Of a stretch of 64,000 bases of DNA, positions 1-64,000 are shown piece after piece. Source of the DNA: Podarcis erhardii. Lineage: Eukaryota. The DNA is taken from the NCBI GenBank assembly GCA_964252035.1, contig OZ176205.1; one strand, given 5' to 3'. The notes under the pieces are model-generated. The model made no database searches and was not told the DNA's origin. It was given only the letters and a program-made list of their open reading frames with translations. The position numbers and the translations under genes are program-made. Numbering within the stretch: the first letter of the stretch is position 1; the number at the start of each line of letters is the position of its first letter.

Positions 1-2261
1 GGCTTCTTTGGGAGAGAATTGGCAGGCAAATTCAGTTTCAAGCCATTTGAATTTGGCAAATCTCGTCCTTGGCTTCCAGGCCCGTGCAGAGCTTGTCTGA
101 GGCCCAGGGCAGAAGTCTTGTTATATAATAAAAGTTACAAAGTCAAAAAAAAGCAGCCAGTCCAGTTACATAAGATGGCAGAGCCACTCAGCTTACCCCT
201 CTGAAGCCCAGGGCAAGTGTACTGAGCTGCCCACCCCCCACTCTGCACAGTCCTGCTGGCATGTACTGAGATGTGAGATGAGCTGTTTCAAAATCTGCCA
301 AATTCATATTCACTCCCTTCGCTGCAAGTACCGGTAATTGAAATGTCTCAAAGGTGTGGGAGATGTAGCTGCTAACAATACTGTTCTCTAGGGTTTACCC
401 ACGATTCTCCTTTGAAATGATTCTGGGTAACTTTGCTGGCTGCTGGCTGCTTTTATTAGTGAAATGCAAGCCAGCAGACCTTTCTAACTTTTGCATCTGT
501 GCCTATAACCATGGTTTGAATGGGGTACTAGAAAGGTAAGTGAAAGGGGAAGGAAAAGTACGTGCTGGAAGGTTCATTGAGTTGTGGAGGATTGTGCACT
601 AGTTGTAGGGCTGGTTATGGCTTTTTTGCTTCAGTTACACATGTGGAGATAGAACTTAAGGAACTCTCACTTACTTTGAGCGGCTGTTGCATCACCAGTT
701 GTCTTACTGTTCCATTTGCTAATCTTCTGAAAAAAGATTCCTATGGAAATATGTGAGAGAGTTGAACAGCCAAAATTTTTCTTTGTCTGGCTAGTTTTGC
801 AACACTCCAGCTCATATTTTGAGGAAGATGCACAAATGTTCTTCACATATTGAAGGTCATTGCAGAAAACCAAAATCCTTTAAAAACTAGCACAGAGAGA
901 AAATGATTTAGGTGATTTAGGTGTGAGCAAGGGTTGTTTACACCTGAAGCCTTCTCCCAGTGACTTCCACTCTTCGGGATGAGTTTGTCACAGAAGCACT
1001 TGGCTGAAATACCATGGATCTAGCTACATTAAATTCAACCCATTTTTCAGAAAGGTTTAGGGGCGAAGCTTACCTGTTGCAGTACCTGCTGCTAATGCAG
1101 TCTAGATCTTCTGTATGTCCTAGAGAACTCATTTTTGGCACATGACTTATGTGGAATCAGTGACTTCCCTCTTCTAATTAAGAACTGGTGTATGGTGTGT
1201 TAAATCTTTCTATGTATAAATCTTTCCTACACTTTGTTTTTATCCTCTCTGGCCTCATTCATGCCAAATCTCCACAGGGACTGGGCCGATGACCAGACAT
1301 TACTAGACATTATTAAAGAAACAGGAGGGCTGCAAGGATGGAAGGTTTTATCATCTTGCCCAGGGTATATTCCTGCTCTGGGGCTGCCTTTTCTGCTCCT
1401 TGTAGAACACAGCGAGAACTGGCAGGAGGCCTAGGAGCTGTCACTACATAAAGACAGCATCTGCCTGCCACTTGCTCAGGGTATGAACATAAGGTCAGGC
1501 TTGTCCTCTCAGCTTGTGTGTGAGGCCCAGACAGGGCTGGATTGAGGCAAGCACAGTAGTTCTCTGTGCTTGTACTACAGAAGTATGAGGAAAAGCCAAC
1601 AGGAGGTGCAAGGGGAGCTCAGGGCTGGGAAGGAGAGAACTCTGCTCACTACAGTTGAGGTGAGATCTTTTAAAACTGCACTCATCTCTTTGGTGTTTCT
1701 TCTTAGTAGACACTCAGACATAGAACAGGATGTGGGGAGTGGTCTGGAGAAGCCCCAGCTCTTTCACTTCCATTGTTTTCAAATCTCTCCTTTAAATGTC
1801 CTCTATACTCTCAGAGCAGGCCAGGATAGAAATAAATAACCTGCCAGTTTGCAACAAAAGCAAATAAATAGTAAATTCCTCAAACTGGTGAGTGTGGACA
1901 GTTTGGGAAATGGGTCACTGGGCTGCTAGTAATTAACTGGAGGCAATGCAGCATGAGGAGCTGAAGTGCAAATATTTGGGGGCCAGATACAAATATCAAA
2001 GACAGATTCTGCTTTCCCAATCCTCCCTGTCATGCATGCTCTCTCTATATTTTTTTGTCAACTGCTCTGTGGTGCTTTAATAAATTTATTAGCCTACCTT
2101 TTGAGTTCAAACTGAAACACACAATGTAATAAAAATCAACATTTTTAAAAAGCCAATAATGGTTTAATTTTTTAAAAAAGCAAGAGTCTGTACTCAGGAT
2201 TTGTTAATAGCTTCTAGCATAGCTAGACACAACTGCCCTGTGGTTTCATATGGGTCTTGGG

Positions 2262-2429
2262 NNNNNNNNNNNNNNNNNNNNNNNNNNNNNNNNNNNNNNN
2301 NNNNNNNNNNNNNNNNNNNNNNNNNNNNNNNNNNNNNNNNNNNNNNNNNNNNNNNNNNNNNNNNNNNNNNNNNNNNNNNNNNNNNNNNNNNNNNNNNNNN
2401 NNNNNNNNNNNNNNNNNNNNNNNNNNNNN
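2262..2429. other. assembly gap (168 N)
   Basis: Run of N. Confidence 1.
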
Positions 2430-2790
2430 GATCAGAGTTTTGCTTCTGCTAGATGGGTTACTTTCCCAGGTTGACAAGCCCCACCTGCCTTATATTTCCA
2501 TCTACAGCATGTGCAGAAACCACCTTTTTGACCGCTGGACGTACTATTGGTCTCATCCACTCAATCTGTTGCAGCCTGTCTTCACATGCAGGGGAAGTCC
2601 AACACTGGGTTTGAGACCCATTGGCTACCCACGCCTGGTTCAGCCAGCCAGTCGAAGCTGTTCCTGGTGTGTGTGGCCGCTGTCGCATGCTGACAGCTTC
2701 TAGGAGGCACAGGTGAGGGCTGAGTGCAGGATGAGGACCAGAGGCAGACACACTGCCCCAGAAGGAGCACAGTGTGACTTTCACCAGAAC
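2430..2790 (-). mobile_element. repeat-like fragment, possibly an RTE-clade LINE 5' region
   Basis: GC-richer block next to a gap. The motif gggtttgagacccattggctaccc...cctggttcagccagcc resembles a repeat I recall, but the family is uncertain. Confidence 0.3.
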
Positions 2791-3289
2791 TACTACCCTT
2801 ACTCTCTAATGAAAATAATATATGGATGGGGAAGCATGAAGTTTTCATTGAACAAGGTTGAAGAAAGGGTAACCACTGTTTACCAAAATGCCGATGTGAT
2901 AAAACTAGTTGGGTGCTGTGTAGCAGTGCTCACATCACCCAGAAGAGAGGGAAGATGCTCTAGCTCTGTGGACTTGTAAAGAGCTTCAGTGTCTCCCTGT
3001 GTTGTCTTTTGCTTTGGCTTAGCGGAGCATAACAGGAGTATTGGGGAATGGGAAATGCAGCTCTATGGAGACCATGCTCACAGCAGCATTTTTCCTTCTC
3101 CCCACAACCATTTCCATCATGGAAGGGAATTTTTCTCTGTATACTATGCCTGGTTTTTTGTTTTGTCTTGTTTTTTCCTTCTCTGAATGTCTTCATTTTA
3201 AGATTTCTACCCTAGTAACTCTGGCCTCCCACTAAGATTCAGTACAGCTTGTGCTATGCTATTTGGATATATTCTTTACAATATTTATT

Positions 3290-3490
3290 AGTCATTGCAT
3301 TTGTAGCCCACCTGTTTCTTTAAAGATCTCAAGATGACGTACATGGTTCTCTCGCTCCTCACTTAATCCTCACAACAGGATAAACGGAAGGCAGCGACTG
3401 GCCCAAGGTCACACAGTGAGTTTCATGGTTGAGTGCAGATTTGAACCCAGTTCCTAGTCCAACTCTTTAACCACAACACAATACTGGCTG
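3290..3490 (-). mobile_element. old MIR-like/Squam2-like SINE
   Basis: Contains gactggcccaaggtcacacagtgag, gatttgaacccag and ctctttaaccacaacacaatactggct, which resemble the inverted SINE head and core. Confidence 0.55.
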
Positions 3491-5235
3491 GTGTGGCAGC
3501 TACCTTGGGTTAAGCAGACTTATAAAACTGCATTTCCCTAAAGTGTGGATAGTAATGGATTCAGGAGCTATTTTGGCATGCAAGTGGTATATAAATAAAG
3601 GAAGTCACCCTAGGTATCTTCATATGTTGTGTGCTGATGAAAGAGTCCCAGAGCCCAGTGAGTCCCTCAGCAGCAAACAGTGTTTGTGGGGAACTGTTAG
3701 CATTCATTTGCTTTCTAATCTATGCCATGAATGCTCTGCTGCTTGCAGACACTCTTGGGTTACCTGTCTGGCCTCAGCTCAGGGATGTAATAAGAAGTGG
3801 GCTTACTTGCAAGCTGTTCCTTGTGAATTGTGGTGATTCACAGGAGACCTCAGGGAAGGCTGCTTGCCAGCAATTAATGCCCTGAAGACTCGGAGGGCAT
3901 CCTCCCATAGCAACCTTGCTCTGCCAGAGCTCTGTGCCTGTATGGGAGGGGGGAGTGGTGGAGCGTAGGCAGGCAGATTGGAGTACAAAGCAATTTAATT
4001 AGCTGTGAGCCTTCTTGTATGTCTCTTAGGGAAGGAGTACTTGGCAGATTGAATGCTCACTCCCACTACCCTTTTGTGAGGCCTTTTGCCAGGACTACTT
4101 CTCAAGATCGTGGTGGATGGAATAGTGAAACTGCTGAAGAAGAAGAAACCATGCAGACCTTGCCTTCCTGTGCTGGGACAGAATTTGTATCAACTCCAAT
4201 ATCCTAAAAGAATGACTTTGATTGTGTAGGCTGCAAATATTCCATACCATTAAATTCTGTACCATAAGAACTAAAATGCTGGATAAATTATGGGCTGGGT
4301 GGATTTATAAATCAAGGTAGGGATGTTCATGATTTGCTGCCTGCATCAGTGGGGCATCATGTCACACTGCAGGGTGCTTGGTAGGTCTGATGTGGTACCA
4401 TATAGTTCCACTTTTAATCTAGCAGGCACTCAGCATGAACTGACCTTAGCACTCCAGAGGCCCCTTGAACCCCTGTCCATGTAACACAGGGGAGAGGTGG
4501 TGGCCAGATGAAAGCAGAATGTCTGAGCTTACAGGCACAGTACTGGCCAGGCCAAAAGTTGTCCTGGTGTTATTCCTGGTTGACTAGCACACCTTCCAGT
4601 GCTAAATAGCAGGATGTCACAGAATCCTTTGCATTAGACATCCCCGCAGCATCCTGTGTCTTTTGTGTGAGATGTCAGAAGTCTTGTGTGCTGCTAAGCA
4701 CTTCATCACATGCCATTTCTGACCAAGCAGGTGCACTGCCCAAAATGAGACGTTCCTGTTGCTAGGCAACTGCCCAGTGTTGTCCCCTCCTCACTCTGTT
4801 TCCCTCCCCAAATATCCATGCAGCCAGGACTAAAATGTAATAGCAGTGATGGACCAGCTAATTAGACATGGACGTAATGCTTGGCCCCCTGTGCTTTAAC
4901 ATTATGGAACATGAAGCATGCGCCCAGGAGACACGGTGCTAAGTGAAGGGATGTGAAGACAAAGGCTTTCTTTTGCATGAGTCACCAGCTATCTACCAAC
5001 AGTCTATCCAGTACTATAGGCAAACACCTCCACCTGAAAGATACTCTTTCCTGCCAAGGGGCAATAACACAACACCACCAGGCGTTCTGCAGATAGCAAT
5101 GTAAACAATTCATATGCCTGGTACATGTTTTGCTGTTGCTGACCTCCACACATTTATACATGCATTATACCTTTGTACATGTGTACTCTAGGCAAAAACC
5201 TGCCTTTTGCAACATGTCTGAGTGACTTGCTCCAC

Positions 5236-5271
<36 letters not shown>
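5236..5271. repeat. (TAA)n microsatellite
   Basis: Direct reading of the sequence. Confidence 0.98.
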
Positions 5272-5272
<1 letters not shown>

Positions 5273-5350
5273 TTATTATTTATACCCTGCTCATCTGGCT
5301 GGGTTTCCCCAGCCACTCTGGGCATCTTCCAACTGAATATTAAAAACAAT
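5272..5350 (-). mobile_element. L2-type 3' end next to a (TAA)n tail
   Basis: tttataccctgctcatctggctgggtttccccagccactctggg. The same motif occurs in + orientation at about 6630-6682 and 8470-8545. Confidence 0.6.
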
Positions 5351-6411
5351 AAAACAATACTGAAGGACAAATCTCTCCACAGACTCTTCCCTCCTGTAGC
5401 AGGTGCATGCAGCCTATGCTGGAGTATTCGCCTGCCCTAGGGGTGGGAGAGAAAGGAGGTTCTTTTGGGGGCTGATTACTCTGTTGCAGACTGACAGTTC
5501 AGCTTTTACTCTCTGAAGAGGTGCCAGGATAACAGATGCTGTTGCATGAATTCAGTCATCCTGCTCCCGGGGATATTTTTAGGTCCGCTAGTGAACAAGC
5601 ATAGAATTTGGAACCTGAGCCATCAGCTCCTTTCAGAGTCAGCAGTTCAGAATGGCAAAGCAGTTTTGGCAGTCTGTCGCTAAGGAAGATGCTTCGGAAT
5701 CCAGGTGAGGCCAGGGCTCAGCAATTCAAGGTAGGATTTGGGGATGGGGGAGCACTCTCATTTGAAAAGCAACTCTGACCGCAAAAGAGAGATTCCACTG
5801 CAGGAACAGCATTGCCATTAATATATCTCTTGACTGTAGGGGATTTGGGGAGTGTCAAAAAGCCACTGTTCAAGATCTGGTTGTGTTTTTATAATATTCA
5901 GAGCTGGATATGGTGCACTGTGGTGTTGGGTGTATTGTACAGCTGGTAGCAAATGCAAAACAAACTGATTAGATGTGTATAGAAATAGATTTGCAGATAT
6001 GAATCCGAATGAATGCAGAAAATATGCCAGGGCTGCTGCTTGTGAGAGATCAGCACATGATATACTATTCAGATGGCTTATCTGTGAACATGTTTCAAAT
6101 TCCTAAAAATGTCACAGGTTCTATCACAAAGAGCACTTCATGAAATAGTCCACCCTAGAAAGCGCTGGCACTCTTAAAATGCATGAATGCTTTTGGAAGA
6201 AGCTGGGGGTGGGGTGGGAAGAACTCGTGCAATCATATAGAGGAGAGACAATATCATGCCTAAATCTGGCCAATTGCATCCTGAAAGTTTCCAAGCAAAC
6301 AGCCAATCATAGAAGCAAGAGAGTTCTAATACATTCTTTTCAGGTATCTCTCTGATCTCCAACAGGCTCTAACAGTTATTCTCTAATCAGCTGATTTAAG
6401 TTAGATAATTT

Positions 6412-6547
6412 CAGACCCTCCAAGTGTCGCTATTTCCCAGGGATGTCCCTGATTTATAGAAGCCATCCTGGTTTCTGATTTGATCCCGGAATGTCCCACT
6501 TTTCTTAGGATATCCCTATTTTCATTGGAGAAATGTTGGAGGGTATG
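6412..6547. mobile_element. small MITE (hAT-like termini)
   Basis: Inverted termini CAGACCCTCCAA ... TTGGAGGGTATG, with repeated internal TGTCCC motifs. No clear TSD. Confidence 0.6.
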
Positions 6548-6762
6548 ACATGATCTGACCCCCCCAAGCTGTCTGAAGGCAATCCTCTATAGGGAAGTTT
6601 TTTTTATGTTTATATATACTGTATGTTAGAAGCTTCCCAGAGTGGCTGGGGAAACCAAGTAAGATGTGTGGGGGTATAAATATATTTTAACTTCAAAACA
6701 GCTGTGGGGGTTGGGGCTGAGTCAGATCAGAGATTTGGCACTGGCAGATTGAAATTGAAATA

Positions 6763-7324
6763 CCATATTTTTCGCCCTATAGGACACACTTTTTCCCCTC
6801 CAAAAATGAAGGGGAAATCTGGGTGCGTCCTATGGGGCGAATGCAGGCTTTCGCTGAAGCTTGGAGAGCGAGAGGGGTTGGTGCGCACCGACCCCTCTCA
6901 CTCTCCAGGCTTCAGGAACACATCCGCAGCCTAGGCAGCCCTGCGGGAGGTCCCGCAGGGCTGTCTATGCCGTGGATAGCAGCCTGCTTCCCGGCGCGAG
7001 GGGCGCCCTGAAGCAGAGCGCACCGCCCGCCAGACAGACATCCGCAGCGTGTTGGAGCCCTGTGGGAGTTCCCCGCAGGGCTCTCCACGCTGCGGATAGC
7101 AGCCTGGCGCGAAGGACGCCCTGAAGCAGAGCGCCCCAAGCGCGGGACAGACATCGGCCAGCCCCACAAGCTCGTGGGACAGCAAGGAGGCGCAGCGCTG
7201 CCATCCCGCTGTTCCCCGACCTGGTTTTGGGGGGGAAATAAAGGGGGAAAAATTTCCTTTATTTCCCCCCAAAAAACTAGGTGCGTCCTATGGGACGGAG
7301 CGTCCTATGGGACGAGAAATACGG
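6763..7324. mobile_element. Tc1/mariner-superfamily (Tigger/pogo-like) MITE with TA TSD
   Basis: Termini are TA|CCATATTTTTCGCCCTATAGG ... GAGAAATACGG|TA. Subterminal GCGTCCTATGG repeats are present. The GC-rich interior holds about 2 tandem units of about 115 bp. Confidence 0.85.
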
Positions 7325-8467
7325 TACTTTATTGTCACTTGTACAACTTGTATACAGTGAGATTACACGAGCACCCCCCACTCAGCTCTCTTAGTCTTAA
7401 TTCCCCTCGTTTACTGATGCACACCCAAAAAAACCTCCAAAGCTGAGCGATACCTTTCTTGGAACCCATCCAAATATCACTGAAGTGTGGCAAACTTCTC
7501 TTAATCAAGCACACAAAGCAGAGGGTGATGGGGCAAGGAAAAATCAACTAGTAAAAAATTAGACACATGAAAGCTGGAGTTAGTGAGAGGCTGACTAGAG
7601 GTAGGCTACAGCCACTCATTTAGCACAATAGATTCCTGAGGATGATGGATGATGAATTATCGCTGCTGAATTCCAAGAGCTAGATCAGTGTCCCAAAGAG
7701 GTGCGAGTCCTGCATGCATTGTTAATTTATTGGCCTTTTTGTAAATCTGGCCATAGTCTGAGTCAGAGAGTTGAGTATCAGCAGAACGTCCTCTTCCACT
7801 TAGTTCACTGAGCTTAGTTAGGAAGAAGGATAGGTACTCCCTGGGGCTGCACCTGAGCTCTCTAACATTTTGTTAACAATTACAACTATGGGACTCGGCT
7901 TATCCCCACAGGGCAGCCTCTGCTTACTTCCATTATGTTAAAAGGCTCCTGCTGGGATGCTTTTCTGAGAGACACCTGGAATAGACTAAGTTAGCAACAA
8001 GATATGATGAGAAAATTAATGGAACCTATTTGCACATTGATTGATTCATCACCGTGCCTTTATCTATTCTGTTGATCATAACTTCCTGGCTTTAAGAAAC
8101 ACAGGAATTTTGTCTCATTTAAAATAATTATTTGCTTAGTAGAATATATATAAGACATGGATTTAGAGGAGAGGGAAGAAGAAGAGAGCTGCTTAGGGAA
8201 GCAAAGTTCTCTGATAGCAGGAAAGTGTGTGCCCTTTTCACCATTGTATGTGCTGTGAAGTACTAAGGATAACAAACACAGCACACCTAAGACAACTGGC
8301 TGCCCAAAGGACACGTCTGCACCTTCCCCACCCTCTTATTTCAGTGCTGGTAACAGGACATTGTCCTCCACTGTGCTTGAGGGCAGTAGGCTAGTTAGGG
8401 GATACAGGACAGGATACATGGTGCACTCTGCTTCCAACAGAGATAATACTATTTTATTTTAATCTTT

Positions 8468-8545
8468 TGTTGGAAGCCACCCAGAGTGGCTGGGGAGACC
8501 CAGCCAGATGGGCAGGGTAGAAATAAACAACAACAACAACAACAA
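8468..8545 (+). mobile_element. L2-type 3' end with (CAA)n tail
   Basis: gaagccacccagagtggctggggagacccagccagatgggcagggtagaaataaa followed by (caa)n. Confidence 0.6.
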
Positions 8546-9979
8546 GCTGAGTGGCAGCCACACAAACACACACCTCTGCCACCTAACACAACCACTTCAC
8601 TCTCTGGGCTGGTCCTGTGAGCAGCGCATGAACCTTTGAATGTGCAAAGCTATTGTCTGACTATTGGCAAGGCAACCCACAAATTGACTAGTTTCAACAA
8701 GGAGAAATAGCAGGGATGGGTACAACTCAGAAGCAAACACAACAGAGCTGTTTTCCAACTGCTACTTCTCCCTCATATCACCCCGTCACAATTACAGCAA
8801 TTGCAGGCTTTCAGAGAAAGAAGTACTAGATAAATGAACAAGATCTTATAAGAGACAATTGTTTTAACACTTAACAATTTGAAAGAACAAAATATGTTCC
8901 TAGAACAGGGAGTATAGACTCAAAAGATTAAGCAGAGTTGCGAATTATGACCAACTTAAGCCCATCTTTTATAAATAAAAGAGGTGAATTTAAATTTATA
9001 AACTTTAGGTGTGCAAAAGGAAGGGATCAGATAATGGTGATTCCCCCCGAGTTAAGTCCCTATAATTCTATCCTACTTCTCCTCTTCTGCCCCATTTTCC
9101 TTCCCTTCTCTATTTGGGCAGCCATTTCCTTCTCCCCTTTTATGCAGGGTAATAATAAGGCGATAATTCTTTTTCTTCTTGGTTCTGGACATTCCTGCTG
9201 AGAAAAGGGTGAAGTGGAGAGTTGCACATGCCAAATAAACCCTGGAGTTTTTCTTACGTGCTCTCTTCTTGAAAGCATCAGTAAATCCCAGAGAAGCTGT
9301 ACGACATTATAACGTTGTTTAATCAAACTTAATTACTTCCTAGTTTTTATGTCCTCTTAGCGACATCCAGCTTGACATCTGTTTGAAAATACCATTTAAT
9401 GTGAAACAACACATTAAAGCCCTAAACACCACCCAGTAATCATGGCCCTAATCTTCTAGGTGGCAGTTAGATGGTTGCCTGCATAGACTGATCTTGAGTA
9501 CACAGTTTCAAGATTCAGTTGTCTCAAGATTCATTGTGGCAGGAAATCTGATTTTGTTGTGGAGGCTTTCCAGCAGGTAAGACACCTGAGAGCATGGAGT
9601 TGTGTTTCCAGAGAGACAAAACACAGGCTGAATAACAAATGAGAACCTTGTCGCTGTCTGTCTTAACTACCTAGATAATTGCTAATCTCACCTTTTGTCA
9701 GAAGCAGGTCATTGCCTATATCAGAGGTCATGTGGTTTGTGAGTGAACACAGTTGGCTGGAGAAGAGGTGAGTGGTCGAACCCTCCAGCATCCAGCCATG
9801 ACGAGGCCATTTAGTTTTTTGTGCTCAGCGTGGGGTGTGATGAGGGATTGTTGTGATGAGCCGCGACTGGATTCTTGTTGTTTCTGTACCTTGTACATAG
9901 TGATAGCTTGCCCCAACTGCTTAAAGTGGACTTCAGTTGAAGGTGCTGGATAATACTAATCCTTATCACATTCAGGTGG

Positions 9980-10145
9980 GTAGCCGTGTTGGTCTGAAAT
10001 AAATAAAAAACTGTCCAGTAGCACCTTAGAGACCAACTAAGTTTGTTCTAGGTATAAGCTTTTGTGTGCATGCACACTTCTTCAGATCTGGACTACTGGA
10101 CATTTTTTTTAATTTATTTCGACTGCGTCAGACCAACATGGCTAC
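9980..10145. mobile_element. Penelope-like terminal fragment with inverted arms
   Basis: GTAGCCGTGTTGGTCTGA ... TCAGACCAACATGGCTAC inverted arms surround a gtataagcttttgtgtg...cttcttcagat core typical of reptile Penelope ends. Confidence 0.55.
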
Positions 10146-11484
10146 TTTATCACATTATTTCACAGGGACTAGGTCTCTCCTAAAGAATTGCTTTACGAAT
10201 CATGTATCTTTGTTAAGGTGTTTAAGCTCTGTTAAACCAACCCAGCAGCTGCCAGTATCTTATTTCATTAGTAATTAGGTTCAACAAAACCTTTTGTCAC
10301 TAAATCTTGTTTACTTTTATTAATTTCAATGTCTTGTACTTAGTTCTGTTGGACAGTATGCCTATCCTCTCACAAATTTGGGCCTAGTTAGACTTGGTAG
10401 CATGAAATGGGTCTAACTCCCACCCCACCCCCCACAGGGCATTTCCAGCAGGTGACAGCCTATAACAAATCAGACAAGGAGTGGACAAATGACACCTTGA
10501 TGTTGTAACTGATATTATCATGGTCCTGGGATAGTATTCTTGCAGGGTCTGGTTGACTATTGTTGCTGGTGAGAGTAGCTGTTTTAAATTAGGGAGCCAT
10601 CTGTAAGCAAGGACAGACCTTCTACTCAAGCACTATGAGAAGGGTATCTCATTGTCTAGGATGAGCACTGATGATACATTGGAATGCTTTAGGTGGAGCT
10701 GTGAGTGAAAAGAAATGGTGTTATGTTGCTTCCTCTCTTGGGTATGTCCTGAAAAGGGGAAAAAAATGAATAGCATGAGAAGAGCCCTGATTGTTCAGTC
10801 AGATGACCACTGTCAAGCATTCTGCTCCCACAGTGGCCAACCAGATGACTATGGGAAGCTGGCAGCAAAAGCCCTCTTCCATTTGTTGTAGTAGGAAATG
10901 TTGAAATGTTTCATTTAATCCAAACAGAGTTTAGTGGATTAAGTCTCTTTCCATATGTTATCTCAGGCAGCTTTAGAAACTAATGCAATTTCTAGAGCCA
11001 ATTTCTTGGTTAGTTCTGTCGGCTTTGAGGACTGCCTTATATGCTGTTCATATTATCCTTGGAGGATTGAATTATTTCCTTGAGTGCAGGGTGGCAGAGC
11101 TAACACAGTTGAGAGGAAAATCCAAATCCCTTCATTTTCACCAGTTCTTCATATAGCTTATGATTATGATTGGGGGGAGGGGATGGCACCTCTGTTGTGT
11201 CCTTATTTTTAAAATTCTGATAGGGAAACACAACACCTGACATTTTATCATCTAGTGAAGTAGTCTTCATATGCCAGGGATAGGAGGACATGTTGAAGTG
11301 TTTATGACAAATATGCAAATACCAAATACAATTGGTTTTTTAAATGGTGGCAATCAGTCCAAGCTGAACATAAGCTGAACAAAGTCCACTTGGTCTTCTT
11401 CTGTCATGTGCAAAATAATGACTGATCTGTAGTAAAAATATGACCTGTAGTTTTATGGATCAACGTTGCTACACAATAATAATG

Positions 11485-11627
11485 TGGAAAGTTCCAGGTT
11501 CAATCCCTGGCATCTCCAGTTAGGGTTGGAAAAGACTCTTACCTGAAACCTTGAAGAGCCATGTTGGGCAACACTGAGCTGGATAACGAATGATCTGAAT
11601 CAGTATAAGGCAGTTTTCCTTATTCCT
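11485..11627 (+). mobile_element. Squam3-like tRNA SINE
   Basis: Contains ccaggttcaatccctggcatctccag and ends in cagtataaggcagttttccttattccta. Confidence 0.7.
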
Positions 11628-11779
11628 AACGTTGCGTCATAAAAAGCTGATGTTATATTCATACGTATTAAAAGAGCAGCTGTCTCCAAGACTCAAGAAG
11701 CAATAATGACACATAGCATTCATGGGAGATTCAACTGCAAGTCGTTGAACTGACATTAGAAAGGATTTAGAAGTGAGAT

Positions 11780-12060
11780 ACAAGAGAGACAAAGAATCCA
11801 GAAGGCAAATTATCTGAGGAAATGTGGGAGAAATCATGCATTTTTTTAGTCCAGAAAAGAAAACTGAGGGCAATATGTAAGGGTTAATTTATGTGAAGCA
11901 TTAGGATTGACTTTCTAACTGTAAGAAACCTGATGAGGGAACATTGGAGGTATCGGCTAAGTAATCTTCAGTTAATGCTTTAATGGTAATGCATTAGGTA
12001 TAGAATATCCTGGTCTAGGGCAAAAGTTGGACCAGATGATTCACTGGACCCCCTTCCTTT
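11780..12060 (+). mobile_element. old CR1 3' remnant
   Basis: Contains ccagaaaagaaaactgagggcaatatg, gactttctaactgtaagaa and ggaccagatgattcactggacccc, which resemble a CR1 3' end. Confidence 0.45.
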
Positions 12061-12189
12061 GGGAAGCAATCGGGAAGCATGATTTCTATGGGCACTTTCC
12101 AGCCTATGTTAAAGACTTTAATGCCTGATTTAAACAGCAGATTTCTCTCATTCTAATATCAAGTAAACTTTGTATATGCTTCTTTTAGG

Positions 12190-12740
12190 CTGGATTGTGT
12201 TCCATTTATGTATTAAATTTCTTAGACACTTCTCCAGACACATGCTGATGGTGCCCAGCAATTTGATTTTATCATGTCAAGCATGTGTGATTTGCACTGA
12301 CTGCTGATTAGTTTCCAGGTTCAATTCAGGATATTGGTATTAGCCACAAAGCTTTCAATGGATTGGGACGTAGGTATCTCATGGACTAGCTTTTTCAGCA
12401 GGCTTCTCTGCTCCACAAATTGCAATCATCATCTGAGACTCTGCTGCAGGTCCTACAGCCTAATGAGGTGAAGGTAGTGTCAGTTAGGCTTAGGGCTTTT
12501 CCCCATGTAGCACCCAATGTCCTGCCAAGAGAGAAATGTTAAGCTCCTTCACTGTTTTATTTCAAGTGTCTGGTGAAGTCATGATTTTGTTATAGGGATT
12601 TTGGCTTATTAAAAAGCTTTTGTAACGGCTTAGGTTATGTCTGTTTATTGACTGTTGGGATTTGTTGACTTGTGGTTTGCTGTATTGGATTTAGTTCAGA
12701 GTGTTCTTGTATTATTATTTAATATGTTGAATGGCCTTTC
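12190..12740 (+). mobile_element. L2 LINE 3' remnant
   Basis: gatttgcactgactgctgattagtttccaggttcaattcaggatattggtatta corresponds to the degenerate L2 motif LHWLPISFR.QFK.LVL, followed by a T-rich 3' region. Confidence 0.6.
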
Positions 12741-13639
12741 GTTTATTTGGAAAATAACATGTGGTGAATGCTGCTAACAGTGACAATCTTTTAAAAACCA
12801 GTATAGAAGCAAGGTTGAAATATAATAAATATACTAGCGTATTCAAAAGAGCCCAGCAGAAATATTAGCAAATGAAAATGCTTTTAGTTGCTGGTGGAAA
12901 CTATTTAATGAAGGGGACACTCTTATCTCTCAAGGGAGTTGTGGATCTAAAATGAAATTGTGAAAGACCTACTTGTAATGGATAATCTACTTAATCACAA
13001 AAGCATGGTTAACTCAACAACTGACACAAAGAGCGCAGACTGACTACATAAAGATCATCAAAAAATTCAGGTCAGCTGCTTACATGTCAATGTTTAATGA
13101 GGAGATGGCAGTCTCCACAGTTTCAGTGTCACACTGAACCTAAAACTGAGATGTTTGCGTCTTACATTATGTCCAAAGCACAACCGTACAGTATAAAACT
13201 AAAAAAGAGCACTTGGAACAATTCTAATTTAAACCAAAACAAATGCAAGGCACTAGCTTAGAAAAACACACACAGCAGACTCTTAACAGTGAAGGAACAA
13301 TTGTTGGACTCAACTCAATGCTGTCAATCTTTAATAACTAAGCCGAAAAAGAGGTGGTGCTTAAGTAATAGAAATATTTTGAAGGAAACTCTGTGAATGC
13401 TAAGTAACACCAACAATATGTAAGAAATATGTAAGAAAAGCGAAGGAAGAGTGTAAGGAAGAAAGCTGAGAAATTTAAAGTGACAACATTAAACTTTAAT
13501 GCTCTGAAAGATATAGGATGAGAATATCATAGAAAGTGGCTACTCTCACACGAATTTTTATGGGCTGGGCCTTTGTAGTGAAGACACCATATTTGTGAAA
13601 TAAACTCCCGGAGGGGGGGGGGGTAATCTGCCATGCTCC

Positions 13640-13875
13640 CTTTTTCTATTTTTAGACACCAACTAAAGCCTTTTTCAAAAATCAGCTGGCTTTCAACACA
13701 TGGTCTGCTATTTTAATAACTTGCTATGGTCTGCTGCTTTTAGATTGTTACTATAATTGACGTATAAGTACTTCCATTTTATTGGTTTTTTTTGGTATGA
13801 CTTCTATATCAAATTGTATGTGTGTGTGTGTTATTATAAGCCATTTGGTTGTTTTATTGAAAAGCTGGGTAAATT
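13640..13875 (+). mobile_element. L2-type 3' tail
   Basis: Runs from ttttagacaccaactaaagcc through a T-rich body to ataagccatttgg...gaaaagctgggtaaat. Confidence 0.45.
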
Positions 13876-14999
13876 CTTTTTAAACGTTATATACTTCAGC
13901 AAATAAACATATCTAGGTGATTCAGTCCTAGCAAATTTCCAGGGAACATGTTTTCACTCCAAGGAAACTATTCATTCCAATTGGAAGCAAGGGGTAATTC
14001 CTGACAGCATAATATCTATTTATTTAACAAACAGAATTTGTATACTGCGTAACATATGCAACTGTTTTGAGTTGCAATAGTAGTTATACAAATATGCATT
14101 CCTTTCCAGGTTGCGCAAAGATTCCACAGGATTCCACAAAGCATGTAAACTGATGTACAAGCTAACCTATGTTGAAGACCAGTTGTTTATCAGAGAATAG
14201 AGTGCATGTTCACTCTTATAAATTTCAAAAACTGATTAATGCAATGCTCTGTTGCTCAGTGCTATCTGTTCACTCACCCCTTTCTTAGTTCTCAAATTAT
14301 TCAGCTCATTTAATCTATTCCACTTGTTGCTATAATTTAATTCTTAATTTAAACTTGACTTCTTATTGCTTTCTATTTAAATGTTATCTATTGAATTTCA
14401 AAAGTTTAATTATCTCTGTCCTACTCATGTAGCCGTTCATCCCCTTCTCTTCCCTTTCTTGCTTTTTTTGGTTCCTCCATTTCCCAACTGTACCATTTTT
14501 TCTTGGTTGTTCTCTTCTTTTTGTTGTGCTTTACCCCTTTACCTATTCCACTCAACTGTTGGTGTATTTAGATGTCCAATTAAAACTTCACCAATTTTCT
14601 TTAACTGATCTCACACCTTTATCATTTCCCGTCACGAATCTTTTTCCTTTATATGTCTTGTCTTAGAATTGTAAGCCTGCATCTTTTCATTTTGTTTTAT
14701 ATACAAATAGTTTATATAGGTGCTTTAGAAATAATAGGATAATGCTGCTTGCCTGTTCACAGCAGGTGATGAACATGATGCAAAACCGAGTGGTGTTGGT
14801 TTGCTATAGTTGCTTTTTTATTGACATCAGGAGTAAACTGGTAGAAAGCAAGCACTGCTGCAGAAAGAAGCATTAAGTGTGAGATTATTTGGCTTAACAA
14901 AGTCTTATAAAGGTAGCATGAATCTAGCTAAATATGAAGTGCTGGAAAATCCCTAACTAGAGGAAAACTTTTCAAACTGAGAGATCAAGTAACCATGGC

Positions 15000-15162
15000 A
15001 GTTCATTGAGTAGATAGAATATGGTCTATCTGACAGGCAGGAGCTCTTGCAGGATTTCAAGTAGTAGCCTTTCTCAGTCCTGTTACCTGCGTTTTTAAAT
15101 AGACACCAGTGATTGAACCTTCAGCATTCAAAGCATAAGATCTACACTAAACTATGCCCCAT
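15000..15162 (-). mobile_element. Squam3-like SINE, degenerate
   Basis: Contains the inverted head (gattgaaccttcagcattcaaagcataagatctacactaaactatgcccc). Confidence 0.5.
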
Positions 15163-16379
15163 TAATGGATTGCTAACTTCTGTGTTATTTTGCACTACTC
15201 ATTCAACAGGATGTTTGAATCCTTTAGGAAGCCATTGGCTCCAATCTGCTGCCCCACATTTACACCTGCTAGCCTACATTTCTCCTCAAACCCTAATCTA
15301 TTTGGAAATTCCCGCATTTGCTTTCTAGCTATTATTTTTATTTGTCTCAGCTTTTTAGGGATCTCATTTTGCTGAGATGCAGGTAAGTAGTTTGTCTCCC
15401 TCCCTACGGAGAATCTTACTTTTATTATCTATCTTTGGGGTCACCTTTGTTCTCCTCATTGCACCACAATTCTACTTTTTCAATCAGGCTGCTGCTGCTG
15501 CTGTTTCTCTGTGTTTATTAAGGGACTTACAGGCCACGTCCAAAACAGCCCTTATTTTGCAGGATACCTGCAGTTGGCAGCAGAGCATAAGGTTATTTAT
15601 CGTTTTAGGAAGAGAATACATCCAAGCCCCAGGAAGAGATGTCTTGAAAGACATTTTCCCCTACCCTTCTACAGCTCCATTTTGTATATTTAGGCTCTGC
15701 CCTACAGCTTCCCCACCCCACCCCACCCCACCCCTCGAGAGGACCCAAACTAGCATTTTGCAGGACGGAAGTTCCGCTGGCATGCCTTGCCGCCTCCTTA
15801 ACCCTCTCCTACTCTTGCTTTAGCTGGGGGAGCCGCAGCTGTTGCTTTGCCGCACAGGATCAGGTACAAACAAGACTAACCACCCGCTCCCTTTAGCATG
15901 TCATGTGGGGATTACGGGGAATCCCAGGGAAAATTTCCATTGAGCGGTGGGGAAGGGAAGCGTGCCCTGACCCCAACATGCTGCGCTTCAGCTTCCCAGG
16001 ACAGCCTCTCGGTGCCTGTGGGATTGTCAACCCTTTGCCCGCCTCCCTACCCCCATCCCCCCGGTCAAAGGCGAGTTAACTTTTCCACGGTACCCACCTT
16101 TGGGTTGGGTGGGGAAGCGAGGCTGCCTGCAAGCAGCGATGTGCTCTTCGCAAAAGCTTTATCTGGCCCCGGTCACCCACGGATGCCATTGGCATTTTGC
16201 ACAAGCCTACACGCATTGCCGCATTCGGACGAGAATTTTTCCTCCTAGCGGCTAGCGTCTCAATCAGCCTACAATAGGTAGGATGTGCTACGACTGGTCC
16301 CTTCTCCTCCCTTCCTGACTTCCTTCCCTTCCCTCTTTCCCAGTGTCTGGGATTCCAGTCCATACCTTTATTATTCTGC

Positions 16380-17010
16380 CCCCCGACCCTTCCTAATCTC
16401 TGCAGAGGACGCTGGTCCTCCCACGCTATTCCTCAATTGGCTACAGAGGATATCTAACGCCCCGCCTAGAGTTAAAGGGGGGAGCGGGGAGAACCGGAGA
16501 GGGAAAATAAAAGGATGCGGCCCCACTGATTGGACGGCCCTCGCCCCCCTCCGCTCCTCGCGTCACATGATTGGACAGCTGAGGGCCTCCGTCTTTGGTA
16601 CGCTTGAGTGGAGGACCCTCCTTGCCTCTGATTGGGCGGCAGGGAGCCCCCCGCGCTCCCGCAGTCGCTGAGCGCTTTGTGGAGAATGCCCCTCGCCTTT
16701 CTCCATTGGCCATCGGAAGTCCCGCCTTGTTGTGCGATTGGTGACCGACGCCCCCCCCTCCTGCCCCTGAGGCCGGCTAGTACTGCCGCCGCTGCCCGGC
16801 CCGGCATGGCGGGCGGCGGGGCAGCCAGAACCCGAACCCGGAGGAAGGGCGGCCGGGATCCCCCTGATGCTCTGGTGAGGAGATGGGAGGCGGAGGGAGG
16901 CGGTATCCGTTCTGGGGTAGTGGTGGTGGTGCAGGAGGAGGAGGAGGAAGAAGCGAGCGAGCGAGCGAGTGCTTCAGTTCTGCATCCAATGTGTTTTCTT
17001 TGCCCAGGTC
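16380..17010. promoter_or_regulatory. CpG island / ST3GAL3 promoter with six CCAAT boxes, GC boxes and an ETS site
   Basis: GC and CpG content rise sharply. ATTGG occurs at 16436, 16529, 16570, 16631, 16705 and 16737. GGGCGG is at 16634, CCCGCC near 16721, and CGGAAGT at 16714. It lies about 6 kb upstream of the first coding exon. Confidence 0.85.
16760..16874 (+). other. ST3GAL3: putative ST3GAL3 non-coding exon 1
   Basis: GC-rich segment just downstream of the CCAAT cluster, ending at the best local donor CTG|gtgagg (16874/16875). The TSS and this donor are inferred, not proven. Confidence 0.45.
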
Positions 17011-19653
17011 AACCTCTCGCCCCGCAGTGATTTTTTCTTATTTACGTCCCTCCCGTCCTGCTCCTCTTTTTCTTCCTCCTCCTCCACCACCTCACGTGGA
17101 CCCTGCCTTGCCAGGAATCTTCTCTTGAGAGTGAGGAAATGAGGGATCCCATGAGACTTCAGGGATTTCCTCTCTTGCTTCCTTTCTCACTCTCAAAAGA
17201 AGACCCATTAAAGTACATCCCATGTGTGGCCAGAACCTCCTTTTTTCACCAGAGGAGCGCCTCGCCTCCCATCTTTCCCCTTCCCATCAAACATACAGCC
17301 TCAGGCTCGCCATCTAAGCAACTCCCTTTGGGTCACCCACCGAGCACTGTACTGCGATTTCAGAATCTTCCTGTCTTGGTTTTAGCTCCTGAATGGGATC
17401 TAGTACTTGTATGGGTGGATGATCACACGACTGGGCTCGGTAGGGAGACAATCGGTCTTTGAGTGTTACCTCAGGACTCTTCCCAGAAAGGCGATTGTAT
17501 CTCGCCAGCTAATATGTGTTCCTCTGTGCCAACATTTTCTGTGTAGCAGTGAATGGAAGATGAGAGGTCATGAGGGAGGAAGAAAAAAGCAAGAATGATG
17601 ATTAAATCTGGGGTGTGCCTATTTTTTCGCCTTATGGTTATTTCATATGTGATTGCACTTTATGGGTTAACTGTTCACCCATGTGACTGTTCACATGCTA
17701 GTTAATTTCCAAATAAATTCTCCAACTGCATTATTCATTCAGTGACCCAAAGGGAAAGGTCAACAAAACGCTGACTGTAACTGTAACACAAGCCTTTTTT
17801 AGTTAGAATGCAGAGGAAACCTTGAAGGGCTCTATTCAGAAATGCATCTCCATTTGCCAAAACTACCTTTATAACCTTTGTAGGCTAACGACAGAGCTCC
17901 TTTAAAAAATGAACCCTTTGGATCCTGCCATATGTTGCATTGGCAATATTTATGTAGAAAGTAGCTGGAGAATTTGCTGATAAGAGAAATCAATAACACC
18001 TGACCAGAGTACTCACTGACCAAAGGTATTTAGGAAATCTGTTCCATTCCTGATTAGGAGTCTAGTGTTCTCTGAAGTACTTGAACATTTTACTTAATGT
18101 ACTAGTTTAAATGTGCAGGGAGGTTTTGGGATTTTTGTAAGAAAATGGAGAAACATTTAATGTGAACACTTATCCTAAAGAATAATTCCTGAGAACAGAA
18201 GGAGATGAATGAAAAACTTTCCTTTCAGGAAGGAATTTGATCTAAAAACCTATGGTCAGCGAACCTTCTATAACTTGAAACTAAAGTGCTGGTGGTTACC
18301 TTTAAAATCCCAAATGGCTTGAGACCTGAGCACCAGAAGGAATTCTTTCTTGTATTTGAGACTGTCCAGATACAGAGTCCCTCTTCTGCCACCATCTAAA
18401 TTATTATAGTTTTATTATTGTTAGAAGGTTTCTTGGGAGTTGTCAAATGGAAATTTGACATATAAATATTTTAATTTTATAAATAAACCCATGCATTCCC
18501 TGTTTTGCAATCCTGTTAGAGTAAAGGTCTGAAGACCCAGAAAAATGTATATGTATGTGTGGCGGGGAGAAGAATCTGTCTATCTACATGTTCACATGTA
18601 TACTTGTTAGATTTATGAAATGCATTCTATGGTTATTATTAAAAAAATGGTCACACATGTACTCCATGTAATTATAACTTGCTTGTTGAGATGTGGTACA
18701 GAAAATAGTTCTTAGGGTGTGCAAAACAGTTAAAGTTTACATCTCTGTACCAGTGCAAATCTAGTGCACTTTCTCTGAGTGTGAAAAAGGCAAGTCTATG
18801 CATGTGTACTCGGAAGCATATTCTATTGAGTTCAATTGGAATTTCTCTCAGGAAAGTATGTGTAGGATTGCAGCTTGACTTATGCATACATTTAGTATGG
18901 GAACTTACCAGGCAATGAGATGAGGTAATCAAGAGGTCAGAAGTGGGATTCCATCAGTGTGCATTTGCTGGGTTGTTGTTTGTCCCACTGTACATAACAT
19001 TGATCTTTAGTTGAATCTCTTCAACAATTATTTTATCTAGTCTAGTAGAGATCTTCATGGAGCTCTTCACAATTTGTGTGGGATTTTGTTAAAGATTTGG
19101 TGACAGTTGTATATTTGACTATTTTACTGTTGTGATTTCAGGCCATTTTTAAAAAACAAGTTACATTGGACTAGTCCCAATATTGACCTTTGTGCTTTAA
19201 TGCTAAGAGCAGTGCCCAAACCAGTCAGAACAGACAAAAGAGATGGCCTTGAGTTCAACTTAAGAGGCCTGGACTTACAGCTATATTTAAAAAAAGTTTT
19301 GAATAAATTTCTTCCAACTTTATTATTGTTCTCCTTGGTGCTTTTGTGTGATGAGGGTAAGTCTAAATCTCAAGATACTTTCATCATTCCTTTAAGGAAT
19401 TTGTTTTGATCATGTATTAGCTTTTCTACTCTCAAGGGGTAGAGCATTTATTATGGGCTAAAGCTCATGTGTGTGAGTCCTTCAGCCTGACACAATTTTG
19501 CTAGTAATATCAAAACAAGGATGGTGAGAACATGAGTCACTCTTACAACTCACTCATATGTATCTTTACTTGGAAGTAAGTCCTATAATGTGGATTATTC
19601 CCTAAGTGTGCCTAGAAATTTAGTATTAATGGAGCAAAGTGTGGTGTATTAAT

Positions 19654-19932
19654 GGAGAGCCAGTGTGGTGTAGTGTGGTTAAGAGCGGTAGTCTCATAAT
19701 CTGGGGACCCGGGTTTGCGTCTCTGCTCCTCCACATGCAGCTGCTGGGTGACCTTGGGCCAGTCACACTTCTCTGAAGTCTCTCAGCCCCACTCACCTCA
19801 CAGAGTGTTTGTTGTGGGGGAGGAAGGGAAAGGAGAATGTTAGCCGCTTTGAGACACCTTCGGGTAGTGATAAAAGTGGGATATCAAATCCAAACTACTA
19901 CTACTACTCTTCTTCTTCTTCTTCTTCTTCTT
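19654..19932 (+). mobile_element. tRNA-derived SINE (Squam2-like)
   Basis: Head GGAGAGCCAGTGTGGTGTAGTG and a (CTA)n(CTT)n tail. It is near-identical to the inverted copy at 39574-39826. Confidence 0.88.
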
Positions 19933-22071
19933 CAAAGAGATGTGAGTAACTTTTCCTAATCCAGACGAAATAGTTATGCAAGAAATGTGCTCTAGTCAGC
20001 TGGAACTTGTTTCTGTGAAGCAGGCCTTTTTCTGCTGTATATTGGAAGAGGCCAAGACTTTGACTTTCCTGCATAGCACAGTGCCAAGCTTCCTGCACTT
20101 TGCCCCTCCTCCCTTCATTAAGTGCAGGTGATGTGCTCTGTTCACGGGCCACTACTGCATTCTGTTTGCATAATGACCAGCCAGATGCCTATGGAAAGCC
20201 CAGGTCTGGATGTAATGCCAAACCATGGTTTGGTGTAATGTTTCAATCAGCTTTAGGCTGAAGTCCTATACACATTTATCTTGGAATCAGTCTCATTGAA
20301 CGTACTGAGGGTTAGTTCTGAGTATAAGATTTCAAATATAGGATTTCACTCCATTTCAGATTGGTCTGTTTTGTGTTTTATTTTATGTAGTGGCATTTTC
20401 TTTTTCAGCTGAATGGTCAAGGAAACAAAGAGAATAATTTTTGAATCATATATCTAATTTTTGTTTAAACCCACTAGTAAATTTTGTGGTGCAATAATGT
20501 GAAGAATAACACATTTGTTTGTGCCAGTTTTGGTAGCATACAATACTTTGGTTACTGCTCCGGGGAGATTTTTATTGGAAGAGCTCTAGCAATCAGAATT
20601 GAATGTTCTTGCCTTAAGCAACTCTGCCCTTTGTTATTAAATGCTGAATTTGCCTTATAATTAGAAGATGCAGGACTCTCTTTGAGCAATGCCACTGTTG
20701 AAGTTTAAGCTCCACCCCTCCTCCTGAATGTTACAGTTACAGAGGAGGCTGTTAGATTTCTTCCTGACTTTTCTAAATGTGATTCTAGAGCTCCAGCTGG
20801 CTGTCAGATGGGATTTCTGAAACATCTTTCTCTTCACAACAAACTGGTGGGAAGGAAGTGAACAAGCAGTGCAACAGCGGGGTGCATACAGTACATAGAG
20901 GTGTTCAAGGCATGAGCTTTCCTGGTCTATTATTCATATAGGATACTGGAGCATAGGGGGTCTGCTTTGAAATAGGCAGGGGTCTCTGGACTACTTGAGG
21001 GGGCCTTCAGCATTCATCATTCATGTCTTGTAATGTTATATGTGAGGAATGTGGGTGGAAGTTCTTTGTGTTTGTCTCTTGCAGTCTGTTTGAAGCAGGT
21101 GTCCTGAAATGGGATTTGGAAAATGTACAGGGTATCAGATAATTGGAAATAGTGGCCAGACATCAAATGCTGGCAGAATACTGAAGTTTGTACTAGCCTT
21201 CAAGCCAGCTTCTGTTTCTTTTTTTCAGAGTTTCTGTATATGGCCAGTTCTTGGTATGCTAGTACAGTACTTATTTTCTTTAGTTGCTGAAAGTCAAGAG
21301 GAGCTCTGTCATTTAATTTCCAAATCGTTTGCTCATTCTTGCTTTGTAAGTGATCTGATAAATATATACTAAACGTGAGTCCATCACTTGTTGAGAAAAT
21401 CTTTGCACATGCAAAGTTAATAAACCTTCTATGAGAGATGGTTAATTTTATCTCTTTTCCACATGGAAACTAAATCTGACATGATGAAGATACCAAGTAC
21501 CTAGTGGCTTTAAGAAATATATGGTGCTACATTGGTTGAATTAAAATGTTAGTCAAAACCATGGTTTGGAAGACTGGGAACAAGCCACGGGCCTTGAGTC
21601 CTCTCTTCTCATTCCTTGCTTTCCTCATTCATGTGTACAGATTATGGACAGCGGATTAGTATTTTTCCATTTAGAATTATCACTATTCTTATTACTATTG
21701 AGAGATGAGCAATTATTTCCCAAATTTTTGGCTTCAGTATGGGATAGATTCTAATTAAGGCATATGCCAAGTTGCTATTATGCCCATAGTTTTTTAGACA
21801 GTTGTAGAAAATGCAGGTCTTGTTAGCATCTACTCTGCCACATCTACATTGACTGCTGTAGCCAAGGACATACATCTCATTTAATCTTAAAATACCAATG
21901 GTTCTCGGCTGTGTAGAAGCTTTGTCTCAGAATCAAGTATTATTTTGGGGAAAATGTTGCTATAACCCTGTATTGCATTGCATTGCATTATGGTGTTGAA
22001 AGAGTCATGGGCTATATTACTGAGGGTAGATAGCTATTAGAAAGTTTAAATGAATGTAAATGGTACTTTTA

Positions 22072-22430
22072 CGGGACGCGGGTGGCGCTGTGGGTAAAAC
22101 CTCAGCGCCTAGGACTTGCCGATCGCATGGTCGGCGGTTCGAATCCCCGCGGTGGGGTGCGCTCCCGTCGTTCGGTCCCAGCGTCTGTCAACCTAGCAGT
22201 TCAAAAGCACCTCCGGGTGCAAGTAGATAAATAGGGACCGCCTACCAGCGGGAAGGTAAAGGGTGTTCCATGTGCTGCGCTGGCTCGCCAGATGCAGCTT
22301 GTCATTCTGGCCACGTGACCTGGAAGTGTCTGCGGACAGCGCTGGCTCCCGGCCTATAGAGTGAGATGTGCGCACAACCCTAGAGTGTGGCAAGACTGGC
22401 CCGTATGGGCAGGGGTACCTTTACCTTTAC
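22072..22430 (+). mobile_element. Sauria SINE (Squam1-type), full length
   Basis: tRNA-like head GGGACGCGGGTGGCGCTGTGG...GGTTCGAATCC and an (ACCTTT)n tail. A 15-bp TSD TAAATGGTACTTTTA lies at 22057-22071 and 22431-22445. Confidence 0.93.
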
Positions 22431-23033
22431 TAAATGGTACTTTTAAGATTTGTGCGAATTAAAGCCAGCAAGTTCTTGGGAAAATAATTTCATATACTCA
22501 ATATTTTTAATTTTATTCTATTTAAATTAATTATTTTATGCCATTTATTTAGTATAGCTTGTTCTGAGTTTTTATAATTGAGGTCATGTGTTATAGAGCA
22601 GTGGATTTTCTAAACATAGTGATCTAGGAATGAGTTGGCTTCCTATGGACTCTGATAGCATCTAAGAATAGCATTTATAGACCAATGCTTGGAGGAGCAA
22701 CCCCTGATTTATTTATTTATTTCTCGCATACAGACAGTTACTCAGAATTTTTTCCTGTTGTTAGCTGTTTTTTCACAGACCGTTACTCAGAAATGTATCA
22801 GGTTCATTTAAATGGAACTTAATTCCATGCAAGAGACATAAAATTGTGATGTTGCTGTTGCTGATAAGAGTGCCTACATAATATGCATGTTAGGAAGGGA
22901 ACAGATGTGCTGCTTGATATTTTATGTCTGTGTGTATTAGGTTGCAGAGGGTTCAGCAAACAAACTAGAAAATGCAAGGCTCAAACTGGTTTCTTTCCCC
23001 CAGGTATTATAAAAGAGACAACCCTATATGAAG

Positions 23034-23148
23034 ATGGGACTGCTGGTGTACATGCGTAACCTGCTACTAGCCCTCTGTCTCTTTCTGGTGCTGGGCTTTC
23101 TCTATTATTCAGCTTGGAAACTGCATCTTCTTCAATGGGAGGATTCAA
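23034..23148 (+). CDS. ST3GAL3: ST3GAL3 first coding exon (exon 23004-23148), cytoplasmic tail and transmembrane anchor
   Basis: Translates as MGLLVYMRNLLLALCLFLVLGFLYYSAWKLHLLQWEDS, nearly identical to the mammalian ST3GAL3 N-terminus as I recall it. Acceptor tttcccccag|G at 23003/23004 is 30 nt before the ATG. Donor A|gtaagt at 23148/23149 is phase 1. An extra in-frame ATG at 23028 has weak Kozak context; the ATG at 23034 (aagATGg) is strong. Confidence 0.97.
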
Positions 23149-25699
23149 GTAAGTATGTTGCTCAGGCCATTTAAGAGCCTCCATAGATGTATGGCTAAGT
23201 AATCTTTCATAGATTTCAGGTCTGCCTGCTGTGGAGCAGCCTAGAACATGTCCAAACAATTGTTTGATCCTTTCCTGTGCTGTAGAGATCAAATGTATCT
23301 TCCTCTTAATGTTGTTATTCCCTAGATCAATTAATTGGAAAATTATAAAATGAACTGTAGATTCCTGTTGCATTTACATAGGTATTTTGTCTATAGATGT
23401 GATAGTTATTTATGTTACTACTGTTGGGTGAGCCACTGAGACTTGTGTGAAGATTTATTACTATTGTTATTACGGTGGTGGTGATGGCTCTTTATTTCTT
23501 TATCTTTTATACAAGCAGAAGCATGTTGTTTCCATTTATTTTCTTTATCCTCCATTAGATATGACTTACTGGTAAAGGCATTCATTTTGGGGGATGGTTT
23601 TGTCCTGGTTCTGCAACGGATCTGTATGTTTTCATTGTGTCCAGTACATACCAGGACACAACTGAATGAAGAATCCAACACATATACAAAATGCAGTCAT
23701 TGTGCTGGTATTTGCACAGAGTGAGATGCAACTTCAACACCTTGCTTACTGGTGTATTTGGGCTTTGGTTACTCAGGTGGAACCAATTCTAGTTGGTTCT
23801 TATTTAAATAGCTGAAGATGATTTGTTTCTCCAGTGCTTTATTAAACAAAAAAAGCAATCCAAATGTTGTTGCTTTCATTATTATTTGGTTCAATCCATG
23901 ATGCAATTGATGGTGTGCAAATTATGAAGGATAATCTGGGGTTCTCCTTAGTTTGGGCACACTTCTCCTTTCTATCTCTTATTGGCTCCTTCCTGACATT
24001 TTAAACATCTTTTGACAGGGTGAAACTACAAGTTCCCTGCTTCTCTTCCACATAAGTCTTCCTGCTATATGCATGTTATTGGATATTCATTTTAGTTTTT
24101 TGCAGCTTGGTTACTATATGAGCAAGCTACCATGGTGTGTTCAGTGTGAAAGGCAGTGTTCAGTGTGACAGGGAAGAGCAAGGCAATTTAAGATAAATCT
24201 GGGGTGATGGGTTTTGCACATCCTGCTGCAGGGGTGGAGAAACTTTTTTGGCTGTGGTGGAATGCTGTCAGCTGCTGCATGCAAACAGTGGTGGTGGTTA
24301 GACACAACCACATATTCTGGTGATGGTGGTAAACACGTACACATGGACACATCCAAACCTACTTGCTAGAATCAGGCTTGGAGTCAATGGGAGGGATTTT
24401 TATCCAAGTCTGAAGGTGGCATGGGGGGCTTTTTCAGCTATAAATGTTAACCCTTCACTTCCCACATTTGATTCCCCCATATGGCCCTGTGTACCACATT
24501 TAGGCTTGGAAAAATATTTGCTGGTTTCAAAGGGAGGTTTGCGGTGCTGGGAATTGAGGGGAGGCTGCAGGCCTGATGGGGAGGTACCATGGGCTGTATT
24601 TGACCCATAGCCTGGCAGTTACCTAATTGTGGCCTGCTTTGTTGTTTTCTATTACCATGTTTCCTGGCAGCACCAAAACAGTTAACTGGGGTGTTTCAGA
24701 GTACCTAAAGTGAATACATTATTCACTCCCAAACCCTCCTAAATTGACCTTTGCATCTGATGTAGTTTAGGAGCTTTTATTATATTTGCAATAAAATGTG
24801 TTGTGTGTTTAGGAAAGGGTTGTGGTAGTGTCTTGATATTTGTTTGTCAATTGGCTTTATTACTGTGGCATACTTATTTCGTTGTTAAGATAACAGTAAA
24901 GTATATTGTTGTAATGGTTGCAAATATTTAACTTCCTGTATATAACCATCTACTACACCTCATTGACTCTTGGAAACCACCATGGTTATTGTGAGATGAG
25001 TCTTTGAGACAGCAGTCTGCTTATTTGCTTTATGGAAGTTAAAAAATGGTAAGTACATCTATAGAAAAATAGGAGTTGAAGTACACTGGAGAACAAATGC
25101 ATTTGAAGTACAGTGGAGTAACATCCCACATCTAATGCATGCTTACTTGGAAAATAGTCCCACTTAGTTCAATGGAACTTAATTCTAGGCATGTAAGGCT
25201 TTGGATTGCAGCCAAAGTATCCTGACAAATGTCATAACTACAATGAGGTCAGCTGGGAAGTAAAATGTAGTAGTACAGTTGGTGTGATGCCTGATCAGTG
25301 TTAAAAATAGTGTCTCTAATAATGCTCTTTAAGCATAGGGTGTGCAGTTATAGTTGGACCATTTGGCTCCAGTAGTGCTCAGCTTGTAGTTCAAACTTTG
25401 AAGGGATAACTTTGTTTGTAAACGAAATAGCCTATTTCTAGGTCATATAGGGTTCCCATATATTTCATGAATCAGCACAACCTAGCCAAACTTAAGTATA
25501 TTGAAATTTTATTTTTATTTACTTATTTAATAAATGTGTATACCTCCCTTCATCCATAGATCTCAGGGCAGTTCACTGCATTTTAGTTCATTCAGTGGGA
25601 GATAATAAAGCACATGCTTCTGAAATAAATTGGAGCTCAATTCTTAACTTTTCCTGGATCGTTTCTAATGTTTTTCTCCTTTGCTTGTAACCACAAATT

Positions 25700-25709
<10 letters not shown>

Positions 25710-25749
<40 letters not shown>
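25710..25749. repeat. (TA)n microsatellite
   Basis: Direct reading of the sequence. Confidence 0.98.
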
Positions 25750-25752
<3 letters not shown>

Positions 25753-26729
25753 CTGCTAACCTAAGTTAACATTTCAGGCATATTTCTAATTCCTCTAGTC
25801 TATGAAATCTTATACCATAAGCTTGTTAACCTTTAAAATGCCAAAAGACTCCTTGCTATTTCTGTACATATATGTATTGCCTACAACTTGCACTTAGTGT
25901 CTTGTTATGTCAGAAGCATAAATCCACTCCATTTCTGCTATCTGTTTTTTGCTGTCATTTTTGGAGGGCATGATATCATTGACCAACTCTCTTTTATTTG
26001 AACAGCACTTTTTTGCAGTTGCACAGTTGCCTAGTAACTGTAGATGATGATACAGAGTGGGGAAGATCTTGGCTTTTGCTTTTTTTTAAGCACAGAAAAT
26101 AAACAGAGTAAAAGCAGATATTCTATGTGCTGTATTCTGTTGTCATAGTCTTGGAATACAGGATCATGGCATGTTTACCCTTCACACACAAAATTATGAA
26201 GTGTTTGCTTGCAGATGGAAACTTCTGTGTCTGATCAGGGGAAACAGGTAGTCAATTCAAGCTCCCCCCCTCAATATCACCTGTTTTACCTAGACTCCCT
26301 TTCAACTCTTCTTCTTCCTGTATTTGCATTTTCTGATGTTCAGTTGTAGGTGTTAAATTCCTTCCTGCTTTTTCTGTCTCTTATCCCTTATTTCAGACAA
26401 GTGGAATATCTGGGCTGATCTTACACAGTATGACATGTTCCTGGACTGCCTGATCAATATTGCTATTACCAGTTTTGATGAAGGCAGTATCGAAATCTCA
26501 TAAACAAACAAGCAAATTAATGAGATAAGTTAGTGACTAGAACTGCACAGTTTCTAGATAGGACTTTTCAGCAGATCTTTAGCCAACAAGCTCATGTAAA
26601 TAAATTCTTTAGTCAGACAGGCAAACATTTAACATTTGAAAAGCTGCCCATTGCAAAGGCTTGAATTCGAAAACGTGAGCACAAAGAACTATTATAAAAC
26701 AAGACACACTCCCCCCAAATAACCATAGT

Positions 26730-26965
26730 TGGGCAATAGCTTTTATTTGGACCAACTAAAATGTCACAAAAATTATCATCTGTACCTTGAAATTGAGCCT
26801 ACGAGTTGACCTCATAGCTACTACATTAGCCTAATTTCTGTCCCCTTTTATCTTGTCCCCCCGGTTCTTTGTGTAACATCGTGCTTCACGAAGAGTTCTG
26901 GAGAACTCTAAAGCTTGCCACACTTTTGTGACATTTTGGTTGGTCCCAAGAAAAGGTATTGCCCA
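26730..26965. mobile_element. Penelope-like inverted terminal fragments
   Basis: 42-bp imperfect inverted arms at 26730-26771 and 26924-26965, plus a gaactctaaagcttg motif. Confidence 0.5.
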
Positions 26966-27297
26966 CCTGTTGAAGACACACTGAGTTCATAGTTTTATCA
27001 AACACGGGGAGGGTAAAGATTGTGAAGCACTTTGTAAATGGAAGGCGATATAAATAGTAGTAGCGACAGCAGTAGTAGCAGAAGCCCAAATGTTTAAGTG
27101 GAAGGGATTTAATTGGTGTCTTAAATGCATCAAGAGTGCCTTGATGTGTCTGGAGCTTCAGTATGTTTCCTAAGAATTATTGCATTTGAATATTATAACA
27201 GGTATAATAAAGGAAATAAACCTTAACAAAATATATATTCCCCATTCCCCGAAGATGGGTAAGGTCTTGTTTTTAAATAATTGTACTGAACCTGTGA

Positions 27298-27490
27298 AGT
27301 TGCCTTATATGATGCCACAGTATTGATTCATCTAGCCCTCTAGCCCATCTGGTAGCAGCTATCCATGACTTGAGGCAGAGGTACTTCCCAACCCTGCCAT
27401 CCGAAATCCTTGTAAGTCAAAATGCCAAGGACTGGGTTTGGGTTCTACTTACATGCAAGACACGTCGGCTACCAATGAGCTTTGGTCCCT
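27298..27490 (-). mobile_element. Squam3-like SINE, degenerate
   Basis: Has tgccttatatga at the left and tacatgcaagacacgtcggctaccaatgagctttggtccct (inverted head) at the right. Confidence 0.55.
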
Positions 27491-30059
27491 TAGTACTTGG
27501 TAGCTGAGTACTTAGCATTAGGCAAGTTGTGTGATGTTTGTTTTTCAAGGGAGAAGTTGAATAGCATGGGTGGGCAGACATATGCAGCACTGTACCTTGG
27601 CTGATTCTGCTTTGGCTGGACACCTACCAGTATGTATCAAATCATGACATCTGCTCTCTCTCAGCCTTGGAATATCCTTACTGATTTAGCTCAAATTTCC
27701 TGACAAATGCTGCAACCCTGAACCCACAGAAACCTGTAAGTGACTGTTGAAGCCATTCAGTAGACAGATTTTAGTCCATGCCTGCTTCCTGCTGAAGCAT
27801 AAAATCACGTTCTTACTCATTTCTTCCTGCTGCTGTTGTCACTGGCTTTTCTCCAATGGTTGTACTGCAAAAATAGTTGGTAGCAGGAAAGCACTAGATG
27901 CAATTCTTATCTGTTTCCCGTCTGTCTGTTTCTATGGGAACAGAAATTAGGTGCATGAGCAAATAGACTCACTCAGCTGCTCCTGGTAGGTTGTGATTCG
28001 CTTCCATTTTTATGGTTGCAAGCTCTGTTGAAAGATAATCTGAACTTGAGTTCCAGGAAAAAGAGTTTTAAGACTGTTAAGTTTCCAGGGTTCCTGCTGA
28101 TAATGCAGGAGGTATGAAGTAATGTTTGTGCCGGTCATATGTTTGACACTTTCTTACCCCCCACCGCCATTTAGTTATTTGTGAGCCTTGATTTTCTTCT
28201 AGCAGGCATGTTGCTTATCTCTAGGACCTGAAAGGGGATTCTGAGACACCATATTCACAATCTTCGTTATATAAATAGTTAGAAAGTGTTTCTCAAATAC
28301 ACATTGCATAAGCTTAAGTTATGCATTTATAACTCTGAAACTATCAAAAGTGTGCAACTTAGTAAACGTAGTATAAATTTCTTTTAAGTATACACCATTA
28401 TGCTGCATGGAATTGTTGGCATAAGTGTTGGAGTAGTGAGCTGTAACCATTGCCACAAATCTGCACAACTACAAAGTTGAATGCAGGGCATTAGCCATGT
28501 ATTATATATTTGATACCCTCGTCCTCCTGCTTTTGCAGTCCAGACAAAAAGCAATGACAAGGTGTTCTTGCGACTACAAGATAGTCTTAGGTTTGGACTG
28601 GTGGCTTATAAGTTGGAAAGGCCTGTATTAAAATGTAGTCTGATTGCAAGCTGTTGGTTGTCTTCTGTCTTTGCTCCGCAGCATGTGGATAATTTTGGTG
28701 CTCTAATTTGAAAGGCTGCCTGGCATTTGAATTATTCTCTCCTTGCATGAGTGCTGGTGCATGAGGTTAGAGCACGGCTGAGCTTGCTGGCCCCACCCCA
28801 TGCTCATGGAAGATAGTCAGTAATGTGAGGCTGATCAAGATGCTGCCAGAATTCCTAACTGAAGAAAATACAAATGCATCGTCTCTGCCATGAGTCCTCA
28901 CTGGCCCAGGACTCACTCTTCCATGCAACTTCACTGCAGCAAAAAGTTGTATCTAGAACTGTATGTGCAACACTTGCAACATGTATGTGATCAAGTACAA
29001 ATTACCGTGATAAAATCAGGGGAGTGATAACAGCTCAAGAGCAGCTAGTAAGTCCTAACCAAACCACATGGGATCAAGGAGAGCATGAGTGAAGTTTCTT
29101 TCATGCAACAAGGCTTTCCCTTGCATCTGTTCCACTGTAGTCAATTCCACTCCCCTACATGTAAGGGACCCTCTAGGATGGTGGGAGATGTGATGCGGGA
29201 GCTGCTGCTGGAGGATAGAGATTGAGGACGCCACCCCACCGCCTGCAGCAGCAGAACTGTATTTTGCTTGTGAAAGAAATCATTTGGATCATAACCATTA
29301 TCTTGGATGTGTGGTTCATTTCTTGAAAGGCAGCCTTGGTTTGTTAGGGTGCTATTTATCAGAAGTGACTGTATTCCCACATGGCTGACTAAGCTGTGCT
29401 TGTGCTAGTTTTCTTCTAATTGTATTTCAGCTCTTGCAGGCTGAAGCATCATGACTTACACACAGCCTTGTTGGAAGGGGAGCTACATTGTTCTCCTGCA
29501 AATAACAAAACTGAATTACTTTAATAACAGGCTTTATTTGCTAAATAACTTGGAGGTTAAGAAGTCTAAAATAGCGGTGTTGGACTAATTATTGTAGTGT
29601 TCTTGTCTCTAGCCAATTAATTCTTTCAAATAATTGCAGCTCTCTATTTTTTTAAGAAAGAATTGCCTTACTGCAAGCTACATTGCTCCCACTTTACACT
29701 TTTGAAAGTTTTTGGCAGCTAGTCTCTCTTTCTTTTTGAACATTTGCTTACATTTCGTTATTGAATTAAGCAGAAGTTTAGTCATTCACTAGTTTTGCGG
29801 CACACTACCTACTCATATAAAATATAAGTATAATAAGCCGTAAGATGCCAGAAAAGCAATACAGAATGATCATTAAAATGACTGTCTCTTCTTAAGAAAA
29901 AATTAAACAACCATACAGTCCTGTTGGCATAAGAAGATCTTCAGAAGATGCCTGAATATTAGCAGCAAGGATGCCTGCCAAATCTCGGCTGAAAGTACTT
30001 CTCAGCATGTGTACCAACAACCCTAAATGCCTGACTTCTAGCTGCAGCTAGTCAGATTT

Positions 30060-30850
30060 CTGAAACTAGGGACAACTAACAGCACTCCTCCATATTATCT
30101 TGGTGATGGAGCATGGAATATAGGGCTCATGCTGCCAATGAGATATCCTGGACCCAGATTGTTCAGGTTTTTGTATATTAATACAAAAATACTGAGCTTG
30201 GACTGGTAGCCTATGGGCATCCAGTGCAGATGTTTTAGCCAACAGCATGTGACACCTCTGCTGTCTTCCTCTGTTAGCATGCTGCACTAGCTGAAGCTTT
30301 TGGACCAAGCCAGAGGGCAGGTCCACATAGAGCATGGGTAGGCAAACTAAGGCCCTGGGGCCGGATCTGGCCCAATTGCCTTCTAAATCCGGCCCGCGGA
30401 TAGCCCGGGAATCAGCATGTTTTTACATGAGTAGAATGTGCCCTTTTATTTAAAATGCATCTCTGGGTTACTTGTGGGCCTGCCTGGTGTTTTTGCATGA
30501 GTAGAATGTGTGCTTTTATTTAAAATGCATCTCTGGGTTATTTGTGGGGCATAGGAATTTGTTCCTTTTGTCCTCCCTTCAAAATATAGTCTGGCCCCCC
30601 AACAAGGTCTGAGGGACAGTGGACCGCCCCCCTGCTGAAAAAGTTTGCTAATAGAGCATATTGCAGTAAGGCAGTCTCAAGGATGCTAATACATGGACTG
30701 TAGTAGCCAGACTATCCTGATGATGCACACGCAGCTGTTCCTGGAGTACAAGACAAAGCTGGTAAAAGGCACTCCTAGCCACAGAGGTCACTTGGGCATC
30801 TAATGACAAACATGTATTGATGAATGCCCCCAAGCTACATACCTGCTCCT
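30060..30850 (-). mobile_element. L2 LINE ORF2 3' remnant split by the MITE
   Basis: Translations AQVTSVARSAFYQL...LRLPYCNMLY, then VDLPSGLVQKLQLVQ and LHWMPIGYQ...LIYKNLNNLGPGYL, match the L2 ORF2 C-terminus. Confidence 0.8.
30333..30649. mobile_element. hAT (Charlie-like) MITE, second copy, right TIR clipped
   Basis: Same family as 45760-46076. It has ACATAGAG on the left and ATAGAG on the right, and it interrupts an L2 reading frame. Confidence 0.88.
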
Positions 30851-31294
30851 TCAGAGGGAACGCAACCTTTCCAGAACAAGCAATTGGTCTATCTTCAAGG
30901 CCTTAAATGAAAGCTGTTGTTTTTTTACAAAGCTTTAAGTCTCTCTGCTTTAAGTAAGCCACAGTAAGTAAGCTATAGTTGGAGTAGTTTCTTTGAAATC
31001 AGTAGATTTCAGTTACTTTAGACCATTGATTTCAGTGGGTCTACTTTGAGTATGGCTCATGTTGGATATGAAAGCCTGCCATTTGCTTTTTTCTGTGCTG
31101 TGTTTCAGAATCATGGCACACACAGTATCAGTCTCATTAAGCAATCTTTTAAAGCCCTTTGTATAGTGGAAAAAGCTTAATGTTCAGTGTCTCAAAGTAG
31201 CTATTTGTTACCACTTGAGGGCAGTAGATTTCCTTTTTTGGCATTCTCTAAAAATTCTGTTTAATCCTGATTCCTCTTCTATGGATGGAACATA

Positions 31295-32812
31295 CAGGTG
31301 AAACTCAGAAAATTAGAATATCGTGGAAAAGTTCATTTATTTCAGTAATTCAACTTAAAAGGTGAAACTAATATATGAGATAGATTCATGACATGCAAAA
31401 CAATATATGTCAAGCCCTTTGTTTGTTATAATTGTGATATTATGGCATACAGCTGATGAAAACCCCAAATTAACAATCTCAGAAAATTAGAATATTAAAT
31501 GAAATCAGCAAAACAAGGATTGCAAATAGAGCAATATTGGACCTCTGAGAAGTAGAAGCATGCATATGTACTCAGTACTTGGTTTTGCATCAATTACTGC
31601 CTCAATGCGGCGTGGCATGGATGCTATCAGCCTGTGGCACTGCTGCGGTGTTATGGAAGACCAGGAAGCTTCAATAGCAGCCTTCAGCTCTTCTGCATTG
31701 CTCGGTCTCATGTCTCTCATCTTTCTTTTGGTAATGTCCCATAGATTCTCTATGGGATTCAGGTCAGGCGAGTTTGCTGGCCATTCAAGCACAGTAATCC
31801 CATGGACATTGAACCAGGTTTTGGTACTTTTGGCAGTGTGGGCAGGTGCCAAGTCCTGCTGGAAAATGAAGTCAGCATCCCTATAAAATAAAGCTTGTCT
31901 GTGGAAGGAAGCATGAAGTGCTCCAAAATCTCCTGGTAGATGGCTGCGTTGATCCTGGACTTAATGGAGCACAGTGGAACAACACCAGCTGATGACATGG
32001 CTCCCCAAATCAACACAGACTGTGGAAACTTCACACTGGACTTCAAGCATCTGGCATTGTGTGCCTCCCCATTCTTCCTCCAGACTCTGGGTCCTTGGTT
32101 TCCAAATGAGATGCAAAAGTTGCTCTCATCAGAAAAGAGGACTTGGGACCACTGAGCAACAGACCAGTTCTTTTTTTCTTCAGCCCAGGTAAGACACTTC
32201 TGACGTTTCTTGACAAGAGGAATACGACATTTGAAGCCCATCTCCAGGATCCGTCTGTGTGTGGTGGCTCTTGATGCACTAACTCCAGCCTTAGTCCACT
32301 CCTTGTGAAAGTCCCCAACACTTTTGAACAGTCTTTTCCTGACAATTCTCTCCAGGCTGTGGTCATCCCTGCTGCTTGTGCACCTTTTTCTTCCACACTT
32401 TTCCCTTCTGCATAACTTTCCATTAATGTGCTTCGATACAGCACTTTGGAAACATCCAACTTCTTCTGCAATTACCTTTTGAGGCTTTCCCTCCTTATGG
32501 AGGGTCTCAGTGATGACTTTCTGCACAACTGTCAGGTCAGCAGCTTTCCCCATTTAAAGGCTCAGGAACCCATTGCAGGTGTTATGGATTGAATAGCTAC
32601 TGCACCTTTTCACAATATTCTAATTTTCTGAGATTGTTAATTTGGGGTTTTCATCAGCTGTACCCCATAATCATCACAATAACAAATAAAGGCTTGACAT
32701 ATCTTGCTTTGCATGTCATGAGTCTATCTCATATATTAGTTTCACCTTTTAAGTTGAATTACTGAAATAAATGAAGTTTTCCACGATATTCTGATTTTCC
32801 GAGTTTCACCTG
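31295..32812 (-). mobile_element. Tc1-like DNA transposon (IR/DR type), full length, TA TSD
   Basis: About 200-bp inverted terminal repeats (CAGGTGAAACTC...; 31295-31496 and 32614-32812) are flanked by TA. Each ITR carries the direct repeat CTCRGAAAAT(T/C)AGAATAT at both ends. A transposase is encoded on the - strand. Confidence 0.97.
31572..32553 (-). pseudogene. Tc1 transposase (DD34E-type), disrupted
   Basis: Contains MGKAADLTVVQK..., VLFSDESNF and WPANSPDLNPIENLW motifs. There is a frameshift at an ATAAA duplication near 31883-31892, an apparent short in-frame deletion (PLVKKRQK) and a small deletion just before the stop. Confidence 0.93.
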
Positions 32813-34680
32813 TAAATATGTGTGAAACAGTATGAAATGATGTTCTTTCTGCTTACTTTTCTGTGCTGCAGCTTTGATTATTAATGTAACATTCTGGCTT
32901 TCCTACCTTTGGAATAAAACATCATGACACTATTCTTCTATCTACCTGTCTCTCAGGGGCTTTTCAAGATTTTTTTCAGTATTCCAAACTGAAAAGATAA
33001 ATTGGAGGCAGAGTAGTTGGAATGACTCCACATTATTATAGTACACATGGCACTTTGCTTTTTAAAGTCATCTGCTTTCCTTTAATGGAACAGAAACATA
33101 TTCTCTTGTTTCAACCCTGACCACCTCCTGCACATTAAAAAAATGTGCCCCCTCTCCCCCAAATAGTAAAGATTTCTTTACTTTGCTACTCCTTGCTTGT
33201 GGTAAACTTCAGTTTCCTGAATTACAGTAGGGCCTCAACCTAAACACTTAATAATCAAAGTACTTACAAACTAAGCTTTTGCCATCACCAGGGAATGTGT
33301 GTGGTGTACGTCCCCCAATCTTTCCACTGAAATGCTGTTTTGAATACTGGATGATATGTTTAAAGACCACTGGCTCTCTATTTTGATGCCTTCCTGAGGC
33401 CAGAGCCATCTCAGGAGGTGCAAGATGCAAATAGTAATTAGTTCCATTTGACAACCTAGTTATGGTCCTTATTAGGAATTTTTGCATAGAAACCTTTTAC
33501 TGCATTTGAAAATGTTCCACTACAGCCCTGGGCTGTTGGTGTTGATCACAGATGTGTTTTGATTTACTTGTGTGGTGGCTGTGGGAGGGCTGGACAGAGA
33601 CCAGTATGTAACCAGGACAGTTCAACAGCTGGATCTGCTTGCTATTTCTTGAAGATTGTGCTATGTCCACAGTCCTATTAGAGAATTGCTGTGCTTCTGC
33701 TTAATCTGGTTTTATTGTTGCTCTTAATCCACACTTTCTATACTTTCCTTATTGGGGAATGTTGGAAATATCTAATGTTTCTTTAAAATTTGTATACATT
33801 ATTATCAATACATGAACCCCCAAATAAAAGGAAGAGGTGATAGACTATGTAATAAATAAATGGAATATATATGAAGATTCTCAGTACTGAAAAACATAAA
33901 TACACATTTACTATTTTTGCTTGGCAGCACCAACACTCTGCAATCCCTTGCTTACTGACATTAGGCAGGCACCTTCACTATGTTATTTTCAGTGCCAGCT
34001 AAAAACCTTTTTGTTTGGTCACGCCTACTCAGAAAAGTAAAGCTGTCATGCATTTTCATGTGTAATTTTATTTTATAATGTATATTTCAAACTGCTGATT
34101 TGATCTAAGTTTCATAATTTTTTTAGGTTAACTTGTTTTTATCTCTCTCTCCCTAGTAAGCCGTTTAGAAGTTTTTATGATTAAGCGGTATACAAATTAC
34201 ATATTATAAAGTATGTGTGTTGGTTTTGTAGATCTTATTCAAATTATGTGGCATTAAATAATACCTCCCTTTCAAATTTGTGCAAATAGGTTTTGTTCTA
34301 GAATATAAACAAACATCTTATGCTGACTGTTCGTGCAATTGGAATTAAAATGATTTCTGTTTTTGTAAAACATCCATTATTAGTAAATTAAATTAAAGGT
34401 AAATTAAAGGCAATGATTCTTTAGCTTTGGTAGTTGTGATCTGTTTTGCAAATTCAGAAATTGTGTGCTTCATTTGCTTTGATACATTTTTTTTTAATAA
34501 AGCAACAAATAAAAATTGCCATTTCATTTTTCAAAATACTGAATAACCACAAGATCATCAGTCTTTAATGGGCACTGCAGAAGCTCAGTGAGTAACGTAG
34601 GCTACAGTGAGTAACGCTGGGTACAGTGATCTTGAATCTGTATTCAGTAACACTGGGAGTCAAGATTGTGCAAATAGCAG

Positions 34681-36442
34681 TCCTAAAGGAAGAACAAAGA
34701 AACAGTGGGGTGACTCAGAGGAGAAGATGGTGAAATGCAAACAGGGGACACAGAAAGGGCTGAACTCCTCAATGCCTTCTTTGCCTCAGTCTTCTCCGAT
34801 AAAGAAAACAATGCCCGACCTGAAGAATTTGGAGCAAATGATTCAGCAGACGAAACACAGCCCAGAATAACTAAGGAGATAGTACAAGAATACTTGGCTA
34901 GTTTAGATGTATTCAAGTCTCCAGGGCCAGATGAACTGCATCCAAGAGTATTAAAAGAACTGGCAGGTGTGATCTCAGAAACACTGGCAGTCATCTTTGA
35001 GAATTCCTGGAGAACAGGCGAAGTCCCGGCAGACTGGAGGAGGGCAAATGTTGTCCCTATTTTCAAAAAGGGGAAAAGAGAGGACCCAAATAATTACCGC
35101 CCAGTCAGTCTGACATCAATACCAGGGAAGATTCTGGAGCAGATCATTAAGCAAACAGTCTGTGAGCACCTAGAAAGGAATGCTGTGATCACCAATAGTC
35201 AGCATGGATTTCTGAAAAATAAGTCATGTCAGACTAACCTGATCTCGTTTTTTGACAGAATTACAAGCCTGGTAGATGAAGGGAACGCAGTGGATGTAGC
35301 CTACCTTGATTTCAGCAAGGCATTTGACAAGGTGCCCCATGATATTCTTGTAAAGAAGCTGGTAAAATGCAGTCTTGACTATGCTACCACTCAGTGGATT
35401 TGTAACTGGCCGACTGACCGAACCCAAAGGGTGCTCATCAATGGTTCCTGTTCATCCTGGAGAAGAGGGACTAGTGGGGTGCCACAGGGTTCTGTCTTGG
35501 GCCCGGTCTTATTCAACATCTTTATCAACGACTTGGATGATGGACTCAAGGGCATCCTGATCAAATTTGCAGATGACACCAAACTGGGAGGGGTGGCTAA
35601 CACCCCAGTGGACAGGATCACACTTCAAAACGACCTTGACAGATTAGAGAACTGGGCCAAAACAAACAAGATGAATTTTAACAGGGAGAAATGTAAAGTA
35701 TTGCACTTGGGGGGGGGGGGGGAAATGAGAGGCACAAATACAAGATGGGTGACACCTGGCTTGAGAGCAGTACATGTGAAAAGGATCTAGGAGTCTTGGT
35801 TGACCACAAACTTGACATGAGCCAACAGTGTGACGCGGCAGCTAAAAAAGCCAATGCAATTCTGGGCTGCATCAATAGCATCTAGATCAAGGGAAGTAAT
35901 AGTCCCACTGTATTCTGCTCTGGTCAGACCTCACCTGGAGTACTGTGTCCAGTTCTGGGCACCACAGTTCAATAAGGACACTGACAAACTGGAACGTGTC
36001 CAGAGGAGGGCAACCAAAATGGTCAAAGGCCTGGAAACGATGCCTTATGAGGAACGGCTAAGGGAGCTGGGCATGTTTAGCCTGGAGAAGAGGAGGTTAA
36101 GGGGTGATATGATAGCCATGTTCAAATATATAAAAGGATGTCACATAGAGGAGGGAGAAAGGTTGTTTTCTGCTGCTCCAGAGAAGCGGACACGGAGCAA
36201 TGGTTCCAAACTACAAGAAAGAAGATTCCACCTAAACATTAGGAAGAACTTCCTGACAGTAAGAGCTGTTTGACAGTGGAATTTGCTGCCAAGGAGTGTG
36301 GTGGAGTCTCCTTCTTTGGAGGTCTTTAAGCAGAGGCTTGACAACCATATGTCAGGAGTGCTCTGGTGGTGTTTCCTGCTTGGCAGGGGGTTGGACTCGA
36401 TGGCCCTTGTGGTCTCTTCCAACTCTATGATTCTATGATTCT
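34681..36442 (+). mobile_element. CR1 LINE, 5'-truncated, with 3' (ATTCTATG)n tail
   Basis: ORF2 RT domain (SPGPDELHPRVLKEL, YLDFSKAFDKV, GVPQGSVLGP, KFADDTKL), a CR1-type C-terminus ([14 protein letters not shown]) and terminal ctatgattctatgattct. The 5' boundary is approximate. Confidence 0.96.
34735..36273 (+). pseudogene. CR1 ORF2 remnant (reverse transcriptase)
   Basis: A 351-aa open frame (34735-35790) covers the RT core. The frame shifts at a 14-G run (35709-35722) and again near 35880, then ends at an early TGA at 36271-36273. The endonuclease is missing. Confidence 0.9.
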
Positions 36443-37903
36443 AAATAATTTCTGAAAAATTAGCAGAAAAGGGGACAGGGCAACCTGACAATTTCAGAAA
36501 TATATTTCAAGGAATGAATGGAGAAACTTTAGGATATGTTCAATTCAGTCTTGAGAATTAAACAGTTATGCAATTCATTGATGGTATGAACAGGAATACC
36601 ATGAGAAAGGACTCTGTTACATATTTTTGGTTTGTTCTGCAATTGCTGTAAACAAGAGTCTCTTAACTATAAATGACTTTTTAAATTTAATATGGTTCTA
36701 ATTTGTTTATTGATGATAATTTGATGCACTTGGTATAAAGCTTTTTTGGTTAGACACTTTGCATATTTTGGGGGATAATCAACCCATGTGTCACTGTCAT
36801 TGATAGTATGATACCCAGTTCCCATATTACGCTGTCCACATGGAAGAAAGGCTCTTCTGAGTTCAGTGCATATAGTGGCTACTTACAATGTTTCCTGAAA
36901 TATACAAGGAATTGGAGCCTGAAAAAGGGCAAATGAGCTCCCTGTTTAATATACTGGACTGTGCATGCCAGGACTCTAACCTCTGCATTCTGGAGTCATA
37001 TATCTTGGGAGCTTTTATCCAAGAAGCAAATAGATTTTAATAAAAAGGAAAGATGTCCACTTATTTTCCACCCTGACTGCCCAGAGAAATCTGGGTTGTT
37101 TTACTCTGTTCTCTTTTTGCAATCAGTGTTGTAAGTACTTTACAAATTCAGCATTTGTTTCTAGTTTTCCCCTCCTGAGTCACCCTCAAATGCACTTAAG
37201 GTTTTTGCCTCATACTGGCTTAACCAAACAAATAAATATTTGTCATATGGACTTATTCAGTATTAAACAGTTATTGGCATGATTTTCAACTGCTGTCCCA
37301 AGTGCATACCTTCAGTTCCTTTAGAGAGTTTATTTACTATACATTAGGCATAAATGCCTGATTGGTAATGAAAGGTAAGAGGAGAAGCCTTGGCAACAAA
37401 AGCCTGGAAACTTTTCTTTGAGCCTAAACACAGATTTCAAGTGCCCGTAGCCTGTGATTCTGTGCAGACTTAGGAGGATGCACAGATTGTGTCTTGTTTG
37501 GAGGGAAACAAAGCACAAGTTGCATGTATTGCTAAGCCATCTGCTCCAGGGTTTATTTCCCTGTTTGACTAAGATCGGAGTCAAGTAGGAGAGCTTGAGC
37601 TGCATGTGCCAGTACACAGCTTATGGACAGCATGGTTAAACAAGCCATAGCTTGTGCCTTAGCACTGTGTCAAAATGTGGTCCCTGCCATTTAGGAGTTC
37701 TTTTTCTGAATTATTCTTAAAACAAAGTATTTCTGCCAGAATCAATTATGCTTATTAAATACATTTATTGAAGGCTAAATTCACATGCACATAAAGTTGG
37801 ATGGGCAACTTTTTTGGCCCTGAGGGCCAGAGCTAGTGGTGGTAGATCAGGGACCATATACTCATTTGCTCACGTACACACAGACACACTCATTCCCCAT
37901 AAC

Positions 37904-38037
37904 NNNNNNNNNNNNNNNNNNNNNNNNNNNNNNNNNNNNNNNNNNNNNNNNNNNNNNNNNNNNNNNNNNNNNNNNNNNNNNNNNNNNNNNNNNNNNNNNN
38001 NNNNNNNNNNNNNNNNNNNNNNNNNNNNNNNNNNNNN
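37904..38037. other. assembly gap (134 N)
   Basis: Run of N. Confidence 1.
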
Positions 38038-38084
38038 AGCATGAGAGGAGACATGCAATGGTATTTTTTTAAAAAATCCATATA

Positions 38085-38309
38085 CAGTTGTACCTTAGAA
38101 GTCGAACAGAATCCGTTCCGGAAGTCCATTCGACTTCCAAAACATTTGGAAACATTGGCTCCTTCAGCTAATTGGAAGCCGCAGAAGCCCCATCGGACTT
38201 TCGGCTTCCAAAAGAATGTTTGAAAACCGGAACACTCACTTCCGGGTTTCGATTGTTCAGGAGCCGGAACGTTTGACTCCCAAGGCGTTCGGGATCCAAG
38301 GTATGACTG
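38085..38309. mobile_element. Tigger-like MITE
   Basis: Termini are TA|CAGTTGTACCTT ... AAGGTATGACTG|TA, with an internal repeated gttcg/cgaac-type motif. Confidence 0.8.
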
Positions 38310-39573
38310 TATCCCTTTATCTCCCCACTCCACTCCCTATCTCTGGCAAGTGCTTCCTTCTGCTTTCCCTCGTTTGGATTGTCTTTCTCCACTGCGGTGC
38401 TGAGTTCCATTCTGATCTTGCTTACTCTTGCTACATCTTGCTGTTGTCTTCTTTCTTCTCTTTTGATCATCGAGTGTGCAAGGTAAAGTGTTGTATAGAT
38501 GCTCTACCTGGCACATCTATGGTTGGAGGAAGCAAAGAGTAGGGTAGACAGAGGTGGCAACGTTGGCTCAGTTCTGTAAGGGAGGGGTGTTTTCTTTGGT
38601 TGTGGTTTTTTAAGTAATGGGTGGTTAGCTAAAGTGAAGTTGCTTTGGTGGCAGGGACAGTACCAAATTCAGCTGTGGCCGTGGCAAATTTAGTGGCAGA
38701 GGTGGAGGTAAATTTGACAGCAGTAGAAAACTGAGAGGCATCCAGCTGGCCACATGGGGCAGGGGAACAACTATATGTAGCCTGTGTTTTGTTCTTTGTG
38801 GTGTAAATGTATTATATATTTTTATTCAGGATGACGTGTCGCCTTCTGGATTGTTCACATATTTGATGGGGTCATTTTTAGAGAAGTCATGGGACTATCC
38901 CAGAGTTATCGTGACCTTTTGTCATGGATGAATGTATACTGGGAAGGAATATATTTTATATTGACACTTGGCAGAAACAAGCATTTCAGAAATAGGGATC
39001 CTTTAAATAGAAATATGTACTCCATGTTCCTTCACTTACACTCATCATTTTGTGTGAATAGTACAGGAGTTTGTTTTCAAAACCTGCCTACTTGATTATG
39101 GATGTAAAATCCAGATTTCTTTGGACTTACCCATTTCTGAGTAAGGTGAATACTCGGCTCTGAATAAAGATACTCTGCTTAATGAAAACAGATAGTGAAT
39201 TTCAGCAAATCTGCTCTTGAAAGTTCATGAAATTCCAAACTGCTAATCTTAGGGAGTGTTACTGGACTCTTGCTCCATGACCTCAAAGCCACTTTGCACA
39301 TATGTACACTGAAAATTATTTACATACATGTAACATTGGTGGAACACATATGTGTTTACCATAGCATGTATTATGTGCCAGGGAGTTGGAGATTTAGCCA
39401 CTGTTCCTTGTCACATGTATATTTGATAGCAAATGTCCTGGCTGCCACCCAACACATACAGACAGAAGTTATTACTTGCAGATAAGAAATAGATGTTTAT
39501 TCTAGCAAAGTAATGTTACTGACTTGGTAGTCATGATTCAGGAGTTCAGGAGCAGGGCAAGAAGTTCAGAACT

Positions 39574-39826
39574 AGAAGAAGAAGAAGAGTTTGGATTTGA
39601 TATCCCGCCTTTCACTCCCTTTAAGGGGTCTCAAAGCGGCTAACATTCTCCTTTCCCTTCCTCCCCCACAACAAACACTCTGTGAGGTGAGTGGGGCTGA
39701 GAGACTTCAAAGAAGTGTGACTGGCCCAAGGTTACCCAGCAGCTGCATGTGGAGGAGTGGAGACTCGAACCCGGTTCCCCAGATTACGAGACTACCGCTC
39801 TTAACCACTACACCACACTGGCTCTC
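39574..39826 (-). mobile_element. tRNA-derived SINE (Squam2-like)
   Basis: Reverse complement of the element at 19654-19932, with a (GAA)n tail on the + strand. Confidence 0.88.
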
Positions 39827-42114
39827 TAGGTCAAAGGTGATGAAGATGTCCCATCAAGGTTCTGCTTTCCTCCTGCCAAGCTTTTAAAGACAAGGCATGA
39901 CATGTTCCCTTGGGAGATTCTCTCACTTGTGGGAATGCCAAAATTGCAAGCTTGTGCTCTCTCAGGACAAGAGGTCTGATCTCACCAAAGGGGGTGCTTG
40001 GTTCTAGGCAACAAGATTGCACCTTCCTATTCTGGTTCTGCTTTAGTTGTTGCTGTCTCCGGTTCAGCCTCCCTCCTCAGCTGATCAAAATCCTCTCCAG
40101 CCTCCACTGCGGCTCAGCATTCCACAGGAATGTCAGAGGGGAGAGCCAGCATCTCTGCTCCCCTTTCCAAAGTGGCTGAAGTTGGGGTGGAAAGATGAGC
40201 TCCCCATCTTCTCCAACCTACGTTCCTACAAGTCAGCCCCTGCTTCCCATTTCTTCCTTATTTCTCGGAATCTGCCAACTCAAGCCTGATCCGGACAGTG
40301 CTGCAGGGCTCATGACAGCAAAGAATGTATGGTGTGGCCCTAAAACTAAGTGTAAAAGGAAAGTAAGTAAGAGTTTTGTCCAACTAAATAATTACATATG
40401 CTCTCCCCCCATATACTCCCAAGAGTTGGGGAACTCCCAGGCCTGATCTGGGGGTGCCTGGGGAGGGGAGAGGTAGAAGAAGTTTCATTTTATATGTGGA
40501 AGTCCTTCCACTTGTGCTCAGTGGTTTAGTCGGGCACAACACTAAGTAGCAACATTTAAAAAATGAAGAACATTAGCAAATTTTGGATATTCAGTGAACT
40601 TTTTAAAGCAGTTCCTTCGTTCAATTAGTTTTACTCTTTCTTCCCTATAGTTAATGGGGGGAAATATAATTGTTCATAAAGTTTACATGGGTTAGGTCTG
40701 GCAAAGGCGAACGACTTCATAGCCCAGTTGCAGGACTAAATGAAATGAGAAACCAACTTGATAGGCTGCAGTATGCCTCTTAGAAGCTGTTGCATGCTTT
40801 AAAGTTTCATATTTACATTTATGCTCCTCCCAGCAATATATTTTGTGTATTGTCAAAGAGGACTTCTGCCTGCTTAACACTAATATTCAGGGTTAGATAC
40901 TTAAGTGAAAATTGAGAGGAAAGGACTTCAGAACTGAATATTGAACATAAAAGACCTGCTTCTGAAGTTAATTATTTGCTCACCCAAGAACTAACATTTC
41001 ACATAAGGGTTAAATCCAGCATTTCCACAAGCAAAATTCTGCTCCTGGGATGCTTCTGCTGGCAAATTATTTTCATCATTTCCCCTTATAGTTGTGGGGA
41101 TACTCTGGAACAGTGTGGGAGGTGGTGAGGAGGCTGCAAAGGAAAAGTTGTCTATGAAAATGGCCTGCCCCCATTCCCCCCAGTGGGAGTCTTTGCTGGA
41201 TTGCAGTCCTATCTGTGAACCCTTCTGTTCATGGAAAGGCAACTCAGGATCCAGTCCTATGATGTTAGTTGGCTTTGTGTGTACCAGTTGCATAAATGTG
41301 TTCCAGATTAGGTTTGCCTCTACATAGACATCTTATAGTCTATGTTCATTGTGATGATGTCACTTCATTCCAAGAGATTAAAGCCCACTAATGTTACCCT
41401 CGGGATATTTATGTTGGAGAATGTGCCCTATGAGAAATTGATGTTTTATAGCTTTTGAAGGCAAAAAGAGAGCAAAAGAGAGCAAGTGCTTAGCTATTTG
41501 TTTCTTATGCCAGTAGAGGGCACTGCTGCTATATATTATTGCATTTGGAATCCGTGATGACAAGTTGAAACCTGTGAAAAATTGCATAGAGCAGTTGGGG
41601 AGTGGGCTTGCAGCCCTTGCTATAAAGTTGTTGGAGCCTTCCTATTCCCTTCTGTTAGCTTGAAAGTGGATTCCCATATGCATCTAGAAAGCTGTCTTGG
41701 ACATTGTGTGACCGAGCTTTCTAGTCTTCTAAGGGAGGCTCCCCTTTGAAGGGACATAGATAGCTTTTGTGAGGATGGGTAGACTTCTGGTAGCTGTAAG
41801 GGCTTGATGTGCTAGAGTAAGCCAAACCCTCAAGCCTCTGTACTTGCTACATTTGCTTGTTAGAATTGTATCTTGCTTGTGCCCACTTCTCTTTCTCCTT
41901 GCCTCTATATGTGCCACTAATATGCCTCCTGTGCACATCAGTGGAGGCATAGTAAGCAAGTGGAATCGTGGAGTTCCCACCCCAATGCATTAGTGCAATT
42001 TCAAATAATGCTCAAATTAAGAGTGAAACCCCTGGTTGCAAGGCTCTGTGTTTGAGAGTGAATCACCAGATGCTCTAACATGTACTGTCAGGCATCTTTT
42101 TGTTTTGAGAAATG

Positions 42115-42205
42115 AACAATCCTCTACATGTTTATTCAGAAGAAATATCATAGGTTTTAAAGGGGCTTACTTCTAGGTAAACAGGTACAGGATTGTAGCC
42201 TTAGT
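42115..42205. repeat. ~90-bp palindromic dispersed element
   Basis: Inverted arms acaatcct.tacatgtttattcagaag ... cttctaggtaaacaggtacaggattgt. Related decayed copies occur elsewhere in the window. Confidence 0.55.
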
Positions 42206-45200
42206 CAATAATGTTTGTTTCATAATTTGAAAATAGTGTAAGGGATAATGAATATGCTTATAGATTTAGATTCCCGCAAACTGTCAACATATTCAAAAGA
42301 ATCATTTGGAAACATTAATTCAGTATTCCATTTGATCTTAATGGTCAGTTTTTATATTCCCACACCTAGCAGAATTATCTGTTGTTTCTCTCCTTCTTTC
42401 TCTACTTTTTTTTAAAAATAAAATATACATTTAGAACTACATTCTTCTCAACATTACTGTCAGTGAAGAGCAGTATATCTTTGTCACACATGCCCCCAAA
42501 GGGATGCTTTCCATAAGAGATTCCCTTTCAGCCTTGAGCTGACTTGGAAATCTTTTAACTACAGAAACTTTTCAATGAAAATTGAATTGAAGAGGGAAGG
42601 CAGCTGCCTCATAATACCAAGATTAATAAAATAACTGCTGCCATTTATGAGGTGCTCTGGTACTGGAAATAGCCCAGTAAACCGACATAACTGTAAGCTT
42701 GCCAATCCCATGAGAGCATGATACCTGCCTCTGTGCCTGACATTAACAGGTGGGTGGAAATATTCCAAGAAGTGGTTGGGAGGAAATGACAGATACCTTC
42801 TCAGGTCTGCCTTTTTCCAGGGTTTTGAACAAGAATTCATGGCTAAACTGTGTGGGCAGCTCCTATTTCTGAAGGGTTATTCATGAGAGGTTTAGTGACA
42901 GGTTTGACTAGAGAAATGGAAGTGTTATTTATACTGAATCACAAGAGATGCTCTGTGAAGGTGTATGGTCAAATAAACAATACAGAACTCTCAATTCTTG
43001 CAGGGCTTTCATGGTTTTATTGAGCTTCTTCTGTGACCTCAAACATCTCTTAGTTCATTTGTGATGAATATGTGTGTGTGTTTGTACACGCACTTATTTA
43101 TTTATAAGATTTCTTACCTACCCTTCACCATAAAGTCCTAAGGTGGGTGACAGCACTCAAATATACAATTATAGAACCAAAGAAAACCACCACAATTATA
43201 AAATACATAAAACTATTCAAATATGGAATGGAAGAGTATAAATTATGCAAAAGAGGTAGGCACCACAAAACAAAATAACTTAACTGTCAAATGCAAGAGT
43301 AATGAAATGCAGCTTCAGCTTTCAACATTCTGTGTGTTGAAGATGCTAGATGCACATACATGTGTGACCTTTCAGTAAGTGGGTGGGACCAACAAACCTG
43401 TCAAATGTATTTCCTGTGAAGATCTCATGCTCAGTTTTCCTATAAGCCTCATGCTATTGCAAATCTCTGCTGGAACAGAACACCCTATTAATATACTGTT
43501 GATTGAATAGATAGTGGTTGCTACCAAGTGAAGCTGACACTTCCCCCTGCTTATTGGGGCTTATACAGGAACTCTGCAACATGAACAGCTGATGTAGAAG
43601 AGACTTGGTGACTTACCGCAGGGCTTCCAGATATTTGTTGCTAATCCTCATGGTACTCTGATCAGATAAAACATTTCTCTGCATTTACACTTCTGGATGA
43701 CATAGGATGTTATTCTTCTCATTAGATCATGTCTTTCCCAAGTGCTAATTTGAAAGGCCACATTGTGGTTTGGTTTTCATACTCAGTACGATGCAAGGAA
43801 TGTGGTTCTTTTTGAAAATGTTCCAGCTCTATTTGTCTAGGGCTGGAGTAGTTTGCTTCCTTGTCATCTGCTCTTGTTTAATAGTCTCACAGCCATGCTG
43901 CTTACAGAGCTGACTGGTAACTCGCAGAGCCTGGTCTCTGGCTTTTTTAAAATGTCCAAACTTTTCCCATGAAGCAGATCCTTTTCTGCTCTGAGATCAT
44001 GCTCCCATTTGTGGGAATTTTCTTTCATTTGAGTTTCTTGGCCTCTTGTCAGAGCTGTAGTGGGCTTGCTTAGTTTTTCAGCTCGCAGGCTTTCAAACCA
44101 AGTATCTCTGTCAAATGACCCTTAAGCCAAGGAGGACAGCTCTGACCCTGAACTTTAGCCCTGAACTGTGGCTTTTTTATTCCTAAAATGCAAGTGTCTT
44201 GATTTGTGGATCTGTTTTTACTTTATTATTTATTACATTATAGGTCACAGGAGTTTATGGAAGCACAAGTCTAATCTGTTTGTAATTTTTAGTTTAGAAA
44301 TATTGCATGCTGCTTTTGGTCTCTGTATGTCATGCCTTTTTCTCTCTGCAAAGTATGTTCACTCCCAGCTTGGGGCAATGATCATGTAAGGCAGCGGAGG
44401 GCCAGGAACATCTTACAACTTGCAGTTCAAAGTCACAGCTGTTGTGAGTCAGCCAGCCAAGGCCTGCATCCATGAGGGCAATAGTAGAAAACCAGAGGCA
44501 TTGACTGGATCTGTTCAGTGTCAGCTTTCATTGAATAAATGTCTTGTTGAAGCCCTTGTAATGAAGAGAGAAGTGGGGCACTGCCACTTCATACAGAAAG
44601 GGTGTCTGGGAGAGCTCTTAGTCACCAGATAGTTTAGTTTATCTCTCCTGTTTCACTCTTCTTTCTTGTGCTTCAGTCTTGCTTGCTGCTTGTTCATATT
44701 GTCAGCGGAATTGAGACAGGCAAGCTTTATCTGTGTAAAGCTGTCAAGAATGAAATCGCTGACAATTTTCTAGGCAGCTGAGCCAGAAGATTTTAAGTTT
44801 TGGGAGATTTTGGCTGCAAAAATCCTTTCTGAGAAACTGAGAAGCATTGTTGCCTTTATGGGAAGAACGTTCATTTGAGAGATGCCTGGCATTGTCAAAG
44901 TTTAAGGAAAATCTTCCTTGATTCATAGGGGACTATTAAATTTGGGATAAACATTACTATTTTAAGAGGTTGATGTTTGATCTGCTCTTGTACTTGACAA
45001 AGGGATCTAATGATTTCATATCTCCTTTTTGGGCATATCTATAAGAAATCTGTAGTACACATATGCAACATGCACATTTGCATGTTTATTTAATTTGCTT
45101 TCACTCCTTGTGCTTTCCTTCCTCACCTTTTACAGTTCACAGAATCACATATTTTATTTCTATATAACTTGCAACTACTGCTTACATTTCAAAAACTAGT

Positions 45201-45759
45201 TATAAACCATTTGTGATTCTGCATAAACCTGATTTGGAATAATTGCCATGGGTATCCAAAGAATTAAAAAAATATTACATTGAACAATAAAAAGCAGTTG
45301 CAAGATGGTTCTTTACTTCATTCACAAGGATCCTAGGAAGCCCAGGCCTTACCAACTGAATTGGCTGAGCATCTTTTGGGTTCTGGAACACACACCAATA
45401 AGCAGTTAAAATTCTTGTTCTTTATCAGCCAATTTGAGATACAATACCTCAGTGAATCCTCTCTGTTTACCTGTATATTATTTCAGGCAAAGATGGAATG
45501 AATGAATAGGGAACTTTTAAAAAAAGAATGAGTTCTCACATATGTATGTTTGTGTATGCAGATGTAGGCATGACCCATGTATCTCACTATGTGGGAAGAG
45601 CATCATGTGGTAACTATAAGAGATGTATTTTGCTAGATGACAGCTCTTGGATTTTGCGAAATGAGTTTTTTTAAACTCTGAATTTTAAAACTCTGTTTGT
45701 GGATTAAAAAACTTTTTTTAAAAAATGGGACAATATGAGTTTTCATGCTTTCTTTAGAG

Positions 45760-46076
45760 CAAGGGTAGACAAACTAAGGCCCAGGGGCCGGATCCGGCCC
45801 AATCGCCTTCTAAATCCGGCCCGCAGAAGGTCCAGGAATCAGCATATTTTTACATGAGTAGAATGTGTCCTTTTATTTAAAATGCATCTCTGGGTCATTT
45901 GTGGGGCCTGTCTGGTGTTTTTACATGAGTAGAAGGTATGCTTTTATTTAAAATGCATCTCTAGGTTATTTGTGAGGCATAGGAATTTGTTCATCCCCCC
46001 CCCATATAGTCTGGCCCCCCACAAGGTCTGAGGGACAGTAGACTGGCTCCCTGCTGAAAAAGTTTGCTGACCCCTG
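45760..46076. mobile_element. hAT (Charlie-like) MITE with 8-bp TSD
   Basis: TIRs CAAGGGTAGACAAACT / AGTTTGCTGACCCCTG. TSD CTTTAGAG at 45752-45759 and 46077-46084. Internal tandem duplication of about 70 bp. Confidence 0.92.
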
Positions 46077-46734
46077 CTTTAGAGCCTTCAGGGTCTACTT
46101 GGATGGCTGCCATCTTTTGTTGGCGAAGCAGTTTTGTGAGTTTGCAAAAACCTGGTGTTGTGTTTTTTTTGCAGGGGTTACCCTTCAAAGGAAGCTTTCT
46201 GTTTCCAAGTAAGGAACATGCTAGAAAAGCTTTCACCAATATCATAGTGTCTATGTGCGTGTGAGTGTACACAGTAAATTCAGGTTGAAGCAACTCTGCA
46301 TCTTTATAAACTTAATGACTCCCATCTTTCAATGCATTTTTAACATAAGAATTGCTTTAGGTACATATGCTTCTCAGTTGGGCCTCACAGGCGCACCTCC
46401 AACTTTTGTGGTCCATGGGGGTAATTTAGTGAAACACACACAGAGTAAGACTTTGTAAAGCAATCTCATTTTAAGGAGGTAGTTTATTAAAGTAGAAAAT
46501 CCAGAATTTATTGGAAATGCTTTTTACAATCAGATGTTTCCGGCTGCTGGATCCTGTTGCTGCTTTCCTTCAGTAAAGGGAATAAAAATGCACCATGGGC
46601 CCCTTTCTTCTGTCAGTTTGGACAGGCAACCTGACGGAGGCTCAATCCATAAGTTAACTTGCTAGTAGCTTCCAGTCCCCCTGTTTCAATTCTGCCATGT
46701 CCCTCTTTTCAAAAACATAATACATGGTATACTT

Positions 46735-46736
<2 letters not shown>

Positions 46737-46811
<75 letters not shown>
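46737..46811. repeat. compound (GT)n(GA)n microsatellite
   Basis: Direct reading of the sequence. Confidence 0.98.
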
Positions 46812-46816
<5 letters not shown>

Positions 46817-47887
46817 ACACAGAGCACTGGATTGTGTCAGCAGGCCATATCCTCATAAACAGAACAGATCCTGTGTGTGTACAGTTTGTATGTATGTAGA
46901 ATCTGGCAGGGATTGCTCTCCAATACCTGTACTAGCATGGTTTGCTCCCTGATTATGTTGCCTCAAAAGGGCTGTTGTTTCTGCACCTTTGCAGAGTTGT
47001 CACTGCAGTTTGTAAGTCATCTCACATTCCTGAGCGCTGCAAAAGTATGGCTGATGGAATACTTGGAAAGGTTTTATTTGTATCTGCACATCGTGTGGCT
47101 GCTTGTGCTTTTGTAAGTTTTATGTAACGTGGAATAGAGCAATTGGAATTGAATGAACTTTGGACCATACCTGAGCAAATGATTAAAGTATCTACATCCA
47201 TGTTAGATGTTAAGACTCTCTTAACAGGTTGCCTTTTTCTTTCTCTTGAAAGCAGAGTACTATCAACAGTAGAATAAATAAAGGAACAGTTCCACCTGAT
47301 GACAATGTGAATAAATAATTTTGTAGCGTGTGTTTCAGTGCAGTTGGCAGCGTTCAGTTCATTTTGAACAAAGGTCCATAAACGTGGTAATAACTCTGGA
47401 GGAGGTGTGGGTGACTGCCAAAAAGCCCTGAGTGGCTGATGCAGGGCATTCATAGTCCAGACAAATAAGAAGCACCAAAGCAAGACAGGATGCTCAGTAG
47501 TTGATGGAATTCCACATTATTATTATTTTCAGATACGAATCTGAACAAGGGTCCTGAAACTGATGGGTACAGTCCACTGACTGGCTGGGTGCTTTTGTGT
47601 GGGTGTGTATTGAGCAACCCCAAACTGGCTCTAAGCCTGGGAACAAGAATAATATGCCTTCCTTGTGAACTGTTAGTAGCTAGAGCAGTTCCTCATAGCT
47701 CCTACTATTGGAGTGGGGGAAGAAAAGGGGTAATGCATATATGGTGTGGTGTCCCCATGCAATTTTAATAGGAAGTGGTTATATTAGGCTGCAGGGACCA
47801 GTGAAGTGGACAAAGCTACCACTTGATAGATTACTGCATACATTTTCTTGACTATGCTGTAATAACTATATTTACTACCAGCTAGCT

Positions 47888-47892
<5 letters not shown>

Positions 47893-47925
<33 letters not shown>
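47893..47925. repeat. (TG)n microsatellite
   Basis: Direct reading of the sequence. Confidence 0.98.
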
Positions 47926-47927
<2 letters not shown>

Positions 47928-50281
47928 ATCCTTTTAATAGTGGGGTGTCAGTGAATGGATAAAATATTGTGGTCCTATCGCTGCAAAAGAAACAAAACAT
48001 ACATGGAAAATTGTTACATGTGATTTTGACAAATGTATTCTGAGGGACTCAAATTTCAGACTGGAAAAGCAGACTTAATAAAGACTTTTAACAGCAATCT
48101 CAATATTCAGTTTTCTCAGTGTGTTCAGGAATTAACTGTTGCTAGTTGGATGTTTGCTTTTCATTATTTTCCATATCAACTGCTAGCAGATTATTTGGAA
48201 AGGACCATATTTGAGTAGACCTTTGTTTCAGGTTGTTACTGAATCAATGATGTATGCAGAATTGGTTCTGTGTGAAGGAGGAGTTTCTCTGATCAACACA
48301 TTTGCACAATAATACATAAGTAACTTCTAGATGTTAACAGCTAGAATTCTTCCTAATGTTCTCACTTGTGAATTAAAGCTTTATTTTGTGCTTCTAATAA
48401 TGCCGTGTTTGGTGTAACACAGTTAAAAAGCTGTGTGTATGCATATGCATTTCCTGTATATGCTTCAATCTTAGTATTTCTGTGAACTAAATCCAATTTG
48501 GAATGGAGAAGGGAATCTGGCAGTAGACTTAGCATTGACTGCGTGAAATAGCAGGGCACTGTTCCAGGAAGCAACACATCATGTGTTGATCATGCTTTTT
48601 AAAGAATTTATTCACAGATAATGATGTGTGTATAGGAGTTCTAGGAATAGCCACAATCTAGTTAATGTTGTTGTGTCAAGTGGGCTTTACGTCTAGAGCA
48701 GATATGCATGATAGATGTTGACACTACAAAAAGTATTACTTCATTGAGTTTGTGAATTACAACATGAGGTTGGAGAAACTACCTTGATCAGTAGGAGCTA
48801 CTAGCTGGAATTTTGTTCTTTGATCTTGTGATCTTATTTTTGAGATGGAATCAAAATATCGAACACCTTACCTAACACTGACCTGATTTGCATGTAACAC
48901 TGAATAAATTTTGGTTTAATGTGTATGAGCAAATGTTTGGATTCCCAGACCGAAGATTATGCTCCTCCTTTGGTCCTCCTGCTGCTACACTATCTGGGGC
49001 TAAGCCATGGTTTGGTTCTGCATTAGGTGAATGTACCAGTTTTGATAATACATTTCTTCATTGTTGTCCAGTGTGTACACTTCTTTAAAGGAGCCACCAG
49101 ATTAGTGTTGGTCCATCACTATGTTTGGCTTGGGATTACCTGCGGTATATAATACAAGAACTGCATCAATCTTTTATTAAACTTCAAGTATCTCTGCAGG
49201 GCCTGTGGTTTATTTTGTGATTCTCAGAACTCTTTCCAATACAGCATACAATCTGTACATACAAGTCTAAACCTTCAGAATAAAAATGGTTTATTGCTAA
49301 ACATGATTCTGCTGAAATCATTATTCCTTTGGACATAGAATATGTCCAAATGGCTTGAGGGATATTGCAAGGAAAAAGAAAGTGGGAAATGAGTCTTATG
49401 AAACATAGAATATATTGGGATCTAAGTCAAACTTGGGAAAATTCACATAATAAAAGTGTCCATCCCTTCCCTCCCGGCTTCCATCCACTGTTGTTGTGGG
49501 TTCCTTCTGGTTTTAGGTTTCACCATGTTGCTTGCCCTTTTTTGGAAATAGGGAATTATGAATGATCTTGAATCTTATCAGTTGAATTCTGTATCTGTCA
49601 ACTGGCTTCCACAATCTTTCTCTCCATGATCTCTCTATTACATTGCGAAGTTAAACCATGGACAGTGTTGAAACAAAATGTCCTTAGACTCAAGAGGCCA
49701 TATAATTCCAGTAGTGATTTTAACAGCTATGCTTGTGGTGGCATTTGCTCTTAATGCACATGTTATCTCTAACATAGTCCTTGCTTCTCTTTCATATGTA
49801 TCAGATACCTTCTTCTACCCACATGATGGAATGTAGCACATGAGTATTCTATGACACAGTAATTTGCTAACCTGTTTGACTAGTGCACTTCATTCTCTCT
49901 GTCACAGCATAGGAATAACTCAGAGAAGAAACTGCAAGACATTTGAATAATAATTATGAGGCATTAGTAGCTTCTCAAAGGCAGCATGAAACTTGCTCCC
50001 TACTGAATTTCTGCTGTGGGACAAAAATTAGGTTCTTTTAGGACTGCCTACCCCCTTCCTGGAAGGAATATAATTCTGGGCCAGAAGTATTTTTAATGTT
50101 TCACTCAAGTGTGATTGATCAGCTGCACATGTAGCACAAAAAATGCCGTGGTTAGAGTTTCTTTGCTGAATGTGTAGCCAGTACACTGATTTTATTGAGG
50201 AAGAGGAAATAGGAGCCTCTTGTAAACAAGTAATGGATTTATATGACAAGGGAAAAATGAACTTGTACTCTTGTGTTACAG

Positions 50282-50329
50282 ATTCAGTGGTTCTTTCCTC
50301 TGACTCCGTTGGACGTTCAATAGGCTCAG
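50282..50329 (+). CDS. ST3GAL3: ST3GAL3 48-nt stem-region exon
   Basis: Boundaries are tgtgttacag|ATTCAGTGG...GGCTCAG|gtacaa. Spliced to the previous exon it reads (N)SVVLSSDSVGRSIGS, matching mammalian NSVVLSFDSAGQTLGS. It is a symmetric phase 1-1 exon. Confidence 0.93.
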
Positions 50330-50667
50330 GTACAACAATCCCTCCCCCTCCCTCCCCCCCTCATAAAAAGATTGCCATTTAATTTATATGTGACAGCCAT
50401 GTTGGGAGGCAGAGAAGAGGCTGTCAAGCCTAGTTCAGGATTACCCTTCAAAGTAGCCCTTGAAAGAAATCTAGCAGATGAACTCTCTGTCTTCAAAAGG
50501 GAATTACTTAAAATTACTTTGTGTGCCATGGCAACTCAAAGCCACTTAGAGTGGACTTCTTGTTTCCTTGTGTTGCATTTTTAGTGCTTCAGTTGTGAAT
50601 TTGACTAAACATTTGTTCTAAGTGGCGGACACATTAGATGCAGGGTGATACTATAGGACTTTATTGC

Positions 50668-50804
50668 AGCGATAGGGAGCCTGCTGCCTCTGGATATTAC
50701 TGGACTTCAGCTTCCATTAGCCCTATCTAGCATGATCAATGGTCAGAGATGATGGAAGTTTAGTTCAACAAAATCTAGAGTGCCACAGTTTCCCCATTCC
50801 TGCT
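50668..50804. mobile_element. common squamate short non-autonomous DNA element (degenerate)
   Basis: Contains ggacttcagcttccattagccct and gatgatggaagtttagttcaacaaaatctagagtgccacagtttccccattcctg. It is related to the host element at about 55180-55690. Confidence 0.5.
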
Positions 50805-51406
50805 TTATTGTGTTCCTTGCCACCTCTCCACATTCCTCAAATCAGCTGACCTGTTGATTGCACAACAGATCCACATTGCACAAATGGTATTCCTCCATTC
50901 CCAGATGATATCCTACATTGTCATGCCATTTGGTGGAAAGGCTGGATATAAATTTAACTAAGGATAATGATAATATTTTTTTCTAGGCAGAGGGTTTAGT
51001 TGCATCTAATGTATAAATACACATGCACACCTTACCACCACCCCAACCATACAGTGCATTGTACACTAATTGGAGAAAAATACTCTTCCAAAAGAGAGTT
51101 CAGTTAAATAGATCACTTCTCCATTTTTGGGAAGAAATCCTGTTGAGGAATCTGTTCAGGAGGGAAGATGATGGTATGCAAAGTTTTAAATGCAATGTTT
51201 GTTGAGACATACGGAGTTTATGAGCCAGGGAGAAACTTCATTTTGCTTCTCGATTGTGACTGAAATTTATAATCTTACAAATTGGAGCCTAAAAACAAAT
51301 TCTGTCCCTTGGGCCACTTCAGGTCACCTATGAACCAGCACTGCATAGATTGTACCTTCGGAGTGCTATTACTAGGATGGATCAGTGTTCTGGCTCATAG
51401 CTTTCT

Positions 51407-53253
51407 TTTTTTTTTTTAAATAATTTTTATTGGGTTTTTACATTTTATAACAACAGACACACACACAAAGACAAAGACAGACAAACACACAAATACAATT
51501 ACATACCCTAAGTTTCTTTACCCACTTTCGTTGACTTCCCCCCACCCCCTCCTCTTACATCCCAATTCCACAATTAATTCAGCAAGTTCTTGTCTAACCT
51601 CTTAAAGATATTCACATTGCTTTTAAAAATTAAATTCTTTTGTTTATCTATATTCAACTATCCAATTCTCTTATAATCATTAATTTCTTTTTTTTTAAGG
51701 TCGATCTAACTTCCCCTTCACAAATTTTCCCTTTATTATATTAATTATAGGTCACATTGACCAAGTAAAACAAAACATAACATTTTATAATTCTATTCTC
51801 TCCCCCCCCTGCCCCGGTTTCTGTCCCTTCCTAGACAAATGTCCAGAAAACAAACAAAAAATATTTCTAGCCCGGATTCCTCACGTCCGAGGCGTCTGAT
51901 TCTCTGTCAGTCCCTCTCTGCCAGCTATATTGGTAGTCCTCTTTGATGGTCCTAAGACCCCGAAGGAGTTCAGTCAGAGTCAGATCATATTTTCTTTCAT
52001 TCAGAATGTTGAAGAGTGTTTGCTGCGAAAGGCCATCTAGTTTTCCATACTCAAGAGAAAAGTCCCAATCATATTGCTTTGTTCTTTCTAGTTTTAATAT
52101 TCCAAGTACTCCAGGGGCTTCTCTCTTCTTCTTTCTCATCTTTCGCAGGTCTGTAATCCAGAAGTCTTCTTGCTCATACTCTAACGCTGCAGATTCCTGG
52201 TTGATGTTTTCCACTTGTAGTGTCTGAACTCCTTCTTTTTTCTCTGTCAATTCCAAAGGCATCTCTTCCTGCTCAGCTGCAGAATTTTTATCATACATCT
52301 CCTTTGTGCATTCAGCAGAGTTGTTTGTTTCAGGATTCAAGGTCATAAAAACTTTACTCAGAGCCATACTCTGCTCCTGCAGGATTCCCACGAGAAAGAA
52401 CATTTTTTCTATCTCCGCCAGTAATTTTCCCTCTGCAGCCATTGTAATGTCGCTAATTCCCCCTAGGGGGCTTTCAGTTATTTAGTAGTCCTTTTCCAAT
52501 AATCTGTTACTTTGTTATTATCAATACTTTGTTTCCAATCGCCTCAGTCCAAATGTATCAGCTTTAATTCCAAGAGTTATTAAATAGCAAAATTCTTTAC
52601 TTTGTCCGCCCGTTTGACAGCTTCTTTGACAGCTGTCAAACTCCTTTCACTTCTTCCTCCGGGACCCAAATAGGACACTCCCGGGTTTTTTGGGGGGGAT
52701 ACACACAAAGTTCCAAATTCCCTTTCTCTCCAGCACAAAAATCTTGTTCTATCAAATTTGTGAGAAACTTTTAAATCATCAAAACAGTATTCATTCCGCC
52801 TTAATTCTCCGTTCCTTGCTTTGAAACGTCTATAAGTAGAGGGGGTGCGGACTTCCCTTTAACACATCCCCCGATCGTGCCGAATTCACAGGATAAAATT
52901 TTTAAAGTCCAAATTCCACTACTCACGGGTCCTTTGTTATCCAGTCCAAATTTTGGGAAGAAAGTCAGCGCTCTCCGGCCATGGCTTGCGGCTTCGCTCT
53001 ACTGAGGTAGCGGTCTACTCTCAGCACCACGCCACTCTCCGTACCCTCTCCGCAGCCTTTAAAAAGGCTCTTCGTGGGTCGGGGAGGGCGCTTAAGGTGC
53101 CCACCGAGTCACCAAGTCCGCAGGCTTCCGCGCCTGCGGTTTCTGAGGGTCCCCGTGTCGCCGGCACGGCAAGACCCGTCCTCAGCAGAGCCGATTCCCT
53201 CCGGAGCTCGGAGGGAATCCGCCATTAGCCGTTCGCGCTAACCCGGAAGTCCC
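51407..53253 (-). mobile_element. full-length non-autonomous L1-type (HAL1-like) retroposon with 17-bp TSD
   Basis: TSD CTGGCTCATAGCTTTCT occurs at 51390-51406 and 53254-53270. The poly(A) reads as a T-run at about 51406-51417 and is preceded on the - strand by AATAAA. The 5' end begins GGGACTTCCGG and is CpG-rich. The 3' UTR has G-rich tracts. There is a single 191-aa ORF and no RT or endonuclease. Confidence 0.88.
51867..52442 (-). CDS. 191-aa ORF of unknown function inside the retroposon
   Basis: Uninterrupted ATG-to-stop ORF (MAAEGKLLAEIEKMFF...DVRNPG) placed between the long 5' UTR and the 3' UTR of the element. It has an acidic N-half and a basic RKMRKKKR patch. No homologue is recognisable by eye. 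Confidence 0.6.
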   Translation of the reverse strand: MAAEGKLLAEIEKMFFLVGILQEQSMALSKVFMTLNPETNNSAECTKEMYDKNSAAEQEEMPLELTEKKEGVQTLQVENINQESAALEYEQEDFWITDLRKMRKKKREAPGVLGILKLERTKQYDWDFSLEYGKLDGLSQQTLFNILNERKYDLTLTELLRGLRTIKEDYQYSWQRGTDRESDASDVRNPG

Positions 53254-55179
53254 CTGGCTCATAGCTTTCTACCACAACACAAGTTCTGATATTCTGTTAA
53301 GGGCACGTACTCTGCAATGTGCGTTTCTGGAAGAGGAAGGGTAGGAAATTTCTCATTGTCCAGATTTTGTTGCAGTCCTAAAGAGGTGTGATGCCCCCAA
53401 TAAAAGAAGCTTTGTTCCCCTCCCCTTTAAAAGCTAGCCTCATCCCACCCTCTCCCATTAAAAGCTGCTTTCAGGATTTCTAATTGTACTCTGGGAAGAA
53501 TGTTTGCTGCCTTCCAACATGGTCCCAGGCTCCTGCCTGCACAATAATCAAGCACAGCTTGCTGCCTAACACTAATAGCAAAGCCTTGTCGAAAGAGTGC
53601 TGAGTTACTAACCTCAAATGGGGGTCTTTTAAAAAGCACAGGCTGCTTCCTGCTCTTCTTGCTTCATTCTTGAGAATGTGATCCTAAAGGCTGGTTGGGC
53701 AAGGGTGCATGATCTTGCTCACAGATTGCCCAGCTTTGCTTGAAGAAGGGAAATATCGTTAAGTTTTAAAGAGATCCAATTTAGTACTTGCAGATACTGT
53801 TGCGCTAGTATCTCTGTGTGGGGCAAACATCATGAGGTGTTAGAAGACAATAAAAAAAGGGGGGGGGGGAATCAGTTCCTCTGTCTGCCTCAACAAAATT
53901 TGATTATTCAGTCTTTATACTAAAGTAGCCAGCCATGGAGAGAAAGCTTGGAACCGGTTACAGTTTGTTAAACAGCTGCATGTTAAAGTTATTTAATATT
54001 AAGAGCTTTGGCTTTTTTGTGCTTCGAGCTCTGCCTACTAGAGAAAAAGAAGCTATGTAATAAGTTTGAGTTGTGTGGTCTGTTGCTGGACTGAGGGATA
54101 GCTTTCCTTGTTAAAACAGGAAGGAGAGAGAGAAAATCCACATCTCTTGTGCCTCTGTCATCTCTCCCATCACATCTTGCTGCAAACCTGGGAACAGGCA
54201 AAGCTAAGAGAGAACCTGTCGCTATTCCACGCCCAACCATTCCTAGTAGGTACTGCTTCAGGTTGGGGAGAAAAAGGGGGGAAATCAAATGATACACACA
54301 CTAAAGAAAAAATATTCTTCAAGGGTTGGAAACTTGCAATAGGTGACTTGGGAGTGGGTAGGTGCTTCCTCTGCTCATTGGGGCTCGATTTGGATGATTT
54401 TAAAGTTAAATTCCAGCTGTGTAGTTTTCCAATTATATGAATACATAATAACTCAGAATTTGCTCATATTTCATGTTTACATCTATTTTTTCCTACCCTC
54501 GTTTTCCGTTTTTACCTTCTGATTGATTCCTAGATTCTAAAAAACTGAAACCAGAAATTTCTGTGACTGTATGAAATCCCTTCTACATTCATGACACCAG
54601 ATGTTTTAAATGGAAAATTGCTTTAAACAACTTATAATGTCTTCTGTGTTCTTAAAAGTAAACTTAAAATAGGGGATCTGAGGGTGCATATTCATCTTTG
54701 AAAAAGACCTTGCTATCTGAAAAAACACCTGTTTCTACATGAACCAATCCATGTGTTATGATATGCATCGGAGGCTCTTTACTAGCAGGCCGTACAATCA
54801 GAGATTAGGCAGGTAGCAACCACAGAACTGTTACTTTCAGTGGTGCTGTCCTGGTTCTGGAATCTCTTGCTGTGACTGCTCACTTGGTACCTGTTGTGAT
54901 AAGTCCTTTTTATTTGCCCAGTCATTTAAGTTGTTTTTAGCAGCTATTTTATTTTAATTTTTGTTTTACTCTGTTTTGTGTGACAATTTTTACTGGCTTG
55001 CTATTTTTCTGTAGATTTTTATACACTGTTTTGAAAACTTTGATTTAAAAGCTGCTTCGGAAAAAGTTGAATTAATTAGCATGCATTTGGTTTAATCACA
55101 TGCAGGATACTGCATGCTTGCCCCAATCTGAAAAAAGAAACGTGATGCACCAGGGCCTTGACAAGGTGCCATATCTATC

Positions 55180-55690
55180 AGCCTTCTTTTACCCTGGTGC
55201 ACTCCAGATGTTTTGAACAACAACTCCTATCATCCCTGACCATTGGCTGTGCTGACTGGGACTGAAGGGAGGTTGAGCGCAGTGGTTCCCAAACTTTATG
55301 CCCCTGCAGATCACTTGACACTTGCTGTGGGTCTTAGTGGACCCCTTAATTATTTTTCTGCCTGTGGTCACAGTTGTAATGTGCTATGCCAGATGCTACA
55401 TGATTTTTAATTGCATATTTATTACTTCTTTTATTTTTATATAGTGTATTTTGTAGTAATACAACTGAATTCCATCGTTTCAGATTGTAATATGATTATA
55501 TACAATATATAAGAAATAAACAATTAATTAAATGCAAGTAATATGAGTATTTAATACAATAGATGTGCTGTCTCCCATCTTCAAATTAATAGATGTGCTG
55601 CAGAATACTCAAATGAGGCTCATGAACCGTTGTTGGTCCATGGTGTAATCCAAAACATCTGGAGAGTACTAGGTTGGAGAAGGATGTGTT
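55180..55690. mobile_element. short DNA element with a nested hAT-like insert starting CAGTGGTTCCCAAACTT (about 55279)
   Basis: The host motif ctccagatgttttgaacaacaactcctatcatccctgacc stops at about 55275 and resumes as tgtaatccaaaacatctggagag at about 55645. Confidence 0.5.
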
Positions 55691-57029
55691 ATGTGTTGCC
55701 TTGACATTTCGTATGTGTAGGAAGGACTTTGTGGCTATTTAAAGTACTTTTCAGGTAGCCTCTATTAGGGAATCTAGTTCGTAGCATACTGAAAAAGCAG
55801 GCCCTCTTACACCCCAGGGCAATTGAGGTGGTGAGGAAGTTGCAACACGTTTGTCCTTCCAGTCACATGGCTTCTCACTTTGAAGTTTTGGGTCGGACCT
55901 CTAGTCACTGTTCTGATTTTATGCCCCTATTAATTTTTTCCAATCTTCTTTCCAGTGCCATATGTCCCTGAAGATGTGAAGTTGCTTGATGGCATAACCT
56001 GTGCATTACACATGTTCCTTCCTTTTCCATACCACTTTTTATGACCAACGGCTCTACCTTTTCTTATCTTCTGTTGACTTCTGCCTTTCTACTCCAATAC
56101 ACATCTGGCCCCTTTTCACAGGAGTCTCTGTAGACTAGAACCTCTGGGGATAGGGAGGGATGCCTTTTGTTCTGAAAAAGCACCAGCCTATCTTCAAACC
56201 CTAAATGGTCATCTGTATGTGTTGAACTATTTTCTTGTGGGATTATTTCTGCTGTGCAGGAGGCAGTTAGATTTAGAGATTATCCAGATATTTGAAGTCT
56301 TGGGTGTTTTCCTTTTCCCTAGTCCCAGTGCAGTGAACGCTGTAATCTGTCCAAATATAATAGATGAGTGTGTAAGGTAGTTTAGTTGCAGAGGGATAGC
56401 CTGTTTGCTGTCTTGTTTTTTTTCCTGACAAAAATTAATGGAGCACTGGAGATATGTGCATTTCAGCCACGGAGAAGGGCGCATATTTTTAGAACAATCT
56501 AAAAAATGGCAGACATTGATGTTAGAAGCTGTTTTTATGGATAGCTTCAAGGAAGGCTTGGCAGACCACAGGCTTGATAGATCTTTGTTTTTTAGTAGAA
56601 CCATGAGAACCACCAGCCACATGCAGGTGCAAAATGGGGGCACAAGCAGGCTTCTGCAATCTGCACACTTCTCATTTAAGGCCTCTGAGCAGAGCAATTT
56701 GGTTTCAGGCCTAGAACTGATCTCTTGGTCATTTCACATGCAAATCCAGTCCTGGATACCCCTCAAGCTGTCTTTCTCTCAGTAACTTGAATTTCTAAAG
56801 GGTGTGTGTGTGGACTTTTAATGGCTTCTGTTGTTCAATATCTAGCAGTTAATTCCACCCTGATAAATCACCTAAAGATTTGTCCATGGATCCTGATCTG
56901 CCTTCTGCCTATCTCTGACTCACAGGACACACCAGTCAAGAAACTAGTCAATAACTTTATTAACTCTCTCAAAATAACAGAACAGGCACAGACGCTTCCT
57001 GCTACTAGTGCCACCAGGTGATTTAACTA

Positions 57030-57288
57030 CCGTATTTTTTGCTCTATAAGACTCACCTTTTCCCTCCTAAATAGTAAGGGGAAATGTGTGTGCGTCTTAT
57101 GGAGCGAATGCAGGCTGCGCAGCTATCCCAGAAGCCAGAACAGCAAGAGGGAGTGCTGCTTTCGCTGCGCAGCGATCCCTCTTGCTGTTCTGGCTTCTGA
57201 GATTCAGAATTTTTTTCTTCTTGTTTTCCTCCTCCAAAAACTAGGCGCGTCTTGTGGTCTGGTGCGTCTTATAGAGCGAAAAATACGG
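57030..57288. mobile_element. Tigger/pogo-like MITE, same termini as 6763-7324
   Basis: Termini are TA|CCGTATTTTTTGCTCTATAAGAC ... CTTATAGAGCGAAAAATACGG|TA. An internal 24-bp perfect inverted repeat is present. Confidence 0.88.
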
Positions 57289-58685
57289 TATATTGTGACA
57301 CTGTCCACAGAAGTGACTAGAATTTTGATGTTGACTTACTTTTTTGTTTTAGCACCACTTAGCTATACAGCGAGGGGACGCAGCCTCAGAAGTTTTGGGG
57401 GAGGGGAGTTATTATAATGCTAACCTTTTTAAAAGGCCACATAATGGAGCAAATACTTGAGGGTGTGTATTTGTGTCTTGGCATTGTTGACATCAAACTT
57501 GCTATGCATTATGTGCCCTTGTGAATGTTTGAAGTACTGTTCTTAATTGCATTAAACCCAATAACTTTTCCATTTGGCATTATATTGTGTTCTAGAAAAT
57601 TCAGTGTCCCTGAAACAGACACCCTTTGTTGATGGACGATGTCTGGATCACGTGCAACGAAAGAACAAGAGTTGAAGAGTTATATTCAGTTTTGATAAAT
57701 GGATAACTTTGAAAGGCCAGTTATGATTTCCAAGAATTGATTAATCTTCACAAAAGAATAAACTTCAGCAAAGAGCAAATCAATTTTGAAGGAGCTTTAT
57801 CTTGGATTATAATTATTGGGGGGGGAAATAGGGATGTAGATTTGATCTAAGCATCTAAACTGGTATTATCAACAATTGATAGTAAAAGAAAACTACAAAA
57901 GAGCACTTAGTGTCTATTTAAAATGAGAATCATGTCCCACTCTGCTATGCCTCTTCATTGTGTGTGGCTGTATAATTGCATTTGTCATCTACATGCTGAC
58001 ATACTACATACTTTCAACCACAGTATTTAGAATTTGACAATTGACTGGTTTAGTGTTCTTTGCCCACAATGTAAAAGATTCCATGATTCAATGAAACAGA
58101 GTGTGTCATGGCTAATCTGCTGTTTACTACCCTTGGTCTTATGCAGTTAGAAACTTGAATTGCATAATGCAAAGGCCACCAAAATAAATAATTCTGGATT
58201 TCAGGGCCTGGACTCCTGAATCAGAAAACTGTCTTTACCACTATCAGTGCCTGGGAGGGATACTATTAGAGGACCATGAATGATCTGTCTGTTTTTTGTT
58301 ACCAGATGCAAGAAACAAGCTTGTGTTAATAAAGCAAATGAGCTAATGTTTTCATCTGCCCTCATCTCTCCCTGTAGGGTTGGGGAAATGGATTGCTACA
58401 ATTAGAGGACTCTTACAATTCTTGAGATAGTTCTATTTCTCAAACCTGTTCTGACGTCTTTCTGTCTCACTTATGTATTACTTCTGGAGGAGGACCTGCT
58501 CTTGGGTAGGGCTGATACTAGGCAGCAGCATTTAGTATCTCCTAGGGGGAAACCTCCATGAGAACTTAGCTTCCACATCATGTCTGTCCTGAGGGAATTT
58601 CTCAGTCTCATCTAATATTTCTTTGACTTGGGTGAAAGGTTTCTGAGAGTGACATTTGGAGCTTTTTGCTCTGGGGTTAAGCCTG

Positions 58686-58830
58686 TAGGGTTGCCATAAG
58701 TTGAAGAGCAAAAAAGAGGACACATTTGCCAACTTCTAATTTTAACTATGGCTCACTATGATGACTTTCATTTTACATACCCATGAAAAAGAGGATATGT
58801 CCTGGAAAAAGAGGACACATGGCAACCCTA
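58686..58830. mobile_element. hAT-Tip100-like MITE
   Basis: TIR TAGGGTTGCCA ... TGGCAACCCTA, with three AAAAAGAGGA(C/T) subterminal repeats. Confidence 0.7.
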
Positions 58831-58972
58831 AGAAGGGTACAACTGCATGCTCAGAAGGACATTGCTTTCATGCTTGGAAGATTATTTTTTTTACTAGGTC
58901 CAAGGAAATGAAGGAGACTTCAGCTTCCCTATAAAGAAGGCAGTCCAGAACCTTTGCTTCCAGCCCCTCCCT

Positions 58973-59011
58973 CCCTTCCTTCCTTCCTTCCTTCCTTCCT
59001 TCCTTCCTTCC
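58973..59011. repeat. (CCTT)n microsatellite
   Basis: Direct reading of the sequence. Confidence 0.97.
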
Positions 59012-60457
59012 ATTTTTTCTATCCTTTTCTTCATCGCCAGGTGATCCCGGGGTGAGTCACATGGTAAAAGTACACAAATAAAATACAACATTCATACCAA
59101 ATAAACAATATAAATTATATAGTTCACTACATCTGCTCCTTTTTAAAAATAAACCAGGGGGCTCCATATCTCATCCACCAACCCCAAGCCCCCAAGGCTT
59201 AGAGAAAAAGAAAAGTGTTTTTTATCATTTTAATTTTGTTTAATAAAATAAAGCAAATATAAAGAGCAAAAAGCAATACAGTTTCAGCAGGTTGAAAGCA
59301 GCACAAGGTTGCACATTATAATTGATCTTGTTCTAAAACATTACAAAAAATACCCCCCAAAACCTGTTATGCTGGTTTATATGTATTTTTTTGTACTAAG
59401 TTACTTAAGCATAGTTACTATGGACCAAATTTTATCAATCTATTCAGATATAGTAGGAAATTGGCTTCTCCCTCTTCTACCTGCAGGATTCTCCTTTGCA
59501 TCCTGTCTATGAACAGAAGGAGCATATCTCTGATACGTTAGGATATCATATGCCCCTGGAAAATAAAATATTTCTGCTTAGTTAACTAAAATACGTCATT
59601 CCAGAAAATGATGAAGAAATAGTGTTTAGCCTTATAATTGCTGCTAATATAACAGCTAAAAAATAGGAGGGGAGCATTTTTCACCCATTTCCCTATTTCC
59701 CCATAAGTCCGCTATGCTGCTTTTTGTGCTGCTTTCAAGAGTCCCCCAGCCCTCCCAAATACATTTGGAGGAACACCAAGGTGAATTGGCAAGAGATTAC
59801 CCTGTCCTCCACACACTACCAGGAATGTTTTTAGCAGAAGTCTGCTCAAGGGATGCTCCCACCAGTGGGAGGAAACTTAGGCTCCCAGCCAGTATGTCCT
59901 GATGGTAGTTTTAAACAATGCTGTATTTTATTTTATTTTTAGAGAAAACTGCTCATGAATTAGAAAAACATTTTATTTTAAGTTCAATGGTGAAGTCTGA
60001 GTTTGTCTTTTGTGATCCAGAATGCTCTACTTCAATGCTACTTTGAGGACATCTGTGCCTAGGGCAGTAGAGCTTTTTCTACTTGATAAATAATTGCCAT
60101 GACTGCCCATAAAGTTTCATCAGTTTCAATGAATTGTAGAAGCTCATTTGGTTTCCTCCAGTTCATCTTTGGGCATCAGTGCTTACTCCATGTTTTATAT
60201 CCCTATGACAGTTTAATTGGGAGTTGGCTGATGGTTTGCCAATTCCTGTTGTACCTTGTTTGTCAAGTGCAGCAGTTCTTTTCTACTATTGGTCTCCTTT
60301 CCACCTCTCATCTCTATTGGCTATGGGATATGAATCTGTGGGTGGGAATCTCCATAGAAATAACCTTTAATCTAGTCTTGTAATAAAATATTCCTATGTC
60401 CTCTTATTTATTATTTGTTATCTTTTGCAGATATCTTTTGTGTAATGACAATAAAGA

Positions 60458-60492
<35 letters not shown>
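60458..60492. repeat. (TCTA)n microsatellite
   Basis: Direct reading of the sequence. Confidence 0.97.
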
Positions 60493-61826
60493 AAGTTGAC
60501 TCGCCCCAGAGGTCACCAAGAACTTTTGCACATTACTTTTTTGTTAATATTATCTTTGACTTTTACTAGGAAATATGATACGGCTTCTGAAGTGGAGCAA
60601 AACCTCTTTTGTGAAACAGTCACTTAGGAATGTTTAACTACATTTACACAAGGATTCATGGCACTGAATGAAATCACAGTTTATGTAACAAAGACCTGCA
60701 TGTGTCCAAGTACATAACTTCTTAGAGAAGAAAAGACAAAGATGATGCATATTCCCTTTCTTTTTGAGTTTTCTATGAGTTCTTTATACTCCTGTCTGGA
60801 AGATTTCCGTAGTTTTGAAGGCTGCCCTGAATTTACTGTGGAGAAGAAAAATATTCACATGCTTAGAATTTGCTATCTCTGACATAAGTCTGCGAATAAG
60901 CTCTGAGACTACTGGTCCCCATTTTCTCTTTTTTTGTCTCAGTCCTTGTTTATTCAGAAGATACATACAGGCAAAATAGTGGATTACTAACTCTTTCATT
61001 GCTAAGGTGATATGGAGCTGGCAGAGTGCCACTGAGAAATGTTCTGGATGTGAGCCCAGAAAAGAAGTTTCTGAGGGGTCTAGTCAGGCATTTTCATGGG
61101 AAAGGAAATTTTACTGAAAATGCAGTACCTGAATTACATAACTTGCTAAACACTCTAAATCAAAGGATGGCATTCATGACTGAAGACTGTTTATATGAAT
61201 GTTTGCTCCGTGAGAAAAATATAAAGCAATTGGCTATAAAGTATCTTTATTGATATAATAGATGCATGGAAGTTATTCTAGTTAAGGCTTTCATGTTGGA
61301 TATTATCTGTAAGAAATAGCAAGGAGAAATAAATAATGTTGGTTGGATGTTATAAACAGCCAGCCCATTAAGTAGTTGTGTGCAAACCATGGTAAGGCCA
61401 CTGGGTAAACTGTCATCAAGACTCAGTTTGGGATGGGAGGTTTCTTTCTCCCCAGAAACCAAAATAATCACTGTACAGGTGAACTGTGGCAGCACTTCTC
61501 ATCTACACCTACCTGTTCCTCTGTAATATTTTTCTGGGAAAGTTATTATCCATTGTCTATTGTATATATACACACACACACACATATCCCAAGGGCCTTA
61601 CAAGGGCACTCCAGTATTCAGATTGTTACCCAAAGAAACTCACACTGTGCTCTTGTGTATTTCAGAAAACATGTTAGTTTCTGAGCCAACTCTACTAGGC
61701 AAGAGAGCTGTCTTCTAGCAGAATAGAACTAGGGTTGCAATGGTAAATAGTTCCCCTAGCATATTTCAACTATATCCTGCCCAGACAGTCATTTTAATTC
61801 CATAAGGGTTTATTCCTTAAACATTA

Positions 61827-62183
61827 CCATATTTTTCCATGTATAAGATGACATTTTTTCTGATTATTTTTTTTTGTGATAAATTGAGGGTCGTCTTATA
61901 CACGGGTTAATATGCTAAGTGAGCAAGGGCTGGTGCTATGGCAGTAGCAGGGAAATGTCAGAGAGGAGGCAGCTTACCTGCTCTTCCCGGTTTAGGAAGA
62001 GTATTTGGTGAGTGCCAGTATGTGGTGTATTATGGCACCAGTCCCATCAGCCAGAGCGGGGGATCATCAAAAAGCTGCTCAACAGCTCAGCGAACTTACA
62101 AAAGAAGCTCCACAACTGTTGAGGGCTCCCAAAAATAGGGGTTGTCTTATACATGGGGTCGTCTTATACACGGAAAAATACGG
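61827..62183. mobile_element. Tigger/pogo-like MITE, related termini
   Basis: Termini are TA|CCATATTTTTCCATGTATAAGA ... TCTTATACACGGAAAAATACGG|TA, with subterminal GTCTTATAC repeats. Confidence 0.82.
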
Positions 62184-62242
62184 TAATCTGTAATCTGCAG
62201 ACATGTATACGCATATGTCCCAAGGAAACGTTGTAACAGTCC

Positions 62243-62498
62243 TAGAATCATAGAATTGTAGAGTTGGAAGGTATCCAGAGGGTCATCTAGTCCAACCTCC
62301 TGCAATGCAGGAATCTTAACTAGATTATACATGACAGATGGCCATCCAACCTCTGCTTAAAAAAACTCCAAAGGAGGAGAGGCCACCACCTCTTGTGGAA
62401 GTCTATTCCACTGTGGAGCAACTCTTACTGTCAGAAATTATTCCTGATGTTTAGTCAAAATCTCCTTTCTTGTAACTTGAATCCATTGGTTCAGGTCC
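62243..62498 (-). mobile_element. CR1 3' fragment
   Basis: Begins tagaatcatagaat (the inverted ATTCTATG tail), followed by sequence resembling the reverse complement of the 3' end of the CR1 at 34681-36442. Confidence 0.8.
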
Positions 62499-64000
62499 GT
62501 TCAGTAAGAGAATGATCAGAAAGATTAGTCTGAACTCTCATCAATATAATGAATTCCCTAACTCTCCGAATATATTGAAACTGTGAAACAGGTTTCTCAA
62601 ACTAGAAACTTTTAATGAACATCGGCATGGGCACACCACATTTTGTAGAACTGCTTGTCTCAGATATTAGAAGGCAAGATTCAGAAACAGGAGGCTAAAA
62701 GCTAATACCAGTGAACCTCAACAGAAGGTTGTCTTGGAGCCAGAGTTAACCATGTATTACTATTATCCAAAAGTGCAAAGAATCTAGATTCATTCATGTT
62801 CTTTCTGTGTTGTCTTATTAGGAAACTTGAAATCAGTTAGGTTAGGCTGATTGGCCACCAAAATTCCCATTGCAAACTGAGGCTATGACAAGTAAGGTGG
62901 TACATACAGAGAGAGCAAATGGATGGAATTTATGCATAGAGCATGGGTCAGTTCCCATAAGCAGTGTACAGGCATATTTCTAGAACTGTACCACAAATGT
63001 GCACGTAGCCCCTTAGCATAAAAGTGGGCTGTATCTCTTATTCTTTTAATGAGAGCAGACATTATAGATTCCACAAGAAGGAATGTTGTCAGGTAGCAGC
63101 TGAAGTTGTAGTATCTATGTTCTTTGGTTTGACTTGTGTATACAATTTTTCATAATTATGCCTGTGGAGTATTTAGTCCGTTTTGTGGTTTGGCCCCTGA
63201 GGAATACACACGAGAGACAAATTAGTTTCCTTCTCTCTGTGTAAACATGTGGATGCAGCTGGAAAATGTGAAGGTGGATGGATTGTACATGCATTTGCTC
63301 TTTCTGCTGTGTTGTCTGTTTGGGTGGTCTGTTGGGAGCTGGGCAATTAGACTAAGCATTTCTCACTTAACTGTCCAGCAGTTAAACTGATCCTAGATGT
63401 TCAGAGGAAAGTTCCATATTTGTGCCAGTGTTTAGCTTGGCATGAAAAGTGTGTAGTTTATTGAGCTTGCTGTGCTTGGCTGTAAGTCTGTTTGTGTTAT
63501 TTCTGCTACACTTTTATTATTAAATCGTTGGCAGTGGTAGGTTCTCATTTGAAACTAGGATGCCCTATAGCTTAGAAGAATATGTTTTTATCTCTCTTGA
63601 CCCAAGGCCTAGTGTGCTTTGTGGTATGAGGGGAAATTGTTTTCTTGTACTTGTGATATGCTAGGGTTATCTGTGACACATTGCACTATGCGGTACAAAG
63701 AAAGTTAGTCACATGTTTTCATATTTTTGTTCCCTAAGTTCTTAATGTTTCTACTTTTCCTTAATTGAGTAAGATAGCTCTGCTTGAATCGTTTCAGATG
63801 GGCAGGAGTTCCTCTTCACATCTCTTAGTATAGCAAGGTCAAGTTTCCCTAATCATTCATTGGTCAGTGTTCTCATGCAGTGAATGCTTTTGTTGCCCTT
63901 TATTTCAGGTTTAGCTTTCTCTATGATATCCAGAATAGCAACAGGTCCCAAACCTTTGTTAAGATTGATGCACTCATTAGCATATTTGTTTGAATTGTTC

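Follow-up and report, generated by a model that had tools for sequence, protein, structure and literature searches.

The element at positions 51407-53253 of the window (the whole 64,000-nt stretch of Podarcis erhardii DNA analysed here, contig OZ176205.1) very probably belongs to a high-copy lizard family of non-autonomous poly(A) retroposons, as a recent insertion that is not fixed. The best reading of the data is an active family that is transcribed by Pol II and copied by target-primed reverse transcription of the L1 type. The element itself encodes neither reverse transcriptase nor endonuclease.

The copy lies on the minus strand, is 1,847 nt long and is enclosed by a target-site duplication, namely a 17-bp direct repeat, CTGGCTCATAGCTTTCT, found at 51390-51406 (poly(A) side) and 53254-53270 (5' side) with 0 mismatches and a spacing of 1,864 nt. 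Read on the minus strand, it starts with GGGACTTCCGG and ends with an AATAAA polyadenylation signal (51426-51431, element position 1823-1828), 8 nt and an A11 tail (51407-51417), which appears on the plus strand as a T-run adjoining the duplication. Including the first A of the duplication makes it A12; the tail is shorter than a first glance suggests. Between these ends the element consists of a 5'UTR of 811 nt (52443-53253), a single ORF of 191 codons (51867-52442, element position 812-1387) and a 3'UTR of 460 nt (51407-51866), all on the minus strand. The original prediction of a complete single-ORF copy of 1.85 kb with a perfect 17-bp duplication, AATAAA, a poly(A), UTRs of about 810 and 460 nt and a CpG-rich 5' end is thereby borne out. 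The 3'UTR is AT-rich, with two G-runs and a (TGTC/TGTG)n-like stretch upstream of the signal. The 5'UTR contains 5 upstream ATGs and is presumed to hold an internal Pol II promoter; the ATG of the ORF stands in the strong context ACAATGG. The CpG observed/expected ratio is 1.0 in the first 400 nt of the element, compared to 0.14-0.19 in the flanks. Within this region, a GC-rich 5' module (52954-53253, minus strand) is predicted to fold with -165.4 kcal/mol (z = -7.3 against 200 shuffles) and carries ACTTCCGG at +4 of the element, which we take to be an ETS-type motif, as well as ATGGCG at +29, presumably a YY1-like motif. The 27-nt 5' hairpin had no matches in a metagenome scan.

That the insertion is young follows from its empty sites. 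A same-species contig (record 3 of run X1) joins 51389 directly to 53254 at its positions 1993/1992, and a contig of sister species B (record 16 of run X4), whose flanks differ by only ~1-2% from the window, does so at its positions 5203/5202. In both, the 17-mer occurs only once. The element is hence absent from at least one allele within its own species and from the orthologous site of the sister species, and such precise empty sites in both indicate that the insertion is recent and not fixed. The proposed check of related lizards for an empty allele thus succeeded in the sister species and also within P. erhardii, and the description of the element as young and possibly active gains a demonstrated insertion polymorphism. 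The insertion also provides a ready presence/absence marker for population studies of these lizards.

With respect to the host locus, the element appears to lie antisense in an intron of ST3GAL3. The position agrees with one N-terminal exon, an exon-like stretch on the plus strand (23034-23148) whose encoded N-terminus appears to be that of ST3GAL3; no exon of the sialyltransferase domain was found in the 64,000-nt window. Intronic CpG-island leaders of the family could serve as new promoters.

The element is a member of a repetitive family and not a one-off deletion product. In the same-species DNA run X1, 6,163 contigs match the insert, with a graded likeness (1,861 at 99% or more, 1,983 at 95-99%, 1,510 at 90-95% and 809 below 90%). 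The flanks have a depth of ~95-114, and the summed depth within 51448-53281 is 270,000-680,000, a thousands-fold excess, although this contig-based ratio is not a copy number. The same numbers bear on the suggestion that the insert is a processed pseudogene, i.e., a single retrocopy made by L1 from a spliced host transcript whose 5'UTR is long. Such an origin would account for the poly(A), the 17-bp duplication and the start at an ETS-type motif resembling a housekeeping transcription start site, and residues 1-41 of the encoded protein weakly resemble residues 1-41 of neuroguidin (E 0.39, family profile against PDB). A single retrocopy is incompatible in kind with thousands of contigs of graded identity and a thousands-fold excess depth, and the relatives of the protein include no named or NCBI-sourced protein. 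We therefore regard a processed pseudogene as scarcely credible, and the expectation that the element would not match a spliced host mRNA holds: among 1.84 billion representatives no annotated protein matches, only ~15 unnamed ones. None of the outcomes named at the outset as refuting was observed.

The absence of a copying enzyme was assessed outside the ORF as well. Stop-free pieces of the element beyond the ORF have no Pfam match, and RVT and Exo_endo_phos are absent from the pieces in any frame. Having no copying enzyme of its own, the element most likely borrows one from LINE-1. The junction implies a plus-strand nick 5'-TTTCT/AC-3'; the L1 endonuclease consensus is TTTT/AA, with which this single site agrees in 4 of 6 positions. 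The A11 tail directly abuts the duplication, whose 17 bp fall within the ~7-20 bp of insertions of the L1 type. As an alternative, the element may have been mobilised by a non-L1 LINE such as CR1, L2 or RTE/BovB, which are abundant in squamates. A CR1-like RT fragment in the window, its only LINE content (blastn found no L1 of the P. erhardii genome there), and the several active LINE clades of squamate genomes (PMC5389967) would favour such a driver. Elements of these clades (CR1, L2, RTE), however, depend on a particular stem or a microsatellite at the 3' end of their template; their duplications are usually short or missing, and they usually lack a poly(A) that follows from AATAAA. The pure-A tail after AATAAA, the 17-bp duplication and the T-rich/A nick site speak against these LINEs and make their involvement highly unlikely. 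A SINE with a Pol III head derived from tRNA, 7SL or 5S was also considered and rejected: Rfam returned only noise (E 0.52), no tRNA was found, and the element is 1.85 kb long with a coding ORF.

Copying by L1 could proceed as follows. The CpG-rich, strongly folded 5' leader would act as an internal Pol II promoter, so that every full-length copy would bring a promoter with it. Its transcript would be polyadenylated at the AATAAA and translated from the strong Kozak ATG, and the small protein, with its coiled-coil-like N-terminus and basic C-terminus, may coat or mark its own RNA. The resulting RNP would capture the ORF2 protein of an autonomous L1, which would nick TTTCT/AC, prime on the poly(A) tail and copy the RNA into the genome by target-primed reverse transcription. 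None of the recorded RNA runs is known to contain the element.

The ORF is the only one of more than 60 aa on the element strand. Its protein consists of an N-terminal heptad helix (residues 2-35), a variable acidic middle, a basic patch (KMRKKKR) and a conserved basic C-terminus that ends in ASDVRNPG, followed by a TAG stop. Judged by alignment, the protein is a member of a small family with conserved ends. A word search returned 7 relatives with 39-50% identity at 100% coverage, and a search among 1.84 billion representatives gave 11 matches at E<=0.001, all of them at most 215 aa long save one spurious repeat protein. Taken together, about 15 relatives of 171-215 aa share the N-terminal helix; none of them is named, annotated or NCBI-sourced. 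Across a 15-sequence alignment M1, G19, L21, Q22, A184, S185, D186, P190 and G191 are invariant, and all 15 sequences have their stop immediately behind PG; ASD..PG directly before the stop forms the C-terminal end of almost all relatives. Neither Pfam (L1 ORF1p included) nor NCBIfam matches the protein, the ESM Atlas gave only sub-threshold, unrelated clusters (score 0.77), and a protein pattern had no matches in a metagenome scan. The AlphaFold model is poor (pLDDT 46), the helix 2-35 being its only confident part, and a complex prediction for three copies of residues 1-50 (score 0.03) bears neither way on self-association. The C-terminal end also recalls a 2A 'stop-carry on' peptide (D[VI]ExNPG plus a proline codon). 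This candidate was rejected, as DVRNPG is followed by TAG and the relatives have NPG, DPG or SPG and then a stop.

We note that the ORF might be irrelevant to mobility, being open merely because the copy is young, while the family spreads as a non-coding RNA. The 10 best-supported ORF variants among copies (7 non-synonymous, 3 synonymous) indicate that single copies drift neutrally, and some contigs have lost the ORF through internal deletions. Yet even relatives as distant as 26-50% identity keep the start, a similar length, the end residues and the stop after PG; conservation of this kind would be surprising in the absence of selection on the source lineages. Constraint is visible between lineages only, and intact ORFs are over-represented in the protein set. 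On balance, a dispensable ORF is unlikely.

The origin of the protein is a separate question. The element may be a true half-L1, that is, an L1 with an internal deletion, in which leader and trailer would be the former L1 UTRs and the ORF a shrunken ORF1p that retains coiled coil and basic tail without RRM and CTD. The heptad helix at residues 2-35 and the basic C-terminus are ORF1p-like in kind. Likewise, in X1 the 5' and 3' ends of the element are covered ~1.5-2 times as deeply as the ORF, and in species B and K the 5' part far outnumbers the ORF (10-100 times in species B), as if it were common to other families. However, none of the 15 family members matches Transposase_22 or any other ORF1p Pfam model (E<=1), the family profile retrieves no solved L1 ORF1p from PDB (E<=10), no ORF1p or ORF2p is found among the matches within the 1.84 billion representatives (E<=0.001), and an RRM-like fold is not predicted, in a model whose confidence is low. 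To our knowledge, the invariant C-terminal ASD[VL]RxPG-stop is not a feature of ORF1p either. A half-L1 is thus possible but doubtful. The label HAL1-like, as originally applied, fits the lifestyle (non-autonomous, no RT, multi-copy) and does not extend to the ORF, which is not recognisable as L1 ORF1p by Pfam or the PDB profile. A half-L1 ancestry would bear on where the family came from and would leave the proposed L1 mechanism untouched.

Instead of a decayed ORF1p, the protein might be an adaptor for competition over L1 ORF2p that was acquired separately or arose de novo, with the C-terminal eight residues as a docking or termination-linked peptide and an N-terminal helix possibly derived from a host gene such as neuroguidin, to which the weak match is anchored at the Met. 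The last eight residues could, for example, hold the finished chain at the ribosome or its own mRNA, or bind ORF2p. We put this forward as a speculative proposal that is more probably wrong than right by some distance; if true, it would make the family a vertebrate LINE parasite of a new, protein-armed class, active at the present day. Mammalian half-L1s are long dead, hence the reason why a LINE parasite keeps a protein gene is not testable there. In the lizard family, which is abundant and, to judge from the unfixed copy, continues to insert, both ends of the protein are sharply conserved. The question thereby becomes accessible to experiment, in particular the need for the protein, and especially its last eight residues, in hijacking the L1 enzyme.

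Several known systems share part of this organisation. The processed pseudogenes of host genes have the same insertion signature; the lizard element differs in its thousands-fold repetition, its presumed own promoter and a parent gene that was not found among the searched proteins. Drosophila HeT-A, a non-LTR element, has a Gag/ORF1-type protein as its sole product and needs the RT of another element. In contrast to the lizard family, HeT-A is telomere-specific, has a much larger Gag with zinc knuckles, and is not known to be related in sequence. The SVA elements are Pol II transcripts with AATAAA and poly(A) that are mobilised in trans by L1 proteins and give rise to young, polymorphic insertions (PMC3287187). 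With SVA, the lizard element shares the AATAAA and poly(A) and a young, polymorphic insertion, and probably also the Pol II transcription and the trans-mobilisation by L1. SVA, however, is non-coding and composed of SINE-R, VNTR and Alu pieces, whereas in the lizard element a protein gene is conserved and the CpG-island leader is folded. L1 ORF1p and the lizard protein have in common an N-terminal helix of coiled-coil type, a basic C-terminal region and a presumed RNA-binding role in cis, but the latter is half as long and without Transposase_22, RRM or CTD signal. In the literature, we found no HAL1-like elements or protein-coding non-autonomous L1 parasites described in reptiles. HAL1 is an L1 derivative that encodes ORF1p only and has several origins (PMC5753468). 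Mammalian HAL1 elements and the lizard family are alike in being non-autonomous, multi-copy and ~2 kb long and in having a single ORF without RT, a poly(A) and long duplications; they differ in that the lizard ORF of 191 aa has no detectable ORF1p domains, and in that the mammalian HAL1s are old whereas the lizard family is, on our reading, active now.

The element occupies 51407-53253 (1,847 nt) and has, on the minus strand, the form of a retroposed transcript. It is bounded by the 17-mer CTGGCTCATAGCTTTCT, which is present twice on the plus strand (51390-51406 and 53254-53270) with 0 mismatches. The element begins with GGGACTTCCGG (minus strand) and consists, all on that strand, of a leader (811 nt), an ORF of 191 codons (51867-52442; ATG context ACAATGG, stop TAG) and a trailer (460 nt), with AATAAA at 51426-51431 followed by 8 bases and then by 11 A. 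The junction implies a nick on the plus strand, 5'-TTTCT/AC-3'. The figures given for the element in the original prediction (a perfect 17-bp duplication, AATAAA with poly(A), a leader of about 810 nt, the ORF and a trailer of about 460 nt) are all correct, although the poly(A) tail, present after AATAAA, is with 11 A shorter than might appear.

The proposed position antisense in an ST3GAL3 intron is plausible. An exon-like stretch on the plus strand (23034-23148), preceded by a splice acceptor and bearing a GTAAGT donor, encodes a signal-anchor N-terminus, which we take to be that of ST3GAL3. With its position 28 kb downstream and on the opposite strand, the element fits an antisense location in an intron of this putative gene; no catalytic-domain exon of ST3GAL3 was found within the window. 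Just upstream of the insertion, a short repeat of very high copy number (50662-50923; depth 14,648 versus 95 in X1, a DNA run of organism A, the same species as the window) also occurs in organisms B, C and K, the coded sources of other public runs. This repeat, an inverted-repeat hairpin that matches the precursor model of mir-5408 below threshold (E 0.4), resembles repeats of the MITE or SINE type. Elsewhere, a minus-strand ORF of 264 aa (31759-32553), with a weak match to a Tc3-type transposase HTH (E 0.0066, below the Pfam cut-off), may be a Tc1/mariner remnant; a run of N at about 37.9-38.1 kb represents either masked sequence or a gap in the assembly, and the window has 302 N in total, this run included.

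Whether the element belongs to a family or is a one-off decides between the reading as a retroposon and that as a processed pseudogene. By blastn, the window holds no second copy. All public runs consist of contigs. The X1 flanks match the window almost exactly; their word depth is about 95-114, as compared to a summed depth of 270,000-680,000 within 51448-53281. The summed depth is not a copy number and is taken to mean no more than that copies are very numerous and that many are very young. The depth rises and falls in the bins that hold the two ends of the element. The stretch is matched by 6,163 X1 contigs, with a likeness of at least 99% in 1,861, 95-99% in 1,983, 90-95% in 1,510 and below 90% in 809. 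Depth and contig number rule out the processed pseudogene and bear out a multi-copy family. Single contigs of organisms A, B and K carry internal deletions of 67-691 nt (joints within 51858-52962), hence deletion derivatives of the family exist; one joint, 51922 to 52614, takes out most of the ORF, another, 52451 to 52613, is found in 3 contigs of organism K.

Two contigs cross a precise empty site. X1 record 3 (2,116 nt, depth 100, equal to flank level) aligns with its positions 1993-2116 to 51266-51389 and with positions 947-1992 to 53254-54300, such that 51389 is directly joined to 53254 and exactly the element and one copy of the 17-mer are absent. X4 record 16 (8,705 nt), from a run of organism B, the sister species, has the same join at its own positions 5203/5202; divergence of its flanks from the window is roughly 1-2%. 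It follows that the insertion either arose after a close sister species had split off or has been segregating ever since that split, and that at least one allele of its own species lacks it. X1 derives either from the assembled individual, which is then heterozygous, or from another animal; the insertion is not fixed in both cases. This agrees with the expectation of a young, possibly active family, whose activity is very recent and probably continues today.

The leader is a CpG island, in line with the CpG-rich 5' end of the original prediction: its first 200 nt have a GC content of 65% and a CpG observed/expected ratio of 1.0, the next 200 nt a ratio of 0.98, versus 0.14-0.19 in the flanks. 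The first 300 nt contain a perfect 11-bp hairpin and fold at -165.4 kcal/mol (shuffles -125.3 +/- 5.5, z = -7.3). The leader carries ACTTCCGG at element position +4, presumably an ETS-type motif, and ATGGCG at +29, which we take to be YY1-like, an arrangement similar to that of the human L1 leader, which fixes its own start site. Neither an Rfam family nor a tRNA was found in the element, which is therefore not a SINE transcribed by Pol III. For the 5' part (52365-53281), depth in organism B is 3,500-51,000 versus 100-700 for the ORF (flank depth 38); organism K shows the 5' part alone. The leader module is accordingly of greater age or wider distribution than the ORF, and is probably common to other families. 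We note that an ATG upstream of the main ORF, at element position 29 and inside the YY1-like motif, opens a uORF of 38 codons (53112-53225, minus strand) in frame with the main ORF. The main ORF of the relatives P0004-P0007 begins 12 codons earlier (MAIPLG...), a stretch that the window copy keeps in frame without the ATG.

No Pfam or NCBIfam model matches the 191-aa product, and the remaining stop-free pieces on the element strand are likewise without a Pfam match. By these searches the element has no reverse transcriptase, as predicted, and no endonuclease or ORF2 remnant. A word-based search returned 7 proteins from Logan assemblies (188-214 aa, 39-50% identity, 100% query coverage), all without name or accession. 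An HMM search with their alignment against 1.84 billion representatives returned 11 proteins at E<=0.001, which, bar one repeat protein matching by composition, are 129-215 aa long. Within the 15-sequence alignment M1, G19, L21, Q22, A184, S185, D186, P190 and G191 are invariant. By consensus the proteins begin with MAAxGKLxAEIERxFFLVGILQEQ, have a variable, acidic middle and end in ...KDYQQNRxRGTERDLxASDVRNPG, with the stop right after PG in every member. That start, stop and both invariant ends are kept at 26-50% identity indicates selection on the source lineages, an indication biased by protein databases listing intact ORFs only. Among copies of organism A, the 10 best-supported ORF variants (7 non-synonymous, 3 synonymous) look like neutral decay of dead-on-arrival copies. 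The DVRNPG ending resembles viral and LINE 2A peptides, but these need a proline codon where the element has a stop, and relatives carry DPG or SPG; a 2A peptide was rejected. AlphaFold predicts a confident helix at residues 2-35 only (remainder pLDDT <50). Its clean 4-3 hydrophobic spacing (L7, I11, M14, V18, L21, L28, F32, L35) makes an N-terminal coiled coil plausible. The best PDB match of the family profile is weak (neuroguidin, 7mq8 chain NC, residues 1-41 on profile 1-41, E 0.39) and runs Met-to-Met with the family N-terminus; the helix is possibly of host-gene origin, or the match possibly reflects chance between two amphipathic helices.

What is observed is a complete copy from promoter to tail, flanked by an exact 17-bp duplication and encoding no enzyme; the family has many young copies, and this insertion is unfixed. 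Pol II transcription would start in the internal CpG-island leader; the transcript would be polyadenylated, the small protein translated and an RNP assembled. A captured L1 ORF2p would then nick a T-rich site, prime on the poly(A) tail and reverse-transcribe. Plain poly(A) after AATAAA and a long duplication favour L1 over CR1, L2 or RTE as the putative driver. The window contains a single LINE, an unrelated CR1-like fragment on the plus strand (34714-36270), in which a 358-aa stop-free stretch (RVT_1 E 8e-33) is followed in frame by a piece of 150 aa.

The family had been described as HAL1-like. HAL1 elements are non-autonomous L1 derivatives that encode ORF1p only (PMC5753468). None of 15 family members matches Transposase_22 or another model at E<=1, no solved L1 ORF1p in the PDB matches the family profile at E<=10, and neither ORF1p nor ORF2p appears in the search of 1.84 billion representatives. 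The ORF1p-like traits of the 191-aa protein are a plausible coiled coil and a basic tail only. The literature searched, papers only and thus neither Repbase nor Dfam, yielded no account of elements of this kind from reptiles; a family this abundant likely stands under some label in repeat libraries. Like HAL1, the family has no ORF2, is repetitive and shows L1-type insertion, whereas the ORF of HAL1 is ORF1p and that of the family is not recognisable as such in any sequence test available. The family would therefore work like HAL1 without being filed as one.
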